The notes under the pieces are model-generated. The model made no database searches. It had not been told where the DNA came from and saw only the letters and a list, made by a program, of their open reading frames with translations. This document shows positions 1-64,000 of a stretch of 64,000 bases of DNA, piece by piece. Position 1 is the first letter of the stretch. Every line of letters starts with the position of its first letter. Where the stretch lies: assembly GCA_030824965.1 (NCBI GenBank), contig JAPJQV010000009.1, forward strand, positions 7,164 through 71,163, written 5' to 3'. The DNA is from Micavibrio sp. (lineage in GTDB: Bacteria; Pseudomonadota; Alphaproteobacteria; Micavibrionales; Micavibrionaceae). Position numbers and translations under genes: made by a program.

Positions 1-2745
1 GGCAGTTATATGACGCCCGAAGGCCAGCGCCTTCGTAAAGATTATGAACTGGCGGGATATTTACGCACGGTTCAGGACTGGATCATACGCCCGCAATTAA
101 AAGGCGTGACGGGGGTGGCAGGTGTAGATGCAATTGGCGGGTATGTGAAGCAATATCATGTAATGCCTGATCCGGAAAAACTGGTTTCTTTAGGAATAAG
201 CTTTAGTGACGTTATCGAGGTTGTCGAGAAAAACAATCACAGCATCGGCGCTGGTTATGTTGAGCGCAATGGTGAAGCCTATGTTGTCCGTTCCGATGGC
301 AGGATTGATACAGCCGAACAATTGGCCAATATAGTCGTAGCCAACAGGCGCGGTATACCAATTTATCTGAAAGATATTGCCGAAATAGGTATCGGTAAAG
401 AACTGCGCACAGGCTCTGCTAGTGAAAACGGGCAGGAAGTCGTGGTTGGCACAGCCCTTATGCTAATTGGTGCTAATAGTCGTATTGTGTCTGATGCCGT
501 CGACCAGAAATTGCAGGAAGTCAATAAAAGCCTGCCGGAAGGTATTGAGGCAAAGACTGTCCTCAATCGGACAAAACTCGTTAATGCTACTATCAATACG
601 GTTGAAAAGAACCTGACGGAAGGCGCACTACTGGTCATTGCGGTTTTATTCCTCCTGTTAGGTAACATCCGCGCAGCCCTCATCACAGCAGCAGTTATTC
701 CGGTTGCCATGCTGATGACTGCAATTGGTATGCAGCGGTTCAATATCAGCGGAAACCTGATGAGCCTTGGCGCTTTGGATTTCGGTTTAATTGTCGATGG
801 GGCCGTTATTATTACCGAGAATTGTCTGGCCCGTCTAGGACACAGGCAGCATCAAGAAGGGCGTCTTCTTACCCTTCAAGAACGTATGCATGAAGTCATG
901 CTTGCCAGTCGTGAAATGATCCAGCCATCCGTATTCGGCCAGGCGATTATCATCATGGTGTATATTCCGCTCCTGACGTTTACAGGCGTTGAAGGCAAGA
1001 TGTTCGAGCCGATGGCTGTAACTGTTATTCTCGCGCTGGTAACGGCCTTTATCCTTTCGCTTACCTTTATTCCGGCAATGCTGGCGATTTTCGTTACAGG
1101 CCGTGTTGAAGAAAAAGAAAGTAAAGTCATCCATAAGGCAAAAGACGCTTACACGCCCATGCTCAAAGCTTCGATGAAAGCGCCTATCGTCTTTATCGGT
1201 GCGTCCGTCTTGGCTTTTGTAGGAGCTGTATTGCTGTTCTTCTCTATGGGGCAGGAATTTATCCCGCAACTTGATGAGAAAGACGTCGCCATGCACGCCA
1301 TGCGCATCCCTAGCACATCGCTTTCCCAATCTCAGGCCATGCAATTTGAAGTAGAAAAGGCCGTCGCCAAATTACCGGAAGTGGCTTTTATCTATTCCAA
1401 GACAGGAACAGCAGAAATGGCAGCAGACCCGATGCCGCCAAACGTGTCGGACACGTTTATTATCTTCAAAGATCGTAAAGAATGGCCCGATCCGGACTTA
1501 GCTAAAAATGAATTGGTCGAAAAACTGCAAGACGCTGTCAGCAAAATTCCCGGCAATAATTATGAGTTTACCCAACCCATCCAGATGCGGTTCAACGAAC
1601 TAATCTCAGGTGTACGAAGCGATGTGGCAGTCAAAGTCTATGGCGATAATTTCGCAGCAATGGAAGCGACCGCTGCGCAAATAGCCAAAACTTTGCAGGG
1701 CGTTCAGGGGGCAGCTGATGTTAAAGTCGAGCAGACTTCGGGCCTTCCCATGTTGGAAATCAAACTCGATAAGCCAGCTATCGCGCGATATGGCCTAAAT
1801 GTCAGCGATGTTCTGGACGTTCTGGCGATTGCCGTAGGCGGCAAGGAAGCCGGATTGGTTTTTCAAGGTGACCAGCGCTTTGATATCATGGTGCGTTTGT
1901 CGGAGGGGCAGCGAAATGATTTCTCGGCGATAGAAAACTTGCCAATCCTGTTGCCCGATGAGCAGGATACAAGTGATGCTGGTTTAGCTCAGCATAAGCG
2001 TCCGCTCTATATCCCTTTAAATGAAGTGGCTATGCTGGAAGTAAAAGATGGTCCGAACCAGATAAGCCGTGAGAACGGAAAGCGGCGTATCGTGGTTCAA
2101 GCCAATGTCCGTGATCGCGACATAGCGTCTTTTGTCGAAGATGCCATGATGGCTCTAGACCAAAAGGTGAAGCTGCCAGCAGGCTATTGGCTCGAATGGG
2201 GCGGTCAGTTCAAAAACCTTGAAGAAGCAAAGGCGCGTCTGGGTATTGTCGTACCAGCTTGTTTCTTCGCCATTTTCCTTCTGTTGTTCACGGCGCTAGG
2301 TTCGGTAAGACAAGCCTTACTGGTTTTTAGCGGCGTCCCGCTGGCATTAACTGGAGGCATCGTGACTCTGTGGCTGCGGGATATGCCGTTTTCTATTTCG
2401 GCGGCTGTGGGTTTGATTGCTCTGTCCGGCGTTGCAGTTCTAAACGGTCTTGTTCTCGTGACCAGAATAAACCAGTTGGTCAGCGAAGGCGTCAATCCTG
2501 ATGAGGCTATTCTTAATGGCAGTCTATCACGTTTGCGACCTGTCTTGATGACCGCACTCGTGGCATCGCTTGGTTTTGTACCAATGGCAATCGCGAGTGG
2601 AGCAGGGGCTGAGGTGCAGAAGCCTTTGGCAACCGTTGTTATTGGCGGTCTTATAACGGCGACTATACTGACTCTGTTAGTCTTGCCTGCCATTTATAAA
2701 CGCTTTAATTTGGCTAATGAAATTATTGATAAAGCAGAATTATGA
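1..2745 (+). CDS. CusA/CzcA-family heavy-metal efflux RND transporter permease, 5'-truncated by window edge (C-terminal ~911 aa present)
   Basis: Long ORF in frame from base 1 (no stop before first Met at 10). Multiple TM-like hydrophobic blocks and large periplasmic loops. Motifs such as LGNIRAALI and overall similarity to HME-RND pumps (CzcA/CusA). Confidence 0.8.
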   Translation, partial: GSYMTPEGQRLRKDYELAGYLRTVQDWIIRPQLKGVTGVAGVDAIGGYVKQYHVMPDPEKLVSLGISFSDVIEVVEKNNHSIGAGYVERNGEAYVVRSDGRIDTAEQLANIVVANRRGIPIYLKDIAEIGIGKELRTGSASENGQEVVVGTALMLIGANSRIVSDAVDQKLQEVNKSLPEGIEAKTVLNRTKLVNATINTVEKNLTEGALLVIAVLFLLLGNIRAALITAAVIPVAMLMTAIGMQRFNISGNLMSLGALDFGLIVDGAVIITENCLARLGHRQHQEGRLLTLQERMHEVMLASREMIQPSVFGQAIIIMVYIPLLTFTGVEGKMFEPMAVTVILALVTAFILSLTFIPAMLAIFVTGRVEEKESKVIHKAKDAYTPMLKASMKAPIVFIGASVLAFVGAVLLFFSMGQEFIPQLDEKDVAMHAMRIPSTSLSQSQAMQFEVEKAVAKLPEVAFIYSKTGTAEMAADPMPPNVSDTFIIFKDRKEWPDPDLAKNELVEKLQDAVSKIPGNNYEFTQPIQMRFNELISGVRSDVAVKVYGDNFAAMEATAAQIAKTLQGVQGAADVKVEQTSGLPMLEIKLDKPAIARYGLNVSDVLDVLAIAVGGKEAGLVFQGDQRFDIMVRLSEGQRNDFSAIENLPILLPDEQDTSDAGLAQHKRPLYIPLNEVAMLEVKDGPNQISRENGKRRIVVQANVRDRDIASFVEDAMMALDQKVKLPAGYWLEWGGQFKNLEEAKARLGIVVPACFFAIFLLLFTALGSVRQALLVFSGVPLALTGGIVTLWLRDMPFSISAAVGLIALSGVAVLNGLVLVTRINQLVSEGVNPDEAILNGSLSRLRPVLMTALVASLGFVPMAIASGAGAEVQKPLATVVIGGLITATILTLLVLPAIYKRFNLANEIIDKAEL

Positions 2746-2817
2746 AGTAACAGCGGTTTAATTTTTAATACCAATGCTGCTGAAGTCATGTTGTGTGTCG
2801 ATAGCATTCGGCAGTAA

Positions 2818-3441
2818 TCATGGGTAAAGTTTTAGTTTACCAAAGTGATATTGCGACTCTGGTAGTATCACTTGCTGTGAAACAAGAAAGCGTAACCATG
2901 CGGCGGTACAGGTTGGTGCATCACCCATAAATTTGAATTTCTGCCCTGCGGTTTCATTTACCATGACTTCAATGCCGCCAAATTTCCCGACACCCCATCC
3001 GTCAATTCCCCATCCTGCTGCGGCGATTACAAAGTCTTGATCGGATGCGATAGGGAGGGATGTATCGCTTAATAATCCATGTTTGTATGCGTTTGCAACT
3101 CCGCGTACTCTGGCATAGCAGCCTTTCCTTTCAAAAGTTCCGCCAGGAAAGATGCACAGGTTTTGAATTGCCGCTCGAATATCAGATTTGTTTTGTCCCA
3201 ATTCAGTAGCAGCACGATCAGCAAGGCTATCTAATGCAACTGCAACTTCCCCTGCTTTTCGTTTTGCTGTTCTAGCTTGTGGTTGCCATACGGATTGTTC
3301 GGCACCATTTTTTGACGCTAAAGATAGGTCATCCTCGGCATCGTAATACTCTGCCAATGCAGGAAGCGTGTTATGAAGAAGAAATTGAGTAGTAGCTTGT
3401 AGCATTATTACGCAGACCAATGGCCGAGAACCCATTCCCAT
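2818..3441 (-). CDS. hypothetical protein (207 aa; possible internal start at 3405)
   Basis: Intact ORF, no recognisable motif, no clear SD; lies in AT-rich accessory stretch downstream of the DUF2188 cassette. Confidence 0.45.
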   Translation of the reverse strand: MGMGSRPLVCVIMLQATTQFLLHNTLPALAEYYDAEDDLSLASKNGAEQSVWQPQARTAKRKAGEVAVALDSLADRAATELGQNKSDIRAAIQNLCIFPGGTFERKGCYARVRGVANAYKHGLLSDTSLPIASDQDFVIAAAGWGIDGWGVGKFGGIEVMVNETAGQKFKFMGDAPTCTAAWLRFLVSQQVILPESQYHFGKLKLYP

Positions 3442-3504
3442 TTTCTGTTTTTATAGTCGTATCTCCAGTGAGCTTTGATCCACTTGGTTTTACCGATAGG
3501 CCTA

Positions 3505-3529
3505 ATCGTCTTCATATTTTGAAGACGAT
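3505..3529. repeat. perfect 10-bp inverted repeat ATCGTCTTCA-n5-TGAAGACGAT (hairpin / operator candidate) between the 207-aa and 106-aa genes
   Basis: Read directly from sequence; no flanking T-run on either strand, so not a typical intrinsic terminator. Confidence 0.5.
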
Positions 3530-3572
3530 CTATAGGCTTAGGTGGCCTCGGTGGCTTAAATGAACCCGGCAT

Positions 3573-3893
3573 TTAAAAACCTAGCTTATTTTTAGCCCAA
3601 ATCTCAGCCGCTCTGGCGAGCATATTTTTCCAACCAGAGAAATTAGATATTGAGCGTATATAAGTATCAAGGTCACTTTCAGATATTGCTTCTAAATCAT
3701 CCTGATTATCAATTGAGAAGCCGCTGTCTTCAAACAGTTGCTGCGCAGACGATTTAGTTGTATGTGCCATTAAAAAAGAGGGCGTTAAAAGATCGTTGAC
3801 AGGTATCTTGTGTTCCCCGTTAAACGCGGCAAGGTTCCTGGAAAGCTTGTCGATTTCTTTTTGCAGTTTATCAAAACCGGTTATTTTTAACAT
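3573..3893 (-). CDS. hypothetical small protein (106 aa)
   Basis: Start moved to the internal ATG at 3891-3893, preceded by an AAGGAG SD about 7 nt upstream. This removes the overlap with the DUF2188 gene (10-nt gap). The ORF-track start at 3989 would overlap the neighbour. Confidence 0.5.
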   Translation of the reverse strand: MLKITGFDKLQKEIDKLSRNLAAFNGEHKIPVNDLLTPSFLMAHTTKSSAQQLFEDSGFSIDNQDDLEAISESDLDTYIRSISNFSGWKNMLARAAEIWAKNKLGF

Positions 3894-3903
3894 GCGTGTC
3901 TCC

Positions 3904-4137
3904 TTAGCCCTTTGGTGGATATGGATCATTGCCGTACGTCCATTCAGTGCGGAATTGATTTTGTTCATTCTGGACAAACACCTGAGCATCTATGCCTTTT
4001 CTGCCAGATGAATGCGCTGCGTCAACTGCGGCGCGGATGGCTGCTTTTTGAGTTTCATATGGTCCGAAATGATTATCATTATGAGCAATTTGCCATTGCC
4101 CAGATTTTTTGACGACGAAGTACTGTGCTCTTGCCAT
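3904..4137 (-). CDS. DUF2188-family small protein (77 aa from ATG; ORF track used TTG at 4143)
   Basis: Sequence MARAQYFVVKKSGQWQIAHNDNHFGPYETQKAAIRAAV resembles DUF2188 proteins common on phage/plasmid islands. AAGGAGG SD 6 nt upstream of the ATG at 4135-4137. Confidence 0.6.
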   Translation of the reverse strand: MARAQYFVVKKSGQWQIAHNDNHFGPYETQKAAIRAAVDAAHSSGRKGIDAQVFVQNEQNQFRTEWTYGNDPYPPKG

Positions 4138-4205
4138 TTTCAACCTCCTTGTTGTGGCTTTGTGAACGAATATGTATGGTTTTATCTTACGACTTGAAGC
4201 GAGTC

Positions 4206-4217
4206 AACATAAATGTT
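4206..4217. promoter_or_regulatory. palindrome AACAT-aa-ATGTT in the divergent promoter region, candidate operator for the XRE repressor
   Basis: Inverted repeat read from sequence about 35 nt upstream of the xre ATG. Two direct copies of ATCTTACGA (4184-4192 and 4235-4243) flank it. Confidence 0.25.
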
Positions 4218-4250
4218 ACGTTTTCGTATGAATAATCTTACGAGCACATT

Positions 4251-4565
4251 ATGTCATTAGCATTGAAACTGAAAAATCTTAGAGAAGCTTCTAAAAAGTC
4301 GCTTCAGGATGTCGCAACTGAAGTCGGAGCTTCGAAAGCCCATATTTGGGAACTTGAAACAGGGAAAAGTCGTAATCCCTCAGTTGATTTACTTCAAAAA
4401 CTCGCTGGTTGCTTTAAAGTCAGTATTTCCGAATTATTAGGTGAAAATCCGGCTGAAGCTGATGCTAAGCCGGAGATCGTCGCAATGTATCGGGAATTGA
4501 AAAGCTTGGATGACGCGGATTTGGAAACAATTCGGGTTCTTATGGAGCGATTGAAAAAGCGGTAA
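4251..4565 (+). CDS. XRE-family helix-turn-helix transcriptional regulator (104 aa)
   Basis: HTH_XRE signature SLQDVATEVGASKAHIWELETGKSRNPSVDLLQKLAGCFKVSISELLG; 7-nt gap to the downstream peptidase gene. Confidence 0.8.
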   Translation: MSLALKLKNLREASKKSLQDVATEVGASKAHIWELETGKSRNPSVDLLQKLAGCFKVSISELLGENPAEADAKPEIVAMYRELKSLDDADLETIRVLMERLKKR

Positions 4566-4572
4566 ACGTCGA

Positions 4573-5460
4573 ATGCAAATACACCGTATGGATTTGGACA
4601 TGGCGCGGACACCCCTCGCGTTGGTCTCGAAGATCATCGCGACGCTTCCGAACATCCCAATTCCAGTTCCGCTTCATGAGTTAGCGACGGCATTAGATAT
4701 TATTGATTTTGCTGAACTTGGAACTCAAGGTTTCGAAGGCGGATTACTAACAAATATCGAACGAACTGATGGCATTATTCTCGTTAATAAAAATGCCAAT
4801 CGCCGCCGGAAACGATTTACGATTGGGCATGAATTAGGCCATTTCCTTATCCAGTCTCATCGGCCCGTTATTCCTGGACAATTCTTGTGTCGTCGCGAGG
4901 ATATGCAAGCTTGGAATACAAAACATCAGGACCAGTATAGAAGAATGGAGGCAGAGGCTAATGAGTTTTCCTCACTGCTGCTAATGCCTCCGCCATTTCT
5001 GCGTACTACGATACAAGCTTTTAAAAGCCCATCGGTCAAAGTCATTTCAAAAATTGCGGATCAGTTTGATGTCAGTAAGCAGGCCGCCGCTAGAGCTTAT
5101 GTACGATATGCCGATGACCCATTGGCGGTATTATTTATAAAAGATGGGATTATTAAGGATAGCATAGTCGGTAAAGAATTTCCGTATCTTTCTACTAAGC
5201 GCGGTAAGCTTGTATCATCATCGTCATCTTACATTCGAGATCAGAAATCAACTGCGCAAATGAGAGAGTGCCGGCTTCCTATATGGACGGATGATGAGCG
5301 TTGCCGGATATTTGAGGAGTCCCTTTATCAACGAGACGGGTACGGTATCCTTTTATTATGGGCGCAAATTTCTGAAGCCGATGAATTCGATCCTGAAGAA
5401 AACATGACATCAACACAGAGGTGGAAGTCACGTATCGAAAACCGTGGCGGCATTAGATAA
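4573..5460 (+). CDS. ImmA/IrrE-family (COG2856) zinc metallopeptidase with an uncharacterised ~170-aa C-terminal domain
   Basis: HExxH motif (FTIGHELGHFLIQSH) in the N-terminal half; gene immediately follows the XRE gene, the classical ImmR/ImmA or DdrO/IrrE arrangement. Confidence 0.75.
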   Translation: MQIHRMDLDMARTPLALVSKIIATLPNIPIPVPLHELATALDIIDFAELGTQGFEGGLLTNIERTDGIILVNKNANRRRKRFTIGHELGHFLIQSHRPVIPGQFLCRREDMQAWNTKHQDQYRRMEAEANEFSSLLLMPPPFLRTTIQAFKSPSVKVISKIADQFDVSKQAAARAYVRYADDPLAVLFIKDGIIKDSIVGKEFPYLSTKRGKLVSSSSSYIRDQKSTAQMRECRLPIWTDDERCRIFEESLYQRDGYGILLLWAQISEADEFDPEENMTSTQRWKSRIENRGGIR

Positions 5461-5827
5461 TTACTATTGACATCAATCACTGCCTGCCAGCCGCTTGCTA
5501 AGTATAATTTGACTTCAGAACCAATTATCCACGACCTAAAAAATACAAGACCGCACAAGTTGGCAAACGTCGGGAACGTACTTTCGAGCGGATTTTTTCG
5601 ATTGCCTCTCGCCTTATATCTCGTGGTCGGCTAAGGTTTGCATCAACAGCCAAATATTGCTACACAAACGTGCTACACAAAAGGTGAGGGCATTGACTGC
5701 GGGTCGAAAAATCCGTTGATCTAAACCCTTTCAAATCAAGAGTTTAGTCTGATCGTTTTTTAGAAAAAATCAGGCATCGCGGTGTCCCTCCGGGCGCACC
5801 ATCCATATTTGACAAACCTATAAAAGC

Positions 5828-6574
5828 TTATCTTGTAACAATAATTGCACCGACATCGCATCCGGTCCCGGTCGCGAGTGAATTGAAGTTTGCAAAGAAA
5901 TCGCCTCTCAGATTTTCCGGTTCGTCGATAACATCATAGTTTCCAGTCCAGGGTGTAAGATCTGCGATATTCGGATCTGACTGGTATTGATAAGATTCAA
6001 TGACGTTTGGTGGTTTCGTCGTTGGATCCAAAAGATAACTGCATACGGCATGATCGAGCCCGCGGACGATTATGGCGATATCGTTTGCGGCACTTCCTTC
6101 ATTTTGACGGTTAACCCAATCGGTGGTTGAATGGCCGCCTTTTACCCGCCAGTCAGGGCTGGTTGCATTATAATTTTTGTCAGCATAGGCGGAAAAATCT
6201 GCTGAAGGGCTTATCGGACCGCCATAATCGGAAAATACAGCGCAACCAGCTTTGGGTGTTACCGGATTATGCAAGATCCCAACGGAGGGGTTCCCGTCAA
6301 GTCGTTTCCAGAAGTTATTTCGCCAATCAAGATTTTCTACGGCGCAGCCATTGGTTATCATCAAACGTTGCACTTCTTCGCGCAGAAGAGAAACATATTG
6401 GCTAATAGCAGCTGCTCCTAATCTTGCTCTTTCGTCATTTGTATTTTTGCCTGATCCGCGAGTTGATTGAGTTATGGCGAAGGAAAGGGCGGCAAACAAA
6501 ACGACGGCTATAAGGATAAGGAAAAGTATGTTGCCATTTTCGGATATGGATTTTTTAGGAGTTGTCGAATACAA
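5828..6574 (-). CDS. hypothetical membrane-anchored/exported protein (248 aa, TTG start in ORF track)
   Basis: N-terminal hydrophobic segment ILFLILIAVVLFAALSFAI followed by a soluble domain; no in-frame ATG near the 5' end; flanked by long AT-rich non-coding DNA. Confidence 0.45.
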   Translation of the reverse strand: MYSTTPKKSISENGNILFLILIAVVLFAALSFAITQSTRGSGKNTNDERARLGAAAISQYVSLLREEVQRLMITNGCAVENLDWRNNFWKRLDGNPSVGILHNPVTPKAGCAVFSDYGGPISPSADFSAYADKNYNATSPDWRVKGGHSTTDWVNRQNEGSAANDIAIIVRGLDHAVCSYLLDPTTKPPNVIESYQYQSDPNIADLTPWTGNYDVIDEPENLRGDFFANFNSLATGTGCDVGAIIVTR

Positions 6575-6829
6575 GCTTCATTCTTTCTAAAGATATATCA
6601 CTATTATATAAGCAACTTCTTAAATTGAATTTAATTGTTTGGAAAAGATATACCGTTAAAACACTTGCTGTGAAGACGGGGTTACATTCGTATTGTGTAG
6701 CCACTTATAAGAAAATGCTTATAAATATGAAAATCAATTTTCTTGACTGTTATGTCAAGAATCCGTTACAGCATAATCCTTAAAATGATTAATAATTTAT
6801 TACTATGGGGATAGTTTAGTGCTATACCC

Positions 6830-9800
6830 ATGAAATTGAGAACAGGTGGGAAACTTTATTCCGGTTTTACTGTTCGCTCTGGGTCAAATTTTATTCATTT
6901 TTTAAGTCGGTTTAACGCTCTAAGCAAAGGTTTCAAAACGATGTCGCTGCGCTCCACTCAAACAATTAAATCTCTGGGCAGAAAAGTTTCCTTGATGGCT
7001 ATGCTGACGGCAGGTGCCCTGATGACCCCGGGACAGGCTTTTGCGATTGATGCGGGCGAGCTGCCTTCGGGAGGCACCGTAGTAGGTGGCGATGCAAGTT
7101 TCGACTATTCACAACCAAACAAACTCGACGTTCATCAAAATACGGATCGTACAGTCATTAATTGGGACAGCTTTAATATCGGCAAAGATGCAACGACACA
7201 ATTTTATCAGCCAAATTCAAACTCTTTGGCGGTTAATAGAGTTTATTCCAAAGGCGTAGATCCGACACAAATCCTTGGAAAGTTGATCGCCAATGGTAAG
7301 GTCATGGTTCTTGACCGTAACGGAGTAATCTTCGGTAAAGACGCAGTTATCGATGTTGGTGGCATTATCGCATCCACCGGCGATATCAATGTAAATCAGG
7401 TTATGTCTGGCGCGAATAAGATAGACATTACGAATATCTCGGAAGCTGCCGTTATTAATGATGGTAAGATTACCGTCGCTGATCAGGGTCTTGCTGCACT
7501 TGTCGCCAAAACTGCCGTTAACAACGGCGTTATTAAAGCGAAAGTGGGGCGTGTAGCTTTGTCGTCCGGTACAAAAGCAACGGTCGATCTCTATGGTGAC
7601 AACCTGATCGAAATCGCGGCTGACTCCAATCTTGAAGCTGCGCTGGTGTCAAATTCCGGCAAAATCGAAGCTGAAGGCGGGACCGTTCAATTAACAGCAT
7701 CCGCAGCGAAAAACGCGGTGGATAGCGTGGTGAACATGGATGGTGTCGTCGATGTTTCATCCGTGGAAGTAAAAGGAGGAAAAATTATCCTCGGTGGCGG
7801 CAACGTAAATGTTTCTGGTAAGTTAAATGCTAACGGTAAAACCGGCGGCGGCAAAGTCGATATCAAGGGCAAGAATGTCAAAGTAACGGAATCTGCCGAA
7901 ATTGCGGCAAACGCCGTTGAAACAGGGAAGGGCGGTACGGTCGATCTTATCGCCGAAGACGCTATGTCTTTCAAAGGACTGATCACGGCCCGTGGCGGTT
8001 CTATATCCGGCAATGGTGGTGACGTTGAAGTATCAGGTTATGAATCTCTTTTCTATGACGGTCATGCCGATTTGACAGCTGCCAGTGGTCAATTAGGCAA
8101 TCTGCTGCTAGATCCGCGCTTTATGGTCATCTATGGAGGGAATGTTCCGCTTAGTACGACTTACACCATTTCATCTGCCCGCCTGGCAAATCAATTACGT
8201 TCCGCCAATGTTACGGTCCAGGCCGATGAATTTATCGATGTCGGTACGAAAGACGGCGTATATCTTGAGAATGTTGGCAGCCTGCTGGAAAATATTGCGA
8301 CTAATATTGCATTAAATGCTTTGCCTGATGGCGATGTCGACGTCAGCACATGGTCGCAGACGACTTTCAGTTTCCCAAGCTGTATTCTCGGCTGTACGAC
8401 GACAGGCACCACGGCAGGAAACTTAACCCTGACGAGCGATACCGTTAATTTCAATCGTAACCTGACAATGGGTAGCGGTTCTCTGACCGTAAACGCAGGA
8501 ACGATCAATCTAAACTCTCGAATCCAGAACAAAAATGCTTCCTTGCTCGGTGATTCCCATTTAATCGGCACATCTTCTGTAGGCACGATCAATATCGGCG
8601 CAAACGGTAAGATCAACCAGGGCATTTCTTTTGCAGACGATGCGACAGCATTGACTACGATAAACGTCGCGGCAGGTACCTATGCAGAATCCGTTAATGT
8701 CAATAAGGCCAATGTTCTGCTCAAAGGCAACGGGGTACTGAACGGGACGAAACTTGCTCCAAATTCTCCGGGCGTTCAGATTAATGCCGATAACGTTACA
8801 GTCGACGGTTTCACTATTCTAAATGCCAGCGGCGCCAGTGATGGTTACGGTATAATCGTAGACGGCTACGACAACGCGACGATCAGCAATAACTTTGTCA
8901 TCGGAAGCCAGCTTAACGGCATCAAGGTGAAAAACAGCAATTCATCTTCTGTCTCTAACAATACAGTTAACGGCGCAGGTCACGACGGCATACTTGTTGA
9001 GAACTCCGCCAATGCGACGATTAACGGCAACACAGTTACAAACGTGGCGAGCCTTGCTTCTAATATCGGCAGCGGTATCTCTATCTTGAACAGCAACGGC
9101 GCATCTGTAACGGATAACACAATCAGCAATACCGGCTGGCAGGGCATTCGTTTGTCTTCGGCTAACAACGTGCTTGTTCAAGGTAACAACGTCTCTACAT
9201 CTGGCGCGGACGGTATTTACTCCCAGTGGGGCGGTAACGTAACTATTGATGACAACACCGTTTCAGGTACAGGCCGCAGCGGCGTTATGATCCTCAATAC
9301 TGGGGTTAATAATCTTATTACCAACAATATTATCAACGGTACATCCGAGGATGCGATTCGGGTTCAGGTATCGAACGGTGCGATTGTCACAGGCAATATT
9401 ATCGGTACTGGCGCAGGTTCGATTGGTCGCGACGGTATTCGGTTGGCCGGAACCAGTAACGCTCTGGTTGATAACAATACGGTAGCCAAAGCCAATCGTT
9501 ACGGCATTTACGCATCTCAGGGCGGATCTTTGGTAACGAACAACACAATCAGCAATAACCGTGTCAATAACACAGGCGGAAATGGTCTTTACCTGAACGG
9601 CAGCAATGCCAGCTTCTTGGCAGATAACTTTGTCGGAATTTCAGGTCTTGCCGGGAATATTAAAGGGGATGGTGTACTGGTCGAGAATTCCGCCAACGCG
9701 ACGGTAGACGGTAATGCAATAGCAAACGTGGCGAGCCTTATTCCGAATATCGGAAGCGGTATTTCTATCTTAAACAGCAACGGCGCATTTGTAACGGATA

Positions 9801-18399: not shown

Positions 18400-19644
18400 A
18401 TGAATAGGCCGATTACGCATTTCATTCTTTTTGTATGTTTTTATCTCTCCCTGCTCAGGGCGTCGAATATCGGTTTGTTCTATCCCACAAGCGAGCTTTT
18501 GCTCGGAAGTATCGATTATACCTTGCCGAAAATACTTAATCTTTTGCTTCTGGCAGGCTTCGTCGCCTATGTCTTTCTCCTAAACGATTATTCCTTTATC
18601 CGCAAAGCCGTCAAAGATTTTCTGATACTGGCTTTGGGGCTTTGCGCCGTGGCCTCGCTGGCGATGTCGGTAAATATCAAAGAATCCGTCAAATATGTCG
18701 CAGCGATCATCGTCATGTCCTTCCCGGCAATCGTCTACATCGAAAAGAACGGCACGGAGAAGTATTTAAAAGCGTTAAGTTATTTCTTTATCGCTATGGC
18801 TTTTGCCAATCTGGCCTATCTTATTGTTATGCCACAATACGCGATCATGTCTGCCAACCACGCAGGTAAATGGCGAGGTCTTTTCGAACATAAGAATACA
18901 GCTGGACCATTCTTTGCAATTAGCTTTTTCATTATTCTCGACCAGCTAAGGAAACGCAATTTTCGCTATCAGGCATTGCCTGCAATCGCTTTATTGATTT
19001 GTCTTGTTTTTGTCGTTATGGCTCAATCGGCAACGGGACTTGTGGCGTTTCTGGCTATGGGCTCGTTTTATATGGCTTTCCATTTTATCTACCGTCTTTC
19101 AAATCCGCTCGAGCGCGTTACAGTACTGCTTCTTGCGCTATCCTTTGGTATAGCTTTTTTGTTTCTCGCCGGACCTTACATCCTGCAGCTTGTTTTTGAA
19201 CTGACCGGCAAAGACGCCACGCTGACCGGGCGAACCAATATATGGGCGCCTCTTATCGAAATGAGCTTTAAACGGCCTCTGTTAGGTTACGGTTTCGGCA
19301 TGGCCGAAAGACCGGAATTCATTCTCCTTGTAAACGGAGATATTGGCTTCGAAGCTCGCAATACGCATAATTCGTTTATAGATTTGCTGATTGGAATAGG
19401 CTATCCGGCGACTATTATTTTTATATGTCTTATATTCAGAACGTTATTTAAATCTTTATCGACATCTGTAACAAGGCTCGGCTGGCTTCAAACCAATGCG
19501 CTGGCGGCCAGTATTTTTGTTGTCATGATCGTTGTTGCTTGCTCGACAGGGGGCGTTTTTTTAAGCCGAACGATCTTTTGGCAGTTCAGCCTGATAGCTT
19601 TTTTAATTCTGTTCCGCTATTCAAGGCTCAAAGAGGAGGCCTAA
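18400..19644 (+). CDS. O-antigen ligase-family (Wzy-type) polysaccharide polymerase, about 10-12 TM
   Basis: Polytopic membrane protein with a large periplasmic loop near the C-terminus, placed between Wzc and modification genes. Confidence 0.7.
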   Translation: MNRPITHFILFVCFYLSLLRASNIGLFYPTSELLLGSIDYTLPKILNLLLLAGFVAYVFLLNDYSFIRKAVKDFLILALGLCAVASLAMSVNIKESVKYVAAIIVMSFPAIVYIEKNGTEKYLKALSYFFIAMAFANLAYLIVMPQYAIMSANHAGKWRGLFEHKNTAGPFFAISFFIILDQLRKRNFRYQALPAIALLICLVFVVMAQSATGLVAFLAMGSFYMAFHFIYRLSNPLERVTVLLLALSFGIAFLFLAGPYILQLVFELTGKDATLTGRTNIWAPLIEMSFKRPLLGYGFGMAERPEFILLVNGDIGFEARNTHNSFIDLLIGIGYPATIIFICLIFRTLFKSLSTSVTRLGWLQTNALAASIFVVMIVVACSTGGVFLSRTIFWQFSLIAFLILFRYSRLKEEA

Positions 19645-19651
19645 AATATAA

Positions 19652-21523
19652 ATGCCCGCCAATTATCGCTATGACATAGAAGGCTTAAGGGCTATCGCCA
19701 TACTTGCCGTATTGATATTTCATATCAACCCGCGCCTTCTCGACGGCGGCTATGTGGGAGTCGATATTTTTTTTGTAATTTCCGGATATCTAATCACCGG
19801 TCATTTGTTGCGGGATTTGGCGAACAACGATTTCTCTTTCAAAGAATTTTATCTGAAGCGAATCCGCAGACTCTACCCTGCGCTTTTTACCATGCTGCTA
19901 GTAACGTCGGCTGCGGTTTATAAAATATTCCTTCCCGGCGATATCCAGCAATTCGGCTTAAGCCTTATAGGCTCAATTTTTTACGTCTCGAATATCTTCT
20001 TCTATACCAAAAGCGACTATTTCAACTCAGAACTGGAAAATAGCTCTCTATTGCACACCTGGTCGCTCTCGGTCGAAGAACAGTTTTATCTACTCTTTCC
20101 AATCCTTCTTTTTTTCTGTTTTGCGAAATGCAGAAAATATTTATTACCGATATTGGTCTGTCTGGCTTTATTTTCTTTCGCAGCTTCTGAGATTCTATTG
20201 CGTTCCGACCGCGCTGCGGCTTTCTTTTTATCACCGTTGCGGTTCTGGCAATTTATGGCGGGCGCTTTGATCGTTTTAATTAAACAGCCATTGACCGTAA
20301 AACGTCCCTTGTTAGAAGGACTTGTTCTATTTGGTTTGCTTTTACTCGGACTTGCGGTTTTATTTTTCGACAGCACGACGCCTTTTCCTGGCATTTACGC
20401 TCTACTGCCAACACTTGGTACGACTTTTATCATTTATGCGGGACAGCGTCAGGGCCTTTTTTTATCTGGCTTTTTGTCAATTGCTCCGGCAAGGTTTTTT
20501 GGCAAGATTTCCTATTCCCTTTATCTGTGGCATTGGCCGCTCATCGCCATTTACAGGTATCGCTTTTCGGCGGAATTCAGTTGGACTGCGCAAATTATGC
20601 TTTTTATTCTGTCCGTTGTGCTGGGTTATTTAAGTTTCCGATTTATTGAAAGACCGGCCCGACATATACAATTGAATAGGGCGCTTGCTTATAAAGCGGT
20701 GGCTGTTTCTTTGATAGGCACTCTAATCGGCTTTACGTTTTACAAATATACGAGTTCGGTAAATGCCGTAGCTGATGTAAATGCAATTGCTCAATATATA
20801 GATTACAGCCAAAAATCTGAAAATCGAATTGGCACTTGTTTCCTTACTTCTGGCAATCGAAGCTCTAAAGATTTCAATCGCAACCAATGTCTGCGTCTTT
20901 CCACTACGCGCACAAACATGCTGTTGATGGGCGATAGTCATGCCGCCCAATATTACGATGCCATGCAGCGGCTTAATCCGGGTATTAACATTTTGCAGGC
21001 CACATCTTCCGGTTGCAAGCCTGTATTAAATGCAAAAGGAGAGGAGAGATGCACAGGCGTCATGGAAGAAATGCTTGAAGATTTTATCCCCTCTCATGAT
21101 CTGGATATTATAGTAATAGCGGCAAGGTGGGAGGAAAAAGATATTCCTTCGATGCTGGAAACAGTCAAATATATTTCTCCGTATACAAAGAAAGTAATCA
21201 TCTTGGGGCCGATTATCGAATATGCGGTACCGTTACCACGGCTTTTAGTTTTTTCTATCAAGGAAAATGATGATGGATATATTGTACGTCGCTCGGCCAA
21301 ATACAAAGACATTCGCAAAACCGATATTTTAATGCGTGAGAATATAGACTTTCAAACGGCATTTTATTATTCAACGCTGGACGCTATTTGCCCGAAAAGT
21401 GAGTGCAAAACCTTAGCTGCGCCGCACGTGCCTATGCAATTTGACTACGGACACCTGACCTATGAAGGAGCAGCCTTCATGGTAAACGACATGAAGAAAG
21501 CCGGAATTTTTAATCTACCCTAA
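19652..21523 (+). CDS. acyltransferase-3 (OafA/OatA-like) membrane domain fused to a C-terminal SGNH-type domain (623 aa)
   Basis: Acyltransferase-3 signature GLRAIAILAVLIFHI ... VDIFFVISGYLI; a soluble domain of about 250 aa after the last TM with MGDSHA-like SGNH block. Confidence 0.8.
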   Translation: MPANYRYDIEGLRAIAILAVLIFHINPRLLDGGYVGVDIFFVISGYLITGHLLRDLANNDFSFKEFYLKRIRRLYPALFTMLLVTSAAVYKIFLPGDIQQFGLSLIGSIFYVSNIFFYTKSDYFNSELENSSLLHTWSLSVEEQFYLLFPILLFFCFAKCRKYLLPILVCLALFSFAASEILLRSDRAAAFFLSPLRFWQFMAGALIVLIKQPLTVKRPLLEGLVLFGLLLLGLAVLFFDSTTPFPGIYALLPTLGTTFIIYAGQRQGLFLSGFLSIAPARFFGKISYSLYLWHWPLIAIYRYRFSAEFSWTAQIMLFILSVVLGYLSFRFIERPARHIQLNRALAYKAVAVSLIGTLIGFTFYKYTSSVNAVADVNAIAQYIDYSQKSENRIGTCFLTSGNRSSKDFNRNQCLRLSTTRTNMLLMGDSHAAQYYDAMQRLNPGINILQATSSGCKPVLNAKGEERCTGVMEEMLEDFIPSHDLDIIVIAARWEEKDIPSMLETVKYISPYTKKVIILGPIIEYAVPLPRLLVFSIKENDDGYIVRRSAKYKDIRKTDILMRENIDFQTAFYYSTLDAICPKSECKTLAAPHVPMQFDYGHLTYEGAAFMVNDMKKAGIFNLP

Positions 21524-21525
21524 TC

Positions 21526-22659
21526 TTATGGTGCAGAAAGATTAGGATTTCCTTCGTCGCTAATCTTGCGGCGCGGCTCAAAGAGTTTTCTCAAAACAAG
21601 ACGTCCCGGCTTTTCAATAAGTTGATATGTTACCGCTGCGAATAAGATGCAAATACATAATTTGAGAATAATCAGCATAAGATTGGGCATGGGAATGCCG
21701 AAATTTAAAATCTGTGTTTTCAAGGATGCAGAAAACCATGAACTCATTTCATGAGTCAGGTAAAATGAATAAGAAATAACGCCAAGGAAATGGATGGGTT
21801 TCCAGCTAAATATTTTTGCAACAAGGGATTGGTCATCCACAAGGCTAATGATTAGAAGCGGTAAAAGATAAATAATGAAAATATCGCTGTTGGGAATTGC
21901 CAATAAAATTATGATAACACTCAGAACTGCTGCGGACACAAAATTGCTATTCAAAATTTTGGCCTTTTCTGATGCTGCAAAACGGTAACAAGTCATGCCA
22001 AGTGTAAATTCGGCAATACAGCGAATAAGAGGGAATAGGGTTGTTCCTTTCCAAAGGGCTAAAGGACCATGTTCCGGAGAAATCTCAGTCAATTCGCGAG
22101 GTAATAGGCTGAGACATGTGAGGCAGGCGAGACATGCTAAAAAGGTAACAACACAATTTTTTGCCGAATTTGTAAGCGTTATGCCGATAATCAAAGGAAA
22201 TAATATATAAGCCGCCCATTCGGCGCTGATGGACCATGAGACCGAAACGACGCTCAGTCCTAGTCCCCAGGATTGAACCATTAAAAGATTTGCCATTAAG
22301 TCTTTTAAGGTGATCGGTTCATTATACATTTTGAAATTATCGGTCAAAGCCAGAAAGGTTACAGTCACGCCAAATACAAATAAAAATAGCGGGTAGATCC
22401 TGGCCAGTCTGCGTAAAATGAACTTTGTTAAAGAAGCTCGGGTTACGCCCTTCTGAAACATAGGGCTGTAAACGAGCGCGATGACAAATCCACTTAGTAT
22501 GAAAAAAAGATCGACGGCCAGATAACCATGAAGAACGATTTCTTTTAAAGGGCCGCTTAATAACTCATTTAGATGAAAATGGAAGAACACCACGTATAAC
22601 GCAGCAATACCTCGCAAACCTGTAAAAGATTTTATTTCCTGGTTATTAATTCCCCCCAT
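21526..22659 (-). CDS. acyltransferase-3 family O-acyltransferase (377 aa)
   Basis: FTGLRGIAALYVVFFHF ... GYLAVDLFFILSGFVIALVY; close paralog of the gene at 28479-29594. Confidence 0.8.
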   Translation of the reverse strand: MGGINNQEIKSFTGLRGIAALYVVFFHFHLNELLSGPLKEIVLHGYLAVDLFFILSGFVIALVYSPMFQKGVTRASLTKFILRRLARIYPLFLFVFGVTVTFLALTDNFKMYNEPITLKDLMANLLMVQSWGLGLSVVSVSWSISAEWAAYILFPLIIGITLTNSAKNCVVTFLACLACLTCLSLLPRELTEISPEHGPLALWKGTTLFPLIRCIAEFTLGMTCYRFAASEKAKILNSNFVSAAVLSVIIILLAIPNSDIFIIYLLPLLIISLVDDQSLVAKIFSWKPIHFLGVISYSFYLTHEMSSWFSASLKTQILNFGIPMPNLMLIILKLCICILFAAVTYQLIEKPGRLVLRKLFEPRRKISDEGNPNLSAP

Positions 22660-22663
22660 CTAA

Positions 22664-23635
22664 TTATTTGTCCTCTTTAATTCCGATCGTACTATGGATG
22701 ATATAAAGAGGGCGGTTACGCACTTCTTCTGAAATACGTCCGACATACTCGCCGAGAATGCCCAGCGAGATGAAATTGAAAGAGCCTATGGTAAGGGTGA
22801 CCACCATAAGGGAAGCGTAACCAGGTAAGTCGATACCGAAAATCAAGGTTCTAATCACAATGAAAAAAGCATATATAAGCGCGATAGCGGCCATCGTAAT
22901 TCCAATATAGGTCCACATCCGAAGCGGTACCGTGGTCGACCCCGTAATGCCGTCCAGGGCGAAATTCCAAAGCCTCCAGTATTTAAATTTGGTCTGTCCG
23001 GCAATGCGCGGCATGCGCGTATATTCTACCGTCGCTTGTTCATATCCGACCCATGAAAAAAGCGCTTTCATGAAGCGGTTACGCTCTGTGAACTGGTTAA
23101 GAGTATCGACAACCTCGCGGTCCAGAAGGCGGAAATCTCCCACGTTGCGCGGGATTTCCTGATGCGAGATTTTATTGAACAAATCATAGAATAAATTGGC
23201 GGTGTAGCGTTTTACCCAGCTATCGGAGTCACGATTAACGCGTTTGGCGTTTACGACTTGCGCACCTTTCATCCATTCTTCGACAAGTCTGATAACCATC
23301 TCCGGTGGGTCTTGCAGGTCGACATCGATCGGAATAACGGCATCGCCGGACGCATATTTAAGTCCGGCGGCCAGTGCCGCTTCCTTGCCGAAATTACGCG
23401 ATAGACGAACCAGCTTTATGTCGGAACGGGTTTTGGCAATGCGCATGATGATCGAAACAGTTTTATCTTTACTCCCGTCATCGATAAAAACAATTTCTTG
23501 CGATGATCCTTCGGGCAAAAGTGCAAGGGACTGGTCGAGCGACGGCTGTATGCCCTGTAAAAACATTTCGATCACGTCTTCTTCATTCATGACCGGACAG
23601 ACAATAGAAATCAGTTTTGGAGTAGTAAAAGTCAT
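22664..23635 (-). CDS. GtrB-like polyisoprenyl-phosphate glycosyltransferase (GT2, two C-terminal TM helices)
   Basis: ISIVCPVMNEE ... IVFIDDGSKD DXD region, GT2 fold, C-terminal membrane anchor; ATGA-type 4-nt overlap with the gtrA-like gene. Confidence 0.8.
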   Translation of the reverse strand: MTFTTPKLISIVCPVMNEEDVIEMFLQGIQPSLDQSLALLPEGSSQEIVFIDDGSKDKTVSIIMRIAKTRSDIKLVRLSRNFGKEAALAAGLKYASGDAVIPIDVDLQDPPEMVIRLVEEWMKGAQVVNAKRVNRDSDSWVKRYTANLFYDLFNKISHQEIPRNVGDFRLLDREVVDTLNQFTERNRFMKALFSWVGYEQATVEYTRMPRIAGQTKFKYWRLWNFALDGITGSTTVPLRMWTYIGITMAAIALIYAFFIVIRTLIFGIDLPGYASLMVVTLTIGSFNFISLGILGEYVGRISEEVRNRPLYIIHSTIGIKEDK

Positions 23636-24060
23636 GACGCTGTCCTTTTTGTACGAAATGCCCAGAATTTGCTTAAAAGATAAGTGACGATAGGAATGAT
23701 GACGATAGAAATCATAAGCTTGATCATATCAGTCGAGATGTCGAGTTTGATTAAGATAAAAAGTAAGGCTGTGCTGGCGGCAAGTCCTGACAGGGCCACG
23801 GCAAGGAATTTCAGGAAGCTTTCTTTCTGTGAAGTCTTGCCTTGAAACGTCCAATGATGGTGTCCCAGAAAAGACACAGCAAAAGCGATCATAAACGCCA
23901 TGAGATTGATCAGGATTAAAGGTATTTCGGTGTAGGCTGAAAGAAAGAAAGCGACCCCCAGATGAACCAGGGTTGCGGCAACGCCGACGATGCCGAACCT
24001 TGCCAGTTCAAATACATGCGAGATAAGGTTTCTTAAATCAGACATTCTTTTGTCTTCCAA
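23632..24060 (-). CDS. GtrA-family small membrane protein (lipid-linked sugar translocation)
   Basis: 142 aa, four TM; FGIVGVAATLVHLGVAFFLS is GtrA-like; positioned directly before the GtrB-like gene. Confidence 0.75.
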   Translation of the reverse strand: MEDKRMSDLRNLISHVFELARFGIVGVAATLVHLGVAFFLSAYTEIPLILINLMAFMIAFAVSFLGHHHWTFQGKTSQKESFLKFLAVALSGLAASTALLFILIKLDISTDMIKLMISIVIIPIVTYLLSKFWAFRTKRTAS

Positions 24061-25729
24061 ATATTTTTATACCTAATGTGAATATAACCAATCCTAATAG
24101 GGATATCAGGCTGGCAATCTTACCAGTTCTTTCCTGTGTGGTTTCTACACGATAGATTGTGATTTCATGCATGCCTTTTGGTAGGTCAAACGTAACCAGC
24201 TTGCCGCGTTCGGCGGGACGAACTTCTATATTCGCGCCATTGCGGTCTTTGGCGGCCCAGCCGGGGAAATAAAACTGGCGAATACTTATACTCGCTTGTG
24301 TTGTTATATTTGCTTTGACGATAAATTCGCCGTCTTGCGGCGTTGCTACTGTAATTTCGCCGTTGCCGTCGATAATTTTTGCAGTGAAAATATTCTTTTC
24401 ATTGGGCAGGGCTTTCGATCTGTCTCGGGTTCTGCCCATATCGACGGGATAATATTCCAGAGGTGACATTCTTGCCTGAACACTGCTCCAGTTTAAGATG
24501 GAAGTTCTGTTTTGAGCGCCTTTAAATTTTTGTATGAAATCATAGCCTTGAAACAAAGCAAGGCAGGAAAATAGCGTGACGGCAACAATAATAATCCGGC
24601 GGCATTGCGCTGGCGCCGCATTCGAAGCAATCACCATCGCCGCTGTTATGCTGGCAAATTCTAACATGACGATCATGCGCCACAAGAACTGGATCTTGTA
24701 ATAGGGTGAAGGTTTGATGAAAATAAACCCAAAAAATCCGAACATACAAAGGCATAAGAAAGCCGCTACGGAAATCCAGAAAATGGCGTCGCTCTTTTTG
24801 AGCAGGAATTCCACGAATAAATAAGTCAGCAATCCGATATAGACGCATACAGTTAGGAACAGTTTAAACGGGAAATATAAATTTGCGGGTGGATTGGCGA
24901 TGGCTCCTAGAAGCGATGAGCTGCGTACGGAAAACATATGCAGTGCGCCGGAATTGATGAAATCCATCATTGTCAGTGCAGGCACCAGATAAATCGCAGC
25001 AAGCCCAAGGCCAATTGATCCTGCTATGCCTAAGAATATTATTTTACGGATAGTATCGTTCGGGCTTTTTCTTGTTTTGAATAAAAGCCAAAGCGTATAG
25101 AGCGCAACCGGAGGGGCGACGATCAATGCTGTCAATAAGTGGGTAAGAAATAATCCTGTCAGGCTCAAGGTTAATAGCAATGCCCAATGCGAATTGTTGT
25201 CCTGAACGATTTTATAAATTCCGGTAAGGATTAAGGGTATCCATATATAAGCGGCAAACTCTGCCAGTGCAGCGCGTAAATAAAAATCGCCCAGCAGATG
25301 GTAAGGGGCGATCATATAGGCGATTGCAAACAAAATCGAAAGTCGTGGACTTAAAAAATTACGCGCCCATAAATAAAACGCACCCCCGGAGGATAAACAC
25401 ATTAGATAAGATGAAATCGCAAGGACATGATCCGCAGGGAACAGTCTTAACGTAAGGAAATCCGTCATTAGATGAAAATAATTCGCCATCGGCGGATAAA
25501 AGAAAAACACGGGGCTGCCTAAACCCTGATATTGGTCCGCAGCCCAGCGCGGGTATAAATGCCCGGCATCAAAGCCATCCTTGAAAGACAGAAACCATGA
25601 GAGATGCCATAGAACGTCATGGGCGTCTTGCATGCCGAAAACCATGGCAGGCAACATCATGATTGTAATAAGCGCGACACCTAGAAAACCAAGCGCTGCA
25701 GTCAATTTATCGGATCGGGAAAAATTCAT
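24038..25729 (-). CDS. polytopic membrane protein, putative GT-C-type glycosyltransferase (563 aa), paralog A
   Basis: About 12 TM N-terminal domain with conserved first periplasmic loop D.GHLYPRW..DQ..G.GSP.FFFYPP, plus a C-terminal soluble domain; co-operonic with gtrA/gtrB-like genes. Confidence 0.7.
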   Translation of the reverse strand: MNFSRSDKLTAALGFLGVALITIMMLPAMVFGMQDAHDVLWHLSWFLSFKDGFDAGHLYPRWAADQYQGLGSPVFFFYPPMANYFHLMTDFLTLRLFPADHVLAISSYLMCLSSGGAFYLWARNFLSPRLSILFAIAYMIAPYHLLGDFYLRAALAEFAAYIWIPLILTGIYKIVQDNNSHWALLLTLSLTGLFLTHLLTALIVAPPVALYTLWLLFKTRKSPNDTIRKIIFLGIAGSIGLGLAAIYLVPALTMMDFINSGALHMFSVRSSSLLGAIANPPANLYFPFKLFLTVCVYIGLLTYLFVEFLLKKSDAIFWISVAAFLCLCMFGFFGFIFIKPSPYYKIQFLWRMIVMLEFASITAAMVIASNAAPAQCRRIIIVAVTLFSCLALFQGYDFIQKFKGAQNRTSILNWSSVQARMSPLEYYPVDMGRTRDRSKALPNEKNIFTAKIIDGNGEITVATPQDGEFIVKANITTQASISIRQFYFPGWAAKDRNGANIEVRPAERGKLVTFDLPKGMHEITIYRVETTQERTGKIASLISLLGLVIFTLGIKIFGRQKNV

Positions 25730-27450
25730 GTCGTTTCTGGCTTATGGCTGTTGCATCGCAAAAGGACACTACAAAAGAGCCAGATAACGGTCAAGAAAAG
25801 AGATATAATACTGATCGCTATCCCGACCTTTTCCGGCCAGGTTTTTGCGCGCTTTAATGTTACTTTGTGCTTTCCCTCCGGAATATCGACCGTCAGTAAT
25901 CGGTCTTCCATAGCGGGGCGCACAGTTAACGAGTTTCCATCTTGGGTAATGGCCTGCCAGCCGGGGAAATAAAATTGGTGGACAGCCACCGTCAGGGCTT
26001 TCTCGGAGTTCGTTTCCAGTAAAAATCTATCTGCGCTTCGTTCGGCTCTGACGTGGCCTTGGCCCGATATGATCAGGATATGTGCCGGATTGTGTTTATA
26101 GTCTTGCAACCGCTCCGCCATTTTATCCGGCACGCGCGGGAAGTTAGTTCTGGCCGGGAAATATTCCAGAGGGCTAAAACGTCCCGAAACCTGAATCCAG
26201 TTCAGAACGGAAACCTGATGGCGCATCGAATGCATTCTTTTTTCAATAAGATAACCGAAATAGATGCAGCAGCTTAAAACCCCGATGCCAAATAAAAACA
26301 CGGAATATTTTTTTCCTTCCAGTAGGCAGCGGTTAACGGCAATCATCGCAGCGGTAATCGTTGCAAATTCCATCAGCGATAAAAACCGCCATGCGAATTG
26401 CATTTCTTTGAAAGGCGATGGTGAGGTAAACAGGAATGGAAGCGCACCGTTCATAACGGCAAAAGCAGCCAACGACACGCCCGCCCAGAAATTGCGGTGG
26501 CATATCATTATAAAAAAGGAAAGCACTGCATAGACTACCGAGATTATAAAGGTCTGGAAAATCGAATAGTGCCATTTTGACGGATCGAATATCGCTTTAT
26601 ATATATAACTATCTTCCAATGGCCATGCGCGAAGCCCGTCTGTATTGATAAAGTCCATCAGCATCAAGGCGGGGACAAAATAAACAGCGGCCAGTCCGAT
26701 GCCTGCTATTCCAGCGCCCGCCATGATTGTGGCGTTGCGGATATTTCTTCGCTTATAAAAAAGCCATAGCGCATAAACCGCCGCCGCCGGAGCGATAATC
26801 ATGGCGGTTAAGAGATGTGTCATGAATAATCCGGCGACGCTGCCGATTAATATAAAAATCCATTTGCGGCTATCGCCGTTTAGCAGATGATGAATTCCGG
26901 CGAAGATCAGGGGTATCCAGATATAGGCCGCAAACTCAGCCATCGCGCCGCGAACATAGAAATTTATCAGGAAATGATACGGCGCTAGCGCGTAAAAAAG
27001 CGCGGCCATCATGCCAAGTCGCGCCGCGCAAAAATTCCGTATCCAGATAAAAAAGGATGCGCCCGAGAGGGCGGACATCAACAAGGCGCAGACGGCCAGA
27101 AGATGGTCTTCCTTGATGGATTTAAAGGTTAGGAAATCGATTAGTAAATAAAAGTAATTCGTGAATGGCGGATAGAAATACAGAGCAGGGCTCCCCATCC
27201 CGAAAAACTGGTCCGGCATCCATCTTGGATAAAATGCGCCGTCCTCAAAAGTTTCCCGGAATGACAGGAACCATGAAAGATGAATACCGATATCGAAACC
27301 GCTTTTGACTCCGTGGGCCAGGGCGGGAAAGAACGCGGCTAATAAAATGATGTCCGCAACAAGTAAAAGCCATAGATTGGAGATATAGCGGGTTTTTAAA
27401 AACATCGTTTTTCTGTTTTTACGGCTTGTCAGTTGCTGTTTAAATGTCAT
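25726..27450 (-). CDS. polytopic membrane protein, putative GT-C-type glycosyltransferase (574 aa), paralog B
   Basis: Collinear similarity to 24038-25729 (EDGAFYPRWMPDQFFGMGSPALYFYPP; shared GAMAEFAAYIWIPLI block); 4-nt overlap with paralog A. Confidence 0.7.
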   Translation of the reverse strand: MTFKQQLTSRKNRKTMFLKTRYISNLWLLLVADIILLAAFFPALAHGVKSGFDIGIHLSWFLSFRETFEDGAFYPRWMPDQFFGMGSPALYFYPPFTNYFYLLIDFLTFKSIKEDHLLAVCALLMSALSGASFFIWIRNFCAARLGMMAALFYALAPYHFLINFYVRGAMAEFAAYIWIPLIFAGIHHLLNGDSRKWIFILIGSVAGLFMTHLLTAMIIAPAAAVYALWLFYKRRNIRNATIMAGAGIAGIGLAAVYFVPALMLMDFINTDGLRAWPLEDSYIYKAIFDPSKWHYSIFQTFIISVVYAVLSFFIMICHRNFWAGVSLAAFAVMNGALPFLFTSPSPFKEMQFAWRFLSLMEFATITAAMIAVNRCLLEGKKYSVFLFGIGVLSCCIYFGYLIEKRMHSMRHQVSVLNWIQVSGRFSPLEYFPARTNFPRVPDKMAERLQDYKHNPAHILIISGQGHVRAERSADRFLLETNSEKALTVAVHQFYFPGWQAITQDGNSLTVRPAMEDRLLTVDIPEGKHKVTLKRAKTWPEKVGIAISIISLFLTVIWLFCSVLLRCNSHKPETT

Positions 27451-27489
27451 AAATAGCCTTTTAAAGCAATATTATTATCCACGGAAATT

Positions 27490-28470
27490 ATGAATTCTGC
27501 CGTCCAGCATCTGTATCAACGTCATAACGGCATAGACGCTTTTCGCTATATTGCTTTTATTTTCGTTGTGCTTCTCCATTGTTTTGTAACTTCAGATCAG
27601 GAGTTTCACTACAGTATTTGGGTGTATCAGGCAGGCCGCTTCGCGGTGCCGTTTTTCTTTATCGCCAGTGGCTACTTTATGGCTCGAAGCGATCATAAAT
27701 TTCTAGAAGGAGTGATAAAAGTTGCTAAAAGGCTGGCACCGATTTTTATAGTTTGGCTACTTATTTATTTTCTATTATTTGGACAAATCAAAGATTTATT
27801 ACAGTTAAAATCTGTAGTTCGCCTGCTTATAACAGGGGGGAAAGCTTCCTTTCATCTCTGGTTTTTACCAGCTTTGGGTATCTCTATGATTATGATTCTC
27901 GGGCTTAAAAGATTTTCAATGAATCTTTCAATTTTTGTGGCTTTTTTTCTCTTCCTTTTCGGTTTATTGAAAGGACCATATAGAGAATTTTTTGATATTG
28001 CAGCGCTACCTATCAGTAGCAGAAATGGGCCGTTTTTTTCCTTTGCTTTCGTGCTAACAGGTTATTTAATCTCCCGAAAAAAAATAAGCTTAAGTACTAG
28101 ATGGGCGATTTTTACTATGCTATTTGGCTTATCTTTGCAGATATCAGAAGCGTTTTTAATTTCATATTTTTCGAATGCACGTTTTATTCATCATGATTTT
28201 CTAATTGGCACTTATTTTTTTGGCGTTGGTGTTTTTTTTATTGCCTTGAATACGCCGTCCTCGAAGCCGGTCGATTTTCTGGCCAGACTTGGTGCAGTCA
28301 GCCTAGGCATGTATTGCATTCACCTCATGTTTATCCGTTGGATGGAAGGATATTTCGAAAGAAGTATTCTGGCCGAAGATGTGATTATAGTCTTTACGGT
28401 TATAATCCTTTCGACAATTTCAAGTTTTCTGTTGTCTAAAATTCCTTATCTTAGAAAGCTTGTCTCATAA
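27490..28470 (+). CDS. acyltransferase-3 family O-acyltransferase (326 aa)
   Basis: GIDAFRYIAFIFVVLLHC ... AVPFFFIASGYFMA; 10 TM. Confidence 0.75.
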   Translation: MNSAVQHLYQRHNGIDAFRYIAFIFVVLLHCFVTSDQEFHYSIWVYQAGRFAVPFFFIASGYFMARSDHKFLEGVIKVAKRLAPIFIVWLLIYFLLFGQIKDLLQLKSVVRLLITGGKASFHLWFLPALGISMIMILGLKRFSMNLSIFVAFFLFLFGLLKGPYREFFDIAALPISSRNGPFFSFAFVLTGYLISRKKISLSTRWAIFTMLFGLSLQISEAFLISYFSNARFIHHDFLIGTYFFGVGVFFIALNTPSSKPVDFLARLGAVSLGMYCIHLMFIRWMEGYFERSILAEDVIIVFTVIILSTISSFLLSKIPYLRKLVS

Positions 28471-28478
28471 AGCGACCA

Positions 28479-29594
28479 TCATTTATAGACCGGAACTGCC
28501 ATTTTGCGGGATTCAAAAATCCGGAGTAGATGTTTTTTTCCCGGCCTCTCGATATATAGATGAACTAATGTAGCCAAGGCCAATGATAGACTGACCTGGC
28601 TTAACAAAATGAACAAATTTGGATAGGGCAGGCCTAAAGCGAATATGGACTGTTTGATTAGATAATGCAGCCAAGAAATAAGCCCATGCACCAGGTAAAG
28701 CGAATAGGAAAGCTCGCCGGTCAGATAAACGGGACGCCAACTGAGCATTTTTGCGACGGGTGATACATCGTCGGCCAAAGATAGAAGAAGAAAAGGAACC
28801 AGCGCGACGAAGAAAATATCCCCATCGTCTATGAACAGAAACGCCACCATAAGCGTGGCAATTATAAGCGAAAAATAGCGGCCATTTCTAATGGCCAAAA
28901 AAATATTTCTTTTGTAGAAACGATAGGTAATCAACCCAATTGTAAATTCTGTAATACAGCGAATAAGCGGAGCGTAATTTTTGCCGTCACTCATATCTAA
29001 CATGCCGCGAGATGTAACAATACCGGTAATCTCATGCGGCAGTATGCAAATTGAAATTAAAATCAATGCGCATAGCAAGAGCGTAAGTAATGCTGAACTG
29101 CGCGACCCAAAAAGCGTCACGGGAAGTAAGAGCGGTAGCAAGAAATAGGCTGCCCACTCGGTGCTGATTGACCATGCAGGTCCGATATAGCTGTCGGATA
29201 ACCCCCATGCCTGAATACTGAGGACATTTGCTGTTAGGTCAAAAGGGGTAGAAGAAACGTTTTTAGGCACTTCGTCGAGGATGACGGAAAAGAAGAAGAT
29301 AAAAACTAATGTCATGAAAATATAAACGGGGTAAATTCGTGCGATACGCTTTGCGATAAATTTTTTGTAATTCCCGCTGTCGAATCCGTCGATAAAATAG
29401 CCGCCATAGACCATGGCCATGACGAAGCCGCTTAAGATAAAAAATAAGTCGACGGCCAGATAACCGTGATGGGCAAAGGCGGCAAATAAATCCGGCAATA
29501 TTCCGGCAAAACCGAAGTGATAAAGCATTACATAGATACAAGCCACGCCCCGAATGCCCGTAAGCGCACGGATTTCACCGTTTTGATTGGCCAT
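28479..29594 (-). CDS. acyltransferase-3 family O-acyltransferase (371 aa from ATG 29594; ORF track extends to 29657)
   Basis: LTGIRGVACIYVMLYHF ... YLAVDLFFILSGFVMAMVY; the ATG at 29594 has a GGGGGA SD-like purine run about 9 nt upstream. Confidence 0.8.
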   Translation of the reverse strand: MANQNGEIRALTGIRGVACIYVMLYHFGFAGILPDLFAAFAHHGYLAVDLFFILSGFVMAMVYGGYFIDGFDSGNYKKFIAKRIARIYPVYIFMTLVFIFFFSVILDEVPKNVSSTPFDLTANVLSIQAWGLSDSYIGPAWSISTEWAAYFLLPLLLPVTLFGSRSSALLTLLLCALILISICILPHEITGIVTSRGMLDMSDGKNYAPLIRCITEFTIGLITYRFYKRNIFLAIRNGRYFSLIIATLMVAFLFIDDGDIFFVALVPFLLLSLADDVSPVAKMLSWRPVYLTGELSYSLYLVHGLISWLHYLIKQSIFALGLPYPNLFILLSQVSLSLALATLVHLYIERPGKKHLLRIFESRKMAVPVYK

Positions 29595-29723
29595 AAAATT
29601 TTTCCCCCAGAAAAAGCAGCTATGAATTTCTTTAATAAAACCTGCTTCGTTTGGCAATTCCCTATCGCAATGCAGCAGAAATTATCCTATAAAAAGAGGT
29701 ATTTCCGAAATGGGTAGATCTTT

Positions 29724-30968
29724 TTGAAAATTTTGTATTTAAGTGGCTGTTTTCCACTGTTGTCAGAGACTTTTACGATCTATGAGATCGCCGATTTGAT
29801 CAGATCCGGCGCGGATATCCGTATCGTTTCCATGCAATATCCACCCGCTGGTAAATCTGACCTGCCGGAAAAACTCGGTTTTGCCGATAAAATCGCCTAT
29901 CGCGCTCCTTTGGCCAAATCCCCCATGGCCAAAATCTTGCGCATCGGAGAATTACTCTTGAAAAGCCCGCGCTTCGGTGATTTTCTGCGCCGCGCCGCGA
30001 TGTTCTTGTCTTTTCGTAAGGACGCTTCCTTTTCACGTTACATCCTGCTGGAAACGATCGCCGCGGCGGATTTCGCTGGCTGGAAACCCGATGTCATTCA
30101 TTGCCATTTCGGGACAAATGGGAGGGTAGGGGTCGACCTGAAAAATTACCGTCTAACCGATGCTGCCGTAACGACGATTTTTCATGGCTATGACATCTCG
30201 CAACTCCCACGGGAACGCGAAGCCGGATTCTACGACACTTTGTTCAAAACTGCCGATCATATTTTTTCGATCAACAAATTCTATCTCGGTAATATGAGGG
30301 AATTGAATGCGCCGATGGACCGCGCTTCCGTTTTTCACATGAGCGTCGATTGCAAAGAATTTGTTTTCGCGCCGAGAACGTTACCGGCAAACGGCCCAGT
30401 CGAGTGTGTGACAATCGGGCGCATGACGGAAAAGAAAGGGCATATCCACACGATCAACGCTTTTGTGAAAATGATCAGGCAAAGACCCGATCTCGATATC
30501 CGCCTTCATATTATCGGCGATGGTCCGCTTTATGAAGAAATGCGCGCGCTTATTCATTCCTTTAGCGCACAGGATAAGATAATACTCCATGGCGCGTTAC
30601 AACATGAAGACGTGGTCAGATTTTTAGAGAGGGCGCATATTTTCGTACTGCCGAGCGTTACGGCGGCTTCAGGAGATATGGAAGGAATTCCGGTTGTCCT
30701 GATGGAAGCCATGGCGATGGGAATTCCCGTGGTTTCTACATATCACAGCGGGATTCCCGAGTTGATCGAGGATGGCGTTTCCGGTCTGCTTATTGCCGAA
30801 AAAGACGAGTCGGGCCTTGCGGAAAAACTCCTTTATCTCATAGACAATCCACAAATATGGGGGGCTTTGACATCGGCCGCGCGCCAAAAGGTCGAGGCCG
30901 ATTTTAATCGTGGGACACAAACACAACTTTTACTGAATAAATTTCAAGATATTTTAGAAAAACGATGA
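29724..30968 (+). CDS. glycosyltransferase family 4 (TTG start)
   Basis: EGIPVVLMEAMAMGIPVVSTYHSGIPELIEDGVSGLL GT4 C-terminal signature. Confidence 0.8.
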   Translation: MKILYLSGCFPLLSETFTIYEIADLIRSGADIRIVSMQYPPAGKSDLPEKLGFADKIAYRAPLAKSPMAKILRIGELLLKSPRFGDFLRRAAMFLSFRKDASFSRYILLETIAAADFAGWKPDVIHCHFGTNGRVGVDLKNYRLTDAAVTTIFHGYDISQLPREREAGFYDTLFKTADHIFSINKFYLGNMRELNAPMDRASVFHMSVDCKEFVFAPRTLPANGPVECVTIGRMTEKKGHIHTINAFVKMIRQRPDLDIRLHIIGDGPLYEEMRALIHSFSAQDKIILHGALQHEDVVRFLERAHIFVLPSVTAASGDMEGIPVVLMEAMAMGIPVVSTYHSGIPELIEDGVSGLLIAEKDESGLAEKLLYLIDNPQIWGALTSAARQKVEADFNRGTQTQLLLNKFQDILEKR

Positions 30969-31912
30969 CCAAACCTGACGCTTCCGTAACTGTCCTGATA
31001 GCTGCCTATAATGCCGAAGCCTTTATCAGTCGCGCTATTGAATCCGCTTTGCTGCAAACATTGCCAGCCGCGGAGATCCTGATTGTGGACGATGCTTCTA
31101 CAGATGGCACGGCAAATTTTATCGAAAGCCTGGCGGCGGATAATCCTAAAATCCGGTTGCTGCGGTTGGAAAAAAACGGTGGGCCTTCCGCGGCGCGTAA
31201 TGCAGGGATTGACGCCGCAATCGGGGATTGGATTGCCGTTTTAGACGCTGATGATGCGTTCTACCCCGACCGCCTTGCCGATATGGTGCAAACGGGGTTG
31301 AACGAGAATGCCGATATCGTTCTCGATAATTTTAGCTATTACGATGTAGCTTCGAATAGTATCTGGCCGCCATCGCTAAAGGTATATGACGCGATCGAAA
31401 CTATTGGTGTTGAGACCTATGTCGAAAAAGCGAGGCCTTATAATGCTGAAACCGATTACGGTTTGCTTAAGCCGCTATTTAAAAAATCTTTCTTAAACCA
31501 GCATAACTTACGTTATCCGGTTTTTTCCCGTCACGGTGAAGATTTCCTCTTCATGGTAAGCGCACTTTTGGAAAGCGCCAAATGTGTTCTGACCCGTAAG
31601 GCCGGATATATCTATACGTCGCGTGCCAGCGGTTTTTCTCGCACTATTATAAATTACGGCACGATGCAGGAGCATTCACGGCAATTAATGGCTGATCGCA
31701 GGGTTGAAGGAAATTCTGTCCTGATCGCAAACTTACAAGAGCGTATTCGCAGGCTCCAAACACTTACCTATGAAAATAATATTTCGCGCAACCCTAACCC
31801 GGTATCTTTTATGCGCTATTTCATGAGCGATAGAATGTTTAGGAAGTTAATATTCCAAAAAATCAAACGAAAAACAAAACTCACTATTAAGAAAGCCCTG
31901 TCCCTTGGATAA
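30965..31912 (+). CDS. glycosyltransferase family 2
   Basis: VLIAAYNAEAFISRAIESALLQT ... ILIVDDASTDGT; 4-nt overlap with the upstream GT4 gene. Confidence 0.8.
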   Translation: MTKPDASVTVLIAAYNAEAFISRAIESALLQTLPAAEILIVDDASTDGTANFIESLAADNPKIRLLRLEKNGGPSAARNAGIDAAIGDWIAVLDADDAFYPDRLADMVQTGLNENADIVLDNFSYYDVASNSIWPPSLKVYDAIETIGVETYVEKARPYNAETDYGLLKPLFKKSFLNQHNLRYPVFSRHGEDFLFMVSALLESAKCVLTRKAGYIYTSRASGFSRTIINYGTMQEHSRQLMADRRVEGNSVLIANLQERIRRLQTLTYENNISRNPNPVSFMRYFMSDRMFRKLIFQKIKRKTKLTIKKALSLG

Positions 31913-33455
31913 TCCGACAACCGATAATGACCAACTGGATAATAAGCCTTTGGATAAGGCCGGATTAAAAACCGCGTCACTGAATGGTGCGGCCATAAAC
32001 ATGATTTCACAAATCGTGAAATTTGGTTTGTTATTCGTAAATCAGGTCGTTATGGCGCGTTTCCTGTCACCCGAAGATTTCGGTCTGGTGGCGATGGTGG
32101 GTCCTGTCATGGCGTTTATTATCATGTTTGCCGATTTGGGTTTAACCCAAGCTACCATTCAACGCCAGAAAATCACACAGGAAGAACAAAGCTTTCTTTT
32201 TTGGACGAATTTCGGCGTAGCCACAACGCTTGCTTTTATCGTCATGGCGATCTCGCCTTTGGTCGCTTTATTCTATCATGAACCGCGAGTTCTCTGGATC
32301 ACCCTGATCATGGGTTCGACGTTGATTATCAGCGGCCTGACATCGCAGCATATCGCCATTTTTACCCGCAACATGGAATTTAAAAAATTGGTCTTGCTTG
32401 ATCTCGGGGCGCTTGTTGCAGGATTTACGGCCGGATATATCGCCGCTATTATGGGCATGGATTACTGGTCGCTGGTTGTTATTCACGTTACCATTTACCT
32501 GACGAATTTGGTAACGACATGGGTTTTTTCGACATGGCGGCCCAGCAAGCCTTCGCTTCCGCCACTCTGGCGGGAATTGCTCGGCTTCGGCGGCAATTTG
32601 TCCGGCTTCAACTTCGTTAATTATTTTTCCCGCAATCTCGATAATATTCTGATCGGGCGTGTCAATGGTGAAGCGGCTCTTGGTCTCTATGACCGCGCCT
32701 ATAAACTTTTGCTGATGCCGCTGACACAGATTACCCAGCCATTCTCGCGCATTGCCTTGCCGCTTTTGTCACGTACTTTGCAGGAACCAGAGACATATAA
32801 AAAAGCCTATCTGCGCATGGTAGAGGTTATCATGCTGATAACCTATCCGGGTGTTTTATACGCGGTTGTCGACCACGACAATTTGATTGTCACGGTTCTC
32901 GGCGAACGCTGGAAGGAAGTCGGACCGATATTCGCCATTCTGGGCGTAGGTTCATTTTTTGCAGCCCTCAGTCACTCGACAGGCTGGCTTTTTGTCTCGC
33001 AAAACCGCACGCGCGAAATGCGAAACTGGGGCGTGTTCAGTTCGGCTTTGTTTATTTCGTCCTTCTTTGCCGGACTTCCATGGGGGCCGCTCGGTGTTGC
33101 GGCTTGTTATGTAGGAATCGGATTTGTTCAAGCTCCGATCCTTTGGTGGGCTTCGACCCGCAGCGGCCCGGTAAAGTTCAGCGACATGATAAAAACTTTC
33201 ATACCTTATGTCGTGGCTTTAGCCGTGACAGGGATCTGCATTTACCTGATGGCAAATTTCGTCCTGCCGCGGGGGCTTTTGGCAATCTTCATTCTATTGC
33301 CGTTTTCTTATCTGGTTTTTGGCGGTGTATTCATGTTGATGCCTTCAGGCCGCCGCATCATCAACGAATTATATAAACATGCGATGTCGATGTTTGCGCC
33401 GTTTCTGGCCCGGTATCTACCGCGTAAAGATAAAGTCGAAGACGGAGTTATATAG
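31905..33455 (+). CDS. Wzx-type oligosaccharide flippase (polysaccharide biosynthesis protein, MOP superfamily)
   Basis: About 12-14 TM, 516 aa, typical Wzx hydropathy; inside the GT operon. Confidence 0.75.
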   Translation: MDNPTTDNDQLDNKPLDKAGLKTASLNGAAINMISQIVKFGLLFVNQVVMARFLSPEDFGLVAMVGPVMAFIIMFADLGLTQATIQRQKITQEEQSFLFWTNFGVATTLAFIVMAISPLVALFYHEPRVLWITLIMGSTLIISGLTSQHIAIFTRNMEFKKLVLLDLGALVAGFTAGYIAAIMGMDYWSLVVIHVTIYLTNLVTTWVFSTWRPSKPSLPPLWRELLGFGGNLSGFNFVNYFSRNLDNILIGRVNGEAALGLYDRAYKLLLMPLTQITQPFSRIALPLLSRTLQEPETYKKAYLRMVEVIMLITYPGVLYAVVDHDNLIVTVLGERWKEVGPIFAILGVGSFFAALSHSTGWLFVSQNRTREMRNWGVFSSALFISSFFAGLPWGPLGVAACYVGIGFVQAPILWWASTRSGPVKFSDMIKTFIPYVVALAVTGICIYLMANFVLPRGLLAIFILLPFSYLVFGGVFMLMPSGRRIINELYKHAMSMFAPFLARYLPRKDKVEDGVI

Positions 33456-34397
33456 ATGCCTGAAATTTCAGTAATCGTGCCAAGTTATAATGACGAAGAA
33501 GGAATTACGGTTTTGCTCGACGCTTTGAACGCGCAGACGGTTGATCCTTCTCGTGTCGAATATATCATTGTCAATAATAACAGTAAGGATAGAACGCGCG
33601 AGGTAATTGCCGACTATGCCAGGACCGCAAAAATCAATATCGTCAGTATAGACGAGAATGATATTCAGGGATCTTATGCGGCCCGCAATAAGGGCATCCG
33701 CGCTTCCAAAGGGGAAATTCTGATCTTCACTGATGCCGATTGCGTGCCTGCACCCGACTGGATCGAAAAAATGCTGCCGGGCTTCGACGATCCTCAAATC
33801 GGTGCGGTCGGCGGCGCGATCAATGGTTTTCCCGGCGAGACATTGATCGAACAATTCTCCCTGCGCCGTCGAATTCTGGCGCAGGATTACATGATGAACC
33901 ATCCCTATATGCCGTTTTGCCAGACCGCGAATTTAGGTTTTCGCAAGGACGTCTTCCGCAAGGCGGGGTTATTTCGTTCAGGGCTTAAAACCGCAGGCGA
34001 TGCCGATATGAACTGGCGCATGCAAAAAGACACTGACTACAAACTTGTCTATCGTCCTGAGTCGGCTATTCTCCATCGTCACCGCACGAATTTTGCTGAT
34101 CTCTATGAACAATTTGAACGTTATGGCCGCTCGGTTGTATATTTGAAACAGCTTTATAGCTGGGATGCGCCGCGCGAACCTCGGCTTATCTGGTATATTC
34201 GCAAAATGATTGTCTGGGCTTTTATCAAATATCCTGTTCTTTTGACAAAATATCTGCTCAATAAAATCCCAAAAATCGAAGTCTATGAAGAGCCGATCCT
34301 TATTTTTATCAAATGGTGCAGCTATCACGGCACGAATAAAGCCAAGCGTATGGGTCCGCTAACTCAAAATCTTGAGATTGAATATTTAAGCGCATGA
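33456..34397 (+). CDS. glycosyltransferase family 2
   Basis: SVIVPSYNDEEGITVLLDALNAQT ... IIVNNNSKDRT ... FTDADC. Confidence 0.8.
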   Translation: MPEISVIVPSYNDEEGITVLLDALNAQTVDPSRVEYIIVNNNSKDRTREVIADYARTAKINIVSIDENDIQGSYAARNKGIRASKGEILIFTDADCVPAPDWIEKMLPGFDDPQIGAVGGAINGFPGETLIEQFSLRRRILAQDYMMNHPYMPFCQTANLGFRKDVFRKAGLFRSGLKTAGDADMNWRMQKDTDYKLVYRPESAILHRHRTNFADLYEQFERYGRSVVYLKQLYSWDAPREPRLIWYIRKMIVWAFIKYPVLLTKYLLNKIPKIEVYEEPILIFIKWCSYHGTNKAKRMGPLTQNLEIEYLSA

Positions 34398-35281
34398 GCG
34401 AAGGTTTCCTGACCATCGCCTATGGCGCAAAAGAATATATCCGCATGGCCCGCGCCCTGGCGCTTTCCTATCAGCGTTTTAATCCGTCGCGGCCAATTGC
34501 CGTTGTAACGGATGAGAGAAATATTAAAAACCTTAGGGATTTTTTCGATATCGTCATTCCGCTTAAAAGCGAATACGGCAACGGCGTCGTACAAAAGCTG
34601 CACATGGATTTATACTCGCCGTTTGAAAAAACGGTATTTATCGACTCCGATTGTCTTTTTTATAAAGATCCGCAGCTTGTCTGGAACAGCTATAATCAGG
34701 GTGATTTCAGTATGCGCGGCTGGCGCTATCTGACCGGCTATAGCGAATACGAACAAAAAGACCCGTATCTATTTCTGGATAATGTCGGGGCCACATTGCG
34801 AAAACGCGGCCTCTCGCGTTTTCCGCATTTCAATAGCGGGGTTATGGGCTTTGCAAAGAATTCAAAAGTTTTCGAGCTTTCGCGCGAGATTTACCGGGAC
34901 GCAGGAGGTCTCGGTTTTACAAAGTTTAAAAACGCGCCGTTGGCGGATGAGCCTGTTTTTGCCCTTGCCATGGAGCAATTGAGCGTTGAATTAATGCCTT
35001 GGGATAATGTGAACGGGCAGGAGACCGCTATCGGCATGGACGATTGTTACGGCATCAATATCATTGAAGGTAAAAGCAAATTTATAAAGAACGGCGTCGA
35101 GGTCGAGCCGGCCGTCATCCATTTTAATTCCGGCGGCATCAACGTCAAATCCTATTTCCGCGATATCTGCCGCCTTGAGGCCCGGCTCCTGAAGTTGCCG
35201 ATTCCTGCCTATATATGGGCGAACGTTATCTATCGGTCTTTATTGATTAAGTTTCGCAATTTGAAGAATAAACTTAAGTAA
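34394..35281 (+). CDS. putative nucleotide-sugar-dependent glycosyltransferase, GT-A-like with DxD (FIDSDCLF); family unassigned (GT8-like?)
   Basis: DxD-containing soluble protein in the GT operon; 4-nt overlap with the upstream gene. Confidence 0.5.
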   Translation: MSEGFLTIAYGAKEYIRMARALALSYQRFNPSRPIAVVTDERNIKNLRDFFDIVIPLKSEYGNGVVQKLHMDLYSPFEKTVFIDSDCLFYKDPQLVWNSYNQGDFSMRGWRYLTGYSEYEQKDPYLFLDNVGATLRKRGLSRFPHFNSGVMGFAKNSKVFELSREIYRDAGGLGFTKFKNAPLADEPVFALAMEQLSVELMPWDNVNGQETAIGMDDCYGINIIEGKSKFIKNGVEVEPAVIHFNSGGINVKSYFRDICRLEARLLKLPIPAYIWANVIYRSLLIKFRNLKNKLK

Positions 35282-36179
35282 TCCATTTGCCTGAAAACGG
35301 CGCGGCGTCGAAATCGAAATCGGCGCGGTCTTCTCTGCTATCGATCAGATCAATCAAGCGCGCGGATTTTTCGCTGTCGAATTTCCGGGCGTACCGGCAG
35401 CTTGTCTGTTTTAAATTGTCCCAGTCGCGCTCATCGAGGACGCTCGGATGTTCGCGCTCGGCTGTCCAGTCGGCATAATGCGACCGGTCGGCAATTTTAT
35501 TGGTGCCGATATTCTTCACCAGAGTCTGAAAGAAAATCTCGTCACCGCCCCATGTCAAACGAAAACGGTTATAAAATCTTCGGCCTTTGCCTGTTTTCAG
35601 GAAAGCGAGAATTTTATGCGCCGTATCGCGGCTCAGGCAAACCCAGTTCGACCCGCGATAGGCGGTATAGCCGGCCAGAAACTTGCGATTTGGCGCGTAT
35701 CTGTTCAGGATTTGTTTAAACCGCGTCACATAATGCCCGGCCCGTTTCGGCAGCATCGCCAGAAAATCCACGAAATGATAATTGTATAGATTGAATGAAA
35801 AAGACGCGCCGTCCGATAATTCGTAATAATTCATAAAGTCGGTGTCGGGCCGCGCCGCATGAAATTCCAGAATTTTTTCCACTCCATGCAGGGGATAATC
35901 GCGGCCTGACATGAATTGATACGCATCATAATCGCCATGACCTGCGGCGAATTCTAAAATGTTGAGCATGGATCGGATCTGGCTGAACCCGCCGTGATTG
36001 ACCTTGATGCGCTTATCCAAAAATACGACATTGCCGCTAATGGCATACTTGAACTCTTCGATATTTTTCTTCGCATCGACATGAATAAAAATCGCCGTAT
36101 CCGGTGACCGGAGTTTCTCAATCGCGCGCGCCGCCATATCGGGTTTTTCATGCAGCAGGAAAAGATAAGCAATTTTCAT
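35274..36179 (-). CDS. Core-2/I-branching enzyme family (GT14-like) glycosyltransferase (301 aa from ATG 36179)
   Basis: KIAYLFLLHEKPD ... AIFIHVDAK and overall Branch-domain-like sequence. ATG at 36177-36179 overlaps the upstream stop as ATGA (translational coupling). The ORF-track start at 36236 would overlap its neighbour by 60 nt. Confidence 0.65.
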   Translation of the reverse strand: MKIAYLFLLHEKPDMAARAIEKLRSPDTAIFIHVDAKKNIEEFKYAISGNVVFLDKRIKVNHGGFSQIRSMLNILEFAAGHGDYDAYQFMSGRDYPLHGVEKILEFHAARPDTDFMNYYELSDGASFSFNLYNYHFVDFLAMLPKRAGHYVTRFKQILNRYAPNRKFLAGYTAYRGSNWVCLSRDTAHKILAFLKTGKGRRFYNRFRLTWGGDEIFFQTLVKNIGTNKIADRSHYADWTAEREHPSVLDERDWDNLKQTSCRYARKFDSEKSARLIDLIDSREDRADFDFDAAPFSGKWIT

Positions 36180-37102
36180 TTTTGCGCGTAATCCCGGTAG
36201 CTTTTGTAAAGGCCGCGGAAGTAGTAGAATTTCCACCGGGACCAGAAACGGTGCTTGGATCTCGGCATAATGAAGGTCACGGGATAGAAGCAGGCCCAGA
36301 AAAAAAGGCGCAGCACGATCTCATATTGAAAAGGAAGGGCGTCCGGTAAAATCCGCTTATGCGGATTGCCCGGAGATATTACGAAGCGGCCATATCCCAG
36401 CCGTTCGGCGCGGCGTATCACCCAGTCTTCATTGACGGTTGCGTGTTTGATCGTGTGAACGACGACGGCGTCCGCTGTATAATAAACTTTATGTCCGGCT
36501 TCGAATGCCCGCTGCGCGAGTTCGGTGTCTTCGCCCATGGCATAAAATGCGGCGGGGGTCGGCCCGATTTTTTCATTGAAACGAAATCCTTCATCGAAGA
36601 TTCTTTTCCGGTATGCCATGTTCGGTCCCCATACCATGCCGGGGTCGCAATCGCCGCTTGTTTCCCGCTCATGAATGGCATAAGTCGAGCCGACGGGGAT
36701 CCACGTTTTTAACTTGGCATCCGGCTCTTTTTCCCATTTGCCGATAATGCGCCCTGTGAAGATATCGTAAGAGGCATTGTTATGCGCTGCCGCGATCATG
36801 CTTTCCATCCATCTCTCGTCAAGATCGACATCGTCATCGGTAAACAGGATTAAATCTTGCATAAGATGCGCAAGGGCGGCGTTTAATGCTTTTGATTTTC
36901 CCGGCATTGGCACGTCGATAACTTGTACATTGATTTTATCGGCGAAACTTTCGACAACTGCTTTTGTATTGTCCCGGCTGTTATTGTTCATAACGAGTAA
37001 TCGCCATTGGTCCTTGGGCAAGGTGGATCGGGACAGAGATTCCAGCGTCCTGCCGATGCGGTCTTCGCTGTTATAGGTCGCGATGACGATATCAATTTTC
37101 AT
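36176..37102 (-). CDS. glycosyltransferase family 2
   Basis: KIDIVIATYNSEDRIGRTLESL ... LVMNNNSRDNT ... FTDDDV. Confidence 0.8.
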   Translation of the reverse strand: MKIDIVIATYNSEDRIGRTLESLSRSTLPKDQWRLLVMNNNSRDNTKAVVESFADKINVQVIDVPMPGKSKALNAALAHLMQDLILFTDDDVDLDERWMESMIAAAHNNASYDIFTGRIIGKWEKEPDAKLKTWIPVGSTYAIHERETSGDCDPGMVWGPNMAYRKRIFDEGFRFNEKIGPTPAAFYAMGEDTELAQRAFEAGHKVYYTADAVVVHTIKHATVNEDWVIRRAERLGYGRFVISPGNPHKRILPDALPFQYEIVLRLFFWACFYPVTFIMPRSKHRFWSRWKFYYFRGLYKSYRDYAQK

Positions 37103-38172
37103 TTTATCATTGCCTTGTAATAATCTTCGTATCGGCCGATCATGCGGTTGATCGTAAATTTTTCCTCAAAACTTGCGCGGCAATCATGGCGGGATAATTG
37201 TGCTGCCTTGTCGAGAGAAGCGGCCAAAGCGTCAATATCGCCCTTTGCAACGGTAACGGCAGTCTTTGCATCCAGGATTTCATCGACCGCGCCGTTTTGA
37301 TAGGTCGCGACAGGCGTGCCGCAGGCAAGCGCTTCGATATAGGTCAGGCCAAAAGGCTCGTCCCAGTGCGGGGTTGCGATCATGACCGATGCGTCGCCAA
37401 TTTCTCTATTCAGCGTCGCATGGTCGGCAAGACCGCGATAGCGAATGGTGTCGTGACCGAGCAGGGGCTTGATCTGCCTTTCAAAATATTCCGCATCGTC
37501 GCTGCTGCCGAACAGGTCGAGCGTATAGCCGGCCTTGATGGCGGCTTTGATGGCGTCATGCGGCGCTTTATCTTTAGTCAGTCGCCCGTACCATATCGCA
37601 TGGCGCGGCTTTGCCGTTTTGCTGAATGTCCAGTCGTCTTCTCTAATTCCGTTATGGATGATGGCAGCGTCGGCAAACCGGTCCCATGCTTTCGCGAGAT
37701 AGATGGATACCGCGATATAGGCGCTGTTTTTCGCTGCGGCTTTCACGCCTTGCAATATCTCGCGGAAAATCGGCGTATGCAAAACGGTGACGAGCGGCGC
37801 TTTATAACGGGCGGCATCCTGCAAAGGCTTTGCGGCAATCGCATTATTATGCACGATATCGAAGTCATGCGCGGCGATATAATCCGTGGCTTTCATATAT
37901 GATTTTCTACTGGCAAGATTGCGCCACAGCCGGAAAAATTTGGCTTTAACGCTTTTTCCGTCAGCCTGTTGAAATCGGCTATGGGAGAAAAGGGAAGTGT
38001 CGCGGATTTTAATTAGGGGCAGGGAAGGGTCGGAATCACCGCTTGCGAATAATTTTACGTCATGCCCGCGCTCGGCCATCTCCTTGGTCAGCCACCATGT
38101 ATGCGCTTCAAGTCCACCCTTAAACGGGCGGGAGATAGGGTGATTGATAGGCGCGATAATGGCGATTTTCAT
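37099..38172 (-). CDS. glycosyltransferase family 4
   Basis: DEPFGLTYIEALACGTPVATYQNGAVDEIL; 4-nt overlaps on both sides. Confidence 0.8.
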   Translation of the reverse strand: MKIAIIAPINHPISRPFKGGLEAHTWWLTKEMAERGHDVKLFASGDSDPSLPLIKIRDTSLFSHSRFQQADGKSVKAKFFRLWRNLASRKSYMKATDYIAAHDFDIVHNNAIAAKPLQDAARYKAPLVTVLHTPIFREILQGVKAAAKNSAYIAVSIYLAKAWDRFADAAIIHNGIREDDWTFSKTAKPRHAIWYGRLTKDKAPHDAIKAAIKAGYTLDLFGSSDDAEYFERQIKPLLGHDTIRYRGLADHATLNREIGDASVMIATPHWDEPFGLTYIEALACGTPVATYQNGAVDEILDAKTAVTVAKGDIDALAASLDKAAQLSRHDCRASFEEKFTINRMIGRYEDYYKAMIK

Positions 38173-39329
38173 CTCCGCCTCGCAGGAGATGGTTTGAAAT
38201 CGTCGATAATTCGGTCATAAAGTTTTTCGAGCGCTTCGGTCTGCACCCTGATATCGAATTTTTCCGCGACAAATTCCGGCGCGGCTTTCGCCATGGCGTT
38301 GCGTTTATCTGGGTCGTCGATTAAAACCATGATGGCTTTTGCGAATTGGTCGACATTGCCTTCATCGCATAAAATACCGGTAACGCCATTTTCCATGGCT
38401 TCCGGCACCCCGCCGGAACTGAAAGCGATGACAGGCAATCCCGCCCACTGGGCTTCCGCCACGACAAGGCCGAAAGCCTCGGTCTGGCCGTTCTCCATGT
38501 GCATCGACGTATGGCAGAGAATATCGCTGTTTCTCATCATAACCATCATTTTCGCGTATGAAACCGCACCATGAAATGTGTAATTGTGAAGAAGTTGAGC
38601 GGCTTTTTCTTCAAGGCTCTGTTTAAGCGGACCGTCGCCCGCAATCTCAAGGCTGACATGATATCCGGCTTTCTGAACGATAGAGACAGCCTCGATCAGT
38701 CTCTCATGGCCTTTGAACGGGACTAAACGTCCGGCGGCAAACAGGCGAAGAGGATCGCCTGCATTGCGCGGTTTTTTGCCTTCTTTGAAAATGCCGAGCG
38801 GGATCCCCATATAGTGCACATGGCATTTCTCGGCCGGAAAGCCGAATTCGATGGCGCGTTTTTTCACATATTCGGAAACGCAGATAAAGGCCGAAGCGCG
38901 GCTGGCGAGAACATGGCGGTTTCTGGCGTAGAGAAATTGCAGCAGACCGTCTTTCTTGATGGTAATGTCACGTTTTAAGACATCGAAACCGTGCAGCGTG
39001 ACGATCAAGGGTCTTTTGGCGCGTTCCGCCGGACCGCTGGCCAGCCATCCGCTCGGGCCGAAATGCGCATGCACGATATCGGCGCTTTTGAATATCGTCT
39101 GGAAAAACTGGCTTTGTCCGGTCAGCTTGAACAAAGCTTCTTCGATTTTATCCTGAAGGCTGCCGCTCTTGTTTAAAATCAATTCAGGCAATTTTATATC
39201 GGCGGATGGATGGGCCTTACGGCAGGCAACAAGTCTGGGCTCGAAGCGACGTAGCGTTTTTGCCTGATGCGCGACGAATATTTCACTCAAAGGCAGGCAT
39301 TGGTTGAGAAAGATCGCTACTTTGCGCAT
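38169..39329 (-). CDS. glycosyltransferase family 4
   Basis: EAFGLVVAEAQWAGLPVIAFSSGGVPEAMENGVTGIL. Confidence 0.8.
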   Translation of the reverse strand: MRKVAIFLNQCLPLSEIFVAHQAKTLRRFEPRLVACRKAHPSADIKLPELILNKSGSLQDKIEEALFKLTGQSQFFQTIFKSADIVHAHFGPSGWLASGPAERAKRPLIVTLHGFDVLKRDITIKKDGLLQFLYARNRHVLASRASAFICVSEYVKKRAIEFGFPAEKCHVHYMGIPLGIFKEGKKPRNAGDPLRLFAAGRLVPFKGHERLIEAVSIVQKAGYHVSLEIAGDGPLKQSLEEKAAQLLHNYTFHGAVSYAKMMVMMRNSDILCHTSMHMENGQTEAFGLVVAEAQWAGLPVIAFSSGGVPEAMENGVTGILCDEGNVDQFAKAIMVLIDDPDKRNAMAKAAPEFVAEKFDIRVQTEALEKLYDRIIDDFKPSPARRR

Positions 39330-39332
39330 GAT

Positions 39333-40274
39333 TTATCGCTGGCTTGCAGGTGAGGCGCTGCCCATGATCGCATGGCGCTGCTGAAACGCCCATTCCGCCG
39401 CTTCGCCTTTGCCGTGTGTCAACGCACGCATTTGGTAACTCTGTATGAATTTGGTCAGGTCTTTATCGCCAAATCTTTTCTCATTATCCCATGCCGCCTT
39501 GATATAGCCGAAGATGGAATAAAGCGTGCCGATGACATAGGGCTTCTGCCTGAAACTGCGGAACGCCGAACTGGCCAGAAAGAATATCGGATGGGTGCCG
39601 ATCAGGTATTGGCCTTTACCATGACGGATACGGCCTTTATTGATGTTTTTCTGGCTCGAACCCATCGGGCGCAAGTGAATGAATTGCAATTCAGGTTCAT
39701 CCCAGCTCAGCGCGCGCCATCCGAACCAGCGCGAACGGTGGCAATCATATCCATCCCAGCCGACCTCACTGACAAAACCGCCGATCTGTTCGAAACATTC
39801 ACGGCGGTAAAATTTCGTCATGCCGACTGACGCTTCATCCCCGCATAACTCGCTGCGGCGTTCGCCGGTTTTACTGTCGATGAAATAGGCCTTGCCGCTG
39901 CCCGTGCCCAGCAAAGGGTCCTGATCCATCTTCTGCAAAAGAATTTCGAAATAATGGGGCGGCAGATCGAGATCGACGTCGAATTTACAGACGAAGTCAT
40001 AGGCAACATCGATTTGATGATAGCCTTCATTGAAAGCCAGAATGACGCCGGGTCCGACATTGCGCTTTGCACTCGCTTCACGGCGCACGATTTTAATGAA
40101 GGGCATGGTCGGCAAATAACGCTCCACGATCTCCATGCTGTCATCCGTAGACCCGTCATCGACAATGATCCATTGCACTGGTTTGATCGTCTGGTTTTGA
40201 ACCGAGATCAGGGTTTTCTCAATATATTTTCCCTCGTCTTTACAGGGGGAGACTAGAACATAGGCTGTTTTCAT
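39333..40274 (-). CDS. glycosyltransferase family 2
   Basis: YVLVSPCKDEGKYIEKTL ... WIIVDDGSTDDS. Confidence 0.75.
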   Translation of the reverse strand: MKTAYVLVSPCKDEGKYIEKTLISVQNQTIKPVQWIIVDDGSTDDSMEIVERYLPTMPFIKIVRREASAKRNVGPGVILAFNEGYHQIDVAYDFVCKFDVDLDLPPHYFEILLQKMDQDPLLGTGSGKAYFIDSKTGERRSELCGDEASVGMTKFYRRECFEQIGGFVSEVGWDGYDCHRSRWFGWRALSWDEPELQFIHLRPMGSSQKNINKGRIRHGKGQYLIGTHPIFFLASSAFRSFRQKPYVIGTLYSIFGYIKAAWDNEKRFGDKDLTKFIQSYQMRALTHGKGEAAEWAFQQRHAIMGSASPASQR

Positions 40275-40334
40275 AGGGTATAGTTTTATTGCCTAAAACC
40301 TTGTGATGCAACGCAATAATCGTTAATTTGGCGA

Positions 40335-41072
40335 ATGACTTCGTCCTTGAATACCGACCGCATATTACCTCTGCTCGAAAAAACCGTGCAGGATTCACGC
40401 AACTGGAATATCCCGGGAAATCCGGCTGCGGATAAACCCGTGACGCTGAGCTTTTTAAACCAGCATGGCGTGAATACTGCCGTCCGGAATAATGAATTTT
40501 ACCGTTTTTTGATGGGGAGCGATTACTTGTTACGGGATGGAATAGGGGTAAAGCTCGCGCTGAAACTATTCAGGCTGGGACATGTCGAAAATCTCAACGG
40601 CACCGATCTGATTTCAATTCTGGTTCATCATTATTCGGGCCGAAAAATTGCGATCTTCGGGGCGTCGGCGGAAACGATAAATGCCTGCCGTCATCGCCTT
40701 GAAAAAGAGGGCGTAACGAATATCGTCGTGATGGAACACGGTTTCCACGAAGATAATTTTTATCTAAGGCTTTGCGAAAATGTCAGGCCGGAAATCGTTA
40801 TTTTATGCATGGGGATGCCAAGACAGGAAATTCTGGCTGGTAAGCTTGAAAAAATGAAGTTGGCGGGATTGATTGTGTGCGGCGGCGGCTGGGCGGATTT
40901 TTATTCAGGGATTAAAGTCCGTGCGCCGGAATGGATGCGAAAATTATCGCTGGAATGGCTGCATCGCTTGATAATGGAGCCCAGACGCCTTGGAAAGCGG
41001 TATACTATCGATATTATCTATTATTTTTACCTGCTGGCGCGTGTTTATGCCAGTTCAAGGCTGACGAGATAA
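40335..41072 (+). CDS. WecB/TagA/CpsF-family glycosyltransferase (GT26)
   Basis: GMPRQE and EWLHRLIMEPRRLGKRY signatures of the WecB/TagA family. Confidence 0.8.
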   Translation: MTSSLNTDRILPLLEKTVQDSRNWNIPGNPAADKPVTLSFLNQHGVNTAVRNNEFYRFLMGSDYLLRDGIGVKLALKLFRLGHVENLNGTDLISILVHHYSGRKIAIFGASAETINACRHRLEKEGVTNIVVMEHGFHEDNFYLRLCENVRPEIVILCMGMPRQEILAGKLEKMKLAGLIVCGGGWADFYSGIKVRAPEWMRKLSLEWLHRLIMEPRRLGKRYTIDIIYYFYLLARVYASSRLTR

Positions 41073-42006
41073 TATCGTCGATATTCGTATATTGCGGCTC
41101 CCAGTTTAAAAGCTCTTTCGCTTTTCTGTTATCGGCGACCAGTCTTGCCGGATCGCCCACGCGGCGTGGGTGGAAACTATGCGGGACGGCATGACCAAGT
41201 TTTTCAAAAGACGCGATGATTTCCTTAACGGATATTCCCTTGCTATTGCCGAGATTGCAAATAAAAGGATCGGCCCCGCTCAGTAGCTTATTCACCGCAA
41301 GAACATGTGCCGACGCAAGGTCCATGACATGAACGTAATCGCGAATGGCGGTGCCATCAGGTGTCGGGTAATCGTCACCGTAGATTTGCAATGGCGGGAT
41401 ATTCCCAAAGGAAGCAAGACAGGCGCGGGGAATAAGATGGGTTTCAGGATCATGCGCTTCGCCGATATCGCCGTCGAGCGATGCACCACAGGCATTGAAA
41501 TAGCGCAAGACGCCATAGGCGGGCCCGCCGGTTTTGTAAAAATCTTTAAGCAATTCCTCGAAGAAAAGTTTTGATCTTCCATAAGGATTTTTTGGGATGG
41601 TATCTTCACTTTCTGAAATAAGCGTAGTTTGCTCGCCGCCATATACTGCCGCCGTCGATGAAAAAACGAAACTCTTGATCCCGTTTTCTTTCAGGCATCT
41701 CATAAATGGAATTTTTCGGGCGACATTATTTTCGTAGTATTTGAGTGGATCCGAAACGGATTCTCCAACTTCGATGGAGCCGGACAGATCGATGACAGCC
41801 TTAATACGATATTTTTTTATTGCTTCTGAGACGGCATCAATATCATCTACGGAAGCTTCAATCAGATCGCCCCATTTGACGAAGTCGCGATGGCCTGCCG
41901 ATAAATTGTCCAGAACAACCGGTTTATATCCGTTAGCGGAAAGCGCTTTGCAGACATGGGAGCCGATATAACCGGCTCCTCCCGCAACTAGAATTGATGT
42001 ATCCAT
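41014..42006 (-). CDS. galE: UDP-glucose 4-epimerase (330 aa from internal ATG; ORF track 42042)
   Basis: ILVAGGAGYIGSH Rossmann motif plus YxxxK-region similarity to GalE; the 3' end overlaps the convergent WecB-family gene by 59 nt. Confidence 0.8.
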   Translation of the reverse strand: MDTSILVAGGAGYIGSHVCKALSANGYKPVVLDNLSAGHRDFVKWGDLIEASVDDIDAVSEAIKKYRIKAVIDLSGSIEVGESVSDPLKYYENNVARKIPFMRCLKENGIKSFVFSSTAAVYGGEQTTLISESEDTIPKNPYGRSKLFFEELLKDFYKTGGPAYGVLRYFNACGASLDGDIGEAHDPETHLIPRACLASFGNIPPLQIYGDDYPTPDGTAIRDYVHVMDLASAHVLAVNKLLSGADPFICNLGNSKGISVKEIIASFEKLGHAVPHSFHPRRVGDPARLVADNRKAKELLNWEPQYTNIDDIISSALNWHKHAPAGKNNR

Positions 42007-42053
42007 GCGAGGCTTAATATACAAGCCCGGACCAAAAAACAAACCCTAAAACG

Positions 42054-43418
42054 TCAGGGTTTTACGCCCAGCGCCCATGTATTGACCAAAGCTGACATCC
42101 TTGTGACCATGCCGCTTGCCGGATGAACGGAATCCGCTGTGGGGAAATTCACGGCTCCATTCGTATACCATTTACCCGGATTGGCCGGATCATCCGTGAC
42201 CGCTGCGATATCGATGATATCGTCGACCAGCCCGTTGCTCGGTAGCGTGCGCAGCCATGCATTATACTGATCCCGCTTTCCGCCTGGGACAAAAGCCGCT
42301 TTATGCGTCTGTCCTGCCGCATCGATCCAGCCATTGCTACTGGTTGTGGAAGGGCAAAGGGTCACAACCGTCACATGGAGCGGCTTGCCATAGGGACCGA
42401 TTGTTCTTTTCAGTTCGTTTAGTATGGATGTGATGTCCGCCTGCATTTGTGCCACCGTTCCGGCACTTAGATCGTTATAGCCGGTTTCCAATATCGCATG
42501 TGTGCAGTATTGCCAGATATCGCGGGATTTCGGATAATATTGCAGTTTCTGGCTGGATAATCTGATGCCCGGAACGGCTTGGAAATGCCAGGGAAGGGGG
42601 TATCCGTTCACGTTGGCCAATCCTCGGGCGATGAAACCGTTATTACCGTAAGCATCGGCAGCGGCATCGCCCACGCCTGCCGCGATGGAATCGCCGATTA
42701 CAAGGATTGAAGGCATCGGATTTTTGGGAATACCGATAATCGCTGGAACATGATGGCGGCAAAAGGAAGTTATGCCGCTAGCTGGCGTCGTTAAAGCGCC
42801 GGTATTGGCAACTTGTGAGGTATCTGCTGGCGAAAGCACGTTAGAGGCGCCATACATCGGCCGCGCGGAATTGGGAAACTTACCTGCGGCATCTGCAATC
42901 ACGATATTCTGGCGGCTGTAAATAGTCGATCCTGCCGCAACGCCCATGATTAGAGGATCGGATAAAGTCAAAGGATTGCCGTTTTCGATAGCGGCGCTTT
43001 TTTCGCCTCTGAAAAATACCTGTCTGGTCATTGCGGGAGAGGCCGTTTCAATCCCTGCTTCCCAGACAAATGAATTACCGAGATCTTTTTCCGGCGCGTT
43101 GGTATCGAATTCAGTCCAGTATCCGACCATGCCGATCTGGATATGGCTTACATCCTGCGGCCCGACTATGTGACCCTGACGAACCTGTTGTTGTATATCC
43201 GCCCGCCCGCCGGTATTACCGGCACGTATACCGGCTGGAAGCTGGGTCTGCGTGCAGATTATCTGTGGCTTACGCACAGCCATTGTCGTTCTTATTTCAC
43301 TGACGCTGGCTTTATAATCGCTATCCGTCGACGGACGTACGATATAGGCAATATCTGAATCGTTTAAACCTCCCGCGGTTGAAATGCCGGGGAGGTTTTC
43401 CAAAGTCGTATCTGTCAT
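42054..43418 (-). CDS. SGNH/GDSL-hydrolase-domain protein (454 aa) with a roughly 230-aa N-terminal region of unknown function; no signal peptide
   Basis: ILVIGDSIAAGVGD block I of SGNH hydrolases in the C-terminal half; the N-terminus MTDTTLENLPGIST... is not hydrophobic. Confidence 0.7.
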   Translation of the reverse strand: MTDTTLENLPGISTAGGLNDSDIAYIVRPSTDSDYKASVSEIRTTMAVRKPQIICTQTQLPAGIRAGNTGGRADIQQQVRQGHIVGPQDVSHIQIGMVGYWTEFDTNAPEKDLGNSFVWEAGIETASPAMTRQVFFRGEKSAAIENGNPLTLSDPLIMGVAAGSTIYSRQNIVIADAAGKFPNSARPMYGASNVLSPADTSQVANTGALTTPASGITSFCRHHVPAIIGIPKNPMPSILVIGDSIAAGVGDAAADAYGNNGFIARGLANVNGYPLPWHFQAVPGIRLSSQKLQYYPKSRDIWQYCTHAILETGYNDLSAGTVAQMQADITSILNELKRTIGPYGKPLHVTVVTLCPSTTSSNGWIDAAGQTHKAAFVPGGKRDQYNAWLRTLPSNGLVDDIIDIAAVTDDPANPGKWYTNGAVNFPTADSVHPASGMVTRMSALVNTWALGVKP

Positions 43419-43691
43419 TTATGTTCCTATGTCTTGGCTAAGTTTAAAAATCCATTCCCGGTTGCCCGCAGTAAAAAACCGCCTGAGGCAAATCTAAGGG
43501 AAGGCATGTGAAGTGAAGCGGCAGCAACGCGCCGAAGGCCGAGTATTAGCATATTTTAGTTTTCCGCTTTTAATATGAGATTATGTGCCGCTCGTTAAGA
43601 GTTATGGCCGAGAAATAAGAGACGTAATGCGACCCTTGATTAGCGTCACATTACCAAACAAGCTCAAAAAAGGCAAGGAAAATATTCCTTT

Positions 43692-45392
43692 CTAGAAGCT
43701 TGAATTTAATGTAGCATGTAAATCAGCAAGATGGTTAGAGAGGTCGGTAAAACTCGCTCCGTAGCTACTCTGACTAGTTGCCCCAATCGAATGGTTTTCA
43801 TTGCCGTAAAAGATATTATGCTGATCGCTTTCCAGTACATCTTCGAGTTTTGGCCAAGTTTTTTCAACCACGACAGGTTTTGACAAAAGGCTTTCCGGCA
43901 CGTCCGCGCTGGTAAAAGTAGCTGTTGCGTTCGAGCTGAAGAACATCGCGTTGCTTTCTTTCTTCAGATAAAAAATGTCCTGTGTCAGATCGGCTGATTT
44001 TAAGTTCAGCGCAGTACCATCCAGCGAAACAGAATGCACATATAAGTTTCTGTCGCCGACACCGGGCTTATTTTTATCGTTATCAAATCTAATACCGAAA
44101 CTATCGCCAGCAATGAAAGAAGGAATTTCAAAAGTCAGGGTTTGTTTTCCGCCGACAGCTTTCAAAGCCGTTACTTCCTGTTGAGCGACAACTACGCCAT
44201 TTACCAATAGCTTTAAGATTGGAGCACCGTCAAACTGTGAACCTGAGGCGACAATTGTAATTGTCTTTGGCGGAGGCAAAAGAACAGCAGGTTTAGCGGC
44301 AATCGTTTCTGGCACATGAATGTTATTTTCGCTTGTCAGGCCAGATGTATTGCTTCCTGCTGCATAAACAAAATTTCCTGGCTTATCGGATGTATTGTTT
44401 TCAAACGATCCGCTCGCGATATTTACGCCATTGAGGGCAAGAGGGGCTTTCGTCCAGTCATGAAACTCGTTACCTGAAATCTCGAGATTGTTGACCGTCA
44501 TATTCCCGGCAGTTGTGTTTTTCCCGTCAATATTGATATCGCGGTTTGCATTGTAGAACTGATTGTTATTAATATCGATATTCTTTACGTTATCGCCGGT
44601 TGCCTGATCGATAATCATGACATTCGAAGACCATGAATATTTCGTGTGATCCTTTACGACGTTGTCTTCAACGACCACATTATTAGCGGACAGGCTCATG
44701 CCGAAACTCCCGCCTTGCATGTAATTGTCATGCGCATAAAGCCCGTCGCCTTGGTAAACCAGGTTGCCCTTGGTCGTATTCGACGCTTCGTCGATAGTCA
44801 GTATATTGCCGGCAATCAGGGTATTGTTTCCAACGATCTGAATGTTATCGGCATTCGCACCCGTCACGTTTAAGAACTCGCTATTGACGATGGCAACGTT
44901 ATTCATGGATGTCATATATATTCCATCGCCATGGGAATTTGTAACTGTATTGTTCTGGAACAAAATATTTGAAGATTTTGTCCAGTTAAGCGAGCCAAGA
45001 TTATTGCTTCCGCCGACATTGTCGAATGTGACATTTCGAATAACCCAGTTATTGGCGTTCCACCCATACATGCCTACGCCCGATGTCTGAAATTCTATAT
45101 TTTCAACGATAAAATAATTTGAATTGGTTGCCGTGATACCTTGTCCGGTATCGGAGCTTAAGATAGGCGCATCGCCTGCACCATAGGCCGAGATGGTAAT
45201 CGGCATAGTCGCTGTACCGTAAACTTTATTGAATGTTAATGTCTGATCGAAATCCGATCCGCGTTCGAGCAGGATGGTATCTCCCGCCTTAATTTTCCCT
45301 GACAGCTTTGAAAAGCTATTCCATGCCTGATCTGCTGTTGTACCGCTGTTTGTATCGCTCCCCGATTTTGAACTTAGGTAGTATATTGTCAT
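43692..45392 (-). CDS. right-handed parallel beta-helix (PbH1 repeat) protein with a C-terminal carbohydrate-binding-module-like domain; putative glycanase/lyase; no signal peptide
   Basis: Repeats NNTVTNSHGDGIY, NNVAIVNSEF, NNVVVEDNVV etc.; C-terminal roughly 130-aa beta-sandwich-like segment (GDSFGIRFDNDKNKPGVGDRNLYVHSVSLDG). Confidence 0.7.
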   Translation of the reverse strand: MTIYYLSSKSGSDTNSGTTADQAWNSFSKLSGKIKAGDTILLERGSDFDQTLTFNKVYGTATMPITISAYGAGDAPILSSDTGQGITATNSNYFIVENIEFQTSGVGMYGWNANNWVIRNVTFDNVGGSNNLGSLNWTKSSNILFQNNTVTNSHGDGIYMTSMNNVAIVNSEFLNVTGANADNIQIVGNNTLIAGNILTIDEASNTTKGNLVYQGDGLYAHDNYMQGGSFGMSLSANNVVVEDNVVKDHTKYSWSSNVMIIDQATGDNVKNIDINNNQFYNANRDINIDGKNTTAGNMTVNNLEISGNEFHDWTKAPLALNGVNIASGSFENNTSDKPGNFVYAAGSNTSGLTSENNIHVPETIAAKPAVLLPPPKTITIVASGSQFDGAPILKLLVNGVVVAQQEVTALKAVGGKQTLTFEIPSFIAGDSFGIRFDNDKNKPGVGDRNLYVHSVSLDGTALNLKSADLTQDIFYLKKESNAMFFSSNATATFTSADVPESLLSKPVVVEKTWPKLEDVLESDQHNIFYGNENHSIGATSQSSYGASFTDLSNHLADLHATLNSSF

Positions 45393-45479
45393 TGATTAAC
45401 CCTTCTGGTTGAACCAGAAGAGAATATCAGTGACCTCTAAAATAGATGTAAATTATGTAAAGGATTTTATCTATCCGAA

Positions 45480-46289
45480 TCAGCTAATGAATCCGGAATA
45501 TAAAAGAATTAAAACAAGAATACCGACTACAATACGATAGTAACCAAATGGCTTAAAGCCATGCTTGCCCACGAAGTTAATCATCCAATTGACGACAATT
45601 AATGCTGAAAAGAAAGCGGCGATAGTACCGATGGCAAAATAGGGGAGGTCGGCCGAGCTTATAATTTCCCAATTCTGATACATATCGAACGCTGCCGCGC
45701 CGAAAATTGTTGGCATGGCGAGAAAGAACGAGAATTCGGCGGCTGTTCTCATTTCAACACCTAAAAGTCTTGCCCCTACAATTGAGGCACCGGCGCGGGA
45801 AATTCCTGGAATAAGGGCAGCCACTTGGCATAAACCAACGCCGAGTGCCGTTTTTAAAGACATCGATTCCATGTTTGTTATCAGAGGTGGCTTGGCGAGG
45901 CGTTCGGCAAAAAGCATAAAGATGCCGCCAACTATCAATCCTGTCGCCACAATCCATGGTGAGAATAGGACTTCCTTGATAAAACCATGAAGCAAGGCTC
46001 CGGCTATGGCGGCAGGCAAAAAGGCGATAAGAATTTTGGCGGCCAGAAGTTGTTCATCACGATCGCTGGGCAATCCTGCAATCATTCTGATGATGCGCAT
46101 TCGGCGCGCCCATATAACAGCAAGGATTGCACCGACTTGGATAAAGACATCGAAAACGCCGGCGGTTTCATGATGGCGCCCCAAAAGGGATTCGGTAATA
46201 ATTAAATGCCCCGTTGATGAAACCGGAATGAATTCAGTCAGGCCTTCGACGATGCCAAGAATAATACTTTCAATTATATTTTCGAACAT
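45480..46289 (-). CDS. uppP: undecaprenyl-diphosphate phosphatase
   Basis: LGIVEGLTEFIPVSSTGHLII and the second BacA motif region; 269 aa, 8 TM. Confidence 0.9.
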   Translation of the reverse strand: MFENIIESIILGIVEGLTEFIPVSSTGHLIITESLLGRHHETAGVFDVFIQVGAILAVIWARRMRIIRMIAGLPSDRDEQLLAAKILIAFLPAAIAGALLHGFIKEVLFSPWIVATGLIVGGIFMLFAERLAKPPLITNMESMSLKTALGVGLCQVAALIPGISRAGASIVGARLLGVEMRTAAEFSFFLAMPTIFGAAAFDMYQNWEIISSADLPYFAIGTIAAFFSALIVVNWMINFVGKHGFKPFGYYRIVVGILVLILLYSGFIS

Positions 46290-46353
46290 TTGATCCTTGC
46301 CGGTTTGCAGGCCGGATAATGGAGATTACGGCCCGATTTTGCAAGGCTGGACT

Positions 46354-47127
46354 TTAATTATCTATTCTCAAATAAACGGCGCATGCTTGTCCTGCTGTGC
46401 TGTTTTCATTGTAAGTTCCTGTCGAGCCATTTCTGTCCGTGCATGCATCGGCTCCGCCGACATGTGCCGCGCCGGCGCCCGAAGCGCGGACTATACCCGT
46501 TAAAGGTGAGCCGTCATCCATCTTGCGGTCTATCGAGGCTGCAGCGTTTGTCGATAAAACGGTTGCGTTAGGGCCTTCGAGTTCATTGCAGTTGACCGGG
46601 CAGTCATGGATTCGAATGATCCTGCCGCTAAAGGAAGTATCGTCGGATCCGGCGCCTGTGCCGACATTCTCGGCTACCGTATAGCCGCCGCCAAAAGGAC
46701 CAGCAGGAAAGGTTTGTCCCCAATCCATGACGTTAGCTCCGGGATTAATGCCACCGATAAGATCTGCCATGGCTAAATGTTTCCAAAATTGAGTGTTTTC
46801 CGAAGCGATGGTTTTATTTTGAAAATAATGCCAGGCATCAAGCTCTTCAGTGCCGATTTTCAAATTACCGTTGCCATCGTTGCAATTGTTTGCCGCGGTA
46901 CAGTTTGGAATCAATGTCGTTGCGGAGGTGATATCACCAGGCAGGCTTTTGTAGCTATCTTGGAAAGTATTGATTGCCGCCTGGAAGCTTTTTAAATCTT
47001 TGATAGTTCGCGCGACCTTGGAATTATTAATCAGTTCCTGACCTTTAAGGACACCGCCAATCAAAAGGCCAATAATGATCATGACGATAGAAAGCTCGAC
47101 AAGTGTGAAACCGTTTTTCTTATTCAA
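46354..47127 (-). CDS. prepilin-type N-terminal cleavage/methylation-domain protein (type IV pilin / pseudopilin-like, 257 aa, Cys-rich C-terminal domain)
   Basis: MNKKNGFTLVELSIVMIIIGLLIGGV: class III signal peptide with G/FTLxE. Confidence 0.8.
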   Translation of the reverse strand: MNKKNGFTLVELSIVMIIIGLLIGGVLKGQELINNSKVARTIKDLKSFQAAINTFQDSYKSLPGDITSATTLIPNCTAANNCNDGNGNLKIGTEELDAWHYFQNKTIASENTQFWKHLAMADLIGGINPGANVMDWGQTFPAGPFGGGYTVAENVGTGAGSDDTSFSGRIIRIHDCPVNCNELEGPNATVLSTNAAASIDRKMDDGSPLTGIVRASGAGAAHVGGADACTDRNGSTGTYNENSTAGQACAVYLRIDN

Positions 47128-47198
47128 AAGAAGTCCCCAATAATTATAAATTTATATCAGGCTTACCGTAACAAATTTAGATAGATAGATAAAATGAA

Positions 47199-47225
47199 AA
47201 AGGACGCAATGAAGCGTCCTTTTTG
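47199..47225. terminator. rho-independent terminator downstream of the ferritin-like gene (GGACGC-aatgaa-GCGTCC plus flanking A/T runs)
   Basis: Read from sequence; A-run before and T-run after the hairpin. Confidence 0.55.
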
Positions 47226-47244
47226 ATTCAATTTTAGGAAGGAA

Positions 47245-47766
47245 TTAAGCCGCTTTTTTGGATGGCAATTCCGCAGCCTGATTAACGCCGCTTTCGGCCA
47301 TTTGAGTCAGCGCTACATCTGTTTTCTTTTCCTGATCAAGGATGGAAGTTAAAAGTTTTGCCTGTTGCTTATAGCCAAGCTCGTTGGCCCAGCATACAAG
47401 CGTTCCATAGGTTGCGATTTCATAATGCTCGACTTTTTGGGCGGCGGCGATCATACCAGCTGTCATGACGGCATCCTGACCTTCAAAATCGGACATCAGC
47501 TCTTCGGCTTCTTCGATAATACCCAGAATAGCAGGGCATTTTTTACCTTTGATTTTAATGTCCAGCGATGTCATCACCTGCTCAAGCTTTTCGATCTGGG
47601 TTGCGGTTTCTTCCTGATGTTTCTGAAAAGCTGCGGATGCTTTTGCATCAGGAGCTTTTTTGACCATTTTGCCAAGGGCTTTATAGATTTTGCCTTCCGC
47701 AAAATAAATGTCATGAAGTTGCTCTTCAAAAAGATCCGCAAGGGTTTTTTCTTTTGATTTTGCCAT
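47245..47766 (-). CDS. ferritin-like DUF892 (YciE/YciF-type) stress protein (173 aa from ATG 47766)
   Basis: TLADLFEEQLHDIYFAEGKIYKAL ... VEHYEIATYGTL is typical of the DUF892 ferritin-like family; SD-like AAAGGTG upstream of the ATG. Confidence 0.7.
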   Translation of the reverse strand: MAKSKEKTLADLFEEQLHDIYFAEGKIYKALGKMVKKAPDAKASAAFQKHQEETATQIEKLEQVMTSLDIKIKGKKCPAILGIIEEAEELMSDFEGQDAVMTAGMIAAAQKVEHYEIATYGTLVCWANELGYKQQAKLLTSILDQEKKTDVALTQMAESGVNQAAELPSKKAA

Positions 47767-48002
47767 TTTTAGCACCTTTGATTGGTTGTTGAGGGTCCAC
47801 AACTAATCAAGAAAAACTGATTTGGTTCCTGTTATTTAAGGAACCATGTCCTGGGGTCTCGACGCATAGGCGACTTCGGGAAAGTCGCGTTCGTCGATAA
47901 TTTCAGATTTCTCAACTGAAGGAGGAGGATCTTTGGCTAAGGCAAAATTCTTCGGAAGATAACTCTGAGCTATGGACGATTGAGTTGGGGGCGACCATAA
48001 TT

Positions 48003-48230
48003 CTATTTTAGCGTGCATGTGAAACTTTCCTGTTGGTTATCATGTTTTGGGGCGGGCAGTGGGCTGCCTTCTAGGTCTTCGATGCAAATACCGCATTGTT
48101 TCTTCCGGCCACTCAGATATTCTAAAACCGTTTCCCAGTCTTTCTCCCATGAAGGGTCGTAGGCAGGATGATTTAGCCGGTTCTCGACTTGCTTTTGAAA
48201 TATTACACGGCAGATGCAAACATAACCCAT
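48003..48230 (-). CDS. small Cys-containing protein, possibly bacterioferritin-associated ferredoxin-like (Bfd, 2Fe-2S)
   Basis: MGYVCICRVIF ... KKQCGIC fits the C-x-C ... C-x-x-C spacing of Bfd-type proteins; weak. Confidence 0.35.
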   Translation of the reverse strand: MGYVCICRVIFQKQVENRLNHPAYDPSWEKDWETVLEYLSGRKKQCGICIEDLEGSPLPAPKHDNQQESFTCTLK

Positions 48231-48290
48231 GCCTATTTATACGGAAAACCCTGAAATCCTGTCAAGAAACAGGGGCTCAGAGCGAAGTTA

Positions 48291-48319
48291 TTGACAGAAA
48301 GCCTTGATTTATCTATAAG
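48291..48319 (+). promoter_or_regulatory. sigma70-like promoter for rpsD: TTGACA-17 nt-TATAAG
   Basis: Hexamers and a 17-nt spacer read from sequence; about 100 nt upstream of the rpsD ATG. Confidence 0.4.
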
Positions 48320-48421
48320 ACGCCATTCCTGCAAAGACGGAAACGTCGTTGAACTGGCAATTAAGCCAAACTCAATCCCATCCGGGGACGCGGGACAACA
48401 ATAAAAAGAAAGAGAAGTAAA

Positions 48422-49033
48422 ATGGCCGGTAAACGCCTGTCTGCAAAACATAAAATTGATCGTCGCCTTGGTTGTAACCTTTGGGGCCGTCAGAAATCTC
48501 CTTACAACACACGTCAAACTGGACCAGGTATGCACGGCGCACAGCGCGGCAAGCCAACCGATTACGGTATCCAGCTTCGCGCGAAACAAAAGCTGAAAGG
48601 TTACTACGGTAACATTGGCGAAAAACAATTCCTGAAATATTACCATGAAGCGCTTCGCATGCGTGGCGATACAGGTCAAAACCTGATCGGTCTTCTTGAG
48701 CGTCGTCTGGATGCGGTTGTCTACCGCGCAAAATTCGTATCGACAGTTTTCGCGGCTCGCCAATTCGTTAGCCACTGTCACGTGACCGTAAACGGCAAAT
48801 CCGTTAACATTCCTTCTTACCTCGTTAAAGACGGCGATGTCATCGAAGTAAAGGAAAAGTCCAGACAATTAGCGGTTGTTATTGCGGCTGGTGAGTCTGC
48901 TGAGCGCGATACGCCTGATTACATCACTGTAGACGGTACAAAGGCGACTTACCTGCGTGCGCCGAAATTGGAAGATGTCCCATATCCCGTTCACATGGAA
49001 CCGAATTTGGTCGTCGAATTCTATTCTCGTTAA
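48422..49033 (+). CDS. rpsD: 30S ribosomal protein S4
   Basis: Full-length (203 aa) match to bS4 including the S4 RNA-binding domain ([34 protein letters not shown]). Confidence 0.95.
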
Positions 49034-49055
49034 TTAGAGATCTTCAAGAAAATTA

Positions 49056-49089
49056 CAAAAAGTCGCTCATTTGGGCGGCTTTTTTATTT
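49056..49089. terminator. bidirectional terminator between convergent rpsD and trmJ-like genes
   Basis: AAAAA-AGTCGC-loop-GCGGCT-TTTTTATTT read from sequence (one G-U pair in the stem). Confidence 0.5.
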
Positions 49090-49818
49090 AAGGTTTTTTC
49101 CTAACAGAGCTGAAATAACGCCATGGAAAGTTTTTACTTCTTGATCTGTAGGCGCGCCACGACTTAAAAAATTCCTTATATTTCTGATCATTGTCTCTTT
49201 CATTTCAGGTGATTTAAAAAAGCGCCTTGTTTCCAGTTCCATCTCAAGTCTTTCCAATAAGTCATTGAAGTCTTTTGCTTTTGCTGGAAAGCTTTTGCCT
49301 GTTGGGAGTCTATATTCTTCATATTCTGCTAACGAATAAAATTCATACGCAATGAGAAGGGCCGCTTGGCCTAAATTAAGAGAATTGAAATCAGGATTAA
49401 GTGGAATTGAGATGTGGTCATGGCAAAGTGCAATTTCTTCGTTATTAAGACCGGTTCTTTCTCTTCCAAATAAAACAGCTACTTGCTGTCCATTGTTAAT
49501 TCGTTGTCTCATATCCGAAACGGCTCTGCGGGCAGTCAAGACAGGCTTGACCATGTCTCTAATATCGGCGGCGGTAGCATAAACATAGTGGCAATCGGCT
49601 ATGGCTTCCCGCACAGTATCGAAAACTTTTACAGGGCTAATCAAGTCGAGTGCCCCGGCTGACATCGCATTTGCTCTTTCATTCGGCCAGCCATCACGGG
49701 GATTAACAATTCTCATATCGCGAAAGCCGCAATTGAGCATAGCCCGTGTACAAGCTCCTATATTTTCGCCCATTTGAGGCTCTACTAAGATGAAAAGCGG
49801 GGTGTTTGGGAGACTCAT
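49084..49818 (-). CDS. trmJ: tRNA (cytidine/uridine-2'-O-)-methyltransferase, SpoU/TrmH family, TrmJ-like
   Basis: LVEPQMGENIGACTRAM ... VLFGRERTGLNNEEIALCHDHISIPLNPDFNSLNLGQAALLIAYE matches TrmJ motifs. Confidence 0.8.
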   Translation of the reverse strand: MSLPNTPLFILVEPQMGENIGACTRAMLNCGFRDMRIVNPRDGWPNERANAMSAGALDLISPVKVFDTVREAIADCHYVYATAADIRDMVKPVLTARRAVSDMRQRINNGQQVAVLFGRERTGLNNEEIALCHDHISIPLNPDFNSLNLGQAALLIAYEFYSLAEYEEYRLPTGKSFPAKAKDFNDLLERLEMELETRRFFKSPEMKETMIRNIRNFLSRGAPTDQEVKTFHGVISALLGKNLK

Positions 49819-49902
49819 CGATAAAATTTGATTATAATTTTCATAAAAATTTGCTTTTTACTTATTTTTAAGGTAGCATGCTTCCACACTCAATAAACGA
49901 GG

Positions 49903-50157
49903 ATGACCATGATGGCAACGATGTTTAAAAATTATGAGTTACCTAAATCTCCATCCCCGCATTTCGATATTTTCGCGGCATTCGAAAAATTGGATACCAA
50001 TCGCAAATTGGCGCTGGTTGATCAGCTTTTTCATTCCGGTAATCATGCCTATTTCAATATGATCCAAAAATTCTGGCCGGATGCTAATGAAATGGATTCC
50101 GCAAAGCTTGAAAGGCTACTTCGAGCCCGCATTGAGCGCACTCTTCAGGCACAATAA
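49903..50157 (+). CDS. hypothetical small protein (84 aa)
   Basis: Intact ORF followed by a clean terminator; no recognisable motif. Confidence 0.4.
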   Translation: MTMMATMFKNYELPKSPSPHFDIFAAFEKLDTNRKLALVDQLFHSGNHAYFNMIQKFWPDANEMDSAKLERLLRARIERTLQAQ

Positions 50158-50185
50158 TAGTATTTCCTCCTGACATGATATGAAA

Positions 50186-50210
50186 GACCCGGCAATAGCC
50201 GGGTTTTTTA
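50186..50210. terminator. rho-independent terminator (CCCGGC-aata-GCCGGG-TTTTTT)
   Basis: Read from sequence between the 84-aa ORF and the convergent gltX. Confidence 0.6.
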
Positions 50211-50212
50211 TA

Positions 50213-51556
50213 TTAAGCTGCTTTTTTCTGAAGCCGTTCCTTGGCTTTTTCCGCCCCGATCAGGGGTAAAAGATCGCGTAGTTCAGGACCGTGATCCATA
50301 CCTGTAAGGGCTTTGCGTAAAGGCATGAAAAGCTCTTTGCCTTTTTTACCTGTCGCCTCTTTGATCGAATCCGTCCATGTTTTCCATGTTTCGGTTGTCC
50401 ATGGCTCGGCAGGCATAAGCTCTACAGCTTGTATAGCAAAGGCATCATCTTCTACGACAGGCGTGACTGGGCCTTTCGCGACCTGCCACCAGTCTTTGAT
50501 TTCTCGGAAAAGGTTTAAATTCGCCCGGACTGAATTCCAAAAATTCTCGTCCAGTTCTTCAAGGCCCATATCTTTAAGCCGGTCTTGCACCTTTTCGTAG
50601 GGCATTTCATGAATGATTTTCGCATTCAATCGCTCCAGCTCATCTGTATCGAATTTAGGCGTACCGCGTCCGAATTTGGAAAAATCAAAAGATTCTATCA
50701 AAGGCTCGTAACTTGTAAACGGTTCGATGGGGTCGGATGTACCAAGCCGTGCCATTAGGCTCGGAATTGCCATGGCTTCAAGGCCTTCTTCATCGCGCAG
50801 GTCAAAAACGCTTATAGAGCCCATGCGTTTGGACAATTTCCCGCCTTGCGGATCGGAGAGAAGTGACAGGTGAGCGAATTGTGGCGGGGTATAGCCCAAA
50901 GCTTCAAACATCTGGATATGGGATGCTGTATTTGTGACATGGTCTTCGCCACGCACGATATGCGTAATGTTAAAATCCATATCGTCGATAACGGAGCACA
51001 GGTGATAAAGTGGTGTACCATCTTCGCGAATTAAAACCGGATCGGATAGGCCGGCGCCGTCGAATTCGACATCGCCGCGAACCAGATCATGCCAGTTGAT
51101 TTTGGTCGGGTTCATTTTGAAGCGCCAATGCGGTTTACGCCCTTCGTCCTCGTATTTCTTTTTTTGCTCTTCCGTCAGGTTTAAAGAAGCGCGGTCATAA
51201 ATAGGCGGCTGGCCTTGCGATAGCTGTGCCTTGCGTTTCAGGCCTAATTCATCCGGCGTTTCATAACAGGCATATAAACGTCCATCTTTTTTCAGTTGTT
51301 CAATGATGACGTTGTACCGGTCAAGACGTTTGCTCTGCCAGGCTTCTTCATCCCAGTCGAGGCCTAGCCATGCCAGGCTTTCCCGGATCGCGTCTTCATA
51401 TTCTTTCTTTGAACGTTCTAGATCGGTATCATCGATACGTAAAAGATAATGCCCTTTATTTTTCTTGGCAAAAAGCCATGTGATTAGGGCTGTGCGGACA
51501 TTACCGACATGCAGCATGCCGGTAGGAGAGGGAGCAAAGCGAACGCGAACTGTCAT
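50213..51556 (-). CDS. gltX: glutamate--tRNA ligase
   Basis: RFAPSPTGMLHVGNVRTAL HIGH-region and a KLSKR (KMSKS-type) motif; 447 aa. Confidence 0.95.
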   Translation of the reverse strand: MTVRVRFAPSPTGMLHVGNVRTALITWLFAKKNKGHYLLRIDDTDLERSKKEYEDAIRESLAWLGLDWDEEAWQSKRLDRYNVIIEQLKKDGRLYACYETPDELGLKRKAQLSQGQPPIYDRASLNLTEEQKKKYEDEGRKPHWRFKMNPTKINWHDLVRGDVEFDGAGLSDPVLIREDGTPLYHLCSVIDDMDFNITHIVRGEDHVTNTASHIQMFEALGYTPPQFAHLSLLSDPQGGKLSKRMGSISVFDLRDEEGLEAMAIPSLMARLGTSDPIEPFTSYEPLIESFDFSKFGRGTPKFDTDELERLNAKIIHEMPYEKVQDRLKDMGLEELDENFWNSVRANLNLFREIKDWWQVAKGPVTPVVEDDAFAIQAVELMPAEPWTTETWKTWTDSIKEATGKKGKELFMPLRKALTGMDHGPELRDLLPLIGAEKAKERLQKKAA

Positions 51557-51578
51557 AAGTGGCTTTCTATAGAGTTAA

Positions 51579-53234
51579 TCAGGATTTTTCAATGTAACCG
51601 TTGACAATAGGATAACGACGATCGCGCCCAAATGCGCGGGAACTGAGTTTCGGGCCAGGTGCTGCCTGACGGCGTTTATATTCGGCGCGGTCAACCAATC
51701 GATTAACCTTGCGAACAGTGACCGGATCATGGCCGCGAGCTATCATATCTTCTACACCTAAATCGTCTTCGATCATACTTATCAGAATTTCATCGAGAAT
51801 ATCGTAAGGCGGGAGGGAGTCTTGGTCTTTTTGTCCTGGTTTCAATTCCGCTGTCGGTTCTTTTGTCAGGATACGCTCGTTGATAACTTCGCCCTCAGGT
51901 CCTAGCGCATCGACAGGTTTTGCCGCATTGCGCCATGTGGCAAGGTTGTAAACCTGAGTCTTATATAAATCCTTTAATGGATTAAAGCCGCCGCACATAT
52001 CACCGTAGAGCGTTGCATACCCAACCGCAACTTCACTTTTGTTTCCGGTTGTCAAAACCATAGCGCCATTTTGGTTCGACATGGACATCAAAATCGTGCC
52101 GCGAATGCGTGACTGCAGGTTTTCATGCGCCAGACCGGATAATCCCGGCAGAGAAGTTTCAAAACCTTTCATTACCGGTTCAATGGAAACCGTCTCGAAA
52201 TTGACGCCAAGTTTGCGAGCGCAATCTGTTGCGTCGGAAATACTTTCTTCAGAAGTATAAGGTGAGGGCATCATCACGCATTTTACATTGGCAGATCCCA
52301 GAGCATCTGTTGAGATTGCGGCGACGAGTGCGCTATCTATACCGCCTGACATACCAATCAGCACGTTATTCATGCCACTTTTGCGCACATAGTCGCGAGT
52401 GGCAAGCATGGCCGCCTGATATAAAGATTCTGTTTCCGGGTGAATAGGATGCATGTCTTCTGTGGCAATCAGCCAGTTACCGTTGGCACGCCGTTCGACG
52501 AGGGTCAGATCCTGAAACTCTTCTACAAATTCTTCGCATTGAAGGATGACTTGGCCGGTTTCGTTCATCATAAAGCTCGCACCGTCGAAGATCAGTTCAT
52601 CCTGTCCGCCGAACTGGTTGACATAGATAAGCGGAAGACCTGTTTTTGTCGCCCGTAATCTTGCATGCTGGTAACGAATGTCATGTTTATGGCCATCATA
52701 AGGACTGGCATTGGTGACGATAAGTATATCCGCCCCTTTGGCTTTTAAGTTATCGGCAACTTCCGGATACCACATGTCTTCACAGATCATGACACCGAGT
52801 TTCAATCCCATAAAAGACATAGGCTCCGGTAAAGGGCCGGGCTTGAAATAACGGTGTTCGTCGAATATGCCGTAATTGGGCAAATCATGCTTGGTCTGAG
52901 TTGCCAGAATATAACCCTGATGAATTAAATGAACAGCATTATAAAGGCATTTATTTTCCCGGTTCCATGAAGGTGCCGTAATAAGCATGGCAGCGGCGCG
53001 TCCGCGGCTTTCGTCAACTAAAGTCTCAATGACTTGATCGACTTCCTTTAAAAATGACTGCTTTAGTAGAAGGTCTTCAGGTGGATAACCTGTCACGACC
53101 AATTCCGGAAAGACGATCAGGTTTGTATGCTTCGGCGCTTCGTCACGTACGCGACGGATCAAATCAAGGTTGCCTTGAAGATCTCCGATTTTTGTATTGA
53201 TCTGTGCGATAGTTATGACGAAGGGCTTATCCAT
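51579..53234 (-). CDS. nadE: NAD+ synthase (glutamine-hydrolysing), CN-hydrolase plus NAD-synthetase domains
   Basis: N-terminal nitrilase-like domain (VFPELVVTGYPPED) and C-terminal SGGIDS PP-loop motif; 551 aa. Confidence 0.9.
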   Translation of the reverse strand: MDKPFVITIAQINTKIGDLQGNLDLIRRVRDEAPKHTNLIVFPELVVTGYPPEDLLLKQSFLKEVDQVIETLVDESRGRAAAMLITAPSWNRENKCLYNAVHLIHQGYILATQTKHDLPNYGIFDEHRYFKPGPLPEPMSFMGLKLGVMICEDMWYPEVADNLKAKGADILIVTNASPYDGHKHDIRYQHARLRATKTGLPLIYVNQFGGQDELIFDGASFMMNETGQVILQCEEFVEEFQDLTLVERRANGNWLIATEDMHPIHPETESLYQAAMLATRDYVRKSGMNNVLIGMSGGIDSALVAAISTDALGSANVKCVMMPSPYTSEESISDATDCARKLGVNFETVSIEPVMKGFETSLPGLSGLAHENLQSRIRGTILMSMSNQNGAMVLTTGNKSEVAVGYATLYGDMCGGFNPLKDLYKTQVYNLATWRNAAKPVDALGPEGEVINERILTKEPTAELKPGQKDQDSLPPYDILDEILISMIEDDLGVEDMIARGHDPVTVRKVNRLVDRAEYKRRQAAPGPKLSSRAFGRDRRYPIVNGYIEKS

Positions 53235-53236
53235 TG

Positions 53237-54625
53237 TTACTCCGCCGCTTGTAAAAGATTAAGCTTTTTATCCTTACGAATGGCTTTCAATTCATCTGCA
53301 ACGAGGAAAGCTAGTTCGACGGCCTGTGCTGCGTTCAGACGAGGGTCGCAGAATGTATGGTAACGATCAGCCAGATTTTCTTCCGTTACTTCGGAAAGCC
53401 CGCCAACACATTCGGTTACATTCTGCCCGGTCATTTCGGTGTGAATACCCCCCGGGATTGTGCCTTCGGTTTTATGAACGGTGAAGAAGTCGCGTACTTC
53501 GCTCATGATATCGTCGAAGCGGCGGGTTTTATAGCCTGTCGAGGATTTCATCGTGTTGCCGTGCATCGGATCGGAAACCCATGTAACGATACGGCCTTCG
53601 CGTTTTACTGCTTGCACCAAAGGTGTCAGCTTATCAATCACATGTCCAGCACCCATACGCGCGATCAAAGTCAACCGGCCCGGTTCGTTTTCCGGATTGA
53701 GGCGATCAATCTGGCGAATAAGCGTATCGGCATCAAGATTAGGAGGGCATTTCAAACCGAGAGGGTTTTTGATACCGCGAACGAATTCGATCTGGGCATG
53801 ATCGTCCTGATTGGTTCGTGCGCCGATCCAAAGGAAATGAGCGGATGTGTCATACCAATCGCCGCTGGTACTATCGATGCGGGTCATCGCCTGCTCATAA
53901 GGAAGAAGCAAAGCCTCATGACATGTGTAGAAATCAGTTTGCTTCAACATGTGCGGAACGGTTTGCTTTGTAAAACCGCATGCCGTCATGAAATCAAGAG
54001 CTTGTTCGATTTGGTTGGCCAATTTCTGGTAACGCTCGGTTGTTTCATTCTGCTGGATGAATTCCAAATTCCATTTATTAATGGAATGAAGATCTGCATA
54101 ACCGCCTGTTGCAAAAGCGCGTAGCAAATTGAGCGTTGCGGCAGACTGGTTATAAGCCCGTAGCATTCTCCAAGGATTAGGTTCGCGGCTTTCTGCGTTG
54201 AAATCATATCCATTGATAATATCGCCGCGATAAACAGGCAGGGTTTTGCCATCAATGGTTTCTGTGCCTTCGGAGCGCGGCTTGGCGAATTGTCCCGCCA
54301 TGCGTCCCATTTTGACAACCGGGATCGATCCGGCAAATGTCATGACGACCGACATCTGCAAAAGAACGCGGAACGTATCGCGAATTTTGTTCGCGCCAAA
54401 TTCGGAAAAGCTTTCGGCGCAATCGCCGCCCTGCAATACAAACGAATTACCAAGCGCTGCATCGGCTAGTTGAGCTTTAAGCGCCCGTGCTTCACCGGCG
54501 AAAACCAGCGGCGGCATTTTGGCGAGATCTTTCTCGGCTGCCGCTAAGGCGCTTTCATCCGAGTAAGTGGGCAATTGCTTGGCTGGCTTGAGGCGCCAGC
54601 TATCCGGAGACCATTTTTCTTTCAT
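53237..54625 (-). CDS. 3-deoxy-7-phosphoheptulonate (DAHP) synthase, class II
   Basis: 462 aa, class II AroA(II) architecture ([17 protein letters not shown] near the N-terminus). Confidence 0.9.
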
Positions 54626-54646
54626 GATTTCAAAGAATTAGGCCAT

Positions 54647-56014
54647 TTATCCTCGTTTCGCAAGTGTTTCCGGCGAATGCAGTACTGCTCTGGCATGTAA
54701 AAAGATGAATTCTTCTGCCGTCGTCGGATGAACCGGTAAAGTGGAGTCAAAATTAGCCTTGGTCGCCCCGGCGTTCAGCGCAATTCCGGCCATTTGGATC
54801 AATTCCCCGGCGCCCGGTCCAGCCATATGAACGCCCAAAACTTTATCTGTATTTGCGCAGACAATCAGCTTGATAAGAACTTTGGACTCCAACCCGGTGA
54901 TCGTATGTCGAAGGGGACGGAAGGTTGATTTATAAACGATATGGGCAATGTTCTTTTTTGCGGCCTGCTGCTCGGTCAATCCGATAGTGCCGATTTCAGG
55001 TTTTGAAAAAACAGCGGTCGGTATCAGATCGAAATTCGTGTAGCGAACTTTAGCCTTAAAAAGAGTATCCGCAAGAGCATGGCCCTGGGCGATGGCAACA
55101 GGAGTTAATTGCGGCGAACTTGTAACGTCACCGATGGCATAGATATGAGACTGGGACGTGACATATTCATTACTGATTTTAATATGCCCTTTATCGTCCA
55201 ATTCAATGCCAGCTTTATCCAGATCTAATCCATCTATATGCGGGGTGCGGCCAGTCGCTGCCATCACCAAATCCGTGGAAACAGTTTCCCCATCATCAAA
55301 GATAACTGAATTTTTCGTGATCTCTATGACTTTTTTATTCATTAGAAAAGTGATGCCTTGCTTCCTCATCTCGTCAAGCAAGTGGTCCTGAATATCGATA
55401 TCGAAGCCTTTCAGCAAGAATTCGCCGCGATGGACGATGGTTACGTCACAACCGATACCGTGCAAAATATGCGCGAATTCCAGCGCGATATATCCGGCGC
55501 CCAAGATAAGGATATTCTTTGGAAGTTCTGCGAGCGCGAACATATCGTCGGACGTCATGGCGAATTCCGCGCCTTTGATATCAGGTTTTTGCGGCTTGCC
55601 GCCAACCGCGATTAAAATACGTTCGGCTGTAATTTCTTTATCGCCGATTTGAATTGTATTTTTGTCTTTGAAAGAGGCGAAGCCTTCGAATATCTCGACT
55701 TTGTTGATGTTCAGAATGTTGCGGTAAATGCCGCTCAGACGCGAAATTTCCTTATCCTTATTTTCTTTTAAAGTCTTCCATTCAAATCGGGAGGATGAAG
55801 ACCAGCCGTAATTTTTAGCTTCTGCCATATCCGTGCCGTAATCGGCGGCGTATGAAAAGATTTTTTTCGGGATGCAACCAACATTGACACATGTCCCGCC
55901 GAAATGAGTAGCCTCGGCAATGCCGACTTTTGCCCCAAGTGAGGCAGCGATACGAGCGGAGCGAACGCCGCCAGAACCTGCGCCAATCACGAAATAATCG
56001 AAATCATAAGCCAT
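54647..56014 (-). CDS. gor: glutathione-disulfide reductase (FAD/NAD(P)-dependent pyridine nucleotide-disulfide oxidoreductase)
   Basis: GAGSGG FAD motif, redox-active CVNVGC disulfide, C-terminal dimerisation domain with HPT motif; 455 aa. Confidence 0.8.
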   Translation of the reverse strand: MAYDFDYFVIGAGSGGVRSARIAASLGAKVGIAEATHFGGTCVNVGCIPKKIFSYAADYGTDMAEAKNYGWSSSSRFEWKTLKENKDKEISRLSGIYRNILNINKVEIFEGFASFKDKNTIQIGDKEITAERILIAVGGKPQKPDIKGAEFAMTSDDMFALAELPKNILILGAGYIALEFAHILHGIGCDVTIVHRGEFLLKGFDIDIQDHLLDEMRKQGITFLMNKKVIEITKNSVIFDDGETVSTDLVMAATGRTPHIDGLDLDKAGIELDDKGHIKISNEYVTSQSHIYAIGDVTSSPQLTPVAIAQGHALADTLFKAKVRYTNFDLIPTAVFSKPEIGTIGLTEQQAAKKNIAHIVYKSTFRPLRHTITGLESKVLIKLIVCANTDKVLGVHMAGPGAGELIQMAGIALNAGATKANFDSTLPVHPTTAEEFIFLHARAVLHSPETLAKRG

Positions 56015-56864
56015 CTTTATTTTTCCATCTGTTATGCAGCCATAACCATTGTCCGGGTCGGTCGGTAATCCATGCTTCCAGCATTATATGTGCTTCGGTG
56101 ATGACATCTTCAACCGTACGGCCGTTTATATTCATGGCTGGAAAAACAGTGATGTGAAAATTCGCGCCTTTGATCCGCTCGATGCGTGCCGGATGAAGAG
56201 GACAATCAAATTTTTGAGCCAGCTGGATAAACGCCGGACTGGTCATCGCTATGCGCCCAAAAAAAAGTGCGGCCAGACCCTGATTGTATTTCTGATCTAT
56301 CAAAATGCCTATATGACGCTTGGCTTTTAATGCAGCCATAACGTCACGCATGCCCTTTGAAGATTTAGGATAAGTCTTGATTTTTTCTCCCATACTACGG
56401 GATTCCTGAAGGATATCTTCGATATAAGGATTGTTCGGGGCGCGATAAATCAAATCAAGATGCATGCCGAGGAAGTAAGCATACGCTGCAGGAAGTTCCC
56501 AATTCGCCAGATGCCCGGTGAACAAAATACTTGGGCCGCCTGATTTAACGATATTTTTTATATACTCATCGCCAGTGGATGTAATGCGCTCGGCAGCGAT
56601 TTTTTCAAGATGCGGATACTCGGCAAAAGTACGCCCGAGATTATCCCACATGTCATAAATGATCTGTTTACATTCATCCTCTTTTTTATCAGGCAGTGCG
56701 GCTTTAATATTTCGCAATGCTTTACGGTTTACTGATAATTTGGGGCCGATGGACCGGGCAATAAATCCGCCTAAATCGGATGCATTATCGATGGATAAAC
56801 GTCTGAATAATCCGAACAGGGCTGAAACGAATATACCTTCTACGGCATAGCGAAAGGATTTCAT
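56004..56864 (-). CDS. lipid A biosynthesis lauroyl/myristoyl acyltransferase (LpxL/HtrB family)
   Basis: HLANWE motif (H-x4-E/D acyltransferase box) and HtrB-like length (286 aa); 11-nt overlap with gor and 4-nt overlap with lpxK. Confidence 0.8.
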   Translation of the reverse strand: MKSFRYAVEGIFVSALFGLFRRLSIDNASDLGGFIARSIGPKLSVNRKALRNIKAALPDKKEDECKQIIYDMWDNLGRTFAEYPHLEKIAAERITSTGDEYIKNIVKSGGPSILFTGHLANWELPAAYAYFLGMHLDLIYRAPNNPYIEDILQESRSMGEKIKTYPKSSKGMRDVMAALKAKRHIGILIDQKYNQGLAALFFGRIAMTSPAFIQLAQKFDCPLHPARIERIKGANFHITVFPAMNINGRTVEDVITEAHIMLEAWITDRPGQWLWLHNRWKNKDGL

Positions 56865-57841
56865 GATCCTAGTTTGCCTTTAATAAAGGCGACAATCGCT
56901 TCGGCCTCATGAAAAACGATTTCGACAGGTAAAACATCGACAAATTGCTTGCGGAAAAAATCGGGCAGGCGGGCAAAATCCTTCTCGGTGGTAATCAGTC
57001 TCGCATTTCTCTTTTCTGCAAGATTGCCGAGATCTACGATGTCCCTAGGTGTATAGCTGTGATGGTCGCCGAAAGACTTAAAATCGATGATATTCAACCC
57101 TTCATTTCTAAGAGAGGTTTCAAATTTCTGCGGAAAGCCGATGCCGCAAAACGCGATATAGGGCTGTTGCTTGGATAGATGAAAGTCGCTTTTTACTTTT
57201 AAAGTTGCATGAAAGACAGGTTTTCCGGATGGTAATTTTGACATTAAATCCTGTTTATCCGTGCCGATAAGAATGAAAGCATCCGTCAGGGCATATCCGT
57301 CTTCCAAAGGCTGGCGAAGAGGGCCTTGTGGGACCACGGCCTCGTTACCAAAGCCCATCCTTCCATCGACAACGCAAAAAGTAATATCCTTAGAAAGGGA
57401 ATAATTTTGCATCCCATCATCCATAAGGATAAGGTCGGCTTCCAGATTTTGTGCCAGAATTCCTCCGGCGTAACGGTTTTTCGATACGATGGTCGGGGCA
57501 TACCGGGATAGCAAAAGCGCTTCATCGCCCCAAAGGGCAGGGTCATGCGTATCGTCAACGCGTTCCGGCCCTGATATTTTTCCGCGATATCCACGTGTCA
57601 GGAAAAATGGAGACAAAGATATTTTTGAAGACTGAATAAGTTGCAAAAGAGCTATCGCAGTTGGTGTTTTACCACTGCCGCCCGAGACGATATTACCGAT
57701 ACATATAACAGGAATGGCAAGCTTTTGTGGGGTCGACCTTGCCCGATGACGGCGGCCGAGTTTTGTATACATATCGGCAAGCGGCGATAATATCGCTTCT
57801 AGGCCGGATGTTTTTTTGTACCAGAAGCCGGGAGTTTTCAT
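56861..57841 (-). CDS. lpxK: tetraacyldisaccharide 4'-kinase
   Basis: P-loop IGNIVSGGSGKTP and LpxK length (326 aa). Confidence 0.9.
   Translation of the reverse strand: MKTPGFWYKKTSGLEAILSPLADMYTKLGRRHRARSTPQKLAIPVICIGNIVSGGSGKTPTAIALLQLIQSSKISLSPFFLTRGYRGKISGPERVDDTHDPALWGDEALLLSRYAPTIVSKNRYAGGILAQNLEADLILMDDGMQNYSLSKDITFCVVDGRMGFGNEAVVPQGPLRQPLEDGYALTDAFILIGTDKQDLMSKLPSGKPVFHATLKVKSDFHLSKQQPYIAFCGIGFPQKFETSLRNEGLNIIDFKSFGDHHSYTPRDIVDLGNLAEKRNARLITTEKDFARLPDFFRKQFVDVLPVEIVFHEAEAIVAFIKGKLGS

Positions 57842-64000: not shown

Follow-up and report, generated by a model that had tools for sequence, protein, structure and literature searches.

A three-unit beta-helix array in a TPS-domain exoprotein of a Micavibrio-like bacterium that is probably ancient and homogenised by patchy gene conversion

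The 64,000-nucleotide stretch of Micavibrio sp. DNA analysed here (the window) carries the gene of a large exoprotein whose middle is made of three tandem copies of one module, and the reading of this array in which we have good confidence is that an ancient triplication has been kept at three units, homogenised by patchy gene conversion, and held under purifying selection. The module that underwent this ancient in-frame triplication would be a nine-rung, 228-aa right-handed beta-helix, and the three copies would form the middle of the shaft in an exoprotein of TpsA type, secreted or on the surface, that a Micavibrio-like alphaproteobacterium makes. The unit cores would since have been partly homogenised again and again within each genome by short, non-reciprocal recombination, i.e., gene conversion, while the distal edge of the array would have escaped conversion and still shows orthology.

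The exoprotein gene lies at positions 6830–11920 of the forward strand, where the ORF list and its translation give a longest ORF of 1696 aa, and a 100% identical database protein (P0001) starts at Met38 (position 6941) and has 1659 aa. Its TPS (two-partner-secretion) domain, at 7106–7825 on the forward strand (ORF residues 93–332), was matched by PF05860 with E = 4.7e-22 and 79.5 bits (cutoff 33.5) and by TIGR01901 with 62.4 bits (cutoff 29.1), and it was almost unchanged across four orthologues. The best solved relatives of the N-terminus were EtpA (8vba, E = 1.1e-48), HxuA and HMW1, with phmmer E-values ranging from 1e-48 to 5e-21, and the second conserved TPS motif reads DRNG as against NPNG in EtpA. 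In the Pfam order the TPS domain is followed by seven Beta_helix/NosD matches (Beta_helix 6e-81, NosD 1e-56), in agreement with the NCBIfam matches to adhes_NPXG and para_beta_helix; PF13229 reached 270 bits over 7 stretches and TIGR03804 para_beta_helix 131.7 bits over 8 stretches, and NosD_copper_fam, at 133 bits against a cutoff of 300 bits, fell far short. The non-repeated C-terminal region (11036–11917, forward strand) is conserved in the four orthologues and holds more beta-helix coils and a conserved tail without a known domain, and Pfam searches at E <= 1 of the C-terminal 294 aa and of the linker before the repeats gave nothing significant, the best E of the C-terminal part being 0.12. 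Pfam scans of 29 ORFs of the window, a set that takes in all those of at least 430 aa, turned up no TpsB (ShlB or POTRA family), and none is adjacent to the exoprotein gene in the loci of its three relatives (L001, L002 and L003) either. By its domain the exoprotein is a TpsA, and, since no partner was seen in the ORFs scanned, its predicted route of secretion is read from the TPS domain only.

The repeat consists of three tandem in-frame units with a period of exactly 684 nt (228 codons), all on the forward strand: unit 1 at 8984–9667 (ORF residues 719–946, with nine PbH1 beta-helix rungs), unit 2 at 9668–10351 (residues 947–1174) and unit 3 at 10352–11035 (residues 1175–1402). An in-frame tandem triplication of 684 bp with these three starts had been proposed in the initial annotation, and its period and phase were borne out by self-comparison, a repeat finder and blastn. 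In a self-comparison, similarity at offsets of 684 and 1368 nt was confined to the region from about 8970 to 10975. When unit 1 was searched with blastn across the entire window, the other two units were the only matches (E = 0 and 8e-175), with none elsewhere than in this gene; on the strength of these E-values, the self-comparison and the phase, the repeat is real and well outside what chance would give. Tandem Repeats Finder, with a longest period of 500 and thus blind to the 684-nt array, gave only a trivial 15-nt, 2.1-copy repeat at 10904–10934. The beta-helix coils that flank the array have 27–33% amino-acid identity to a unit, in keeping with the original remark that the outer repeats of the gene are much more diverged. 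The end of the array required revision, as the coordinate first given, 10935, falls inside unit 3; nucleotide similarity of unit 3 to unit 1 fades and stops at 10973, and the structural end is at 11035. The last ~45 residues of unit 3 are diverged from units 1 and 2 and orthologous to the unit-3 tails of the relatives.

The description of the units as almost identical at the DNA level did not hold. Nucleotide identity over the full units was 78.9% between units 1 and 2, 79.1% between units 1 and 3, and 81.7% between units 2 and 3, with 80–81% identity between their amino-acid sequences, and the gapless blastn alignments from unit 1 had 81.7% identity over 617 nt and 84.1% over 622 nt. This identity was patchy, being 83–88% at unit positions 1–552 and 51–64% at positions 553–684, the last 132 nt. 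Variable sites among the three units numbered 197 out of 684, and at 179 of these a single unit was the odd one out (unit 1 at 72, unit 2 at 54 and unit 3 at 53). The longest exact tracts common to the unit pairs were 82, 56 and 37 nt. The longest, shared by units 1 and 2 on the forward strand (9465–9546, equal to 10149–10230), corresponds to a run of 18 consecutive variable sites at which the two units match (permutation P < 1e-4), and 9465–9546 is, from its sequence, a candidate for recent gene conversion between these two units. Purifying selection acts on the units: dS between them is 0.61–0.82 and dN/dS 0.16–0.17.

Comparison with the relatives placed these values on a timescale. The orthologous proteins P0002 (73% identity, 1660 aa) and P0003 (71% identity, 1652 aa) each have three tandem units with a period of 228 aa, P0004 (56% identity, 1656 aa) has three with a period of 241–244 aa, and all three share the unit boundaries and gene neighbours of the window protein. 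A unit of the window genome had 63–70% nucleotide identity to any unit of L001 or L002, and 65–69% to the orthologous unit in the nearest relative, as against the 79–82% among the window units themselves; in the rest of the gene, window and L001 were 65–75% identical, with 38–47% identity at third codon positions. Values of dS were 1.6–2.5 between orthologous units of the window and L001, and 0.37–0.75 between those of L001 and L002, which represent different species in a GTDB-based collection. As the dS between the window units is close to that between L001 and L002, the mean age of homogenisation in the window genome is about that of a species-level split, apart from a few patches, up to 82 nt long, that are younger. 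The array is not a recent amplification.

Neighbor-joining (NJ) trees with bootstrap gave different groupings for the two parts of the unit. With the core (residues 1–184) units clustered by genome, with support of 96.5% for the window and 100% for L003, and units 1 and 2 of L001 and L002 grouped together (99.5%); with the tail (residues 185–228) the unit-3 copies of all four genomes formed one clade (94.5%). Since the core groups by genome and the unit-3 tail by position, the three-unit array predates the split of the lineages, and an interior homogenised within each lineage with a distal edge that was not is the signature of concerted evolution. That the units had been homogenised by recombination was part of the original proposal, and this part was upheld, both by identity that is higher within the genome than between orthologous units and by a switching of the odd unit in blocks. 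The odd one out along the window array changes from block to block in the order 2, 1, 2, 1, 3; runs of the same odd unit numbered 67 versus 119±6 expected from 10,000 shuffles, and the longest run of matching variable sites had a permutation P <= 1e-4 for each of the three unit pairs. Such a block pattern is beyond any single duplication history, and several short exchanges between units can give it.

The relatives supplied an example of such an exchange. Units 1 and 2 of L001 share an exact tract of 359 nt, with flanking parts that differ, and in its sister L002, whose units 1 and 2 are 77% identical overall, there are differences all along the same stretch; both loci have three units. A tract of this length that appeared in L001 without a change of copy number speaks for gene conversion rather than for cycles in which units are lost and duplicated anew, and we infer that conversion was the homogenising process, although such cycles may have had a part in older events. 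The strongest rival to it is nonetheless one of whole-unit birth and death, in which the array of each lineage would have shrunk to one or two units and then, by unequal crossing-over, grown back to three, so that copy number would have fluctuated in the past, with selection restoring the number three. Clustering of the unit cores by genome is also what contraction and re-expansion would be expected to give, and the wide variation of repeat period and number in the family indicates that copy number changes over long timescales. However, birth and death predicts one consistent relationship among the units, and the closest pair instead changes block by block; the L001 tract was homogenised with its flanks left different and its three copies kept; and the same boundaries and exactly three units in four lineages make repeated contraction the less parsimonious history. 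We consider this rival improbable.

Less likely still is the account that came with the original description, of an array recently amplified, near-identical and now expanding and contracting via RecA-dependent unequal recombination, so that the length of the protein would vary and the copy number be uncertain. The units are tandem and in frame, and RecA-dependent recombination has a minimum of ~25 bp, measured in E. coli, which the tracts of 82, 56 and 37 nt exceed. In addition, several other members of the family have nearly identical long repeats: of 120 homologues, 43 had a long-period internal repeat (at least 60% identity in a 100-aa window) and 9 reached at least 90% identity in their repeats, with periods from 69 to 481 aa. 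Against recent amplification stand the identity of whole units, which is below the 85% set beforehand as the threshold for refuting it, and the dS of 0.6–0.8. Against ongoing variation in copy number, three units are present in each of the four lineages sampled, whose proteins differ in length by no more than 8 residues (1652–1660 aa), the unit-3 tail is orthologous across lineages, and 10 contigs yielded one and the same 1656-aa three-unit protein of the L003 lineage. No variant of the four lineages with 2 or 4 units occurred among 698 homologues, a sample that for copy number consists of four lineages, with one genome of the window's own species in the databases searched. A metagenome scan for close relatives yielded only fragments of 27–30% identity, and a genome scan the two known relatives and an unrelated Paraburkholderia TPS protein. 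Neither the recent amplification nor the ongoing copy-number variation is supported.

It had also been suggested that the array was a point of assembly collapse, and an artefact in which a short-read assembler collapsed, duplicated or cross-joined the repeats is, if anything, a shade less probable still. Both the window and its relatives seem to come from short-read assemblies of metagenomes (the two nearest relatives are SPAdes NODE contigs from metagenome bins), which are known to be weak at tandem repeats; an assembler that swaps segments at shared k-mers could inflate a mosaic. EtpA of enterotoxigenic E. coli illustrates that one-unit discrepancies do arise, as its published length is 1767 aa (PMC10284417) and its RefSeq H10407 record has 1539 aa, exactly one 228-aa unit short, a gap that shows that discrepancies occur with repeats that are 97–99% identical. 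In four complete plasmids etpA encoded 1513–1544 aa with no steps of 228 aa, and the 10–34 places per genome at which BLAST put the EtpA repeat in E. coli are a count confounded by sub-repeats. In the window array the units differ at 197 of 684 sites, with one unit odd at most of them, no exact repeat is longer than 82 nt and the frame is intact across three units, and the same three-unit structure is found in four independent assemblies, one of them reproduced on 10 contigs; collapse was judged unlikely. That there was no recombination at all, and that ancient units are alike solely via strong purifying selection on the beta-helix, has next to no probability, since, despite a dN/dS of about 0.16 and the many invariant Gly, Asn and Asp positions common to all 12 units of the four genomes, identity at third codon positions is 65–75% between the window cores versus 43–47% between orthologous units, which means that the extra similarity does not come from protein-level constraint, and both the clustering by genome and the block-wise switching of the odd unit speak against it.

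The structure of the array was approached with an AlphaFold2 model of residues 659–1462, built from an alignment of the four orthologues (pLDDT 91, pTM 0.85). The model is a continuous all-beta solenoid with regular three-strand rungs, nine to each 228-residue unit, and manual division of the unit sequence gave nine PbH1 coils of 23–30 residues each, totalling 228. Foldseek searches of the PDB matched right-handed parallel beta-helix proteins only, among them PL6 alginate lyases, tailspikes, AlgE4/AlgG, RbmB, NosD and the adhesin PfbA, with TM-scores of 0.1–0.26 on the query and 10–19% identity. The exoprotein thus resembles PbH1/NosD proteins such as the PL6 alginate lyases, AlgE4, AlgG, RbmB, phage tailspikes and PfbA in its Pfam match and fold class, and is unlike any of those named in its low TM-scores and identity. 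No catalytic motif was identified in the exoprotein, and on the predicted model the fold class is clear and no enzymatic activity can be assigned. A beta-helix rises ~4.8 Å per rung, so that the three modelled units would add roughly 13 nm of shaft.

Concerted evolution of intragenic repeats in surface proteins has precedents in the streptococcal alpha C/Rib proteins, the staphylococcal and enterococcal repeat adhesins and the "periscope" proteins. Like these classic repeat proteins, the exoprotein array is tandem, in frame and in a protein predicted to be exported, carries footprints of recombination, and has units that are more alike within a genome. In the classic proteins the DNA repeats are near-identical (typically >95%) and strains are documented to differ in copy number, whereas the units here are ~80% identical and number three in all four sampled lineages. 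The feature is of a known kind, one more repeat array under concerted evolution in a beta-helix exoprotein of TpsA type.

Among characterised proteins, the closest is EtpA of enterotoxigenic E. coli (PDB 8VBA/8CPK). The likeness extends from the TPS domain, for which EtpA is the best solved-structure match, to a passenger that is one unbroken three-sided beta-helix and to a shaft with tandem 228-residue repeats of nine helical turns each, which in EtpA jointly form a multivalent glycan-binding surface (PMC11463764, PMC10284417). The differences are as plain. EtpA has STSGNAINL-type coils and the Micavibrio exoprotein PbH1/NosD-type coils; EtpA has 3 full repeats and a partial one; and repeats 2–4 of etpA on plasmid p948 have 99, 99 and 94% protein identity to repeat 1, compared with 80% between the Micavibrio units. 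The gene etpA lies between the transporter gene etpB and the glycosyltransferase gene etpC (the role of etpC being that given in the EtpA paper), while the Micavibrio gene has no adjacent TpsB or HMW1C-like gene and neighbours an exopolysaccharide locus. Homology between the two kinds of repeat was considered and rejected, hhalign of the 12 units against 4 EtpA units giving a probability of 1.1% and E = 0.048 over 28 columns, and phmmer of the repeat region against the PDB found no EtpA match. The match in module size is therefore one of architecture only, and it may be a coincidence, as members of the family show many other repeat periods.

By analogy with EtpA and other PbH1 proteins, the three modules could form a length-defined, multivalent carbohydrate-binding (or carbohydrate-active) shaft. 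A bolder joint reading takes the count of three modules as a selected "ruler" of length or valency in a shaft with which a predatory bacterium binds prey or exopolysaccharide, with modules kept alike by conversion, and the module size of EtpA as a convergent structural optimum; we regard this as speculative and rather unlikely. If it were true, the 228-residue match with the sequence-unrelated EtpA would be not a coincidence but an optimum for TpsA beta-helix shafts.

The surroundings of the gene were also conserved. It adjoins, in all four genomes (with synteny in L001–L003), a polyprenyl glycosylphosphotransferase gene on the reverse strand at 11965–13437 (Pfam Bac_transf and NCBIfam EPS_sugtrans), which opens a large exopolysaccharide locus of the Wzx/Wzy type, recognised downstream by Pfam and NCBIfam. 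This locus has genes for the Bac_transf priming transferase, a polysaccharide-lyase-like protein, a BBP2_2 outer-membrane barrel, a Poly_export protein, a Wzz/tyrosine-kinase protein, a Wzy_C protein, acyltransferases, glycosyltransferases and a flippase, and the position of the exoprotein gene relative to it was kept in all three relatives for which DNA was retrieved. Pfam and NCBIfam on the scanned ORFs gave no adjacent HMW1C/EtpC-like glycosyltransferase and no PEP-CTERM signal. The nearest relatives are metagenome bins labelled "uncultured Micavibrio sp.", and more distant protein matches were annotated as Micavibrio aeruginosavorus or Alphaproteobacteria; the Micavibrio literature consulted (PMC3189940, PMC12428579) makes no mention of this family of TPS-domain beta-helix proteins.

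The practical consequence is a correction, in that this locus does not deserve a flag as a hypervariable or mis-assembled hotspot. It is instead a clean, small example of concerted evolution with a visible conversion boundary, i.e., homogenised cores and an orthologous edge, set in a little-studied family of orphan TPS-domain beta-helix proteins from Micavibrio-like predators, beside a conserved exopolysaccharide locus. If the shaft binds prey or matrix glycans, as the repeats of EtpA bind those of the host, the exoprotein would be a candidate attachment factor.

The repeat module of the exoprotein (window 8984-11035) comprises 228 aa folded into nine beta-helix rungs, which is exactly the size reported for the C-terminal repeats of EtpA, the two-partner-secreted adhesin of E. 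coli, at 228 aa and nine turns (PMC11463764, PMC10284417). The likeness is one of size, as sequence homology between the modules was undetected (hhalign probability 1%) when the EtpA side of the comparison was taken from etpA on the ETEC plasmid p948 (L010:12847-15528), and the equal module size could be a coincidence or a structural optimum. The length records of EtpA itself differ by the same amount, i.e., the literature gives 1767 aa (PMC10284417) versus 1539 aa in RefSeq (L010:12829-17448, p948 of ETEC H10407), a gap of exactly one 228-aa repeat; on three further complete plasmids etpA encodes 1513-1544 aa. The two proteins also differ at the second conserved motif of the TPS domain, where EtpA has V-N-P-N-G-V and the exoprotein has V-L-D-R-N-G-V (window 7300-7330, ORF residues ~160-168), with DRNG replacing the usual NPNG and invariant in all four of the orthologues (4/4).

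Long internal repeats were present in about a third of the exoprotein homologues (43 of the 120, P0001-P0120), with periods from 69 to 481 aa, and in several of these proteins, e.g., P0002, P0031, P0058 and P0107, the repeats were 90-100% identical to one another over 100-aa windows. Unit 2 (window 9668-10351) as a lone query returned zero matches in the large protein search, in a database that does contain the full-length protein; the unit sequence is Asn/Gly-rich, and the word index or a composition filter probably accounts for the null result. Within unit 3 there is also a 15-nt repeat of 2.1 copies (ACCAATAATACAATC, window 10904-10934) encoding TNNIITNNTI, which is trivial, being two neighbouring similar half-coils.

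Units 1 and 2 of the Micavibrio-like relative L001 shared an exact identity of 359 nt (L001:6864-7222 and L001:7548-7906) covering unit positions 220-578, and this tract was missing in the sister genome L002. Two readings fit this tract, namely that units 1 and 2 underwent gene conversion very recently, or that short-read assembly of this metagenome bin produced it as an artefact.

Neither the scanned ORFs of the 64-kb window nor the neighbours of the orthologues in L001-L003 included a gene for the TpsB transporter, and on these ORFs and neighbours the exoprotein is an orphan TpsA. In the window and in L001-L003, its gene adjoins a large exopolysaccharide locus (window 11965 to about 45400) on the side of the priming glycosyltransferase. 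The distal end of this locus holds a gene whose product, 566 aa long, carries a CBM60 carbohydrate-binding module (window 43692-45392, minus strand; E = 5e-11). The upstream flank was unconserved, with two genes at window 4251-5460, the first of the HTH_3 (XRE-type) family and the second an IrrE/ImmA-like Peptidase_M78, versus a phage integrase and a ParB-methylase upstream of the orthologue in the relative L003 (L003:496-3831), and this side of the exoprotein gene may be a mobile-element insertion zone.
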